64,000 nucleotides of DNA from a virus, in IMG/VR virus record IMGVR_UViG_3300044878_000031, positions 1-64,000 of that record. One strand, 5' to 3'. The notes beneath the pieces were generated by a model. The model was given only the letters and a program-made list of their open reading frames with translations, did not search any database and was not told where the DNA came from. Both the position numbers and the translations under genes were made by a program. Shown in pieces: positions 1-64,000 of this stretch. Every line of letters begins with the position of its first letter. Position 1 is the first letter of the stretch.

Positions 1-3
1 CTT

Positions 4-1698
4 GTGACTGAACTGACTTACACGGAAGATGACATCAAGGGATATGAATGTAAACATGTGGTTTACACCCGTTCCAACAATCGTGATTCTCGTGATGACG
101 CTCTGATCATCAAGAAGGTGATACACCTCAAGAACGGGGATCAGATCCCTACTCTGGATGTGGAGGTCAACTACAAACGTGACTTCTATATCGAACGCAA
201 CAAAGACTACGAAGAGAAGAAGACTCAGCAGAAGCTCAGTCGTCTCCAGAAGTTCTCCTGTACGCAAACTAACCTGATGCCTGCCTTGGGTCGTGCTTTA
301 GGTCGTGGTAAGCTACAGGGTGGTTTACGGACTGTTGCACGTAACCCGTACATCTATGGTGCGGACATTACGACACCGACTCTGCGTAAACAAGAGTTCC
401 GTAGTCAGTACCCTGATTGCATCTCTGCCAACCGCGTAGCCGTATTCGACATTGAAACTGACGTCGTGAATGGCACGATGAAACCGATCTGTATGTCCCT
501 CACTTTCAAGGACAAGGTTTACCTCGTCGCTGTAAAGAGTTGGGTTGGCGACATTACCGACTACGTGCAGAAGTGTCACGAGGCAGCAGCGAAGTACATC
601 GGCGAACACATGGAAGCCCGTAACATCACTCTCGAAGTAGAAGTGGTGGATACTCCGGGTCAAGCTGTGGTAGCAACCTTCAAGCGTGCTCACATGTGGC
701 AGCCTGACTTCGTTACCATCTGGAACATCAACTTCGACTTGCCAAAATGTTTGGAAGTGTTGAAGGAAGAAGGTATCGATCCAGCGTACGTGTTCTCGGA
801 CCCTCGTGTACCGGACGAGTTCAAGTTCTTCCGTTATAAAGAAGGTAGTGCGACTAAGACCACAGCAACTGGTCGGATTGACTCGATTCACCCTGCCGAA
901 CGTTGGCACACCGCTGAGTGTCCTGCAAGCTTCTTCTTGATCGACTCTATGTGCGTCTACAAGCGCATTCGGATGGCGAAACAGAACGAGCCTTCGTATG
1001 GCCTTGATGCGGTCATGAAGAAGAACCTGAAGACTCTGGGGAAACTCAAGTTCACAGAAGCCGATGCTTACTCCGGTTTGCAATGGCACATCTTCATGCA
1101 AGCCAACTACAAAGTCGAATACAGCATTTATAACGTCTTCGACTGTATCGGTGTGGAACTGCTGGACGAGAAGATCAAAGACCTGCAACTGGTTATCACC
1201 ACGCAATCCAAAGCGTCGGAGTACACCATCTATAACTCGCAGCCTCGGCGCTTGGTAGATGACTACTACTTCTTCTGTTTGGAACGTGGCTTCGTGGTAG
1301 CTTCGTGTTCTGACGAGATGGTTCATGAACTGGACCAGTACGTAACAGACATGAAAGGTTGGATCGTTACTCTGCCGTCTCACCAGACTGTGGACAATGG
1401 TCTTAACATCATTGAAGAGATGCCAGACGTCCGTACGTATATCCGGTCGCACGTAGCTGACTTGGACATCGTATCGACTTACCCGAACGTACAAGTGATC
1501 CTGAACATCTCGCGTGAGACTACTCGTCGTGAGCTGTACAAGATTGCTGGCGTACCAGAGCGGGTACAGCGGATGCAGGGGATCAACATCACGGGTGGTC
1601 ACGTCAACGCGGTTGAGGTGGTTTGTTCAATCATGAAGGCTCCTAACTTCGACATGTTGTTGGCTGACTTTGAAGCCGAGCAAAAAGAAGCGGCATAA
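4..1698 (+). CDS. Split family-B DNA polymerase, 3'-5' exonuclease + palm motif A subunit (phiKZ gp82-like); may start upstream of the window
   Basis: ExoI FDIETD, ExoII WNINFDLP, ExoIII YNVFDC, PolB motif A DLDIVSTYPN; motifs B and C are in 37816..40044. Confidence 0.85.
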   Translation: MTELTYTEDDIKGYECKHVVYTRSNNRDSRDDALIIKKVIHLKNGDQIPTLDVEVNYKRDFYIERNKDYEEKKTQQKLSRLQKFSCTQTNLMPALGRALGRGKLQGGLRTVARNPYIYGADITTPTLRKQEFRSQYPDCISANRVAVFDIETDVVNGTMKPICMSLTFKDKVYLVAVKSWVGDITDYVQKCHEAAAKYIGEHMEARNITLEVEVVDTPGQAVVATFKRAHMWQPDFVTIWNINFDLPKCLEVLKEEGIDPAYVFSDPRVPDEFKFFRYKEGSATKTTATGRIDSIHPAERWHTAECPASFFLIDSMCVYKRIRMAKQNEPSYGLDAVMKKNLKTLGKLKFTEADAYSGLQWHIFMQANYKVEYSIYNVFDCIGVELLDEKIKDLQLVITTQSKASEYTIYNSQPRRLVDDYYFFCLERGFVVASCSDEMVHELDQYVTDMKGWIVTLPSHQTVDNGLNIIEEMPDVRTYIRSHVADLDIVSTYPNVQVILNISRETTRRELYKIAGVPERVQRMQGINITGGHVNAVEVVCSIMKAPNFDMLLADFEAEQKEAA

Positions 1699-1710
1699 AA
1701 GCCAAAAAAA

Positions 1711-1740
1711 AAGAAGGGGTGTGAGCCCCTTCTTTATGCC
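1711..1740. terminator. Bidirectional intrinsic terminator
   Basis: AAGAAGGGG-tgtgag-CCCCTTCTT hairpin between convergent genes, A-run on the left, TTTATGCC on the right. Confidence 0.8.
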
Positions 1741-1741
1741 G

Positions 1742-2482
1742 TCACTCAGCGAACTGAATATCGACGTCCTTGAGCATCAGGCAGATGTCTTGGATGATCG
1801 GTAGTAGTGGACGCTGTTCGTACTGGAGCGCTGGGAAGAACTTAGCCGTTGTACCACCCGGCCGCAGAGAACCCACGCAGTGTATAGCTTCCCACGAAGC
1901 CACAGGTCTGTTACCAGAGATACGAGTAGCCAAGCCACGACCGAACCACATCGACAGACCTTTGAAGGTAGGTGCCACGTCTTTCAGCTCACGCATCCAG
2001 ACTCGGATCAAACCGTTCTCGTCAGCCTTAGGACGCATGTCCCATTCGATAGCATCTACGTTCAGCTCTATATAGAAGAGGCCGTTGAGCTTACGCTCAC
2101 GTTGCCAGAACTTCTGGTAGCGTTCACGCATCTCCACACCGGCCCAACGATGTAGCTGGTAGATGGAAGCCATGTCTTTAGCAAAGCCTTTGTCCCGTTC
2201 CAATTGCTCAGGGGTAGGCTTAGGCTCTTTGACGTACAGACGCCAGTTCAACTCAGCCAGTTCGCCTAGGAAGCGCAAACCAGCATCGAGAGTTTTAGGC
2301 AGCTTAGCTTGGCACAGTTCAGTACCGTTATCGAACCACACCACGCAAGGATACTCACGAGGAGTTTCAGGATGGTTGTAACCCATCCCGAAGTGCTCCA
2401 TCTGTACTCGGCCCCACACGTGTTCATTACGAACTACGTAGCCACCCCAAGGGAGTTTCTGGTATTTCAGGTGACTGCTCAT
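1742..2482 (-). CDS. Hypothetical protein (N-terminal YPCVV motif)
   Basis: 246-aa ORF, start overlaps upstream stop (ATGA). Confidence 0.7.
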   Translation of the reverse strand: MSSHLKYQKLPWGGYVVRNEHVWGRVQMEHFGMGYNHPETPREYPCVVWFDNGTELCQAKLPKTLDAGLRFLGELAELNWRLYVKEPKPTPEQLERDKGFAKDMASIYQLHRWAGVEMRERYQKFWQRERKLNGLFYIELNVDAIEWDMRPKADENGLIRVWMRELKDVAPTFKGLSMWFGRGLATRISGNRPVASWEAIHCVGSLRPGGTTAKFFPALQYEQRPLLPIIQDICLMLKDVDIQFAE

Positions 2483-3249
2483 TTCGATACCGCCTTAACA
2501 GCTTTGTGGTGATAGACAGCCCACTCGTCGTGGATGCCTTCAAATTGAGTGTGGTACTCGTTCAACCGATCGGACAGCTCTTGATCGTAAGTAAAGTGAT
2601 CGTCAATCAGGTAGAACATCTGGTCGGAACCAGTACAACCACCTTGGGACTCACCTTGCAAGATCAGAGTCTGACCACCGCGCATCTGCTGTACTACTTT
2701 ACGACCGAACGGAGAACCCAGTGGAGGCCAGCCCATTACCACGACGTTGTAGTCTTGGTTAATGTGGTCCAGAGCGTCACCTACGATCGAGCCGTAGTTA
2801 GGGGAGTCCGGGTGCCAGTAGTTGATGTACAGATCCACCGCAGTGTAATCAGCCACACCGCGTTCACGCAGATGAGCCGCCAGATAACCAGTGCCCGAAG
2901 CTACCTCAAGAACCTTCTTGTCCTTGAGATAGTCGGCGAGGATCATCGCGGTTTCTTCGGTGGTAATGAACCAACCATTTTTCTTGGTGTACTCACTACG
3001 ACGAGACCAGTTGAAATCCCGAGTGAGGAATCGCCATTGTTCATGACTCATCAACGGCTCAGGAGTATCAAACTGATCTGGGACACCGAGCGGCTTAACC
3101 GAGATCGGCTTGTAGACTTCTTGCTTCACCGGCTTCTCAGGCTCTATTACGCTAGGGCCTTTAGTAGCAGGTTGACCAGAGTTCTTCGCCGCCAGTTTCT
3201 GACGACGTTTCTTTTGCACCCAGAATGGTTCATGCGGGTAATAAGACAT
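2479..3249 (-). CDS. Class I SAM-dependent methyltransferase
   Basis: Motif I VLEVASGTGYLA, acidic strand-2 end AVDLY, GDA; RBS GAGGAG. Confidence 0.75.
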   Translation of the reverse strand: MSYYPHEPFWVQKKRRQKLAAKNSGQPATKGPSVIEPEKPVKQEVYKPISVKPLGVPDQFDTPEPLMSHEQWRFLTRDFNWSRRSEYTKKNGWFITTEETAMILADYLKDKKVLEVASGTGYLAAHLRERGVADYTAVDLYINYWHPDSPNYGSIVGDALDHINQDYNVVVMGWPPLGSPFGRKVVQQMRGGQTLILQGESQGGCTGSDQMFYLIDDHFTYDQELSDRLNEYHTQFEGIHDEWAVYHHKAVKAVSK

Positions 3250-3267
3250 GTGCAGTTCTCCTCAGAA

Positions 3268-3546
3268 CTAAAAATTATCGAACTTACCAACCATCTCCTG
3301 GAGGCGTGTTCTGTACTTCTCAACGTTGAACCAGTAGAAATACGGACAGTCAGCAGAACCCACTTGTCCGTGGAAGTTGATCACACACGGGTACTTGACG
3401 TCACCATCACCCGGAGGACGGGCGTTAGTAGGAGTACCGTAGTGACGATGGGCTGCTTCACGCAACCCGATCACATTACGAACAATGTAGACACCGTAAG
3501 TTACTAGGCGGTGGTGTTCTTGACGCGGTTGTTCTACTGCACTCAT
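3268..3546 (-). CDS. Hypothetical protein (YPCV motif)
   Basis: 92-aa ORF, GAGGA RBS, coupled to upstream gene. Confidence 0.65.
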   Translation of the reverse strand: MSAVEQPRQEHHRLVTYGVYIVRNVIGLREAAHRHYGTPTNARPPGDGDVKYPCVINFHGQVGSADCPYFYWFNVEKYRTRLQEMVGKFDNF

Positions 3547-3827
3547 TCCTCTTGTACCTCACGGAACTGAGCCAAGAGTTTGTCCTTGTAAGCTTCCAGA
3601 CACATCCAACGCACACCCATGTCACCCCAACGATCGAAGTAGGTCCATACCACACACGGGTATTTCTTCGGGTAGTTGGTCGGGTAATCCAGAGGCTCGC
3701 CTTCCTCTTTGTGTCCGCGCTTCACGAGGTCACGGTAAGCAGCTTGCGTACGGCACAGATGACCGCCACACATCAAGCGTTTGTAATTCGGTTTTGGATC
3801 TGTTGCTAACTTCAATGCTGTTGTCAT
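3543..3827 (-). CDS. Hypothetical protein (YPCVV motif)
   Basis: Start MTTALK after AAAGGGA RBS. Confidence 0.65.
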   Translation of the reverse strand: MTTALKLATDPKPNYKRLMCGGHLCRTQAAYRDLVKRGHKEEGEPLDYPTNYPKKYPCVVWTYFDRWGDMGVRWMCLEAYKDKLLAQFREVQEE

Positions 3828-3887
3828 AATTCCCTTTACCCACAATGATTGGGATTAGAAAAAAGAAAGGGCCGGAGCCCTTTCGAA

Positions 3888-4274
3888 TTATTGTTTATGC
3901 GGCTCGAGGAATTCGTGGATACGCCCACGAGTCCTACGAACCCATCTTCCGCACGGTACTTGAGTGCCAGACTTAAAGCCTTGCTGTACTCGGCGTGCCG
4001 TTGAATCGAATATCAGAGGCAAAGGATAATACAACCATTGCCCTCCCACCGTACGACGCACTAACGTGTAGTTGTACTCACGACTTTCTTCATCGTGGAA
4101 AATGCCACGTACACAAGCCTGGATCTCATGATCTCTAAGCACATCGTAGATAATGCGGTGCTTACCTGTCTTCTCGCAAGTGAAGGCCTTCTTTCGGAAG
4201 AGAGTACCTTCAATCACGTGTTCGTAGGTTTTACCGTTTTGTTCTACGATGATGCGGTCGGTGGTTTCGCTCAT
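3888..4274 (-). CDS. Hypothetical protein
   Basis: 128-aa ORF, ATGA coupling, followed by hairpin + T-run. Confidence 0.65.
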   Translation of the reverse strand: MSETTDRIIVEQNGKTYEHVIEGTLFRKKAFTCEKTGKHRIIYDVLRDHEIQACVRGIFHDEESREYNYTLVRRTVGGQWLYYPLPLIFDSTARRVQQGFKSGTQVPCGRWVRRTRGRIHEFLEPHKQ

Positions 4275-4564
4275 GGGACTTGAATCCCGTTCCGGTTAAC
4301 CCACTCAACAACTTCGGCCTGAATCTTCTCCAGCTTCTCAGGTGGATACTTCTTCGGGTCAAAGAGCACGTGGTCGCCGTCTTGCAACTCGAAGTCAAAG
4401 AACGACTTACCAGTTGCGTAGTTGTAGCAGTCACCCTGATTGCAGTGGGCAGGCTGCATGTCCTTTACCCAATCAGGATCTTTGTTTGTTGTAGCTTGAG
4501 CACCAACGTTCGCCTGAGCAGTTGCACAGGTTACCAGTAGCATTACAGCGAAAAGGCTTTTCAT
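4271..4564 (-). CDS. Small secreted protein
   Basis: Signal peptide MKSLFAVMLLVTCATAQA, AAGGAAG RBS. Confidence 0.7.
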   Translation of the reverse strand: MKSLFAVMLLVTCATAQANVGAQATTNKDPDWVKDMQPAHCNQGDCYNYATGKSFFDFELQDGDHVLFDPKKYPPEKLEKIQAEVVEWVNRNGIQVP

Positions 4565-4596
4565 GTGTCTTCCTTAAGACTATTTTTTATAAAGGC

Positions 4597-4890
4597 TTAT
4601 TGCTTTGGTGCAGCGTCTTCAACGATAACAATCCGTTGATTGTCGAAACAAGCAGGCAGTTGGTGTGCCGCCTTGAGTGCTTCGTAGTCTTCCACAGGGA
4701 TCTCAGTATCGAGAGCTGTGTAAGTGATGTAGCGAAACCCGCCTTCGACCTCAACGATCTTGTTCGGGTGCGGTGACGGGTCAGCCCCTTTGTGGAGCTT
4801 ATCGGCAATCCAGTTCAGGATGTGTTGCGCTTCCTCGACAGTCTTGAAGAGTTTTTCGGAAGTGTGTTCGCAGAGTACTCGAGCCATCAA
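4597..4890 (-). CDS. Hypothetical protein
   Basis: 97-aa ORF in operon. Confidence 0.6.
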   Translation of the reverse strand: MMARVLCEHTSEKLFKTVEEAQHILNWIADKLHKGADPSPHPNKIVEVEGGFRYITYTALDTEIPVEDYEALKAAHQLPACFDNQRIVIVEDAAPKQ

Positions 4891-5159
4891 CCTTTCTCCT
4901 TCACGTCAGCCGCAGCGATGTTGTTCTTGATCATGCGGTACACAACCCAGACCGACACCACTACGAGAACCAGCAACCACGCTCGCATCAAAGCGAAGAT
5001 GATTGCGATTACCCCCATACCTACTGGGGAGAAGTTACGTACACCCCACAGTGCGATCTTAGACCACACGTTTTCTTCACCTGTCTCCAGGTAAACTTGA
5101 TGGCACTTCCACACGAGGAACAAGCAGAAGTACACGATAAACAGGATTACAAAATTCAT
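4887..5159 (-). CDS. Small membrane protein
   Basis: 2-3 hydrophobic segments; AGGAG RBS. Confidence 0.65.
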   Translation of the reverse strand: MNFVILFIVYFCLFLVWKCHQVYLETGEENVWSKIALWGVRNFSPVGMGVIAIIFALMRAWLLVLVVVSVWVVYRMIKNNIAAADVKEKG

Positions 5160-5169
5160 TCTCTTCTCC

Positions 5170-5469
5170 TTAGAAGATGTAGGTTACAGTTTTGTGTGGA
5201 ACGATTGACTCCACGTACTCGTACTTCACAGGGCGTACTTCCTGAGGAGAGTTCGAGTAGTCTTGCGGAACTTGTGCTTCTGGTGCATCGGTGCGAGGAC
5301 CGACGTACGGCAGGGCAACCGCAGTGAACACGAGGAACACTACGAAGCCCAACACCAACCAGCGCAGGAAAGCGTTCTGCTTTGCCAGTTCACGTTGATC
5401 CACGTTTTCCAGATTGTGGATCAGCTTTTGATTTTGCTCAGAACCCTTATCCATTATTGACCCACCCAT
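5170..5469 (-). CDS. Small single-pass membrane protein
   Basis: WLVLGFVVFLVFTAVALPY transmembrane segment. Confidence 0.6.
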   Translation of the reverse strand: MGGSIMDKGSEQNQKLIHNLENVDQRELAKQNAFLRWLVLGFVVFLVFTAVALPYVGPRTDAPEAQVPQDYSNSPQEVRPVKYEYVESIVPHKTVTYIF

Positions 5470-5654
5470 ACTTTGGCTTCAGTTTGTTCCAGGGTGCCGT
5501 CGGACAGCACGACGGTTTGCTTCACCAGGCACCAGCCCGCTTCACACTTGCTCGGCTCAGTCTTCAGATCTTTGGTCAGGTACGCAGCGTAACCAACGGA
5601 AGCGAAGGAGGCCAGGCAGACAACAACGATAGCAGCTTTAACAAACTTATTCAC
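5454..5654 (-). CDS. Small exported protein
   Basis: Signal peptide-like N terminus, Cys pair, AGGA RBS. Confidence 0.55.
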   Translation of the reverse strand: MNKFVKAAIVVVCLASFASVGYAAYLTKDLKTEPSKCEAGWCLVKQTVVLSDGTLEQTEAKVWVGQ

Positions 5655-5718
5655 AACAGTATTCCTACTTAGGAGATTAGATTAGATTGGAAAGTGGGGA
5701 CCGAAGTCCCCGGTACTA

Positions 5719-6189
5719 TCAGCGGCGAGCTTTCGCCAAGATAGCATTTACCAACGAAGGTTGACGGCTTTCACCATCCCGGTTGGCAATCCCACGAGTC
5801 ACCCAGTCCAACGCCGTAGCGTGGTGGAGTGCTATGAGATCAGCAGCCTGGTTGTGAGTCACCTGACCCTCGTCCCGACGCTTCAGCATTTCCTCCCGGA
5901 AAGCCAGCGCCACATTCTCGTACTTCCGGTCACCATAGACACGGTCGTAAAGAATGTTGCCCATCGTGTTACCGACGGCGATCATACCGGCGTCAGTCAT
6001 TGGCAGCTCATTGGTTTGAGCCACGTGACGGATAGCCAGTGCAATCAGCACCCCACGACGAGAGGGTTGCTTGAACAGCGAGTCTGCGAAGGCAGCTCCT
6101 TTGTCCAAGTCCACAATCTTCATACCCAGACGGCGAGCCCATACGGACAGGTTCTGGTGAGTAGCGGTTTTGTAAGTAGTCATGAGCAT
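5719..6189 (-). CDS. Early hypothetical protein
   Basis: First ORF after TATATTAC promoter, CCTCAGAAGGAAG leader. Confidence 0.7.
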   Translation of the reverse strand: MLMTTYKTATHQNLSVWARRLGMKIVDLDKGAAFADSLFKQPSRRGVLIALAIRHVAQTNELPMTDAGMIAVGNTMGNILYDRVYGDRKYENVALAFREEMLKRRDEGQVTHNQAADLIALHHATALDWVTRGIANRDGESRQPSLVNAILAKARR

Positions 6190-6244
6190 CTTCCTTCTGA
6201 GGAAAAGAGATTAAAGACAAGATTTATCTAGTCTATTCACTGTA

Positions 6245-6252
6245 GTAATATA
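6245..6252 (-). promoter_or_regulatory. Early (virion RNAP) promoter TATATTAC
   Basis: Matches the phiKZ early consensus; context TCTCAAATC-TATATTAC-TACA-GTGA. Confidence 0.75.
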
Positions 6253-6459
6253 GATTTGAGATTTTTTTATTTGGAGTTTTACACCTATGTAGTGAATACA
6301 GGCAATGTCAACATTGCTCGCAAGGGGGTGATCCAGCCTTAGTGTGTTCTCCGAATCCTTGGAACGCTGCGAAGCATCCTAAAACGGATTCACGGCTGCC
6401 TGTGTTCGCCTGCTCCTTCGGGGGCAGGCTTTTATTCCCTAATCAACAGGATACTCACA

Positions 6460-6963
6460 ATGCAAGTAACGACCACCAAGATGACGATCGATTACGATGC
6501 GATCATGCAGGGGCTTACAGCAGCAGTAGAAGCACGGAAAGAATCAGCACTCTGGTGCAACGCAGAAGGACCCACTCTGCTGAAAGAATTCCGTACCATC
6601 GGTATCGTTGTCCCTCGTCAGTGTGGTCGTACCTACACCGCACTCAAGCGACTGGTAGAGAACGAGCGCGCAATGCTGATTGTTCCGAACAGCGCTGTCC
6701 GTGATTCGATGGCTACCAACTACCACCACCACTGCGGTCAGGAATTGGGTGCTTACGCCAAGGCACGCATCTATACCTACCGTAGCGTCCAGGAAGCGAT
6801 GAAGGCTGTGTTCAAAGACCAGCAAGACATTCTCATTGCCAATGCGAACGAGATCATTGTGGATGACGCACTGTTCTTCTTCGAGGACGTTCGTCGCAAC
6901 CAGTTCTACAAATGGCTACACACCCGTGGTGGTGATGACCAGTTGATTGTCCTGTTGAGCTAA
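6460..6963 (+). CDS. Degenerate P-loop NTPase-like protein
   Basis: VPRQCGRT (Walker A-like, K>R) and IIVDD (Walker B-like). Confidence 0.5.
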   Translation: MQVTTTKMTIDYDAIMQGLTAAVEARKESALWCNAEGPTLLKEFRTIGIVVPRQCGRTYTALKRLVENERAMLIVPNSAVRDSMATNYHHHCGQELGAYAKARIYTYRSVQEAMKAVFKDQQDILIANANEIIVDDALFFFEDVRRNQFYKWLHTRGGDDQLIVLLS

Positions 6964-7002
6964 AAAAAAAGCAGAGGTTAAGGCCTCTGCTTTTATGCCG
7001 CC

Positions 7003-7365
7003 TTACGAGCGAGCTTTCTTCAAAGCTGCTTCTACTAAGGGGTTCTGACGCGCGTTGTCTTCTGACATCAACTTGAGCAGGGATGGGCTAGATTTAACCA
7101 ACGGGGACATCTCCATCTCAAACCGACCACCTTTACGAATGTGCAATACTCCGAGCTGGTTACCTAATTCGATACTGGCGAACTCAATGAAGTCGCCCTC
7201 GTTGCAATAGCTAATAGCCAACTGCAACATCCTTGGCATAGCTGTGTCGAAGTAAGCGTAAGTCCGAACCATGGTGATCTCTTTGGATCTACCGCGATAC
7301 ATGGTGGCAACAACACGACGGCGGTGTGGGCTGTTCAATTCGATGTCAAGTTTAGATTTGGCCAT
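7003..7365 (-). CDS. Hypothetical protein
   Basis: 120-aa ORF, AAGGA RBS. Confidence 0.7.
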   Translation of the reverse strand: MAKSKLDIELNSPHRRRVVATMYRGRSKEITMVRTYAYFDTAMPRMLQLAISYCNEGDFIEFASIELGNQLGVLHIRKGGRFEMEMSPLVKSSPSLLKLMSEDNARQNPLVEAALKKARS

Positions 7366-7403
7366 GATTATTTTCCTTCTAAGGACTTAAGCTTAATGTA
7401 GTG

Positions 7404-8078
7404 TTACTTCAGCTTCATCTTGCGCTGAGCAATCACGAGTGTTTGTTCGTAGGTGCGATGGAACCGAACTCTGTCCTTATGCTGGACTTTAACCTTCTCT
7501 GTTTCTTTGTCTTGCACCAAGCCAGCCACGCTATACACGTCTGTGCTAGAATGTGGGTCACGGTGAATAGCCATCTGAAAGGCATCGAACCAACCGACGT
7601 TGAAAGACATTTTGTAAGTGTGGAAGTAAGAGGACCCAGAACCAATCGAGATCGGTAGGTCTGTCTCTTCAATCTCTTTCAAAGCAAAGAGCTTTTTACG
7701 AGGAGAGATCGAGAACCGATAGACTGTGTTGTCTTCCGTTACGATCAGAGCGCTACCGTCTGGGATGTTGAGCTTTTCTAGGTTGATGTAGTCCAACACT
7801 TTGACAATGTGTCGAAGGTCAGACTTCTCTGGCCAGATGCCCTTTAGGAAGTTTTGGAGGTTCGCACTCCCAGCACAACCGTACATCATTGCAACCTTAC
7901 CATCGATGTAACGACGATGATCTTCGACCTTATTACTGAGGACTGTGATCTTCTTGGAATCTTGTTTATTGCCGAACCCAGTGGAACCACATTCGTTACA
8001 AGCGAAGTGCATTGGATTGACATTAGTGGAACGCAGATCGGCATACATCACTTTGCCGTTTGTTGCGATAGTAGTCAC
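7404..8078 (-). CDS. Ntn-hydrolase / HslV-proteasome-beta-like peptidase
   Basis: N-terminal (M)TTIA...AD, K at the KI motif, GCAGS, SIGSGS, RDPHS. Confidence 0.65.
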   Translation of the reverse strand: MTTIATNGKVMYADLRSTNVNPMHFACNECGSTGFGNKQDSKKITVLSNKVEDHRRYIDGKVAMMYGCAGSANLQNFLKGIWPEKSDLRHIVKVLDYINLEKLNIPDGSALIVTEDNTVYRFSISPRKKLFALKEIEETDLPISIGSGSSYFHTYKMSFNVGWFDAFQMAIHRDPHSSTDVYSVAGLVQDKETEKVKVQHKDRVRFHRTYEQTLVIAQRKMKLK

Positions 8079-8135
8079 GCTTGCTTTCCTTCTGAGGAGT
8101 AGGGCTCCCGAAAGAGCCCAGATTAAGTTTGGGTA

Positions 8136-9209
8136 TTACTTACCAGCTTCTTCGTTGGACTTCTTGACAAAGGCCGCTTGGATCAGCAGCTTGACTTCAT
8201 TCAGGGCTTTGATCACAGGACCGGAACGGCCAGCCGAGTATTCCAGAATGGTGTCGCCAGCCAGTTGTTCGTATTCAGCAGAACGGTCTACAGGCTTCAC
8301 TGGTTGGAAGTGGCGCTTGAAGACGGCATCCAACATCACCACGGTAGCCGGTTCGAGTTGACCTGGACCTTTGTTCACGAGTTGGCTGAGGATCGCGTTG
8401 ATGACCGCATCAGGATTGGTTGGTTCAGGCTTGGTTGGTTCTGGTTCATTGGACATGCGCTTGATCGGAGGCATCGGGCAAGGAGCCACCAAAGACACGA
8501 CCCAATCACCCAGACGGAACTGACGAGTCCAGCGCAGGAACTCGTTGTAGTCGTCAGCATGACCAGCCACGCCCAGACTCACAGCGTCACGGCTAGGACC
8601 GAAGACGTCAACCCAGTGAATGTCACCGTTCAGACCAGACCAAACCAAGCAGTTACCGAATTCTAGATTCTTCGGACCACTGTTAGGCATCTGACCTTCA
8701 CGGTATTGACCCGGACGGTTTTCCATCATGATTGCCATACGGGCCGAGTGGATCATGCCATTGCCTTCGACAAAGCAGTCCACACCTTCAAACGCTTCAC
8801 GAGCGTCACGGACGTCGTGGATACGGTACAACGGCTTTACCGCAGCGAACTCGAGGAGTCGCACGTAGGTAGGGTTGTAGTTGCTGGAGACCAGCGCACT
8901 GAAGATCGAGTCGGCAGTCTTGCGATCACCCAGGCAGCCAGTACGGAACTGGTTGTACATCTTTTCGCTTGGAGTTACGAACTGAATCTTGTCGCCACGG
9001 GAGAAGCGAGGATCAATGGTGAACTGACCGTTGAACTCAAAGCCCCACTCTTCACCTTCGAGGAAGAGCAGTTGTACAGGCTCGTCATGGATGGTGAACA
9101 AACCCACAGCCACTACGTTTCTGATCTCGCCAGGACGACGGGGATCTTCAATCATTACGGTATTGCGTTCGAGGGCCAGGCGGTCAATTACAGGCTGCAA
9201 CAGGGACAT
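8136..9209 (-). CDS. Early hypothetical protein
   Basis: 357-aa ORF after early promoter, GAAGGAAG RBS. Confidence 0.75.
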   Translation of the reverse strand: MSLLQPVIDRLALERNTVMIEDPRRPGEIRNVVAVGLFTIHDEPVQLLFLEGEEWGFEFNGQFTIDPRFSRGDKIQFVTPSEKMYNQFRTGCLGDRKTADSIFSALVSSNYNPTYVRLLEFAAVKPLYRIHDVRDAREAFEGVDCFVEGNGMIHSARMAIMMENRPGQYREGQMPNSGPKNLEFGNCLVWSGLNGDIHWVDVFGPSRDAVSLGVAGHADDYNEFLRWTRQFRLGDWVVSLVAPCPMPPIKRMSNEPEPTKPEPTNPDAVINAILSQLVNKGPGQLEPATVVMLDAVFKRHFQPVKPVDRSAEYEQLAGDTILEYSAGRSGPVIKALNEVKLLIQAAFVKKSNEEAGK

Positions 9210-9282
9210 GTGACACTTCCTTCTCAGGGTTCTATAGATAGATTAGGTATGTGAGATTAAACAACAGTTGTCTCTCACCTAA

Positions 9283-9290
9283 GTAATATA
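9283..9290 (-). promoter_or_regulatory. Early promoter TATATTAC
   Basis: TCTCAAGTG-TATATTAC-TTAG-GTGA. Confidence 0.75.
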
Positions 9291-9340
9291 CACTTGAGAT
9301 TTGTTTGAATGCGGGCATAAAGGGGCCGAAGCCCCTGACG

Positions 9341-9787
9341 CTAATAAAGGATGATACTCACTGGCAACTCAGTCTCAGTCAGGTACTTGTCCACCAAAGG
9401 CTTAAAGTTCTTCACGTAGTCCAATTGCCCGTGACCACAACCCAGAGCAGGGATACCCAGTTCAGTAATCCCCAACTCTTTGTAGCGTGCCACTAAATCC
9501 TCAAAGCCTTTAATCAGGTATTCTTCTTTGCTAGGGTTAACAAAGTGTTCCTTCGTTGGGAACAGCAGTACCTGTTGGCAAGAACCCGGAATGGGATAAA
9601 CAACAAGCTTACCCACATCTAGTCTTTTCTCTTTCAACGCACGCTGATAAAACCCGAGCAGTCCTGGCGTCCTGTACTTGAACGCTGCTGCCAAACCGTT
9701 ACCCAGTGTACCCCAGGTATTAACTGGACAGGCCACCGTTTGTAAGCCACACTCGAACAGTGAGCCATCGCCTTCGAATTTGATCAT
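9341..9787 (-). CDS. Macro domain protein (Poa1p/DarG-like ADP-ribose processing)
   Basis: PVNTWGTLGNGLA, FPTK-H, IPALGCGHGQL motifs. Confidence 0.85.
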   Translation of the reverse strand: MIKFEGDGSLFECGLQTVACPVNTWGTLGNGLAAAFKYRTPGLLGFYQRALKEKRLDVGKLVVYPIPGSCQQVLLFPTKEHFVNPSKEEYLIKGFEDLVARYKELGITELGIPALGCGHGQLDYVKNFKPLVDKYLTETELPVSIILY

Positions 9788-10212
9788 CCTTTCTTCCCCT
9801 GTGCCTGTGCTTGCGCTTGGTTGTTCTTGAGGTCACGGATTTGTTTCTCGGTTGGGAGCAACGCACGGTTGGCGTCTTCCGAACAGATACGCAGGATCAG
9901 TCTGTGGTATTCGCGGGGCAAGTCCAAGAACTCAATCACGGACATGTTCCAACGTTTACCCACCTCATTAACATTGTACTGGTAAATAGCCCGATACAGA
10001 CCACCGTATTCACAGTAGTCTTCTTTGACGTGTCGAGCCACCAGAGCCAGCGGTCGCGAACGATCGTTTATATGGTCAAAGACTCCATAGTCAACGTCGT
10101 AGGCATCGCGGAGGATCAGTTGTGCAGTGATGTTGTCGACTTTCTTGGATTGCTCCAAGAGCATCTCTAACTGCCCTTTGACCCCCACGCGGTTCAACCC
10201 GAAGCCCGGCAT
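9784..10212 (-). CDS. Hypothetical protein; probably the C-terminal extension of a -1 frameshift product (tail-chaperone T-like)
   Basis: No clear RBS; frame open back to the T9 run at 10307-10315; WNMSVIEFLDLP segment. Confidence 0.6.
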   Translation of the reverse strand: MPGFGLNRVGVKGQLEMLLEQSKKVDNITAQLILRDAYDVDYGVFDHINDRSRPLALVARHVKEDYCEYGGLYRAIYQYNVNEVGKRWNMSVIEFLDLPREYHRLILRICSEDANRALLPTEKQIRDLKNNQAQAQAQGKKG

Positions 10213-10256
10213 GGCCGCGTGACGCTGTGCGTGAGCCGGATCTTCGGGATTGATTT

Positions 10257-11768
10257 CTAGAGGGAGGTTTTTGAAAGGACTCTGTTGATGCGTTGGGAGA
10301 GAAGGGAAAAAAAAACTCTCCCAACGTCGAGCGGGATCACGTGAGGGTGGAACTTCTCGTCGCCAGAGGCTTGTGGGAAGTTGCAGGCCGGGCAGTTATG
10401 TTTCGGCAAACCTACCAGAGACAAGGTAGAGCTGTCGATGAACTTACCGATCTCTTCGATGAACTTGTTGCGCAGGTCGTCGTCAGACGAGAACATGCCC
10501 ATCAGGCCTTCGATGGTTTCACGGTCAGTACCGATGTCAGCAGACGGAACGTCCACAGCACCAACCCAGTGACCATACTGACGCATGGTGGTCAGACGAC
10601 CTTGGTTAGTGATGTACTCGTCACGCTCTTGACCTTTCAGCGGAACCTGGAACGCGTCTTCCATCATCTTGACAATACCGTCGACCCAGATGTAGCCAGA
10701 GTCTTCGTAGTCTTGCAAGGAAGGTACACGCAGGGTAGCCGATACCACTTCCGACAGAGCGATCACACGAGTGCCGCCACGGACGTGTTCAGCTTCGTAA
10801 CGCTTCAGGTCTTCGTCGGTCATGCGCGCTTTACGCTGAGTCATGCGACGTTGTTGCCAGTCGGTCAGAGACGAGCGGTCAGTCCAGATCAGCTTACCGA
10901 GGTCCAGCAGTTCCTTGATCAGGTTCTTGCAGGAAGCGTCGGTGTTGATGCACGCTTGAACGTACGGGTAACCGTTCGGGTAGATCGCCAGAGCCAGGCC
11001 CCAGAGGATCGCCGGAATGTCGGTAACCTTGATGATCGACTTGAGGTAGTCGACGCTCAGTTCTTTGGCGTTGGTATCGAACACGTACTGGAACGCGAAG
11101 TTCAGCAGGTAGTTGTTCTGATACACAGCGGTGTTGGAGAAGATCAGACCGTTGGTCAAACGACCCAGTGTGATCTTGTCGTTGGCAATACGACGTTCCA
11201 GTTCCAGGATAGCCGACTCAGGCGGAGACTTGAAGCTCAGCCAGATACCGGTGTGCCACAGTGGAACCTGCACGATCGAACCCAGGCCGGTAGCAGCAGC
11301 CACGACCAGTTGAGCACGTTCACCGGTGAGGGTAGCACCACCAGCGTCGAACTTAGGACGCGATGCGCCCATCTTGTGGCCTTCAACTTCCAGATACTGA
11401 CGCCAGTCAGAACCTTCACGCTCCAGTGCAGCAGCCAGCGGGTTACCGCGCAGCAGGGTGTCTTGACCCAGACGCAGCTCTTGAGTCCACTGACGAGTAG
11501 CCGGATCACCCGAGGAGTTGATGTTCGGGTAGTTGTCGATCAGGGCACCCAGGTCGAATACGTCGCCGCCGAGCAGGGACAGGTGTTCGTTGTCTGCGGT
11601 GAAGTCGTAACGGTGGGCTTGCTTCTCAGGCACCGGTTTGGTGTGAGGCAGTTCCTGAGTCACGTTCGGGTTAGTACGTTTGGTTTCGTACTCCGTGGAC
11701 TTAGGCGCTTCTGGAGCTGGAGCAGGCGCTTGAGGCTCGTCTGCTGGATTGGTTGGTTCAGTGGACAT
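10257..11768 (-). CDS. Conserved phiKZ-like protein, putative tail/baseplate assembly chaperone (gp77-like)
   Basis: 503 aa, strong codon bias, C-terminal CPAC motif; ends just after a slippery T9 run. Confidence 0.6.
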   Translation of the reverse strand: MSTEPTNPADEPQAPAPAPEAPKSTEYETKRTNPNVTQELPHTKPVPEKQAHRYDFTADNEHLSLLGGDVFDLGALIDNYPNINSSGDPATRQWTQELRLGQDTLLRGNPLAAALEREGSDWRQYLEVEGHKMGASRPKFDAGGATLTGERAQLVVAAATGLGSIVQVPLWHTGIWLSFKSPPESAILELERRIANDKITLGRLTNGLIFSNTAVYQNNYLLNFAFQYVFDTNAKELSVDYLKSIIKVTDIPAILWGLALAIYPNGYPYVQACINTDASCKNLIKELLDLGKLIWTDRSSLTDWQQRRMTQRKARMTDEDLKRYEAEHVRGGTRVIALSEVVSATLRVPSLQDYEDSGYIWVDGIVKMMEDAFQVPLKGQERDEYITNQGRLTTMRQYGHWVGAVDVPSADIGTDRETIEGLMGMFSSDDDLRNKFIEEIGKFIDSSTLSLVGLPKHNCPACNFPQASGDEKFHPHVIPLDVGRVFFSLLSQRINRVLSKTSL

Positions 11769-11777
11769 CTACAACTC

Positions 11778-12299
11778 CTAGATGCTGATGGCTGGGGTTT
11801 GTGGCAGAACTTCAACGGCCAGGGAAGGGTCGAAGTAGCCGGTGACTTGGAACGCCGAAGGAATCACGACCAATTGATATGACGTGATCCAATTGCTATA
11901 TTCCTCACCGATCGACATGATCGATGCAGTCAGATCAGGAGTCAGTGTCGGAACACCGCCGGTCGACTTGACCAATGCTTCGTGCTTTTGATGGATCTCG
12001 GCCAACTTGTTACTGTATTCAGTAACGTCCTTACTCAGGACAGCAGTGGCTTCCAGCAGACCTTTCTGGTCGGTGACTGCACGAGAAACCAATTCTTTGT
12101 TGCGGATCAGCAACAGGGCGTGCGATGGACTGGTGCGCAGAGCATTACACTCGGCCAGCAGTTGGTCCAGGCTCTGCCAGATTTCCAGACTGTGTTGTTG
12201 ACCGGCCATGAAAGCGGCCAGTTGATTGTCAGTCTTTTGGATCAGACCTTTGCGGGCATTGCGAGCATCTTGTAACGAGGCGGAACGAATACTGGACAT
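11778..12299 (-). CDS. Hypothetical helical protein
   Basis: Start MSSIRS after GAGG RBS. Confidence 0.7.
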   Translation of the reverse strand: MSSIRSASLQDARNARKGLIQKTDNQLAAFMAGQQHSLEIWQSLDQLLAECNALRTSPSHALLLIRNKELVSRAVTDQKGLLEATAVLSKDVTEYSNKLAEIHQKHEALVKSTGGVPTLTPDLTASIMSIGEEYSNWITSYQLVVIPSAFQVTGYFDPSLAVEVLPQTPAISI

Positions 12300-12404
12300 G
12301 CTGGTGAATCCTCTGCATTTGGTTATGTGCCACGTGAAGGATGGAAGAAAGGGCACCTTTTCCTATAATTGGAAGCTTGTGTATTATTTAACAGGACAGT
12401 CATA

Positions 12405-13259
12405 ATGACAATTGATGAACTTGAGGTCTACCTCGACCAGCTTGTTTCACCGGAAGCGACGGAGATGATGGTCGACTGTGCTCGTGTCTTGAGTGAGTCC
12501 GGCTTAACCAGTCACCTGGACGACCTCGAAGATTTGATCTCTCAAGAAGATCAGATTGGCCGTGACGTGACTGTGATTCAGATCCGCCAATACCTAACCA
12601 CTACACTGGAGTCTTGCGTCATTCAGTTCGGGGTTGAGATCCAAGAAGACATTGAGATCAACCTGCGACACCTGACGGCAGTACAGCGTGGTATCAACCA
12701 GATCACCAACTACGAAGACGTAGAGGCTATCGAAGCTCTGTGTCTGTCGGAGAATGATCCAGAAGAACGTTTCGCCGACATGCTCGAGTTGTTAACCGAG
12801 TACACGTGGGCTGACTACTCTTTGCTGATTGACACGGTGAGTCCTTCACTGTTCAAGCGCATTCTGGAGCAGATCACCAAGCCAGATGAACTGGAAGAAC
12901 ACAACACCGAAGAGAACGGTATCTTGGTGCGTACCAAGTCGCTGTTAGTGCAGGTACAAGCTCCGTGGTTGATCGATGAGATCGAAGACGGGTGTACGTT
13001 AGGCTTGCCGACAGACGCGATGCTACTGCGCTTTAAGGCCCGTTACGAGGTGGCACTGGCTCAGAGTTTGGAATGGAATCGTAAGCCTGCTTTACTGGCT
13101 GAACAGTTCCTTCTATATATACTGGCCTCCAACTGCCCGGACGATCAACTGCTGGCAACCGCTCAGTCTGGAGCTGAAGATGTGATCCATCACGTCCCTA
13201 CTCTGTCTGCGATGTCCCGCGCCCTTCAACAACTGTTAAGTCAGGTGGAAAGTAAATGA
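12405..13259 (+). CDS. Conserved phiKZ-like protein (gp79-like position)
   Basis: Acidic ORF coupled to the vRNAP beta' gene. Confidence 0.6.
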   Translation: MTIDELEVYLDQLVSPEATEMMVDCARVLSESGLTSHLDDLEDLISQEDQIGRDVTVIQIRQYLTTTLESCVIQFGVEIQEDIEINLRHLTAVQRGINQITNYEDVEAIEALCLSENDPEERFADMLELLTEYTWADYSLLIDTVSPSLFKRILEQITKPDELEEHNTEENGILVRTKSLLVQVQAPWLIDEIEDGCTLGLPTDAMLLRFKARYEVALAQSLEWNRKPALLAEQFLLYILASNCPDDQLLATAQSGAEDVIHHVPTLSAMSRALQQLLSQVESK

Positions 13260-14569
13260 AGACGGCTGACTACTACTTGTCGGCGTTGAACGCAGGGTGC
13301 TATAAAAAGAAGGCTTGGGTCCTCTCAGTCTTCAGCATCTTGATTGACGCCAAACCCCGTCGTGAACCGTACGAGTTAGTGCGGACTGACAAAGCAATTT
13401 ACTTCCGTGATCCAACTGACTTGGACAACCTTGTGTTGCTCGACGACGCTGACATCAAGAAGCCGTTGCTCAGTTTCAAAGACCGCATTGCTGTGACGCC
13501 TGATCGTGTACCGAACTTGTCGGCGCCGATTACCACTACCTGCGGGAACCTGTTCTTCAACTTCTACGTCCTGATCTACGCACTGGGCAAGAAGATCCCG
13601 TACCTCGAAGGCCGTCAAACGCCTAAAGGTGTGGAAGGGTTGATTCAACCTCGACTGACTTCCAACCCGGTAGAGAACGGAAAGAACTACGATCCGAACG
13701 ATCTCCATCCGATCTACGTCAGTGAGTACAAGAAGTTCAACCGAGCCATGTTTGGTTTGATGGGCTTCACTCAACTGTGTGTACCGTCCGCTACGCCACG
13801 TACGATGTCAACCGACCCACGTATCCCAGAGATGCGTAACAAGCTGCTGGAGAAGTACGCAGGCCGTCTGAATGACCCTGCTGTGATCTCCCTCATCGAC
13901 GCCGAGTTGATTAAGGTCGACAAAGAGTGGATGAAGAACGACCCGGACGGTGGTGACGGTTTCTACGTGAACCCGAACAAGTCTTACGACGTTGTGCGTA
14001 AGAAGGTGTTCTTGATGCACGGTGCTGAGGCTGGCTTTAAGGAAGGTACTGACGTTGACTTCATTCCTAACTCTCTGAACGAAGGTTGGGACATCGAGAA
14101 GCTGCCTTCCATGGTGAACTCCCTCCGGGAAGGCTCGTACAACCGTGGTCGAGACACTGCACTCGGTGGTGAGGCTGTGAAGTTCCTCGGTCGGGTATTC
14201 CAGAACACTGTGATCGCAGAGAAAGACTGTGGTTCGAATCTGGGCTGGTACAAACGTATCGAAGACGAGAACTACCGCAGCTACGTGGGTTTCTACCGTA
14301 TCACTCCTCAGGGTCCGTCTCTGATGGACGAAGCTTATCTGAAAGGTCAGATTGGCAAAGAAGTACTGATGAGAACACCCATGTTGTGTAGGACTCCCAA
14401 AACCGGCTTCTGCGAATGCTGTATGGGGGCCAATAACGCATTGAACCCGACGTCCCTCGGTTTGCTCGCTGCTGACGTAGGTTCCCAGATCATGGGTATC
14501 TTCATGGGCGCGATGCACGGTAAATCTCTGAAGACGGCAAAGTACGACTTCAAGACGTCTATCTTCTGA
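13256..14569 (+). CDS. Virion RNA polymerase beta' subunit (phiKZ gp80-like)
   Basis: beta' Zn site EKDCGS...RTPMLC...GFCECCMG; GRDTALGG bridge-helix-like region; GSQIMGIFMGAMHG trigger-loop-like region. Confidence 0.8.
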   Translation: MKTADYYLSALNAGCYKKKAWVLSVFSILIDAKPRREPYELVRTDKAIYFRDPTDLDNLVLLDDADIKKPLLSFKDRIAVTPDRVPNLSAPITTTCGNLFFNFYVLIYALGKKIPYLEGRQTPKGVEGLIQPRLTSNPVENGKNYDPNDLHPIYVSEYKKFNRAMFGLMGFTQLCVPSATPRTMSTDPRIPEMRNKLLEKYAGRLNDPAVISLIDAELIKVDKEWMKNDPDGGDGFYVNPNKSYDVVRKKVFLMHGAEAGFKEGTDVDFIPNSLNEGWDIEKLPSMVNSLREGSYNRGRDTALGGEAVKFLGRVFQNTVIAEKDCGSNLGWYKRIEDENYRSYVGFYRITPQGPSLMDEAYLKGQIGKEVLMRTPMLCRTPKTGFCECCMGANNALNPTSLGLLAADVGSQIMGIFMGAMHGKSLKTAKYDFKTSIF

Positions 14570-14594
14570 TTCACTCCCTTCAAGGAAACTCGTA

Positions 14595-15461
14595 ATGTCG
14601 AAGAATTCAAAAACCACTTCCCAACAACAAGCACCTCAGGAAGAGATCGTTGATGAGAACCTCGAGAACCAAGTGGATGGCGCTAGCGCTGGCGATGAGT
14701 CTGGCACTGCCGACGCTACCGGAAGCAGCGAAACCAGCTCGACGGACACGTCCGGTGAATCGGACCTGGCTGCCGGTGCCGATCAAGATGCCGCTCAACT
14801 CGAAGCCGCCCTCGCAGCGGCCGCAGCGGCGCCGGGCCCAGTGGAAGTAACTGGTCTGGACACTGCTGAAGAGCAACCGATCAACGATGCTCCTGAAGTC
14901 CCAGAAGCCCCGGCTCAACAAGACAACCCAACTGTAGCTGACGCTCCTGCCAGCGAACCAGTGGTCGTCCGTTCGGCCCGTGCTCCTTCGGTTACCCTCG
15001 AACAACCCCTGACCAAGGCTGAAGTCAAAGTGCAACAGAACAACATCACTCTGCAACTGATCGCCGACAGCCTGCGCACCTACACCGAGCTGATGGCTCC
15101 GAACGTCGTGGCCAACGCTGTTACCGGTAAAGGTCAGCAACTGAACCTGTGGAAAACCATCGACAAGGTTCTGAAGCTCGAAGGCGCAGAGTTCATCAAA
15201 GGCTACGGCATGTTGCTGGGCTGGGTTGCCGAGAACCGTAAAGGTGCTCTGTCCGAGCGTTACATGTACCGCTACTTCCCTGAGCTGGCTCTGGGCCAGG
15301 CTGACCGTCGCAACTTCGACCGCATGTTGAACCTGCTGACTGCCACCGCTGATCCTGCTACTCGCCGTATGGGTCTGCAACAAGTTGATCTGGCTGCCAC
15401 CGTAGCCGGTTTCCGCGACAGTGCGATCCAGCAACGTGTGACCGAGTTCTACTCGCTGTAA
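14595..15461 (+). CDS. Hypothetical, probably virion/head protein with acidic disordered N terminus
   Basis: 288 aa, strong codon bias, AAGGA RBS. Confidence 0.65.
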   Translation: MSKNSKTTSQQQAPQEEIVDENLENQVDGASAGDESGTADATGSSETSSTDTSGESDLAAGADQDAAQLEAALAAAAAAPGPVEVTGLDTAEEQPINDAPEVPEAPAQQDNPTVADAPASEPVVVRSARAPSVTLEQPLTKAEVKVQQNNITLQLIADSLRTYTELMAPNVVANAVTGKGQQLNLWKTIDKVLKLEGAEFIKGYGMLLGWVAENRKGALSERYMYRYFPELALGQADRRNFDRMLNLLTATADPATRRMGLQQVDLAATVAGFRDSAIQQRVTEFYSL

Positions 15462-15520
15462 CACGGCCAAAAAAAAAAGCAGCATAACGAGCGGAGGGTT
15501 TAGCCCTCCGCTCTATGCCG

Positions 15521-16129
15521 TCAGTGAATGGTGTAGTTGATATTCACGCGACCAGTGATTGTGTTGACCCGTTCACGCAACAGGCGTACTTGCTCTGCCT
15601 TGAACTTCATCGACCAGAAGATCCGACCAATCATCTCCATCGAGACTTCTTCAGGGAAGCACAGCTCTATGTTAGCCGCTAGGGACGCGAGATACGTCTC
15701 CTGAAGGTCGTACTGCTGATCCGTGTCCTTGGGTGCGTATTTAGCGCTACGCTCCCACAACGTCACCCTGAGTTGTTGGTAGACTTCTGCCATAAAGAAG
15801 AAGCCTAACACCAGCCCGAGGTTGTGAACCGTATTGCCTACCCAAGTAGGGCCCATCAGGTTCATCGCAAAGCCTACACCCGCCATCAATTCTGACCGAA
15901 CCTTTTCATCCGAGATCAAATCGTTGGTGGTAATGTACGTACCAAACTTTTCAAACAGCGGTTGACGCGGTGACAGCATTACACGAGTGTACGGCTCATT
16001 AGCCACATCCATGATAGCCCGGCGTAGATCAAACATCAGGAACTGGCGCTTGAAAGCGTAGTCCAATTCCAAGTTGAAAGCCGCTACTACAGCTTTATGG
16101 TCGTGTAGTGGGAGTCCGATACCAGACAT
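15521..16129 (-). CDS. Hypothetical protein
   Basis: 202-aa ORF, GAAAGG RBS. Confidence 0.65.
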   Translation of the reverse strand: MSGIGLPLHDHKAVVAAFNLELDYAFKRQFLMFDLRRAIMDVANEPYTRVMLSPRQPLFEKFGTYITTNDLISDEKVRSELMAGVGFAMNLMGPTWVGNTVHNLGLVLGFFFMAEVYQQLRVTLWERSAKYAPKDTDQQYDLQETYLASLAANIELCFPEEVSMEMIGRIFWSMKFKAEQVRLLRERVNTITGRVNINYTIH

Positions 16130-16185
16130 ACAGTTTACCTTTCAGAAGGTGTTGGCATAAAGTGTGGGGACCGAAGTCCCCACAA

Positions 16186-17763
16186 TCAGATCACGTGATC
16201 GGTTGAGAACAACAGGTGAGACACCACTCGACCTCGGAATGTTTCTTTCTTACGGTCGTGGTACTCGATGTGCTTCTCAATGTCTTCACAGACAAGGTAG
16301 TAGAACGTTGGTACTGCATCAGGCCAGATCTTGAAGATCGTATCACGCAGACGCCCCATTGCTTGCAGGTTAGCCTGGCTAGAACCCAATCCATCCGTCA
16401 TGTACACATGGAGTAACTTAGGGATGTCCTGAGCTGTACCAAGTGATTTCAGGGTGGAGACGATGATGTCCGACTCAAGCATCTCATCGAAGTCATCTTC
16501 TGCGGTGTAACGCATGACCTTTAAGTCACTGTGACGCGGACGCAGGTAATCTGCCATCAACGTACACATTTCCACTGTGGCGAAGTACATCAGGCATTTC
16601 TGCCCATCCTTCATTAACCGGCGATAGTTCTGCTGCACTAAGTCAGCATTCATCTCCAGATAAGCCCTTAACGAGTCTTTGTTCTTAGGTTCCATCAGGG
16701 ACTGTTCGAACATGATGTGGGAATAAGACTTGCGAGCCTTATTGATCCACTTCAGACGCGTAGGCTGTCTCAACCGATACGTTATAGCTTCCACTGTGGT
16801 GTAGATCACCCGCTCGCCGTTGTCGATCCGTTCGTGTTTAGGGAACATCACTTCTTTACGACGATTCAGGAAGTCATCGTCACCCTCCAATGTACCGGAC
16901 AGTGACAGCGCTTTCTGACAGTGCATGTACAGGTCTTGGCGATAGTTGAGGTGATAGTCCTGGTGGACCTCGTCAATCAACCGGAAACCAATTCCGCAGG
17001 TCTGGTAGAAGTTCGGTGGTGTGCAACCGTACCCCAGATCCAGAATCCCGTCTTGGAACTTTTCGTAATCCTTCAGGTAATTGTAGAAGGTGGTGTTGGA
17101 GCAGATGATGATTTTGGCATCGAGTGCTCCTTCCTTCGCCAAGTTGGTGAGCAACGAGAGCTGCGCACTTCCTTGAATTACCATCAAGTCACCCTTCTTT
17201 AACTTGAAGGCTGCCTCAATGTCCCCGATCCACTTCTTGATGTACATGGCCTTGATGCAGATAAACACCCGCCGACCATACGCAGCAATCGCAGTCAGAG
17301 CCATGAAGGTTTTACCACGACCGGGATCGACCGTGATAATCTTGCTGACTCCAGGTTGTCCCACATATTCAATCTTGGGAACCTGATCTTCACGAGGTGT
17401 ACGCTTGTCGATTACCGTAAAGTCAGTTGCGTGACCTAGGTTCTCTACCAAGTACTCGTACTGGATAGTTGCATCCGTAATCCCGTAAAGCTTAAGGTGT
17501 TGTTGCAGAGCGCTCAACTCATTCCGATGGAAGTGGAAGAACGACCTGTCTTGGGACACCCCTACAAAGACGCGCAGCATGGCCCGTTGGAATCTGCCGT
17601 TGGGCATCCTCTCGTAACCGTACTGCGCTAAGCCCCGACAAAACTCCATGAGTGCGGACTTGACCCGTGGGCCGAAGTCCGTCACGCGGATGTGGTGACT
17701 CGCGACGGTCAATCGCAAGTCGGGGTTTTTAATGGTAGAGGTGTTCAGAGACATGCTCGACAC
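16186..17763 (-). CDS. SF2 DExH helicase (phiKZ gp75-like)
   Basis: DPGRGKT, IDEVH, LSGT, QAMGRL motifs. Confidence 0.9.
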   Translation of the reverse strand: MSSMSLNTSTIKNPDLRLTVASHHIRVTDFGPRVKSALMEFCRGLAQYGYERMPNGRFQRAMLRVFVGVSQDRSFFHFHRNELSALQQHLKLYGITDATIQYEYLVENLGHATDFTVIDKRTPREDQVPKIEYVGQPGVSKIITVDPGRGKTFMALTAIAAYGRRVFICIKAMYIKKWIGDIEAAFKLKKGDLMVIQGSAQLSLLTNLAKEGALDAKIIICSNTTFYNYLKDYEKFQDGILDLGYGCTPPNFYQTCGIGFRLIDEVHQDYHLNYRQDLYMHCQKALSLSGTLEGDDDFLNRRKEVMFPKHERIDNGERVIYTTVEAITYRLRQPTRLKWINKARKSYSHIMFEQSLMEPKNKDSLRAYLEMNADLVQQNYRRLMKDGQKCLMYFATVEMCTLMADYLRPRHSDLKVMRYTAEDDFDEMLESDIIVSTLKSLGTAQDIPKLLHVYMTDGLGSSQANLQAMGRLRDTIFKIWPDAVPTFYYLVCEDIEKHIEYHDRKKETFRGRVVSHLLFSTDHVI

Positions 17764-17781
17764 GGCCTACCTCCTTACACA

Positions 17782-19752
17782 CTACTTCTTCCTGGTCAAG
17801 TCCCCCATCATCAAAGCATCCAGCGGGTGATCTGGACGATCTTTCAGAATGAAGGTACGGATGTCTTGGAGCGTAGCCCCCTGACGTTCGTAAGCCATGG
17901 ATGCAGCCAAGCTGCGGTAGTCCATGTTATCCTCGTAGTAGCCCACCTCACCGTTCTCACGGTCCAGTGGCAACCGGTGGTCACGACCTTCGATGCTTTC
18001 CACCATGGTGGACAGGATGATCACTTCCAAGTGTTGGATGTTCACCGAGAGCTTCGAGCTGATCAGCCCGTAGAACGCAAACAACGCTTCTTCGGTGTTC
18101 GAGTAGGTACTCGACGACTGAACACGCGAACGCTTACCACGCTGTTTCCCTTTGCGAGTAGGAGCTGCCTTAATGAACCGCTCGATCTCGCCCATGTATT
18201 CCACCATGTTGGTGTGTTTCATCGGGAGTTTGAACAGTACATCAGTGTAGTCCCAGCCACTCAGGTCAATAACGTAATCGCCCCGCGCAGTCAAGTCCCA
18301 TCCGGTACGCTTGATGTAGATCAGTGCTTCTTCGGTCAGATACGACAGACGCGAACCCATCGAGACCGACAGGTTAACTTTGTCTGCTGTGTCTTCTGGC
18401 CCTGGGATCTCCAACGTAATGTCGATGATCTCAGACAACTTCTCCAGCGGTAGAGCACGAACCGTACGTACCCGATTGAGGTCAGGTAGGCGTGGCGCGT
18501 AATCCGCAGGAATGATCATCTTCACAGCTTGACCGGCTAGGTCAGCATTCAGCTTGATCTCGTTACCAGAAGTCCCCAGTCGCAAGAACGCTGCATCGTG
18601 CTCGTTGATTTCGAAATCGTCAACGACCGAGCTACCGTCCAAGTGTTTCGTGGACAGAACGTTCTGGGATACCAGCTCACATAGAGTGGTGGCACTTACG
18701 TGACCCAATACAGTGTGCGGAGGAATCGAGAAGGCCAGCTCACCCATGCAGGTAGAGCAAACACCGTAACGATCCGGGTGGCGACACTTCAGTACGGTAC
18801 GGACATGGACTTCAGTACCGATCAGGAACCGCTCACCTTTCAGGATTGGTTTCAGGCCCTCAGGGGTAACCCGATACTTACCTTCCAGTGCCGAGAAGTT
18901 CCCAGCCGTTACCCGCCACATCATGGTTCCAGTAGAACCACAGTCGCCGTAGTGGATATGTTGCAACGTCGCACAACCCAACTGCATCTTCCGGTTGAAG
19001 TACTCGGAATCGGCTACTGGGTCTTTGGCCGCCCACAGTGCCTTAGAGGCAGAGCGGGATTCGATCAGTGCGTCGTACAGGTTGACCAGACCTTGTGTGT
19101 AGTTGCGCATCACCGGCTCATGGAAGATCCGGGAGTCGATGTCAGTTAGGAAGCCCCGCAGAGAAACTACCTGCAAGACCTGACCCATACTCACCAAGCC
19201 AGACTTCACAGCCTTGCCGATGGGATTACCGACCAGTTCATTCTCATCCATCAGTACAGCCTTCACAGCGCGATAAGTATCATCGATGCTGTTCTGGGTT
19301 GGCTTCGCATCGGCGTTTGCCTTAGCGATCTTCGGATGACGGATTACGTCAGTGAAGTCCGTGATGCAAATGCTGGCGGCGTGTTCCTCCAGCGTAGTCA
19401 CGGTGCCGTTGTAGATGGCTTGTTCCACGTCGTAGATCTGACCAGACCACTCGGCGTTATCGAATGCTACATTGTTAGCAGTGCAGTAGTCGATTGCCAA
19501 ACTGCGACCAAAGGCCATCAGGTTGTTAAACGTGTTCTTGGTCAGACGCTCAGAACCCATGTGCGACTTCTTCAGATGAGGAAGCTGCGGGTATTGACGG
19601 TTAAAGATTGCACAGTACCAGGAATAGATGGTGGCTTCACGCTCCACCTCCAAATCCCCGTCATCGAACGTGATGATGAACTTGTCGTCTGGGAAAGTCC
19701 AAACGTCTTCTTCAGACTGCTGGTAGATCTCGCGGGCTGGGTAGCGATTCAT
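17782..19752 (-). CDS. Non-virion RNAP beta' C-terminal subunit (gp74-like)
   Basis: AVKSG, RNYTQGL, YFNRKM, DCGS...RTVLKC...GVCSTCMG, QNVLSTKH, HLEVII. Confidence 0.85.
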   Translation of the reverse strand: MNRYPAREIYQQSEEDVWTFPDDKFIITFDDGDLEVEREATIYSWYCAIFNRQYPQLPHLKKSHMGSERLTKNTFNNLMAFGRSLAIDYCTANNVAFDNAEWSGQIYDVEQAIYNGTVTTLEEHAASICITDFTDVIRHPKIAKANADAKPTQNSIDDTYRAVKAVLMDENELVGNPIGKAVKSGLVSMGQVLQVVSLRGFLTDIDSRIFHEPVMRNYTQGLVNLYDALIESRSASKALWAAKDPVADSEYFNRKMQLGCATLQHIHYGDCGSTGTMMWRVTAGNFSALEGKYRVTPEGLKPILKGERFLIGTEVHVRTVLKCRHPDRYGVCSTCMGELAFSIPPHTVLGHVSATTLCELVSQNVLSTKHLDGSSVVDDFEINEHDAAFLRLGTSGNEIKLNADLAGQAVKMIIPADYAPRLPDLNRVRTVRALPLEKLSEIIDITLEIPGPEDTADKVNLSVSMGSRLSYLTEEALIYIKRTGWDLTARGDYVIDLSGWDYTDVLFKLPMKHTNMVEYMGEIERFIKAAPTRKGKQRGKRSRVQSSSTYSNTEEALFAFYGLISSKLSVNIQHLEVIILSTMVESIEGRDHRLPLDRENGEVGYYEDNMDYRSLAASMAYERQGATLQDIRTFILKDRPDHPLDALMMGDLTRKK

Positions 19753-19761
19753 GTGTCCTCC

Positions 19762-21936
19762 TTAGGACTGCTTCTTATAGACAAACCGCATCCCGGCACA
19801 TTCCAGGATATGATCAACGAAGACATTGTTGCGACCATTCCCCACAGGGAATTCTTTCCGGTCAATGACTTCTTTGATGTCAGTCGGTTTATCTGCCCGA
19901 TAGATATTAGCCAGGATCTCCTTACCAACGGTTGGGTTGTTCGACTGGTCAATGATGTCTGCCCAGACTTCGCCACCACAAGTAGCGGCACCCAAACGTA
20001 CTTCTGCTTCACCTGTCATACGAACAGGTTGTGCAGCACCAGGGTAACTGTTCTTGTCGCTCTTGGTAATCTTCGCAGGAATGCCGTGGTGTTGCAGCTT
20101 AGCCGAGGAAACCCCAGACCAATCGCCACCAGTCTTTTCCAGAACGATGATATACGCACTGCCAATCAGCACCGATTCTTTGGTGATGATTTCCTTGCCG
20201 GTGTAACCGATGAACTTCACCGGACCGTAAACTGGAGGGTATTCTGCCCGCAGTTCGTCGATCATGGTTGGGTAATCAATCGGGTTGTTGTTCGGCATCC
20301 ACAGATAGATCCCGTCACGCAGTACAGCCATTACGTGAGGTTCACCCCGGTTAGGGTAATCGGGTTCTTCCATCATCTGCACCATCCAAGGTGAGCAGAT
20401 CTCATAGAAGCGCAGCAGCTTCTTATAAGCGATGTCGACTTTAGCCGGGTCCAGCTTGGCTTGTGCTACCGGCGTCATGAAACGCAAGAGTTGCTTGGTT
20501 TCTTTCGGAACGTCGCTGCCGTCACGTTTGAAGCCGAACAGTTCACGCAGTTGCTTGGTCAGGCGGTCTGCCGAAGCATTGATGTAAGGCTCGTACATGC
20601 AACCCAGGTTCATCCGCTTGATAACGGAGTAAGGTTCCATGATGATGTCAGCCCGATTACCTTCAGCGTCGACAGGCATCCGATGGGCTGGCCACACCTG
20701 ACAGATTACACCTTTGTTACCGTGACCCCCAGAAAGCTTCGCACCATCTGTAGGCTGCGTGTCAAACTCAATGGTGATCTCAACCCGCCAGTCATCCAAC
20801 GGCTGACGACGATAGGTCTTGGTAACTTGCTGACCTTGCGAGTTAGGCTTGTTGACGTAACCCAGGGCTTCCACGATCAAGCGGTGCAGTTCTGGAGAAA
20901 GAACCAAGTTCTTCTCGTGGGACTTACGCAGCTTGTTGTAAACGTCGAGGATCTTCTGGTAGAACTTCAGGGCAGCCTGATGATACTTGTTCATCTGGCG
21001 TTCCATCCCGACCGGAGTCGGAGGATTGCGGTTGGTATCGTCGTGATGTACCACCACGTCCACTACACGGGCCCCAGGAGTCACGTACGTCAGTCGGTCG
21101 TAGACGTAGTCCACTTCCTGCAACGCACCCACAGACATCTCCACAGGAGCTAGCAGCGGATCGTAAGGACGGGTAGCAAACAACAGACCGTCGTCACGAA
21201 CGTAATCCCCAATGTCTGGCCAAGGCTTATAGACGCCGGGGTTATTCTTGTCAGCATACAGGTTCAAGAACATGTGGTTCCGGCCAGCGGACTCAGTGTA
21301 CTTCTTGAAACCCTTTGCGGTGATGTCGGGCAGAACGTCGTCAGCCACGATTACACCGTCTTCAATCACCCCCGGCAATGACAGGTACACAACGTTCAGT
21401 TCACGACCAATGTTGTAGTTCCCGTCTTTATCCAGACTAGGCGAGTGAGCTACAACCGAACCTGCTGGGATGTGAGCCCCGGCAAACAGTTTGGAAGTAA
21501 CTTCTTTGTTGAACTGGTACTTGAAACCAAAGTACTGATGGTTACAATTGAAGCGTGGGACCGACATCATCCCAATCTCGCCAGTTTCTGCATCTTCGTA
21601 GATGTATACAGTTTCGGGGTTCTCGACGATGGTATCAACACCGACCGAGTAAGGGTATCGCTCAATCTCAGCGAGGATGTTCACATTGCGGTCGAACGTC
21701 TTGCTAAACGTGAATCGACCAAACTCACGCTCTGTGCCGGTTTGTTGCCGACGAGGTGTTGCTCCTTTGATAACCAACGCTTGACCGTATTGTGAGTTCA
21801 CCATCTGCACGCGGGAAGAACTGTTGCACCGAATGTGCGTGATCAGACTACCCTGGCCAGTGATTTCCGGGAACAGTTGATAATCTGTTGCCATCGGGTC
21901 ACTGTTGGTATAGTGCGGAATGGGTGTATCATTCAT
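19762..21936 (-). CDS. Non-virion RNAP beta C-terminal subunit (gp71-73-like)
   Basis: EDGVIV, GAKLSGGHGNKGVI, MP...ADIIMEPYSVIKRMNLG, RMTGEAE. Confidence 0.9.
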   Translation of the reverse strand: MNDTPIPHYTNSDPMATDYQLFPEITGQGSLITHIRCNSSSRVQMVNSQYGQALVIKGATPRRQQTGTEREFGRFTFSKTFDRNVNILAEIERYPYSVGVDTIVENPETVYIYEDAETGEIGMMSVPRFNCNHQYFGFKYQFNKEVTSKLFAGAHIPAGSVVAHSPSLDKDGNYNIGRELNVVYLSLPGVIEDGVIVADDVLPDITAKGFKKYTESAGRNHMFLNLYADKNNPGVYKPWPDIGDYVRDDGLLFATRPYDPLLAPVEMSVGALQEVDYVYDRLTYVTPGARVVDVVVHHDDTNRNPPTPVGMERQMNKYHQAALKFYQKILDVYNKLRKSHEKNLVLSPELHRLIVEALGYVNKPNSQGQQVTKTYRRQPLDDWRVEITIEFDTQPTDGAKLSGGHGNKGVICQVWPAHRMPVDAEGNRADIIMEPYSVIKRMNLGCMYEPYINASADRLTKQLRELFGFKRDGSDVPKETKQLLRFMTPVAQAKLDPAKVDIAYKKLLRFYEICSPWMVQMMEEPDYPNRGEPHVMAVLRDGIYLWMPNNNPIDYPTMIDELRAEYPPVYGPVKFIGYTGKEIITKESVLIGSAYIIVLEKTGGDWSGVSSAKLQHHGIPAKITKSDKNSYPGAAQPVRMTGEAEVRLGAATCGGEVWADIIDQSNNPTVGKEILANIYRADKPTDIKEVIDRKEFPVGNGRNNVFVDHILECAGMRFVYKKQS

Positions 21937-22001
21937 AAAGCGCTCCTGACAGAGGGAGTAAGATTACAAGATCATGGCGCACGTGCCAAGTGATCACAGT
22001 A

Positions 22002-22009
22002 ATAATATA
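22002..22009 (-). promoter_or_regulatory. Early promoter variant TATATTAT driving the nvRNAP operon
   Basis: TTTGAAACC-TATATTAT-TACT-GTGA. Confidence 0.6.
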
Positions 22010-22047
22010 GGTTTCAAAAGTTTTTTGATGAATGCGAGGTTTTTAAG

Positions 22048-22392
22048 ATGGCCATGCCTATTACCCAGAAGTTAGCAGAACCTGGGGCTGCGGTCTATTA
22101 TGACCAAGTCTTCAGGCGAGTGTTGGAAACCCACATGGGGTTGTTACGCAATCTCGAGGAAACACGCTACATCGAGATCGAGAAACACCTAGCTTACAAG
22201 TACGAGTACGATTTCTATGGACTCTTACAAGAGCTACGCATCCCACTCCATCTACATTGGGTCGTGCTGCGGGTAAACAACATGGTTGATCCACGTGAGT
22301 TCAAGTCAACAATGGAGCGGTTCCTGTTTCCTCCGGCTGAAGTCGTAGACAACATCCGCAAGTTACACGCCACCACTGCCAACAAACTCTGA
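22048..22392 (+). CDS. Putative baseplate protein (T4 gp53/LysM-like)
   Basis: HLHWVVLRVNNMVDP motif; GAGG RBS. Confidence 0.5.
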   Translation: MAMPITQKLAEPGAAVYYDQVFRRVLETHMGLLRNLEETRYIEIEKHLAYKYEYDFYGLLQELRIPLHLHWVVLRVNNMVDPREFKSTMERFLFPPAEVVDNIRKLHATTANKL

Positions 22393-22433
22393 AAAAAAAA
22401 GCAGGGGTGTGAGCCCCTGCTTTATGCCGCTAG

Positions 22434-23771
22434 TTAGATCCCGTTAGGGAACATCACTTGCTGCGGTTGTGTAGCGAACAGATTCGGTTGGGCAAACGGT
22501 GTAGCTGCTTGCTGGAAGCCGAATGGCTGTGGCGCTTGTTGCTGGTAACCACCACGGGACATTTGCACCGGAGCTTGATACGGCTGAGGTGCGGCGAACG
22601 GTTGTGGGTTGAAACGTTGTTGCTGCTGGAGCATGGCCTGCTGTTGTTGCAACACTGGGTTGTGCGCTACTACAGAGTTCCACGAGATGCCGCCACCACT
22701 GGTGCTAGCCGCTGGGGCTGGTGCCGGTGCTGGAGCTACAGGTGGGAAGGTCGACTGACCATTCCAAGGCAGGTTCGGCTCTAGCGGCTTGGCTTCGGCT
22801 TCGCGCTCGACCACCGCTTGTGCGAACTTCGCGGTGTTGACTTGCGGATGTTGGTGGACATGCGGGGCGGCCACGGGCTTCTGTGCAGGTTCACTGCCAT
22901 CACCCACGTCACCTTCGTTGCCTTGCAGCGACGGGATCAGATCACGGAATTGTGCCAGATCGTCGATGTGCTCAGCGAAGTCCAGGGAGATGTGGAGTTC
23001 TTCCGGGTTGTCCAGATGCTTACGGAACAGGTGAGTGATCTTGTTCAGCTTCTTGGCAACCTTGACGAACGCCGACAACAGCGCGTGCAGGTTTGGAGCA
23101 GCCAGGCTACCGCTACCGAAGGAGTAGGCTTCCGGTACGTCAGCATCAGGCAGGATGTAGTCGAACAGAGCCAAGATGGCCTTCTTGTTCTTCTGCGATG
23201 CCATGTTGACGCCGTAGGCTTTGGTGCCTTCAGACTTCAGCTCTTCAACCAGTGGGAAATCCACGACGGCTACACGCTGATAGCCTTTGCCTTTGTAGGT
23301 GCCACCGCGCTTGATGAACAGGGAGACCATGCGGCGTTCACCGTCAATCGACAGTACATCCAGCAGGTTTTCCAGCTTCTTCAGCGTTTCTGCGTTCACG
23401 TTCGGGATCAGTGAAAGGAACTCAGTTTGAGTCGGCGACAACTTCTTGTGGTACTCGTGATCCACAGCGATGCCCATCAGCTCAGACATCAAGCAGGTGG
23501 TCACCGTAGTGATACGAGACATGACCGCCACTTTCAGCTTACGCAGGATTGGCGACTCGCCGCGAATGATCGCTTCGGCCATTGGGTGGAACGCGATCTG
23601 ATGTTCCCAGTCGGGCTTCAACAGAATCTCGTTGGTTGGCAGCACCATGCGTTTGCCACTACATTGTGCCGGTACTTTCTCGTTGCCGATGACGTAGCTG
23701 ATCATTGCGCTGTCGTCGGCAACGAAGTTGACCGATCCAAGAATGGAACGGTACAGTTCGATGATTGTCAT
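22434..23771 (-). CDS. Conserved phiKZ-like protein (gp70-like) with Q/P-rich low-complexity tail
   Basis: ATGA coupling to upstream gene; synteny between PicA and RNAP betaC. Confidence 0.65.
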   Translation of the reverse strand: MTIIELYRSILGSVNFVADDSAMISYVIGNEKVPAQCSGKRMVLPTNEILLKPDWEHQIAFHPMAEAIIRGESPILRKLKVAVMSRITTVTTCLMSELMGIAVDHEYHKKLSPTQTEFLSLIPNVNAETLKKLENLLDVLSIDGERRMVSLFIKRGGTYKGKGYQRVAVVDFPLVEELKSEGTKAYGVNMASQKNKKAILALFDYILPDADVPEAYSFGSGSLAAPNLHALLSAFVKVAKKLNKITHLFRKHLDNPEELHISLDFAEHIDDLAQFRDLIPSLQGNEGDVGDGSEPAQKPVAAPHVHQHPQVNTAKFAQAVVEREAEAKPLEPNLPWNGQSTFPPVAPAPAPAPAASTSGGGISWNSVVAHNPVLQQQQAMLQQQQRFNPQPFAAPQPYQAPVQMSRGGYQQQAPQPFGFQQAATPFAQPNLFATQPQQVMFPNGI

Positions 23772-25279
23772 ATGCTGCTTTCCCAAGGGGTGAAGAGACT
23801 GGACCCTTGTTGTGGGGTCACGATCATGTTGCTTTGTGGCTGGTGCTGGGCGTGTTGAATTGGCTGACTGGTATCAACCGAATGCTTCACATCCAGATTC
23901 CGAGCGATCTGCTCGAAGTCCTTCACCAGACCAAAGACCTGTTCCTTGTTATAGGACATTACCGGAGCGAACAGTGCCGATGCGAAGGTAGGGTTACAGT
24001 ACTCGTACATGTGCCCTCCCTGCATACTGACGTTGATCCGGGTTTCACCGTGCATGTCAATCATGGCGGTGATGTGGAACTTGACCTGACGGTTCTGCGA
24101 CAAGCTTTGCAGTACCGAAGTGATCAGGCGCTGTTGGAAGGTTTGGATGTAGCTGGTCATGTCGAACTTGGCGAATGCCTGATAGTTCTTAACCTGCACA
24201 TCGTACTCACCACCAAAGGTATCGTTGGTTGCAATGAACGCGATACCCGTCAACAGCAGGTCAGCCATGATGGCTGGCACTTGGATAGCCATGGCAGTAG
24301 CTGCCAGAGTTTCCATGTTCGAAGCATTCCAGTCAGCACTGGTGCCACGCTGGTGCAAAGCGTGAACGTACTTGGACTCGCCACCAGTCAAGGCGGCTAC
24401 AGTGTCCAGACCGGGAGACACAGTGCAAAGGGCACCGTAAGTAATGCTACCGTCTTCGGCGAAGTTCAGGGTGCGGCAGATTGCATGGAACAACGGATCT
24501 TCGTTGATCACACCTTCAGCCACGTTGCCGATCGCATACTGCATCGCGTCAGGCATTGTCCCCATGCCACCCATACCGTTTACTACCGAGTCACGATAGT
24601 TCGACAGTACCTTGGCAGCGTAGTGCCCAGGCATTTCGTTGGTCAGGCTGGACTTCTTCGGCATCAGGTCAGCAAAGACCAGTCGTCCGTCGGAGTAGTA
24701 GTCGCCACCAGTCTGCGAGGAAATCTCCAGTACCGAGAAGATGTCTTCTGGGCGGATGGACATTGCTACGCTTTCTTGGCTGGCGTTGAAGCTTGGGTTG
24801 TACTCGCCGAACAGCAGGTGACTGGAATCAATCACGCTGGAACGGAAGCCACCGACACCGTTGGATACGTGTTGTACCGAAACGGTCTTGTCGAAGTACA
24901 GCTTCATGTTCGGGTCGAACACTACGTTCAGGCTGTCAACCCGGTGGTAGCCTGGGTAGTTGGTGTAGCCAGTCACGTAAGTGATCAGGTCAGCACCCAT
25001 AGCCCGGCTGTGTACTTCCATCATGAAACGCAGGCGCTGTTCACCGAAGCCGTTTGCAATCTGGACTTGGTGAGTAAGGTCTGCGGACGGTTTGAGGATT
25101 TGCCCACCGATCCCTGAGAGAACACCCGCGTTGATCACTTTGCCATTGCGGGTCAGCTCTTGCATCATCGACAGCTTCTGTGTGTCAACGTTGTCGCCCA
25201 AGTAGAACGAGCGCAAGAACTGGTCGTTGTACGTACCGGTTGGGCAGAACAACAGTTGTTTAATCACGAAGTTGGACAT
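23768..25279 (-). CDS. picA: Probable PicA/Imp1 phage-nucleus protein import factor (gp69-like)
   Basis: 503 aa; synteny ChmC - gp68 - PicA - gp70 - RNAP betaC (position-based). Confidence 0.6.
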   Translation of the reverse strand: MSNFVIKQLLFCPTGTYNDQFLRSFYLGDNVDTQKLSMMQELTRNGKVINAGVLSGIGGQILKPSADLTHQVQIANGFGEQRLRFMMEVHSRAMGADLITYVTGYTNYPGYHRVDSLNVVFDPNMKLYFDKTVSVQHVSNGVGGFRSSVIDSSHLLFGEYNPSFNASQESVAMSIRPEDIFSVLEISSQTGGDYYSDGRLVFADLMPKKSSLTNEMPGHYAAKVLSNYRDSVVNGMGGMGTMPDAMQYAIGNVAEGVINEDPLFHAICRTLNFAEDGSITYGALCTVSPGLDTVAALTGGESKYVHALHQRGTSADWNASNMETLAATAMAIQVPAIMADLLLTGIAFIATNDTFGGEYDVQVKNYQAFAKFDMTSYIQTFQQRLITSVLQSLSQNRQVKFHITAMIDMHGETRINVSMQGGHMYEYCNPTFASALFAPVMSYNKEQVFGLVKDFEQIARNLDVKHSVDTSQPIQHAQHQPQSNMIVTPQQGSSLFTPWESSI

Positions 25280-25309
25280 CTTTAGACCTTCTCAGTCAGT
25301 AGTTTAGAT

Positions 25310-26830
25310 TTAAGCTGGAATGCGTTCGAGGATCAAACGTGCCAACTGGTTCTTGATCTCAGCAGGAACGACCATATCGCCATTGACGATAAAGCGTTGT
25401 ACTTCAGGCAACAGTTCCCGAGGGAGGTTCAAACTCCAGTACGACTTGGACATCTCGGCGACCAACAGGTTGATTGCACGAATGGCCACGTTGTTTTGAC
25501 GGTCAGACTGTTGCTTACCACCTTGACGCTGGGAGTAAGGGCAGCGTTCCATCAGAGCTGCGATGTACTCTTTCGAGACACGAGCGCGGTAGTCACCAGT
25601 ACCCATCGCGTATTCTTCATCGAAGATCACAGGCTGGGCCGACATCAGTGCTGCCAACTCTTTGAAACCCCAGTGCCACAACAGAGCTTGGGTTACACCC
25701 ATGGTCCGCAGCAGTGCTGGTTTGCTCAGGCTTGGGATAGCCCGTGCCGACAACGATTTGCTCATTACCCATTGACACAAGGTCATGTGGTGTTGCTCAA
25801 TGCGCATACCCGTCATCCGAGTCACGATCCCTACAAAACCATCAACCAACTCCAGCGGTACGGTCGGATCAACCTTCCGCGCCATAGCAGTATAGTTCTC
25901 TGTATAAACAGACAGCATGACGATGTCACCGTTGGACACCTCTTGCTTGATCTTGTAGTTCTCTGCCGAAGACATGTTATCTTCTTCGGACTTTTCGGAC
26001 TTGTTGGTTTTCGGGATGATTGCCCCGTCTTTCCAGAAGTTCCGATCCATCGAGCGCAGGCTAGTGTCGATGGTGTGGTAAACGTTGGAGATCACGCTGG
26101 AGTTGTTATCCTCCACGGTCACTTCACCAATGCTCACCTTACGGACAATCACCTTGGCCAATAGCCAGTCTGGTGTTTCCGTTGGGCCGAGTGCCTTGAA
26201 TACCGCACCGTTGGAGATCTTCTCCGTCGAAGCGTACGAGTCAATGTAGACTCGCAGACGTTCCATTGCTGGGCAGTCGTACAACCACGATTTGCCGATG
26301 AGGGCCAAAGCGTAGTACTCTTTGAAGTTGTTGCCGACTTGAGACACGATGATCTCAACGAACTCACCAAAGATAGGAACCATTGGGCGATGAGCTACCG
26401 ACATGATTGCCAGTTGGTAGTAGTCTTCCCGCAGGTAAGTCTTGTCTTGTGGCTTGTCGTCGTATTCCGTCTTGGTAGTCGTGGGGATTACAATCTTCCC
26501 AGTGTACCGCAGGAACCCAGTCAAGTCTTCCTGATTGATGTGGCTGTAAAGCTCTTTGACCAGTGGAATCAGGCGAGCCCTCATCCGGGTCATCTCTGCA
26601 ACGTTTTTGATCACGTCGTAGATTTCACAGTAGCAAGCCCAGATTTTATCCTGATGGGCTGACGGTAGTTGAGCAAAGAACTCGTTGATCTGCGTGAACA
26701 GATTTGGGAGATCCTTGAAGTTGTTCCGACGGTACAGAATCGAAACGCCCCAGTCCAGCGACTCATCCCCGTGCACGATACGGAGTGTAGTGAGTTCGCT
26801 AGCCTTCTCACTGATATTGATTATCTGCAT
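25310..26830 (-). CDS. Non-virion RNAP specificity subunit (gp68-like)
   Basis: 506 aa, helical; conserved position; early-promoter variant upstream (26861-26870). Confidence 0.65.
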   Translation of the reverse strand: MQIINISEKASELTTLRIVHGDESLDWGVSILYRRNNFKDLPNLFTQINEFFAQLPSAHQDKIWACYCEIYDVIKNVAEMTRMRARLIPLVKELYSHINQEDLTGFLRYTGKIVIPTTTKTEYDDKPQDKTYLREDYYQLAIMSVAHRPMVPIFGEFVEIIVSQVGNNFKEYYALALIGKSWLYDCPAMERLRVYIDSYASTEKISNGAVFKALGPTETPDWLLAKVIVRKVSIGEVTVEDNNSSVISNVYHTIDTSLRSMDRNFWKDGAIIPKTNKSEKSEEDNMSSAENYKIKQEVSNGDIVMLSVYTENYTAMARKVDPTVPLELVDGFVGIVTRMTGMRIEQHHMTLCQWVMSKSLSARAIPSLSKPALLRTMGVTQALLWHWGFKELAALMSAQPVIFDEEYAMGTGDYRARVSKEYIAALMERCPYSQRQGGKQQSDRQNNVAIRAINLLVAEMSKSYWSLNLPRELLPEVQRFIVNGDMVVPAEIKNQLARLILERIPA

Positions 26831-26973
26831 ACGAACTTCCTAGTGAGGTGCTACAACTGGATGATATATACTTCAAATAACTTCAAGTCAACTTTACTCG
26901 ACTCTGGTTATTAGGGGTAATAGACTAAAGGAAAGAGCAGGTCGTATTGACCCACCCTTTCCTTTGTCCTTAG

Positions 26974-27717
26974 TTACATCGGGAAGTCGTCTTCACCGAA
27001 GCCGCTGTCATTGGACTGACCGCCGCCTTGATCACGCTTCCAACCACCGCTTTGACCGCCGCCCTGCTGGCCGCCACCTTGGCGTTGACCGCCACCGTAG
27101 TTACCACCACCGCCACCTTGACGCTGGCCACCGCCCTGCTGATCTTTCTTGACAGGCTCGACGTACTCTTTCACCGCCACGGCACCCATCATGTCTTCGA
27201 GCATGTTGGCGTAGCCTTTCAGGTAGAAGTTCGATGCACGACGCTTCTCCATCGGTTCGCCGTTCACGTCGATCATGACGTGGTAGTTCGAAGGCAGCAT
27301 CGAGAACTTCAGGTACGGACGGTCTTTGGCAACGCAGGCCAGGAACAGCACGCCGTCTTTGTCACGACCAACCAGAGTAGTCGAAACCAGTTTCGGGTGA
27401 TCCGAACGCTTGCCTTCGAAGAAGGTGTGGTTCAGGTTCTGGAGCTTGAGGACTTGGTTGTCCTCGAGGTTGACCGCTTCCTTCATCAACTGGATCAGAG
27501 TGTAGAAGGTCGGCATGTCCATGGCACCACGGATGTTGCCGTTGTTCTTGTCGTTCGGGACGTTGGTGTATACGTCGATACGAGGGTTGTTCGACACCAA
27601 CGAGATAGCCCACGAGCCTGGCTTCTGCGCACCTTGTACCGGTGGGCAAGACAGACGCAGTTTGAATTCGTCCAGTGCGTTCTTTGGACGAGGTGGGGCT
27701 TGGAAGTTACCGGCCAT
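26974..27717 (-). CDS. chmC: Probable ChmC nucleus-associated RNA-binding protein (gp67-like)
   Basis: Folded N-terminal ~190 aa plus G/Q-rich disordered tail ending DDFPM; synteny. Confidence 0.6.
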   Translation of the reverse strand: MAGNFQAPPRPKNALDEFKLRLSCPPVQGAQKPGSWAISLVSNNPRIDVYTNVPNDKNNGNIRGAMDMPTFYTLIQLMKEAVNLEDNQVLKLQNLNHTFFEGKRSDHPKLVSTTLVGRDKDGVLFLACVAKDRPYLKFSMLPSNYHVMIDVNGEPMEKRRASNFYLKGYANMLEDMMGAVAVKEYVEPVKKDQQGGGQRQGGGGGNYGGGQRQGGGQQGGGQSGGWKRDQGGGQSNDSGFGEDDFPM

Positions 27718-27784
27718 TGTGATTCTCCAGACTTTTGTCGCTTACAAATAATGGGTAATCCCTGTAATCTAATACAGGTCTCTA

Positions 27785-28636
27785 TTAAAACATCGAAAGC
27801 AAGATAGCTTTGAACTGCGGATGGAGTGGTTCAGCGTTGATGTCCATTCGCATTTTGTCCAACGTCGTGGTGGGGTTCCAGCGACGAGCATCAGCTAACT
27901 CGATGATCTGCTTCTTCTCCTTTGCAGGAAAAGTGTTGAAGTGGACGCCGTCACCGAAGAACTGTAGGGTGACGTGGTTGAATGGCATCCGCTGCAAATC
28001 TTTACCGCCTGTGAGCTTACTGCTCCAAGAGGTGTAGGCTTTGATCTTGCCGGTGTGAGATTCCAGCAGTCGCAGCTTGGTGAAACTGTAACGCGAGAGC
28101 AAGTCCACAGGCATGTGGGTAATGATCAAGGCATTATCACGAGTCTCTGGAAGTTTCAAGTCGCCAGTGACTACCATGTAATCCAAGAACATCTCTTCTA
28201 ACTTACCCAGCAACTGTTGCTCTAGGGCTGCGTTGAAGTGTTGCTTCTCGGTCTTGGGCTCACGATGGAAACAGTGAGGGTACTTCTGCTTGAGGCTTTT
28301 ATAAGACAGCGCGTACGGCACTACCTTACAACGACCGTGGGTGTATTGCTGCACCGCACTGGAGATTACCTGTAACTCCGCAGTTACGGCGTCCAACAGT
28401 GGGTCAGGGAACACGTGGGTCTGGTTAGCGCTTGGGATTGCCCCCAAGATGTTACGGATCAGCGTACGCACGTTAATCCACAACGCATCAACGTCATGGA
28501 TCGGTGGTTTCGCTTTATGCTCAGGGTGGTCCTCGGAAATCCCGAAGACACTCTCCAAAGCCAGTGCAGTAGCAATGGAAACGGGAACTTGCGTTCCCAT
28601 CTCACGATTACCCAGCACCTGATAATATCTGTCCAT
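27785..28636 (-). CDS. Conserved protein, PIN/5'-nuclease-like fold (gp66-like)
   Basis: ALWINVRTLIRN N-terminal strand-helix, ITHMPVDL, FFGD; next to SbcD-like gene. Confidence 0.5.
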   Translation of the reverse strand: MDRYYQVLGNREMGTQVPVSIATALALESVFGISEDHPEHKAKPPIHDVDALWINVRTLIRNILGAIPSANQTHVFPDPLLDAVTAELQVISSAVQQYTHGRCKVVPYALSYKSLKQKYPHCFHREPKTEKQHFNAALEQQLLGKLEEMFLDYMVVTGDLKLPETRDNALIITHMPVDLLSRYSFTKLRLLESHTGKIKAYTSWSSKLTGGKDLQRMPFNHVTLQFFGDGVHFNTFPAKEKKQIIELADARRWNPTTTLDKMRMDINAEPLHPQFKAILLSMF

Positions 28637-29822
28637 TCAAAAGCTCCTGAGCCTTCTGGAGTAGATGGGGTGCAACGCCACGACTGCGTACACGTTCCAT
28701 CATCATCTCCACAACGTTCGTTCGAGTGATGGCTGCTGGGCTATAAGGAGTGATAATGCGGTTGACAGCTTCCCTGTGGACCTTCTCACCGTCGTTGAAC
28801 TTAGAGGAGACCCAATGTAGCGGGTAGCGCTCTTTGACTTCCTTGAAGCCTAGAGCTACCGGTGAAGCCTTGTCAGCAATGATGCGGACGTGACTGTCAA
28901 TCGGCATGGTGTCAATCAATCGGTCAATCGCAGCCAATGATTCTTCTAGAGGCAATCCTGTACAGTCGACGGACTTGTAAAGTTTCGCTCCCTCATTAAC
29001 TACGAATGTTATCTCATGATTTACATTGTCACGATCTACCACGACCCGGTAATGACCCTTGTCTTCTTCCTCACCATGACTCAGGCGATCGAGAGAACCT
29101 GCTGCTAGGATGTTACCGTACTGAGAACGCTTGTGGATGTGCCCACCGAATACAAAGTACTTGGTGATCCCCATGTAACGCTCAGGGATGTGTGTCGGCA
29201 CTGGAACGTGGGAAGGGAGCTGGTAGTTGAACGCACCGTGAAGAATGGTGAAGTCTACCTGTTCCAAACCTTTCTCGTTCATTTCCTTGCAAACGTCGAG
29301 CCACACGTCATCGGTGTCGTGTTTCCATTCGTCAGGAACGTACAGAACATTGATACCGAACTTCTCGATGTACTCGATGGACAGGACTTCAACGTACTTG
29401 ATGTCACAGCCCAGCTCAGCAATTTCGTTCTCTGCAATAAAGTGCGCTGACTGTTTCCAGTCGTGGGAAGGAGTGCCCTCCAGAATACGCACTATAATGT
29501 CACGACGTTTGCACATCGACAGGAACGAGAACATCCAACGGCGAATCTCAGGGATGTTCGGGTCAGGGTAATACATCAAGCGGTCGTACAGGTCACCAGC
29601 AATGATGATCATGTCCAACTCACCCGTCTCAGCGTTATCAGGGAACGCTTTGTACAGGTTCTTGATGATGTGGCTGGTCTTGGTGTTGTGGTGTCCTAGG
29701 TGCACGTCACCCAATTCACCAATGCGCAGCTTACGCCAAGTCGAACTCGTCTGAGAGGAATCCGTCTGAGGCAAGTGGGGCGTCGACGACGGCTTTAGCG
29801 GGAACGGAGCCTGGTCTAACAT
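28608..29822 (-). CDS. SbcD/Mre11-like metallophosphoesterase nuclease
   Basis: GDVHLG, AGDLYD, EGTPSHD, ILHG, GGHIH; start MLDQ chosen for its GAGG RBS; overlaps upstream ORF. Confidence 0.85.
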   Translation of the reverse strand: MLDQAPFPLKPSSTPHLPQTDSSQTSSTWRKLRIGELGDVHLGHHNTKTSHIIKNLYKAFPDNAETGELDMIIIAGDLYDRLMYYPDPNIPEIRRWMFSFLSMCKRRDIIVRILEGTPSHDWKQSAHFIAENEIAELGCDIKYVEVLSIEYIEKFGINVLYVPDEWKHDTDDVWLDVCKEMNEKGLEQVDFTILHGAFNYQLPSHVPVPTHIPERYMGITKYFVFGGHIHKRSQYGNILAAGSLDRLSHGEEEDKGHYRVVVDRDNVNHEITFVVNEGAKLYKSVDCTGLPLEESLAAIDRLIDTMPIDSHVRIIADKASPVALGFKEVKERYPLHWVSSKFNDGEKVHREAVNRIITPYSPAAITRTNVVEMMMERVRSRGVAPHLLQKAQELLNGQILSGAG

Positions 29823-30300
29823 CTGTTGCATCCTCAGGGATTTCTGAAATTCCGTAGTAGTCAAACACTTTGCGCCACTCGGCGACTTCAGCGTTGTCTA
29901 AACGGCCTGAGAGAATGCGATCACGCAGACAGTTGTTCAGGTACTTCTGCCCCAAGTTCGGGATCACGTCGTCTTTCTGGATAGCCTTGGTAACATGCTC
30001 AAACATGCTATCACGCGGACTACGAGCCAGACCGAAGTTCATTGGGCGTCCAATCGCTGGACACTTGAACAACATCGTGTTACCAGACCACACAGTGATC
30101 GGGCGGAGTACAGAGTCGGACACACGCAACCAAGCTTCAAAAGAAGTCGGTGGAGTCTTACTCAGGATCAACGGCAAAATGGTTTCACGGAACTGTGGTT
30201 CCTGAACACGGGGGAGATCTTCGTCGAACGCGCGGCTTAATACTTCGAAGGCTTCCTTCACTCTGTCGTCGTTAGGTACCGGTTTGCTTAATGGATTCAT
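29731..30300 (-). CDS. Conserved phiKZ-like hypothetical protein
   Basis: 189 aa, GAGGA RBS. Confidence 0.7.
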   Translation of the reverse strand: MNPLSKPVPNDDRVKEAFEVLSRAFDEDLPRVQEPQFRETILPLILSKTPPTSFEAWLRVSDSVLRPITVWSGNTMLFKCPAIGRPMNFGLARSPRDSMFEHVTKAIQKDDVIPNLGQKYLNNCLRDRILSGRLDNAEVAEWRKVFDYYGISEIPEDATDVRPGSVPAKAVVDAPLASDGFLSDEFDLA

Positions 30301-30380
30301 GATATTCCTCTCACGAAAGAACCAGGGTTACATACCCTAGTCCTTTCGCATAAAGAGTTACGTGTGATTGAGCGGTACTT

Positions 30381-31067
30381 TTATTGAGACAGATGCTTCG
30401 GAGGCAAACCTACCGAAGCGTCACCCAGTTGGCGAGCGCTGACTTGTGCAGTCAGACCAGCAACCATCTGGGCCATTTGTTGCGCAGGGGTCAAATGTGC
30501 GAACACACCCTGTTGTACGGCAGGCATTTCTTCCGTTGGCATGGTAGCCGACACTGGAGCTTCCTTGAGGAAGGAAGTCTCGTCGATCGGATCAGACGAC
30601 GCACGGTACACTTCCACGTAGAACGCAGAATTGATAGCGCCACCGCATTGTTTCTTGAACTCGTCCTGGATCAGATGTTCCAGAGCGTGGTCCACTTCGG
30701 CCACGTCGAATTGGGTCGAACCCATTTCACGACGGGTGTGGATGTGGAGCTGACCAGGTGTTACCGGATGATCGAAGGCATCCTGGTATACACGATACAT
30801 AGTATTGTCAGTCAGGGACTTGTGGAACTGAAACACCAGTTGTGGGGCCGCAGGAGCCTCGTGGTAGTGTTCCTGAGCAACCGACTGAGGGATGCCTTGA
30901 CGCATCGTGATCAGTTGACCAACGGCCAGCCCGAGGTCACGGATCGAGGACAGGACAGCATCTTCCAGACCGGACATCCGACCTTCGAAAGCATTCATGC
31001 GCTGTTCGAGATCGTTCAGACGTTCGCTTGGGTTGACTGGGCGTGCTGGGGGTTGCATTGGGTTCAT
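30381..31067 (-). CDS. Hypothetical protein
   Basis: 228 aa, N-terminal coiled coil. Confidence 0.65.
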   Translation of the reverse strand: MNPMQPPARPVNPSERLNDLEQRMNAFEGRMSGLEDAVLSSIRDLGLAVGQLITMRQGIPQSVAQEHYHEAPAAPQLVFQFHKSLTDNTMYRVYQDAFDHPVTPGQLHIHTRREMGSTQFDVAEVDHALEHLIQDEFKKQCGGAINSAFYVEVYRASSDPIDETSFLKEAPVSATMPTEEMPAVQQGVFAHLTPAQQMAQMVAGLTAQVSARQLGDASVGLPPKHLSQ

Positions 31068-31069
31068 GG

Positions 31070-31474
31070 TCAGTTTCCGTTGTTGGCGTTGAAAATAGCA
31101 ACGACTTTCGAGTTGATTGTCTGGATCTCCTTGCCGACACTATAAATAGTACCGTCTTGGGTCACAGTCGCGTCTACCCGGAGGTTTACTTTACCAGGGT
31201 CAGTTGGGTCACCGTCTAATACCTGAACGTCAACTTGGACGGAGTCGAAGTAGGGACGGAGTAAGTTTGTAAGCTGCTTGGACGTTTCTGAACGGAGCAG
31301 GCTACGATTCTCAGCACTGGCCTTGATGATGTAGGGAAGCGAAGCAATGTTGCCCGCGTACAGGTGACTCTGTGAGAAATCGCTCACAAAGAAATACCCG
31401 ATGAGTTTGTCGCACTTCTCTGAAATGTTCCCGACCCAGCCGGAAGCACTCAGGCTTGGAACCTGAACAGCCAT
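31070..31474 (-). CDS. Conserved protein, possibly baseplate wedge (gp25-like)
   Basis: 134 aa; helix then beta meander LRPYFDSVQVDV...VNLRVDATV. Confidence 0.5.
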   Translation of the reverse strand: MAVQVPSLSASGWVGNISEKCDKLIGYFFVSDFSQSHLYAGNIASLPYIIKASAENRSLLRSETSKQLTNLLRPYFDSVQVDVQVLDGDPTDPGKVNLRVDATVTQDGTIYSVGKEIQTINSKVVAIFNANNGN

Positions 31475-31567
31475 TTGTCTACCCTCTAAGAACCAAAAAA
31501 AAAAGAGCAGACGGTGGTTCCAAACAAAAAAGAAAGGGAGCCGAAGCCCCCTTTCTCTAACTGTCGA

Positions 31568-32185
31568 TCACAGTGAGGAGTTGTAACGACTGGTTGGGTC
31601 GTCCTTCCCTTCACGGATCTTCCGAACCATGTTCCCGATGGAGTCAATGATTTCGAACTGTTCGTCGAACTTCAACTCAACATCACCAGGCTCAAGTTCT
31701 TCCCAGAACGTCCAGCTTTCCCAACCACCGTCTTCACGCTCTTGCACCACACCATTCATGAGGCGACGGTAGTCATAGTGAGCATGACCCACGGCATCAC
31801 CGTGTTTGTTCACGTACGTATCCGAGTAGCCATCCAACTTCTGCTGGAGGAACAGGTTACGAATGAACGGGTCGGCCATCAGGTACCGTTGCATTACTAC
31901 TGGTGCGTGTTGCATTTGCGCGATGTTGTTCAGCTTACGGATTACATCAGCATCCCACATGGTTTGGACACTCCGCACAGCCGCACGAGCAGCCCGCATT
32001 GCGTTCTCACCAAAGTACTGATCCCACTTCGCTGTTGCCGTTTCCATAAAGGCTCGGCCAGTGTCAGTCAGGTTCTGGGTAAAGACTGAGGCAGACTCAG
32101 CCAAATACTGGAGAGTTGCTTGTGAACGTGGTGCGTACGCCAGCTCATTAAACGCCAGCGCACCTCCTTCAATGTATCGTGCCAT
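31568..32185 (-). CDS. Conserved phiKZ-like core protein (gp59/Imp3-like position)
   Basis: 205 aa; YDYRRLMNG and DPTS motifs; synteny downstream of beta'N. Confidence 0.55.
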   Translation of the reverse strand: MARYIEGGALAFNELAYAPRSQATLQYLAESASVFTQNLTDTGRAFMETATAKWDQYFGENAMRAARAAVRSVQTMWDADVIRKLNNIAQMQHAPVVMQRYLMADPFIRNLFLQQKLDGYSDTYVNKHGDAVGHAHYDYRRLMNGVVQEREDGGWESWTFWEELEPGDVELKFDEQFEIIDSIGNMVRKIREGKDDPTSRYNSSL

Positions 32186-32225
32186 GATAGCTCCTCTTTA
32201 CATACCTTAAGCAAGGCCTGTAAGT

Positions 32226-32492
32226 TTAAACCAAAGAGAAGCCACGCTCTTCCAGCCATTCTGGTTGGGAGTTGGTTGCCACAATGATCATTGCATCATT
32301 ACGACCGTCGATCAGGTACAAATCGTACTGACCGTCAGTTTGCTTCAGCTCGAAGGTCACCTCATGCGCCGCGAGTTCCTTGCACATCTGTGTGAATTCT
32401 TCGGGGGTTTGTTTGACCAGCGACAGGTACAGTGCTGGAGTTGAGTGGTGACCGTCTTGAATCAGCTTCAGGACTTTCTCAGTATTGCTCAT
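32226..32492 (-). CDS. Hypothetical protein
   Basis: 88 aa, AAGGA RBS. Confidence 0.6.
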   Translation of the reverse strand: MSNTEKVLKLIQDGHHSTPALYLSLVKQTPEEFTQMCKELAAHEVTFELKQTDGQYDLYLIDGRNDAMIIVATNSQPEWLEERGFSLV

Positions 32493-32540
32493 GATTTTTC
32501 CTTTTCCGTAAAAGGTCGAGGGGCCGAAACCCCTCGGAGG

Positions 32541-33962
32541 TTATCTGCCGTGATGAATGAAGTTCGCGATCGTAGCAATGATCGTAGACGAAAGACTCAC
32601 GTGACCAGAGATTGCTCGAGGTGCACGCAGGTCCAGTACACCGTTGCGTGGAGCCAACGGGTCTAACTTCTCCAGCGTCTTCTGATCCAAGATCACAATG
32701 CCGTTGAGGGCGTCACCGTCAAAGTCAGCGTTCATCCCCGAGAGAATGTTCACAGACGGACTGATGGTGTTGATACGAGGATCTTTCTTGATGCGACGAA
32801 TGTACAACCGTTGCGCCGACAGACGGGTCAGCGTTGGGTTACGTTGGAAGATGACCGGAATACCTTTACGAGGGGATTCGTTAATCAACTCCTGGAACAA
32901 TTCATCCAACAGTGGATGGTAACGCAGGGTGTTCTCGTACAGGAACTTGTTAGCTTCGTTCGGAGTGAACCCACGTTTCAGCAGCTTCGCCGTCAGGTGG
33001 ACTTTGAAAGTCATCACCGACAGTGACCACGGCGCTTCCAGATCTTCATAGTGGTGAGGATCAGAGAGCGACGAGATTACGCCACGGAACGAGAAGTTGA
33101 CTCGAGAGCCGAAGATGTGTTTCCGATACCAACCAGGCTTCCCGCCCAGTTGCGTAGTAATGAAGGGAGCGTAATACGCCACCAACATGTTGAGAGCCTT
33201 GATCGTACGCAGTTCGACTTCCCGTTGCCGTAGGGGCGTAGGGGAATTCTCGATTGCGCTGAAGGTACGCATGGCACTTACCGCAGGAGTCATGCCAGTG
33301 TCAGCATAAGTGCCGGTGGCTGTGTTCTCCGTGATAAACGTTACCCGGCTTGGACAGGGTAGGTACTTCGAAAAGATCTGTTTCCGGTACATCTGGATAA
33401 ACAGCAGGGTGTCATCCATTTGCTGCTGGTTCTTGTTGTTCGGAAGTACTTCCCGCAAGAACAGATTCATCAGGCTATCAAAGTTGCGGTAGAACGCGTT
33501 GATCCCTCGACCAATGCCCAGCCCTTTCAGGTACTGGATAATGTTCGCTGAATCATTGTTGGGGGGAATGTAGCTTGGATTTGTAATCCAGTCCAACAAG
33601 TTCGTTCCTTTATATACGAAGACCGGCTTAAGCACATGGAATGCCCAAGGGTTAATCAACGTATCCACGCCTTTCGGTGTGGTAATCCACAGTAACGATT
33701 CCAAGGGCCGTTCGGTAACAGACATACAGGTAAACCCGCAGTTGTCACACACAACTCCAACGTTGTGCTCGAACTTGACCTTCTTACACTCACATGACGG
33801 CACGACGTCTAAGGTGTCACCCTCATAACGCGTCATGATCATTTGGTTCAGTCGTTCCCTGTCTGCCTCGGTGGTAACGTCGAAGTCGTTGATGATGACT
33901 GGAGTTGAAGTGAGGCTATGGAACAACTCATCATGACTAACGATTTCCGCTTCTACACCCAT
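32541..33962 (-). CDS. Non-virion RNAP beta' N-terminal catalytic subunit (gp55-56.1-like)
   Basis: Zn ribbon CEC...CDNC, GSRVNFSFRGVI, QRNPTL, catalytic NADFDGD. Confidence 0.92.
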   Translation of the reverse strand: MGVEAEIVSHDELFHSLTSTPVIINDFDVTTEADRERLNQMIMTRYEGDTLDVVPSCECKKVKFEHNVGVVCDNCGFTCMSVTERPLESLLWITTPKGVDTLINPWAFHVLKPVFVYKGTNLLDWITNPSYIPPNNDSANIIQYLKGLGIGRGINAFYRNFDSLMNLFLREVLPNNKNQQQMDDTLLFIQMYRKQIFSKYLPCPSRVTFITENTATGTYADTGMTPAVSAMRTFSAIENSPTPLRQREVELRTIKALNMLVAYYAPFITTQLGGKPGWYRKHIFGSRVNFSFRGVISSLSDPHHYEDLEAPWSLSVMTFKVHLTAKLLKRGFTPNEANKFLYENTLRYHPLLDELFQELINESPRKGIPVIFQRNPTLTRLSAQRLYIRRIKKDPRINTISPSVNILSGMNADFDGDALNGIVILDQKTLEKLDPLAPRNGVLDLRAPRAISGHVSLSSTIIATIANFIHHGR

Positions 33963-34035
33963 GGGACTCTCCTGAATTAACGGACATAAAAAGAAAAGGG
34001 GCCCGAAGGCCCCTTTCCGTTCTTTTCAACCAGCG

Positions 34036-36045
34036 TTACTGGCGACGACCCCAGGTCCCGGTGAACGGGCTGGCGAAGAGACGCGAGTTCTGCTGCTGTT
34101 GAGAGCCGTAGTTGAAGAAGTTACCGATGTTGCTACCGGCAACCAGGTGATCCAGAGCGTAGCCACCACGTTGGATGGTAGCAGCGCCGTCATCCAGACC
34201 TTTGGCAGGGCGGATAGCCAGGCCAGACTTCTCGATGGCTTGCGACAGGGCTTCCAGGAAATCGTTGTTGAAGGATACGCGACGTGCGAAGCCTTTCACG
34301 TGGATCTCGCTGGCAACCAGTTGTTGCAGGATCGCCTTGCGCTGAGCCAGACGGATTTCCAGAGGAACCTGTGTGTTGCGGTGGGTGTCTTCCCACGCTT
34401 CAACCAGTTTCGGATTGGTCTTGCCAGCCAGGTTGAGAATCGCAACGTAGTCCAGCTCACGCAGGTCACGACGATTGCCTTCGCGATCGTAGTAGTAGCC
34501 GAGGTGGATGCGGTCTTGATCGTCGTAGCAGACTGGGTTGGCCGGGTTGAACAGAGTCTGGAAGTGACCCATGGTCAGGTTGTTGGCCGCTTGCAGGATA
34601 GCCAGGTTGGCATCGACGTCGCCGTTGGCGGCAGCGATGTAGGTCTGGTGAATCCAGGACAGCTCGCCAGCTTCTTCGATGTCGAGGCTGTAGATCAAGC
34701 GAGGAGCGATCAGCATGTTGATCAGTTGGCGCATGGCGTTGTTGTCGAACTCGGTTGCGCGAGTGTCGAGGCGATCTGGCTTGGCTTGTGGATCGCCAGT
34801 CAGGTTCACTTCGTAACCCAGTGCGCCCAGGTCTTTCAGATCAACGTCGGTGCCTTTACCTTTGGCAGCGTAGTAGGTACCGGCCCACTGCATGTTGCGG
34901 TTCAGACCCAGGCCAGTAGCCAGAGCCAACAGTTGCAGTTCCATGGACACGGCGTCGGTCAGGGTATCGATCGACGTCATCACGAAACGTGGCTGGTACA
35001 TCTGAGTAGCCATCGGCTGCTGCTGGAACATGCCCATTTGCAGTTGGTTCTGCTGGAAGCCAGCTTGCTGAGCAGGCTGGTACATCAGATCCACGTAGCC
35101 GGTGAGGCGAGTCAGCGGACGGGACTGTTGCAGGCCGAACTGAGGATCGGTCTGGGTTTGAGCCGACATGGTTACCGCGATGTCCGCACGGACAGGCAGG
35201 CCAACGATGTTTTCGTCGTGCTGACGGGAGAAGTCAACGCGAGCGATCATCTGGTCGTTTGCACCAACTTCGCCGAGGCTGAAGGGTTCTTCGGTACCGC
35301 CCAGCTTGTTGTCCATGATGGCGTAGCAAGCTTGGGTGCTGTTGTGCAGCAGGCGGTTGAAGTGCGCTTCGGTAGTGGTTTCGCATTCAGCAGCGATCAC
35401 TACGCAACCGGCGTCGTGTACCAGAGCGTTCACGCCGAAGCTGTCGATGACGAACTTCTCGAGAACTTGCCAGTAGCTCTTGTTCAGGTAGATGTCGGAA
35501 CCAACGATGTCGACTTCCACTTGGCCGGTGCCAGGGATGTTCACGCTGTTCGGTTCCAGAGGAGCGCCCGAGGATTCAACCATCAGCGAGTAGACCGCGA
35601 TGTGGTTGGTGCCTTGGAACTCTTCTTTGTAGCAGACCAGGATCGAGCTGTAGGTCACCGGGTTCTGGTTGTTGTCCAGTACCAGGATGTTGAAGTCTTT
35701 CTTCTGCTGGTCGGACATGATGCGAGCAGCACGATCTTTCAGACCTTGGGAGATCAGTTGAACATCTTCGCCGGTCAGGTTACGCGGCACCGGACGGCGG
35801 TGGTTGGCGTTGATGTCGAGGACGGAACGGCCACGACTGCCGACGCGGGAGTTTTGCTGGTTCTGGTTCATGTTTACGCCTGCATTGAAAGGTTGTTGCG
35901 ATTGAGCTTGAGGTTGGGGTGCAGCTTGAGCCTGAGGTTGGACAGGGTCAGGCTGAGCGCCAGTATTCATTCCCGCCTGACGCATGGCATCGGCCATTGC
36001 AGAGTTAGGAGGGGTTTGGCCTTCGCCTTGACGTTTGACGGACAT
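34036..36045 (-). CDS. chmA: Chimallin, major phage nuclear shell protein
   Basis: ~669 aa, extreme codon bias, Q-rich N-terminal arm; directly upstream of nvRNAP beta'N as in phiKZ gp54-gp55; early promoter upstream. Confidence 0.85.
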   Translation of the reverse strand: MSVKRQGEGQTPPNSAMADAMRQAGMNTGAQPDPVQPQAQAAPQPQAQSQQPFNAGVNMNQNQQNSRVGSRGRSVLDINANHRRPVPRNLTGEDVQLISQGLKDRAARIMSDQQKKDFNILVLDNNQNPVTYSSILVCYKEEFQGTNHIAVYSLMVESSGAPLEPNSVNIPGTGQVEVDIVGSDIYLNKSYWQVLEKFVIDSFGVNALVHDAGCVVIAAECETTTEAHFNRLLHNSTQACYAIMDNKLGGTEEPFSLGEVGANDQMIARVDFSRQHDENIVGLPVRADIAVTMSAQTQTDPQFGLQQSRPLTRLTGYVDLMYQPAQQAGFQQNQLQMGMFQQQPMATQMYQPRFVMTSIDTLTDAVSMELQLLALATGLGLNRNMQWAGTYYAAKGKGTDVDLKDLGALGYEVNLTGDPQAKPDRLDTRATEFDNNAMRQLINMLIAPRLIYSLDIEEAGELSWIHQTYIAAANGDVDANLAILQAANNLTMGHFQTLFNPANPVCYDDQDRIHLGYYYDREGNRRDLRELDYVAILNLAGKTNPKLVEAWEDTHRNTQVPLEIRLAQRKAILQQLVASEIHVKGFARRVSFNNDFLEALSQAIEKSGLAIRPAKGLDDGAATIQRGGYALDHLVAGSNIGNFFNYGSQQQQNSRLFASPFTGTWGRRQ

Positions 36046-36134
36046 CTCTCGATTCCTTTTCTGTATTTGGGTGAGCACTAACACATCATGAGCATCTGCA
36101 CTATTTTAATACAGTTCGCTTGATGTTCACTAGG

Positions 36135-36142
36135 GTAATATG
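36135..36142 (-). promoter_or_regulatory. Early promoter (CATATTAC) for chimallin
   Basis: CATATTAC-CCTA-GTGA, same spacing as other copies. Confidence 0.6.
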
Positions 36143-36267
36143 TGGGTCAGATTAGTTTCAATCCACAATCACCATGCGGTTACTGAGATCATGCGCCCAT
36201 ATTTCTAAGTACCGTAGTACCCAGGTGGGAGCATTCTCCTATAACATAGTGCAAAGTATGTAAAAGA

Positions 36268-36582
36268 TTACTTAAGCCGGATGTTGCTAATCACGGAGAA
36301 CACGGAGAGCCCCTTAGCTTTAGCAGCTTTGCGAGCTTCCAGTTCAGCGGTCAGCTCCATGATCGCTTTGGAGTCGAACGGGAATTCCGTTACGGTGTGT
36401 CCACGATCATTACTGATGCCCAGTACTACATGGCGTCCTTCCTTCTTTTTCTTGGGCTTGACAGTGGCCATCTCGGGGATTACTGATTCTGGCGTCTTTC
36501 CAGTAGCACGACCAATTTCCAGACGCAGTGCAGTTTCCCAATCCAAGAGTTCTTTGTCAGACATTTTAATACTCAACTCCAC
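36268..36582 (-). CDS. Hypothetical protein
   Basis: ~100 aa, promoter variant CATACTAT-N4-GTGA upstream. Confidence 0.6.
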   Translation of the reverse strand: MELSIKMSDKELLDWETALRLEIGRATGKTPESVIPEMATVKPKKKKEGRHVVLGISNDRGHTVTEFPFDSKAIMELTAELEARKAAKAKGLSVFSVISNIRLK

Positions 36583-36676
36583 AGTTGAAAAAGATTAAAT
36601 GATAGATTCGTTCTAGTCTATCACGAGGATAGTATGTGTTTCAAATTCCTTTGAATCGACTTTTAAGGGCCGCCCA

Positions 36677-37777
36677 ATGTACACCCTATTTAACGAACCG
36701 ATCTGGGGTACGAGTGGTGCTAGTGTTACTTTCCCCAAATACCTCCGGGCGACCCAAGGCCTGAGACAGAATCTGGAGAAGGTGGTTCAGTACAACCGTA
36801 CTTATCCAAGGGCTGTGGAGAGCAACCACTTTCTGGTAAAACTCCTGGCATCCCTTAACGTACCATTAAGCATGGATGTCAACATTTACCGGGACCGGGT
36901 GGAGGAGGTAGCGGAAGGCGTGAGTATGGCCTTCAACTTGACTTCTTCCTTATATAGAGGCCGAGTGTTCTCTCCGGGGATCTTCTACGGGAAAGGGTCT
37001 TCTGAGATCATCATTGCCCATGCTGAAGAATTCGACATCCGCAACATTGAGGATGAGTGGGAAGATTACCGCCCAGTGACTTTCCTGACTCACCCCAAGA
37101 CTGACCTAGGGATTGACTTGCCCTTGGGATTCCAGAACGGTAGCGAAGAAGGTTTCTCTGTCATTCTGGTAAACATTCCGATGTTGGCTTGCCAGTACCG
37201 GATGTGGCGTATCCGAGAGTACCGGGAGAACAATGAAGCACAACGCACCAAAATGCAGTTCGTGTCTTCGTATCCCCTGACCAACGCTCTGTACTCCCAA
37301 CTGGACATTGCGATCCTGAATCGTTTCCAGCGCATCTACCGGGGAGAACCTCGGGGTATGTCAATGCTGCGTAAGCCCTACACCCTGACTCGTTTGGAAC
37401 AGGAACTGGACTTTGGGTTAGACCAGTACGCGGAAGACTTGCAGAAACGCAACTACACCTTCGATCACGTCCTTAGCTATATTACAGGCGTCTCGAGTTG
37501 GACGATGCGTGATGCTATCCGTATTCCTCCGATGGCACCTACCCGGCAGGTTACTTGGGCTTTGGCCTTAGGTCGGGCTGAGCTGGTGAACTTCCTGCTC
37601 GACTGGAACATCGAGAACGACGTCAAGGCCAACAAAGGCTATTGCAACACGATCCAACTGGAGACTTCCCGGTTGCTCAATGACAGTATCATCAAGTCGA
37701 TGCTACCGATGTGGGCACAGAAACCCTGGGACGATCTCTTACGCAAGATCATCGCCAAAGCAAAAAGCGTCCGCTAG
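36677..37777 (+). CDS. Conserved phiKZ-like protein (gp52-like position)
   Basis: 366 aa between the polymerase and chimallin genes. Confidence 0.65.
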   Translation: MYTLFNEPIWGTSGASVTFPKYLRATQGLRQNLEKVVQYNRTYPRAVESNHFLVKLLASLNVPLSMDVNIYRDRVEEVAEGVSMAFNLTSSLYRGRVFSPGIFYGKGSSEIIIAHAEEFDIRNIEDEWEDYRPVTFLTHPKTDLGIDLPLGFQNGSEEGFSVILVNIPMLACQYRMWRIREYRENNEAQRTKMQFVSSYPLTNALYSQLDIAILNRFQRIYRGEPRGMSMLRKPYTLTRLEQELDFGLDQYAEDLQKRNYTFDHVLSYITGVSSWTMRDAIRIPPMAPTRQVTWALALGRAELVNFLLDWNIENDVKANKGYCNTIQLETSRLLNDSIIKSMLPMWAQKPWDDLLRKIIAKAKSVR

Positions 37778-37815
37778 GGAAACAGGGAGGGGCTCGCGCC
37801 TCTCCCTGTTTCTCC

Positions 37816-40044
37816 TTATGCCGCAACAGACGCTGGAACAAAGTCCGAAACCAACTTAGTATTGTTGTCGTTAGACAAGAACACACCAAGGGATTCCAAA
37901 ATCAAATAGAACGGCCGGACAGTGGAGTACACGAGTTTACGGATGTTCATTGCAGACAGCACTTCAGTAGGCAGACCTACTTGCTCTACGACGTCCTTCG
38001 GCAACAACAGAGTAGTTGCGTTAGTCTTGTCGCGATAGGTAGTCATCAATTGCATCTTGATGTTTGGATCTTGGATACCCTCAATCCATTGGCCCAGTGC
38101 AGTTTTGTTAGGCAAGTCTAGGGAAACCTTGATTGCCGAGTACGGTGGTTTTGGAGCTTCACCGTATTTGCCGCTGAACACACGTTCCCACAACAGGTAG
38201 TGCTGGTACGGAGATTGACCTGGGTTAACGTAAGCACCTGCGTCTTTAACCGAAGCACGAGCCAAGTACAGGGATTCCCCACGCATAACCGACGCGACAA
38301 TGCCGTGTTCGATGTCTGCGATCTTCTGCATGATCGGAGTGATCTTGATCTTCTCACCAGCCATCACGCAATCCATTACCCCACACATCGTGGCTGTAAC
38401 TTCCTTCATGATGTTCGGAGGACAGTTCGAGTCTTTGAGGTAAACCCCTTTGATCTCTTCCTCCAGCTCGGTGAACACGTTACCTTCTTTGGCTGCCTTG
38501 TAGGCGTAGTAGTGCTTAGCCATCGAGGTCAGACTGAAGACAGAGAATGCAAACTCGTTCTTCATGGCCAGTACGTTGAGTTTCTCAGGGACTACGCCCA
38601 GAGTGGTCGACAACATAGCCAGTACGTGAATGATCGACTGAGTAGCCAGATAAACCATGGTGTAATCCACGGCAAACGACTCGGGACTGAAGTCCACCTT
38701 ACCGGTGTACCACTCTACCCAGTTCTGCACGGTGAAGATCGTGGAGTCTGTGTCGGAGGTAATAGCTACCTGACGCACCGAATCCCGAATCCATGCAATA
38801 GAAGCAGGCATGTTGTCTGTAACCCAGAACGCTTTGATCAACCACTGGTAATCGTTGAGTACCGAATGGATGTTCTTGACCGTAGCGCCAATCAGGCAGT
38901 AGTTGTGGGGGTTCTGTTCCAGCAACTTACCCAGGCCTAGGCCCGACAGTTCATCGGAACACAGCAAGCTTACAAACGCTTTGAGGTCGTTGTCCATTCC
39001 CTTGATGAAGGTCTTGGCTTCTTCCAGCTCAATCGGCACTGTAGCTTTCTGGGAGAGACGCGCCATAAAGACACGCATCGGTACATCGTTGTACTTCGCC
39101 AGATGCCACATGTCGCCTACGTAAGCAAACGCAGCACGCTCATGATCGTTCAACCCTTCTACCAGAGCACGGATCTCTTCCATCTGACGACGGTTGGTCC
39201 AGTAGTGTTGAGTCGAGTACGCAATCAGTTGCATGGTCTCGTCTACGGTTGGAGCACGGAATCCGTAGAGATCCATAGCCTTAGCGATCAAGTCGTAATC
39301 CACGTGACCGATAATGCTGACGATGTTGGCCTTCACTACGTCTGGTGCCCAGTAGTGACGGTTGCCTGCAAGGAACTTCTCGTTGTTAGCGTTACCCAAC
39401 GAAGTAGCTACCCGGCAAGTAGAAGTCAGACTGGAGTGTGCAGACTTGTTGTGGAGAATCGTGGAAGCCGACGCTTGCCCACCGGACAGACTGTTGTTCG
39501 CAATCTTGTACGTGGTCTGTTCGTTTTCCTTGAGGTCTTCCAGTTCTTCCATGGTTGCCGCTTGGCGGTTCATGAAACGAGCCTGAACTGTATCACCCGA
39601 TGCTAGGAACTCAGCCGCTTTCAGCTTGAACTCCTGACCAGCCATCTTGGCTTCCAGACCTTCGTGCTTTACTTTACCCCGACCGACGATGTTACCGGTG
39701 ATGTATTCGGAGAGTAGAGACGGCAGTACGTCTGGATGTTCGTAGACTGTCATGCTTGGAGCAAACAGCCAACGTTGTTCGAGGATGTCCTTCAAGTACT
39801 GAGTGAAGGTGGTTTCGTATTGTCCCCGATCCCCATTCTTTCCACGGTTAATACAGAGGAGAGTAGGGTCAGTGATTTCGAACTTGCCGCCTGGACCAGT
39901 AACCCGGAGAACGTAAGCCTTGCAGTCCTCTACGGGTTTACCGGTACGTCTGCTCAGGAACAGAGCCATATCCCGACGATAGTTACCCAATACGTCTAAG
40001 TCGCGTTTATACGCAGACGCTGGTTTAACAAAATGGTTTTCCAT
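37816..40044 (-). CDS. Split family-B DNA polymerase, catalytic subunit (gp50-like)
   Basis: Motif B YKIANNSLSG, motif C SDTDSTIF, AKHYYA, IKGV. Confidence 0.88.
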   Translation of the reverse strand: MENHFVKPASAYKRDLDVLGNYRRDMALFLSRRTGKPVEDCKAYVLRVTGPGGKFEITDPTLLCINRGKNGDRGQYETTFTQYLKDILEQRWLFAPSMTVYEHPDVLPSLLSEYITGNIVGRGKVKHEGLEAKMAGQEFKLKAAEFLASGDTVQARFMNRQAATMEELEDLKENEQTTYKIANNSLSGGQASASTILHNKSAHSSLTSTCRVATSLGNANNEKFLAGNRHYWAPDVVKANIVSIIGHVDYDLIAKAMDLYGFRAPTVDETMQLIAYSTQHYWTNRRQMEEIRALVEGLNDHERAAFAYVGDMWHLAKYNDVPMRVFMARLSQKATVPIELEEAKTFIKGMDNDLKAFVSLLCSDELSGLGLGKLLEQNPHNYCLIGATVKNIHSVLNDYQWLIKAFWVTDNMPASIAWIRDSVRQVAITSDTDSTIFTVQNWVEWYTGKVDFSPESFAVDYTMVYLATQSIIHVLAMLSTTLGVVPEKLNVLAMKNEFAFSVFSLTSMAKHYYAYKAAKEGNVFTELEEEIKGVYLKDSNCPPNIMKEVTATMCGVMDCVMAGEKIKITPIMQKIADIEHGIVASVMRGESLYLARASVKDAGAYVNPGQSPYQHYLLWERVFSGKYGEAPKPPYSAIKVSLDLPNKTALGQWIEGIQDPNIKMQLMTTYRDKTNATTLLLPKDVVEQVGLPTEVLSAMNIRKLVYSTVRPFYLILESLGVFLSNDNNTKLVSDFVPASVAA

Positions 40045-40134
40045 TGTTGCTCCTAAAGCTGTGGCCTTTCATTCTATTGTGCACTCATAGATTTAATTAC
40101 TGTCGGCATAAAAGGGAGCCGAAGCTCCCCTCTA

Positions 40135-40737
40135 TTATTGTTCCGCGACGGTGTGCATGAGATCTACCGAGATAGTCCATTCCTTAAAGAGGTTCCCAAT
40201 GTGGGTGTTCTCTTCTTCGGTACGTTTAGCCGGTTGATTCACGATCACTTCTTTCAGCGGGAACGGGAACTGTGGCAGCTTGGTATCGGCTGACTTTACT
40301 TCCAAGTCAATCTTCAACCAAGGATGACGTTCACCAGACTGTGTGGTGTAGACGTCCACTTCCCATTTCAGGTCAGTGCCTTCGATCGGGAAGAAGTAAC
40401 GCGTCTTGTTCAGACCTTTGTCGGCGAAGAAGCGGTACTGCTCAAAGAAGTCCTTGGTGCAGACTTGTTCTACTTCTTTCTTACCGAGTTCCCCAGGGGT
40501 CTTGGTCTTGACGCACATGTGGAATGTCTTGTCGTCGATAGCCCGGACACGACACTGTGCGAAGGCGCCCTCACCACGATCGCGGTAAGATTCCCATTGC
40601 TCTTGCTTTTCTTGGCTGGCGGCTTGTTCTAGCCAATCCCAGTTCTCAACCCGAGCAAAGAAAGCGTATTCAATTTCCTGCTGGACTTCGCCGTTGGCGT
40701 CATCCTCAAGCGATATGCTTAAACGGCGAAGTTGCAT
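40135..40737 (-). CDS. CYTH (triphosphate tunnel) domain protein
   Basis: EIEY, RVR, KTK, KKEVE, KTRY, WEVDVY, IDLEV motifs; N-terminal SLED. Confidence 0.8.
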   Translation of the reverse strand: MQLRRLSISLEDDANGEVQQEIEYAFFARVENWDWLEQAASQEKQEQWESYRDRGEGAFAQCRVRAIDDKTFHMCVKTKTPGELGKKEVEQVCTKDFFEQYRFFADKGLNKTRYFFPIEGTDLKWEVDVYTTQSGERHPWLKIDLEVKSADTKLPQFPFPLKEVIVNQPAKRTEEENTHIGNLFKEWTISVDLMHTVAEQ

Positions 40738-40875
40738 AAAAAACTCCAATTAGGCAAAAAAAAAAGAATAGGGGGCCGAAGCCCCTTATCCTTCCCTTCC
40801 GTAAGCTACCAACGGCCCGTGTTGGTTTCCTACGTTGACACAGCCCAATGCGTCATACATTAGACGTGTGTGTAA

Positions 40876-48384: not shown

Positions 48385-48516
48385 GGTAAAGCTGACAATG
48401 TTAGGCATCGAAGCCCTGCTAGTTCCCGGACCGCACTAGCTTTCCATTAACGACGGCTGACGCGTTGTCAGCTATGGCCCTCGCTAATGACTCCCCAGGA
48501 GTGCACTGCCACAAAA

Positions 48517-48655
48517 TGGTCCTCCGCTGTCGGATCTACCGACGCGACCGCTTCAACTGACCCCCGGCGTACGGGACGTTTAGGTTACACTAGAACAACA
48601 TTCCCACGCAGTAGCGTTCACAATGCGCACTCTAATGGCCTTGGTCTACAGAGGA
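48517..48655 (-). ncRNA. CCA-ended tRNA-like RNA (139 nt)
   Basis: Acceptor TCCTCTGT/GCGGAGGA-CCA, T-like arm GTCGG-TAGAT-CCGAC, GACC/GGTC stem enclosing an insert. Confidence 0.55.
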
Positions 48656-48669
48656 TGAAACTATGAATT

Positions 48670-48799
48670 TGGCCCCGAGGGGTGGACTCGAACCACCGAC
48701 CTCCCGCTGGCAAGCGTGTTTAAACGTTCTCGCCACGTTAGTAGCTATCAACGTAACCGCATGTCTAACGAGTGTTCTAACCGACTGAACTACCCAAGG
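48670..48799 (-). ncRNA. tRNA scaffold with a 60-nt insert in place of the anticodon loop
   Basis: Canonical D arm, CTCGT/GCGGG stem, AGGTC variable loop, GGTGG-TTCGAGT-CCACC, GCCA end. Confidence 0.75.
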
Positions 48800-48800
48800 G

Positions 48801-49048
48801 ATTGAAAGACTAACCGCTACCCCGACCTACGGAATGCAATACTCACTGTGACCTCTGGAGGAAAAGAAAGAAAACCCCAGAGCAACTCGGTATGCAATCG
48901 AGCCATGTAACACATTGAGTCGGGTCACGCTACTCCAACCGCAGAACACCGGAAGTCCGTCAAGTCCCAGTAGATTCCCCTTTCGCCGTGAAGCTAGAGG
49001 TCGTGCTGGAATCCCTGCTATCGGTCAGTAACGTGTAGGTCTCTCAAT
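48801..49048 (-). ncRNA. Structured ~250-nt ncRNA
   Basis: Closed by 10-bp ATTGAGAGAC/GTCTTTCAAT; nested stems; no ORF. Confidence 0.55.
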
Positions 49049-49128
49049 AGATCACTGGAGTATGTAAATTATTACGTAAACTCAGGCAAAAAAAAAGGCC
49101 CGGTGAAGGGCCCCATTGGAAAAGGGTG

Positions 49129-49542
49129 TTACGGAATCTCTGGGAAGCCCACGATCTTCAGGACTAGGTTACGCTTACGGCGATACCAACCAATGGATCT
49201 GGTAGGGTAGCCACGTTCCTCACTCTGCTTACGAATGGTCTCGTCATCTTCAAACAGCAGGGGGACTGGGAAGTATCTCCAGTGTTCTTGACTACCGTGC
49301 CTGACTAAGGCGTGGAGTGTACGCTTACTCCAATTGCCGGTGGTAATGCCTTCGATCAATTCTTGTTTGATTGCTTCGATGCACTCGGCTGCGTTGGAGG
49401 CGTTGAATAGATTGTTGTAGTGCGCAACAGTTGTACCTGACTCTTCGTCGTTAGCACGTTTCATGATGTATAGGACACCACCATTCTCATGCTTGGCAAT
49501 GTTACCGTTAGCGTAAGTGTGAGTGTGGTATTCGCGGGTCAT
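49129..49542 (-). CDS. Early hypothetical protein
   Basis: Start MTREY after CCTCAGAAGG leader; promoter at 49599. Confidence 0.7.
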   Translation of the reverse strand: MTREYHTHTYANGNIAKHENGGVLYIMKRANDEESGTTVAHYNNLFNASNAAECIEAIKQELIEGITTGNWSKRTLHALVRHGSQEHWRYFPVPLLFEDDETIRKQSEERGYPTRSIGWYRRKRNLVLKIVGFPEIP

Positions 49543-49598
49543 GGGTAATACCTTCTGAGGCCAATAGATTAGAGGGAGTTTGTAGCGTGTACACCAAA

Positions 49599-49606
49599 GT
49601 AATATA
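49599..49606 (-). promoter_or_regulatory. Early promoter TATATTAC
   Basis: TTTCAGATA-TATATTAC-TTTG-GTGT. Confidence 0.7.
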
Positions 49607-49671
49607 TATCTGAAACTTCTTTGATTCAACCCCGAATAGAATGAAGGGTTATTTTACTTTGGGGTGTTCTA

Positions 49672-50289
49672 ATGAACCGTTTGCAGGAACTGGTACAGAT
49701 CGGGGAACTCGATCTAACCTACAGTCCTGAGGGGCTGGAGATGATGGAGGAGGCTTCTGCTGAAGTCCCTTCCAAGACGATCTACATATTGCTTACCGAT
49801 ACCAAGACTCTGGTCAGTAAGGTTAGCCGTATGGTTACAGGTGATCCGTACAACCACGTGTCGCTGATGCTGTCTGATGACTTCGATGATGGTATCTATA
49901 CCTTCAGTCTGGGGAACGGCGTCAACGGCATTAAGGGTGGCTTCATGGTGGAGGATCGTGCAAACCTGAAAGGGTCTCACTACTCCATGTACAAGATGGG
50001 AGTCACCTCTGACGCGTACGACAAGATCAAGACTCGAATCACTGACTACGTCAAGGGTATCGAGAAAACGTCATACAACCATCTGGGGTTGTTTAACGCG
50101 ATCTTCAAGAAGAACATCTTTAAGACCGAGGATGGCCAAACTTCGATCTGTTCTGAGTTCGTCGTTGAAGTCCTGAAGTTCTCCGGCGTAGAACTCTTCG
50201 CCAAAAGATTCGCCAGCTCTGTAAGACCTTACGAGTTGATCAAATCGAAACTGTTGAAGTTCCACCGTCGTGGCGTCATAAAACCCTAA
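49672..50289 (+). CDS. Permuted papain-like NlpC/P60 (YaeF/YiiX-type) peptidase/amidase
   Basis: YNHVSL (His) precedes ICSEFV (Cys); YN...RPYEL. Confidence 0.8.
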   Translation: MNRLQELVQIGELDLTYSPEGLEMMEEASAEVPSKTIYILLTDTKTLVSKVSRMVTGDPYNHVSLMLSDDFDDGIYTFSLGNGVNGIKGGFMVEDRANLKGSHYSMYKMGVTSDAYDKIKTRITDYVKGIEKTSYNHLGLFNAIFKKNIFKTEDGQTSICSEFVVEVLKFSGVELFAKRFASSVRPYELIKSKLLKFHRRGVIKP

Positions 50290-50329
50290 GTCTAGACCGG
50301 CTCACTTAGGTGGGTCGGTTTATGGCGGC

Positions 50330-50885
50330 ATAAAAGCGCGGCTCGAGGGAATCTCGAACCTACTCCAGAACTTTCACAGCCCGGTAGGGCAGGAGCGTCT
50401 GTTTCGCGTTGGAATCCCTGCGGCTTTGCTTTTATGTTTTCTTACTGTCAAACACGTTGGCTTTTTGTGGCTGTGATCGTCTTCTTTCCAAGGCCTTGGT
50501 AAGTGTTGCCTTAGATCCACACTAGCTCAGGTACACCCTTTACGTGCTCCGGCCTCACACTGAGGCTCTATCAACATTTGAATGCTCGTGAACCTCTAAG
50601 CGCTATAAGGTGGCCAAGAGGTATGCTTGCCCGGCCCTTTGCCGAGTGCATTACCACCGTGCCACTTATTGATGGGCTTAGAAAGGCGCAAGGCTATTGA
50701 TTGTGGTTTGCCGGAATCTCTCCCTATGTCGGGTATCAAACTGAACACGAGCAAGTGCGTCAGTCTGAAAAGTGCGAACACTCTAACCCAACTAGAAATC
50801 CCCAACCAAAGCCAGTTCTTCAACTCTTCTGTCACGGTGTGCGCGTTAACCGTTGGACTTTCAGTCATCAGATTATACTGGAGGT
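50330..50885 (-). ncRNA. Structured non-coding region, probably ncRNA(s)
   Basis: No credible ORF; hairpins such as AGAGTG-TTCG-CACTTT and CTCGGC/GCCGGG with G-U pairs on the minus strand. Confidence 0.45.
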
Positions 50886-50888
50886 CTC

Positions 50889-51206
50889 CTATGACTGGCA
50901 CGCACCTCGAGCGTGGGTCAGCGGAATCCCCGCAGCGAGTCTCGGACTCGCAGTACGTAGATGAATGGAACAGTCCGGCAAGTCGTACCACACGTCCACG
51001 GCGCGATCGCGCCAGAGGTCGCTATGAACCAAGCCAGCATCAAACTGACGGGGCAGTAGCCCAATCTGCTCAGCGGTGACATGGTGTGGATTATGATAAC
51101 CGCGATAGCTACCATCGTCTTCGACGACTTCGATACCGCGATCTATCAATGCTTGCGCGACTAACGAACCTAACCCTAGACAGCCCCCAATGAGGAGAAC
51201 TCTCAA
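50889..51206 (-). CDS. Hypothetical protein (Rossmann-like N-terminal motif)
   Basis: TTG start, AAGGA RBS, MRVLLIGGCLGLGSLVAQAL; C-terminal half doubtful. Confidence 0.4.
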   Translation of the reverse strand: MRVLLIGGCLGLGSLVAQALIDRGIEVVEDDGSYRGYHNPHHVTAEQIGLLPRQFDAGLVHSDLWRDRAVDVWYDLPDCSIHLRTASPRLAAGIPLTHARGACQS

Positions 51207-51219
51207 GTGCAGTCCTTAC

Positions 51220-51414
51220 TCAGCCCAACCCTACTCCTGAAGGGCGGTTCTCGACCATGTGTTTAGCAGGATCGTAAACCACCTTCTCGTAGCAGTTGTG
51301 CCAAGGCTTTCCTTGACAACACGTACAGTGGAACGGAGCAGCCGCTGGAGAGGTGAGTAACTCAATCACCCCGCACTTGTCACAGGCGTACTCCAACAGC
51401 GCTCCACCACTCAT
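51220..51414 (-). CDS. Small zinc-finger protein coupled to phuZ
   Basis: CDKC...CTCC...WHNC; TAATG overlap. Confidence 0.65.
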   Translation of the reverse strand: MSGGALLEYACDKCGVIELLTSPAAAPFHCTCCQGKPWHNCYEKVVYDPAKHMVENRPSGVGLG

Positions 51415-52388
51415 TACAGCACCAGGCCGTCGTCGGTGACGGTGTCCTTGGCATCGTTGATCAACTTCTGGGCAGCAGCGCGGCCTTCGCTACGCTGTTC
51501 GAAGTCGTTGATGGTCGATTGTAGGCGATCGAAGGTAGCACCCAGGTGTTGGGTGGATACCACGAAGTGCAGCTCCTGGATGTCTTTCACCGGATGTAGG
51601 AAGTAGCCAGTGCAGGAGTATTCCGGCACGGGGGTTTCCAGATGCGGCTGATTACGATCGGCGTACAGCGAGGCGATCGAGATCGGGTCAGCAATTTCAG
51701 ACACGTCGCTGGCGCCAGCGAAGATGTCCAGCAGAACCAGTTGAGCTTCTACGCTGGTCGACTTGTTGATGTTCAGCCAGTTGTAGATGTCCTTGGTGTC
51801 CAGCTCGGCGTTCTGACGCGAGGCCAGGTAGCACAGGCAGGAGATTGCGAAGTCCAGTTGGTCGTCGACAATCTTGCGAGTAGCTTCGCCGCCGTTGTGA
51901 CGGTAGAACGCGACCAGCGGTTTGTCGATTTGCTTGGTGATAGCCGACAGGGACTTCACGGTGTTCAGGGTGTTGCGTGCAGTGATCGCAGCTTCGGACG
52001 AACCGGCGGAAACGATAACTACGGAGTGACCACGGTCAGCCAGCTCTTTTGCCAGCAGTGGGCCGATTACCGAACCCGAACCGCCCGACGCCGAGAAGAC
52101 GACGATGTTGAAATCTTCAGGAGCCTGCTTGAGCAGGATCTGTTTGATGACTGCGGAGATCTGCGCGTGGTTCTCTTTACGCACTTTACCGGAGCCGTCG
52201 GTTTTCTCGAGGATGAATACGTCTTCTTCCTTGACCGTGTCGGTCAGGTTGGAACGACTGGTGTCCACGAAGCTTGGGAGCAGATCCGCGAAGCCCGGTG
52301 CGGATTGACGATTCAGGTAACGCAGGGCAACGTTCACGCCCAGACCACCACAACCGTACAGACGCACTTTACCTTTACCTTGTTCCAT
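51414..52388 (-). CDS. phuZ: PhuZ phage tubulin
   Basis: YGCGGLG, DGSGK, tubulin signature SGGSGSVIG, ELDTKD, acidic C-terminal tail DDGLVL. Confidence 0.95.
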   Translation of the reverse strand: MEQGKGKVRLYGCGGLGVNVALRYLNRQSAPGFADLLPSFVDTSRSNLTDTVKEEDVFILEKTDGSGKVRKENHAQISAVIKQILLKQAPEDFNIVVFSASGGSGSVIGPLLAKELADRGHSVVIVSAGSSEAAITARNTLNTVKSLSAITKQIDKPLVAFYRHNGGEATRKIVDDQLDFAISCLCYLASRQNAELDTKDIYNWLNINKSTSVEAQLVLLDIFAGASDVSEIADPISIASLYADRNQPHLETPVPEYSCTGYFLHPVKDIQELHFVVSTQHLGATFDRLQSTINDFEQRSEGRAAAQKLINDAKDTVTDDGLVL

Positions 52389-52541
52389 TTTCTACATCCT
52401 AGATCAGTTAATTTCGACGGTAGGTTTTACAAGAGTCGCATTACTCTCAATAGATACTACCACGGAATCTTTTTTTACAGATGCTCATAAGTATCGGGTA
52501 CTTTATGACCGTAGGTCCACATCTATAACCTCGAGGCCTTT

Positions 52542-53357
52542 ATGAATCCTATTCAAAAAGCAATCTCGGACGTCAAAGCGAGTATCCCTCGGGAGATCCT
52601 CGAACGCACGTTCATGAAGCCGGACTCGATTGCCTACGGTACACGCAGCTCTTATAGCCCTACCTCGTTAGACTTCCGTATTCGTACGGCGGTGATCGAG
52701 GGTAACGTTCTACCTGACTGTAACTTGGTCGGTGGTACTGAGGTGACTATTCCGTTGAGTTCAGTGATCCCACAAATGGTTTCTGACTACAACGTGATCT
52801 ACCGTGTGCCGAAGTCTCTCACCCAGAACCGCAGTATCCTGAGACTGTTACACCTGACCTTCGGTGATGGTGGTGTGGTCGGTAGTATGAACTTGGCTAT
52901 CCAAGGTCGCTCTGCCATGATGGATGCTGCTCAGGGCGTTCTACAGGCTCACCTGCCGATTCCTATCGTCTCCACGGCGAACTTGGAACTGGTAGCAGAA
53001 AACACGGTCATGGTGAAAGACAACATTACCATGCCGGGCAACCCGTACTTACGTTGTGTGGTAGAGGGCGACACTGAACTCAACCACTTGCAACCGACTT
53101 CGTATAAAGCGTTTTCGAAGTTGGTGGTATTGGCGACTAAGGCGTACATCTTCAACAACATTGCGATCCCGATGGACCAAGCAGCACTGTCGGGTGGTAT
53201 GGCGTTAGGACGTATCCGTGAAATCGTCGATGGCTACTCGGATGCTTACGAGCAGTACGATACCTACTTCGAGGAAGTTTGGCGTAAGGTGGCGATCTTT
53301 AACGATCCAGAAGCCAACAAGCGTCACCTCAAGTTACTTACCGGGGGTCGCTGGTAA
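52542..53357 (+). CDS. Conserved phiKZ-like protein, probably virion
   Basis: 271 aa divergent from phuZ; IPREIL and KAYIFN motifs. Confidence 0.65.
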   Translation: MNPIQKAISDVKASIPREILERTFMKPDSIAYGTRSSYSPTSLDFRIRTAVIEGNVLPDCNLVGGTEVTIPLSSVIPQMVSDYNVIYRVPKSLTQNRSILRLLHLTFGDGGVVGSMNLAIQGRSAMMDAAQGVLQAHLPIPIVSTANLELVAENTVMVKDNITMPGNPYLRCVVEGDTELNHLQPTSYKAFSKLVVLATKAYIFNNIAIPMDQAALSGGMALGRIREIVDGYSDAYEQYDTYFEEVWRKVAIFNDPEANKRHLKLLTGGRW

Positions 53358-54097
53358 TGTATCAGGAGGGCTCGGGTAGTACCTTTACACACAACGGGAA
53401 AGAGTATCCGCTCGATCCCTTTCTGAAACGTGCTGCCAAACTTCCAGTGAAGCAGCTTTATATCAGCAAACTGAAGTGGAACCTTGACGGACTGACGTTA
53501 GACCCTGTACGCGTGGCTCAGGCCGACCCTAGCGTGCCGATCTTGTTTACCATGGACCCGAAGTGGGGTTACGTGATAATCGACGGTACGCATCGTTTGG
53601 CGAAGGCGGTGCAGGAAAAGCGTTATTCCATCCCAGGTCGTGAAATTCCCTACAGTTGGTTTGCTGAAGTTGGAACTGTCTCTATGGAAGATGATTCGAA
53701 CCCTACCTACACCGTGGGCAAAGTTACTCGTGAGCAGGCTTTCGAGTGGTTGTCACAATACGATCAACGTCGTCCTGAGTTCCCAGTACAACCGGGTTCT
53801 GTGGACGGTGAAGAGCGTGTGTACGCTTTCGCTTGGCACGGGGACGAGATCGTAGGCTACGCTTGCCTGTTAAACGGACAGCGTTACCTGATCGACATGT
53901 TCGTGCCTGAGTCGGGACGTGGCAAAGGTGTAGGACGTCAGTTAGTAGATTCTTTGCTGGTTGACCTAGTGGTTGTGAAGAAGTACCAGACAGACATCAT
54001 TGCTTTCCTGAAGGCTGTGGGGTTTACGCTGGAGAACGACTTCGTGAACACTAAGATCTATCGGAAGTACCACGGACCTAAGGTCCACGCTTACTGA
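53357..54097 (+). CDS. ParB/Srx-like N-terminal domain fused to a GNAT acetyltransferase
   Basis: PIL...IIDGTHRLAKA; MFVPESGRGKGVGRQL acetyl-CoA motif; SMED linker. Confidence 0.7.
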   Translation: MYQEGSGSTFTHNGKEYPLDPFLKRAAKLPVKQLYISKLKWNLDGLTLDPVRVAQADPSVPILFTMDPKWGYVIIDGTHRLAKAVQEKRYSIPGREIPYSWFAEVGTVSMEDDSNPTYTVGKVTREQAFEWLSQYDQRRPEFPVQPGSVDGEERVYAFAWHGDEIVGYACLLNGQRYLIDMFVPESGRGKGVGRQLVDSLLVDLVVVKKYQTDIIAFLKAVGFTLENDFVNTKIYRKYHGPKVHAY

Positions 54098-54135
54098 CGG
54101 CATAGAGGCTCCCGTGTGGGAGCCTCGTTATGCGC

Positions 54136-54477
54136 TTAGCGACGGTAGTGTCGGCTGAAGTTGAAGTACGGGGAGTCCTTCAGTTGAATCACTTCATGGC
54201 CAGCAGCAGCAAAGGTAAAACGCCCTACGCTGGAGGACAGGACAATCGCAGACTTATCGCGGGGTTCAATGTTCCACGAAACCTTACGCACTTTGTCTTC
54301 GTAGCTAGGTGCTAGCGCTTCCCAGTGCTTACGAGCGTACTCCATGATGTTGCCAACCATCCGAGTCTTGATCGGGTCTAGCAGACTGACTTGTTCCAGA
54401 TCACGGGTTTCACAACGACCTATGCGTCCTGTCAAGTCTTCGATCAATTCCTGAAAGCGTTTTTGGTGATGAGACAT
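54136..54477 (-). CDS. Hypothetical protein
   Basis: 113-aa ORF. Confidence 0.55.
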   Translation of the reverse strand: MSHHQKRFQELIEDLTGRIGRCETRDLEQVSLLDPIKTRMVGNIMEYARKHWEALAPSYEDKVRKVSWNIEPRDKSAIVLSSSVGRFTFAAAGHEVIQLKDSPYFNFSRHYRR

Positions 54478-54864
54478 TCTAAGGGTCTTCTGAGAGTTGG
54501 AGGATTGTTACTACATAGCGTAGTGCTATCACTGTAAAGTAATATCAGAATTTCGCCCCGATTTTTTATTTGTTGTTTAAAGCTCTCTGTTAGTAGTTTG
54601 TACGTGGTCTTGACGTACCTGTGGGGTACTAGCCCACTACACTCCTAGGTTAAGCAATTTCCCCAGGGAAAAAGGCTAGCATAGACTACGGAGTAGGCTT
54701 TGCTAACGCAGCCACTCACAAAGCAATATTGTTAAAGCTTCGCTTTGTTTCTATTGAACCCCCCAAACCCCCCTTTTCCTTCTTTTGCAAAACAACGTTA
54801 TACTGACAAAAGATATGCCCTCTAAATTATTCTTTTACCTAAGCAGGGAGCAACCTCCCTGCGT

Positions 54865-55272
54865 TTAGAGGTAGAAGTAGTCAGACGTGTTACACTCACC
54901 ACCATGATGCACAACAATCCGAGTCATCAGCAACTTGAAAGCAGCACTAGGTATCTCCATCAACGTATCGCCTAACCGAATGTAGTATCGGTCATACAGC
55001 AAACGTTTCAGTTGAGACATCACCGTGATTGAACAACGGTAGTGACATGGCTTAGCACGGATGTCATCCACGAAGGCTACCAGAGGCAGGTAATCGTAGA
55101 CAAACAACCGAACTGGAACCAGCCCTTCCTTTGAATCAACACCCACTTCCCGCAAAGCTACGAATCCATCCACAGAGCCCTCTAGGAGACGCTCTAACGA
55201 ACGATCTATGCTTCCGAGTACACACCCCAAGATTTCAGCTATCGTCGTGTCAACGGCTACTGACTGCTCCAT
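54865..55272 (-). CDS. Hypothetical protein
   Basis: 135 aa, GGAG RBS. Confidence 0.6.
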   Translation of the reverse strand: MEQSVAVDTTIAEILGCVLGSIDRSLERLLEGSVDGFVALREVGVDSKEGLVPVRLFVYDYLPLVAFVDDIRAKPCHYRCSITVMSQLKRLLYDRYYIRLGDTLMEIPSAAFKLLMTRIVVHHGGECNTSDYFYL

Positions 55273-55320
55273 CGTAATCTCCGTGCATAAAGGAGGCTGC
55301 CCTAAAGCAACCCCCTTTGA

Positions 55321-55815
55321 TTAAGCGGCGCAGGCCACGTACAGCGCTGCGTCTTCGAGACTCGCTACTACCACCGCACCAGAGTCAGCCACTTGAGTTA
55401 ACAGGCGGCTACGTTCAGGAGTAGTAGGACGACCCACCACCACTGCACGCTCAGGATCACGCATGGCTTGTTCAGCACGCTCTACAGCGAACTGCGATAA
55501 ACCTGGTTCTTCTGGCAAGACGTAGATCTGCGTCGCATCGGCGAGTGCTTTCATCACGTCCTCTACAGCTTGCACTTGGAACTGGAGAGTTTCCAGGGAT
55601 GGGGTCGAGATTGCACCAACGTTCCAGACCTTAACATCCTTGTGGCATTCCATCATGATGGCTTCCCACTCACCCGAACCAACGTCACCGTGAATGATCA
55701 CGTTACGTTCGTTCTTGATCCCGTCTACGTCTGCCAACTCGTTATTAGGAGTGGCCACGTGATCAGGACTTTCATCTGCTTCATCAGAAGCATCGAAGTA
55801 ATCACCGAGAGACAT
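55321..55815 (-). CDS. Hypothetical protein, possibly nucleoside-deoxyribosyltransferase/TIR-like fold
   Basis: Alternating beta/alpha pattern ending VVASLEDA; AAGGAG RBS. Confidence 0.5.
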   Translation of the reverse strand: MSLGDYFDASDEADESPDHVATPNNELADVDGIKNERNVIIHGDVGSGEWEAIMMECHKDVKVWNVGAISTPSLETLQFQVQAVEDVMKALADATQIYVLPEEPGLSQFAVERAEQAMRDPERAVVVGRPTTPERSRLLTQVADSGAVVVASLEDAALYVACAA

Positions 55816-55896
55816 ATCGAACTCCTTTAGTACAGTTGGGTCTCATAAGATCGCAAAAAAAAAAGAGGGAGTGTAACCTCCCTTCTTTTGTCGCCA

Positions 55897-56538
55897 TCAA
55901 ACGCGTTGGCGTAGGATAGCTTTGCCGCGAGTAACTTGAATGAAGATGCCACGTTTACGGGAGTCAGGGTTTTCACCTTGATCGTCCAGCGTGACAGTCA
56001 TCCCAGCTTCTTCACAGCGTTTCACGTTTACGGTGTTCAGCAAACCGTCACGTTGAATCAGACACTTGTGAATCCGCTCACCCAGGAGTTTGAGTTCCCG
56101 GAGTTGCGGTTGAACATCTTGCGGGTAACCTTCCAGCAACACCACATGCTCATAGAAGATTGCGAAGTGGCGAATCATATCGCCTACCGGATCTTCAATA
56201 GTGGTGACTGGTTCGGACAGTGCCTCGTCTTCAAGGGGTGGGTTCCAGCGAGTGCGCAGTTCGTCAATCGCTTCCTGTGTCTTCTCAACGCCGTAACGTT
56301 CGGTCATGATATTGGCCAGCCCTGACATGATGCTGTCGCGAGTGAAGGTAATATCTGGGTTCTTCTCGAGGAACGACTCGAGGAACGATTTACCGGGTAC
56401 ATAGGTTTCGTCAGACATGGTAATTCCTTTTGGGGGCTCTTCACCAGTATAGTGAGGAACCAACATGTGGGGAGTGTCCATGATGCAGGAGAAGTCACAG
56501 GAGATTTCGTCTTCGGAGACAGTAGTAGATTGGTTCAT
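55897..56538 (-). CDS. Hypothetical protein
   Basis: 213-aa ORF. Confidence 0.65.
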   Translation of the reverse strand: MNQSTTVSEDEISCDFSCIMDTPHMLVPHYTGEEPPKGITMSDETYVPGKSFLESFLEKNPDITFTRDSIMSGLANIMTERYGVEKTQEAIDELRTRWNPPLEDEALSEPVTTIEDPVGDMIRHFAIFYEHVVLLEGYPQDVQPQLRELKLLGERIHKCLIQRDGLLNTVNVKRCEEAGMTVTLDDQGENPDSRKRGIFIQVTRGKAILRQRV

Positions 56539-56539
56539 G

Positions 56540-56794
56540 TTACACTTCCGTTTTAACAGTTAGGTTTGGTTCAAGGGGTTCTTGGTAGTGCGCTCGGATT
56601 AGCACACCACGTTTGGGACCGTTCTGCCCGTCGATCCACTCGATCTCTTCAGCTCGGTAGACCGGTTGGATGTTGGTGTACATTCCAGCGTAGTGCTGGA
56701 TCGATTCAAAGAACACCGGAAGCTCATCAGGGAACTGTGCCAGTAAGCCCCTGAGGTCCCGAACTCTTTGTTGCTTAATAAAGATGCCGGACAT
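56540..56794 (-). CDS. Hypothetical protein
   Basis: 84 aa; resembles the C-terminal half of the neighbouring gene. Confidence 0.6.
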   Translation of the reverse strand: MSGIFIKQQRVRDLRGLLAQFPDELPVFFESIQHYAGMYTNIQPVYRAEEIEWIDGQNGPKRGVLIRAHYQEPLEPNLTVKTEV

Positions 56795-56796
56795 AA

Positions 56797-64000: not shown

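Follow-up and report, generated by a model that had tools for sequence, protein, structure and literature searches.

Non-decoding RNAs shaped like tRNAs are known, such as T4 species 1 RNA, the Y RNA-like RNAs and the domains of tmRNA, and their roles in phages are obscure even after 50 years. The nearest natural precedents for the gene described here are the stable RNAs species 1 and 2 (rnaC and rnaD) of T4, which are non-coding and lie inside the T4 tRNA cluster; the ends of the 139-nt rnaC are paired and its T arm resembles that of a tRNA, and it lacks a D arm or cloverleaf. YrlA (Rfam RF02553), which is also non-decoding, joins a module resembling a tRNA to a long helix that binds protein, but it is permuted (both of its ends are in the long stem and its acceptor is closed by a loop) and works with Ro/Rsr. 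The tRNA-like domain of tmRNA is made of an acceptor and a T arm, with a long irregular helix (H2) leaving from the anticodon side; it has G3:U70, lacks a D stem and contains pseudoknots and a tag reading frame. Short inserts in the anticodon region of tRNA genes, conserved between genomes, have been reported as 'enigmatic introns' in Lak megaphages, where they are called interrupted tRNAs with defined anticodons and where alleles with and without the insert exist (PMC6784885). Finally, in the engineered tRNA scaffold of Ponchon and Dardel, the acceptor, D and T arms are kept while a structured RNA borne on an extended anticodon stem replaces the loop, and the tRNA chassis confers processing and stability in bacteria (PMC3753655).

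The window (the whole 64,000-nt stretch of DNA analysed here) corresponds to the initial 64 kb of an IMG/VR record of 112 kb whose completeness is estimated at 41%. It encodes a chimallin, a PhuZ tubulin, a divergent family B DNA polymerase and pieces of a multisubunit RNA polymerase, and on account of these genes the phage can be assigned to the nucleus-forming (chimallivirus-type) jumbo phages of bacteria. Xanthomonas phages are the nearest isolates, with a PhuZ identity of only 42-46%; the closest one, LucasX (45.7%), has no annotated tRNA genes beside PhuZ. ARAGORN and Rfam identified ten tRNA genes on the minus strand at 45429-48384, within an island where tRNAs, tRNA-like units and ORF-free spacers are tiled along one strand. 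The tRNA-like gene under study sits just upstream of these ten genes and heads the cluster. Because a terminator-like hairpin (49114-49095) ends the ORF that precedes it, this gene also heads a transcription unit. The neighbouring ORFs carry no RNA-binding or RNA-processing annotation and no informative domains. A Tad2-like (Thoeris anti-defence 2) gene was found amid the tRNA genes at 46852-47541 on the minus strand (Pfam PF11195, E = 1e-21), and the tRNAs of the island are of the kinds targeted by host anticodon nucleases (PMC10264068, PMC11464382, PMC11555353).

The first-pass annotation had described a tRNA scaffold in which a 60-nt structured domain takes the place of the anticodon loop, and all the tRNA elements that it listed were recovered. 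The features are collected in the table below. The Rfam tRNA model aligned end to end with the gene, over 48673-48799, with a score of 35.9 bits (cut-off 29); all 71 model positions were aligned and exactly 60 nt, from 48767 to 48708, were skipped in the anticodon loop. ARAGORN in bacterial mode missed the gene, whereas a covariance model built for the family (R1) gave it 128.3 bits. Six of the seven acceptor positions are paired, with a U4.C69 mismatch and a U3.G70 pair, and the acceptor pairs covary among homologues. U8 and A9 separate the acceptor from the D arm, the columns of which are invariant or covarying in the homologue alignments, and A26 follows it. The anticodon stem is compensated in relatives (CCAGT/GCTGG in G001, CTGTC/GGTGG in L144). 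The gene thus contains a 7-bp acceptor, a D arm, a T arm and the elbow nucleotides of a cloverleaf, as U8, A14, G18, G19, C48, G53, U54, U55, C56, A58 and C61 are all present. An encoded CCA is likewise found in the corresponding genes of the relatives G003 and G006 and in every ordinary tRNA of the cluster.

Table. Coordinates of the rod-bearing tRNA-like gene, its parts and its companion in the window.
Feature	Position	Strand	Remarks
Whole tRNA-shaped RNA gene, first of the cluster	48670-48799	-	130 nt including encoded CCA
Acceptor 5' strand, CCTTGGG	48793-48799	-	pairs with 48674-48680
D arm, GTTC-AGTCGGTTA-GAAC	48774-48790	-	with A14, G18, G19
Anticodon-stem 5' strand, CTCGT	48768-48772	-	pairs with GCGGG, 48703-48707
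Inserted rod domain	48708-48767	-	60 nt; stretch skipped by Rfam, conserved fold
First 7 nt of the insert, UAGACAU	48761-48767	-	anticodon-loop-like (GAC) with A33
Helix P 5' strand, ACGTT	48750-48754	-	pairs with AACGT, 48724-48728
Internal loop 5' side, GATA	48746-48749	-	consensus RNUA
Apical hairpin, GCTAC-TAAC-GTGGC	48732-48745	-	
Internal loop opposite side, GAG	48729-48731	-	consensus GAN
3-nt bulge of the rod 3' strand, UUA	48721-48723	-	consensus UUN
Anticodon-stem 3' strand, GCGGG	48703-48707	-	
Variable loop AGGTC and T arm GGTGG-TTCGAGT-CCACC	48681-48702	-	T-stem pairs covary
Acceptor 3' strand CCTCGGG, discriminator G73, encoded CCA	48670-48680	-	
Companion gene, last tRNA-like gene, after tRNA-Ser(TGA)	45820-45898	-	R1 score 67.3 bits

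Homologues of the insert were looked for by a PhuZ-anchored search and by pattern scans. Relatives were found in six uncultured jumbo phages (G001-G004, L144 and G006), whose PhuZ proteins are 63-69% identical, and in a metagenome fragment, L131; a further metagenome contig, L124, is an identical copy of the window phage. Eight distinct copies of the rod gene were therefore analysed, from the window (G000), the six relatives and L131. Five genomes were searched in full, and the R1 model returned a single match in each, of 109-130 bits, when ordinary tRNAs scored 67 bits or less; none of 100 other viral loci exceeded 64 bits. Blastn of the window region and of a relative of the B type (see below) against 50,697 phage records, T4 included, gave no match, an exact search of viral contigs with the 3' half returned nothing, and literature searches yielded no description of a rod-bearing tRNA-like family.

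The minimum-energy fold extends the anticodon stem into a rod, an irregular helix of about 25 bp that stands in for the anticodon arm. Helix P, capped by the apical hairpin, is supported by both minimum energy and covariation. The thermodynamic signal is modest (z = -2.07 for the insert and -0.24 for the whole RNA), and the evidence for a fold beyond chance comes from the homologues. RNAalifold applied to a MAFFT alignment recovered the cloverleaf and the rod, with compensatory changes in 25 of 41 pairs. In a model-guided alignment of the eight copies, 93.5% of the cells at pair positions were paired, against 36-44% when partners were slid by 1-3 columns, 26/41 pairs were changed on both sides, and the covariation score reached 0.605 against at most 0.156. 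None of 500 shuffles matched the values of the real alignment, a statistic that is inflated since the homologues all come from one clade; a 7-sequence MAFFT alignment agreed. Homologue covariation was among the checks proposed at first, together with the possibility that the insert would be unique to this isolate and structurally unconserved; the fold is kept in all eight copies. The particular hairpin drawn in the first-pass annotation, GTTACGTTG/TAACGTGGC, can be formed in the window copy, yet it is not conserved (neither in G003 nor in G006).

Helix P illustrates how the rod is maintained, as its five pairs are all changed on both sides across the eight sequences (ACGUU/AACGU in the window; CCACC/GGUGG, CUGUC/GGCAG and CCAUC/GGUGG in others). 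The sequence of the apical hairpin is free to vary while its pairing is kept, and it is capped by UUCG in L093. Conserved unpaired nucleotides are few and correspond to the 4x3 internal loop RNUA/GAN, in which the U and A of one side and the G and A of the other are invariant, to the UUN bulge, with its two invariant T, and, in the copies located at the head of the cluster, to a single-nucleotide bulge. The RNUA/GAN loop may resemble loop E or an S-turn. G003 and G006 share 90.5% identity in their phuZ DNA and only 72.7% in the insert, with the pairing of the rod preserved, which indicates that the constraint on the rod is structural rather than on its sequence. An alternative fold made of a local anticodon hairpin (CUCGU-UAGACAU-GCGGU) followed by a giant variable arm was rejected, as only 48.6% of its cells were paired, no better than in shuffles.

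In the five genomes searched in full, the rod always belongs to the first or to the last tRNA-like gene of the cluster. It is carried by the head gene, with G73 and CCA, in the window, G003 and G006, and by the tail gene, after tRNA-Ser(TGA), in G001, G002, G004, L144 and L131. The tail gene has a different acceptor, a T arm reading GCAAG/CTTGC and, unlike all the ordinary tRNAs, no encoded CCA. In the tail-rod phages G001, G002 and G004, the head gene bears instead a domain of about 94 nt, designated B, and the head position of G001 also shows a hairpin extension, designated A, of 25 extra nt. The inserts have thus been swapped among head and tail genes, so that one scaffold can receive several payloads and one payload can be found on two scaffolds. 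The window phage itself possesses the companion of these tail genes, at the end of its cluster. This gene has perfect acceptor, D and T arms, and its position and T arm (GCAAG/CTTGC), which match those of L134:1523-1648, make it the orthologue of the rod-bearing tail genes of the relatives. Its anticodon arm is a 9-bp stem sealed by a UUCG tetraloop, and for this reason it cannot yield an anticodon loop. Where the rod is absent, the arm is therefore sealed and not restored to an anticodon loop.

The B-type head genes are located at L137:6076-6230 (-), L136:7185-7337 (-) and about L134:5350-5500 (-). Their insert of about 94 nt is conserved, has a fold unlike that of the rod and no match in Rfam; in G004, the gene carrying it shares the acceptor type of the window element (CCCTGGG/CCTCGGG-G-CCA). 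Only phages with B-type inserts possess, between a leader motif and the head tRNA-like gene, a hydrophobic ORF of about 50 amino acids (MMRAVFVFVPAL...; L001:13633-13785 (+), with equivalents in L134 and L136). The leader itself is conserved upstream of the head gene, at 48853-48882 and 48814-48832 (-) in the window and at L001:13540-13612. It includes a hairpin whose pyrimidine loop (GGTTTTCTTTCTTTTCC) is invariant and whose stem is compensated (CTCTGG/CCAGAG in the window, CCCAAAGG/CCTTTTGGG in G001), followed by the motif CCGTAGGTCGGGGTAGCGG, which occurs once per tRNA-cluster locus in each relative examined. The leader and the motif may correspond to a promoter, to a leader RNA or to a site bound by a protein.

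Other unusual elements were noticed in the island. A third tRNA-like gene (45607-45686 (-) in the window, L146:18419-18493 (+)) has a tRNA-Ser-like D arm and no CCA, and is called tRNA-Ala(agc) by ARAGORN; in place of the anticodon arm stands a 5-bp stem closed by a triloop, and this stem is compensated between the window (AGCGC-UAA-GCGCU) and G006 (GUCGC-AUU-GCGAC). A 'tRNA-Val(cac)' of normal size (46503-46571 (-) in the window, L134:2603-2672 (-)) has a CACACAG loop with A33, a C1.A72 mismatch, a 4-nt variable loop and no CCA, and the loop of its G006 counterpart reads CGCCCAA with G33. ORF-poor spacers at 48385-48669 (-) and 44281-44925 (-) are conserved in relatives and may contain further structured RNAs; in G001 and G002, for example, tRNA-Tyr is preceded by a T-arm-like unit, AGTGG-TTCGATC-CCACA. 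Outside this clade, a pattern scan of the IMG/VR loci L003-L120 gave 55 matches that passed a filter on acceptor and T-stem pairing and in which 20-70 extra nt set the D arm and the variable loop apart, on many unrelated phage contigs; they include many duplicate copies present on several contigs, and a few of them (e.g. L026) are two adjacent tRNAs and not insertions. Among them were an 80-nt AT-rich insert common to many contigs of about 100 kb and, in L037, a nested tRNA-like sequence. Bodies of tRNAs with an enlarged anticodon region are under-annotated more widely.

Compared with the systems described above, the rod gene shares with the T4 stable RNAs its location in a tRNA cluster and its tRNA-like ends, but the internal hairpins of rnaC differ from the rod. 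A relationship with YrlA was discarded: RF02553 had no match in the window and a weak one in L001 spans two adjacent genes, and the sole candidate for a TROVE/Ro partner (in G006, 25 bits) has three stops and lies antisense to ORFs. tmRNA was discarded as well: the rod gene has U.G at position 3:70, an intact D arm and an insert limited to 60 nt that contains no reading frame, and ARAGORN called no tmRNA in the window. The gene resembles engineered tRNA-scaffold display, as had been noted from the start; the relatives vary the insert on a given scaffold and the scaffold under a given rod, which fits a carrier with a payload. The engineered scaffold is a laboratory design and the rod gene a natural, conserved phage gene; they share a principle and no homology.

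Can the rod gene decode? A decoding tRNA would have a 7-nt anticodon loop that shows U33 and, at position 37, a purine; here 60 nt separate the two strands of the anticodon stem and position 33 is an A. The constraints that bear on anticodon loops are relaxed in the family: U33 is present in two of the eight rod genes, compared with 53 of 57 ordinary tRNAs from the same seven clusters, and the four exceptions among the latter are aberrant genes themselves, three of them being the 'tRNA-Val(cac)' genes and their G006 counterpart. The implied anticodon is GAC in the three head genes, while the five tail genes would imply GGC, AAT, GAC, GCC and AAC (Ala, Ile, Val, Gly and Val). The UAGACAU columns lie inside the lower helix of the rod and pair with its 3' strand, and in L144 the seven 'loop' nucleotides are fully base-paired. 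In intron mode, ARAGORN proposed a differing identity and intron position for nearly every copy.

The most serious alternative, which we nevertheless consider unlikely, is that of an interrupted tRNA-Val(GAC) gene, whose 53-nt intervening sequence, inserted after position 38, would be removed to give a decoding tRNA. In the three head genes the insert starts with UAGACAU or CUGACAU (YNGACAU) followed by GCGG, and since GCGG is repeated in the 3' strand of the stem, a deletion of 53-56 nt recreates an arm similar to that of tRNA-Val(GAC); the same repeat implies that the boundary could fall anywhere up to position 42/43. The product predicted by this doubtful scheme would be about 77 nt long with a junction CUCGUUAGACAU/GCGGGAGGUC, and its maturation would call, just as doubtfully, for host enzymes, a new phage enzyme, or self-cleavage followed by ligation. 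In its favour, ARAGORN called tRNA-Val(GAC) for the three head genes after in-silico removal, and the clusters hold no other Val(GAC) tRNA. Moreover, the head copies retain G73 and CCA, as a chargeable tRNA would, and the G006 loop, CUGACAU, has U33, two observations that count against a mere carrier. Bodies of tRNAs with 20-70 extra nt are common among IMG/VR contigs, and short unexplained inserts have been reported in phage tRNA genes (PMC6784885). The non-canonical intron envisaged in the first-pass annotation is weakened: in the window, removal of 53 nt would leave CUCGU-UAGACAU-GCGGG, with A33, and G003 also has A33. The tail orthologues that carry the same rod with five different implied anticodons, the paired 'loop' of L144 and the UUCG-sealed tail gene of the window, in which no 7-nt loop is restored, also argue against it.

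The possible removal routes were considered in turn. The insert (53-60 nt) is too small to be a group I intron, as initially stated, since such introns take about 200 nt or more, and Intron_gpI had no match up to E = 10 over 48550-48950, a region where Rfam detected only tRNA and no intron or ribozyme family. Hammerhead, twister, pistol, hatchet and HDV-like self-cleaving ribozymes were likewise rejected at this threshold, in the window and in L001. No bulge-helix-bulge (two 3-nt bulges separated by 4 bp, at the exon-intron borders) was seen by inspection: positions 36-38 are paired in the consensus fold, and the UUN bulge, the sole one of 3 nt, occurs far inside the rod and has no second bulge opposing it at a distance of 4 bp. 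PF01974, PF01139 and PF09414 had no match in five phage genomes, among them the complete G006 (243.7 kb), and these genomes yielded neither a tRNA-splicing endonuclease (EndA) nor RtcB, an Rnl2-type RNA ligase or RNase III; PF09511 (T4 Rnl1 model) was silent in the phage genomes, as it was in the control. Unlike in the Lak cases (PMC6784885), no uninterrupted allele was detected in IMG/VR viral contigs or in 185,579 prokaryote species (one genome each), the sole match being a chance one inside a Saccharothrix coding region without a tRNA. Archaeal and eukaryotic introns also pair with the anticodon and give an extended helix, and the rod by itself is for this reason compatible with an intron. 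Protein-dependent tRNA splicing is not known in bacteria. We judge it quite unlikely that a true intervening sequence of about 53 nt is removed in bacteria by neither the group I/II nor the archaeal endonuclease route. Taken together, these results indicate that the rod gene is probably a non-decoding RNA, a tRNA-shaped carrier of an RNA module.

It could also be imagined that the tRNA shape only guides RNase P or RNase Z in cutting the long non-coding transcript of the island, the rod being functionless. The tiling of the island along one strand and the hairpin at 49114-49095, which places the element at the head of a transcription unit, agree with such punctuation, but punctuation would need neither conserved unpaired nucleotides in the rod, nor one rod per genome, nor retention of the rod across scaffolds, and we hold it to be very unlikely. 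A decaying, functionless tRNA pseudogene hit by an insertion is the least credible explanation and extremely improbable: the gene as it stands cannot decode, its acceptor stem has a mismatch and the cluster contains several more unusual tRNA-like genes, but the elbow nucleotides are invariant, every helix, insert included, is compensated across phages with PhuZ only 63-69% identical, there is a single copy per genome, the genomes of phages are compact, and UUCG, a stable type of cap, closes the stems.

We therefore favour, with moderate confidence, a stable non-decoding tRNA-shaped carrier for a putative protein-binding rod, in which the tRNA body would be the chassis and the rod the working part. 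The gene would be transcribed along with the phage tRNA cluster and the RNA presumably excised as a tRNA is, by RNase P at the 5' end and by 3' trimming to the encoded CCA. The acceptor, the T arm and the elbow formed with the D arm would ensure correct processing, folding and resistance to nucleases, the invariant elbow and the paired ends serving to recruit the host tRNA-processing enzymes and to shield the RNA. The RNUA/GAN loop, the UUN bulge and the variable apical hairpin may form a surface for a phage or host protein. Our preferred guess, and it is a guess, is that the RNA serves as decoy or sponge against a host factor that binds or cleaves tRNAs, because the island holds the Tad2-like gene and tRNA types targeted by anticodon nucleases. 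The analysis establishes the anatomy of the gene, the conservation of its structure, its single copy per genome and the relaxed constraints on the anticodon loop; processing, stability, protein binding and an anti-defence role of the rod RNA are what we infer.

Whatever the function, these genes form a well-defined family backed by covariation, in a clade of nucleus-forming jumbo phages that keep one rod per genome on a tRNA chassis, and tRNA-like genes of this class are overlooked by standard tRNA finders. The swapping of modules between chassis amounts to the logic of the engineered tRNA scaffold reached naturally. If the rod were spliced, it would reveal a new route of tRNA splicing in bacteria, and the Lak-type 'enigmatic introns' of many huge-phage tRNA genes might be explained too. 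Should the rod bind a host factor involved in defence or translation, it would constitute a new type of RNA-based counter-defence. Either way, the gene provides a concrete 130-nt object for experiments.
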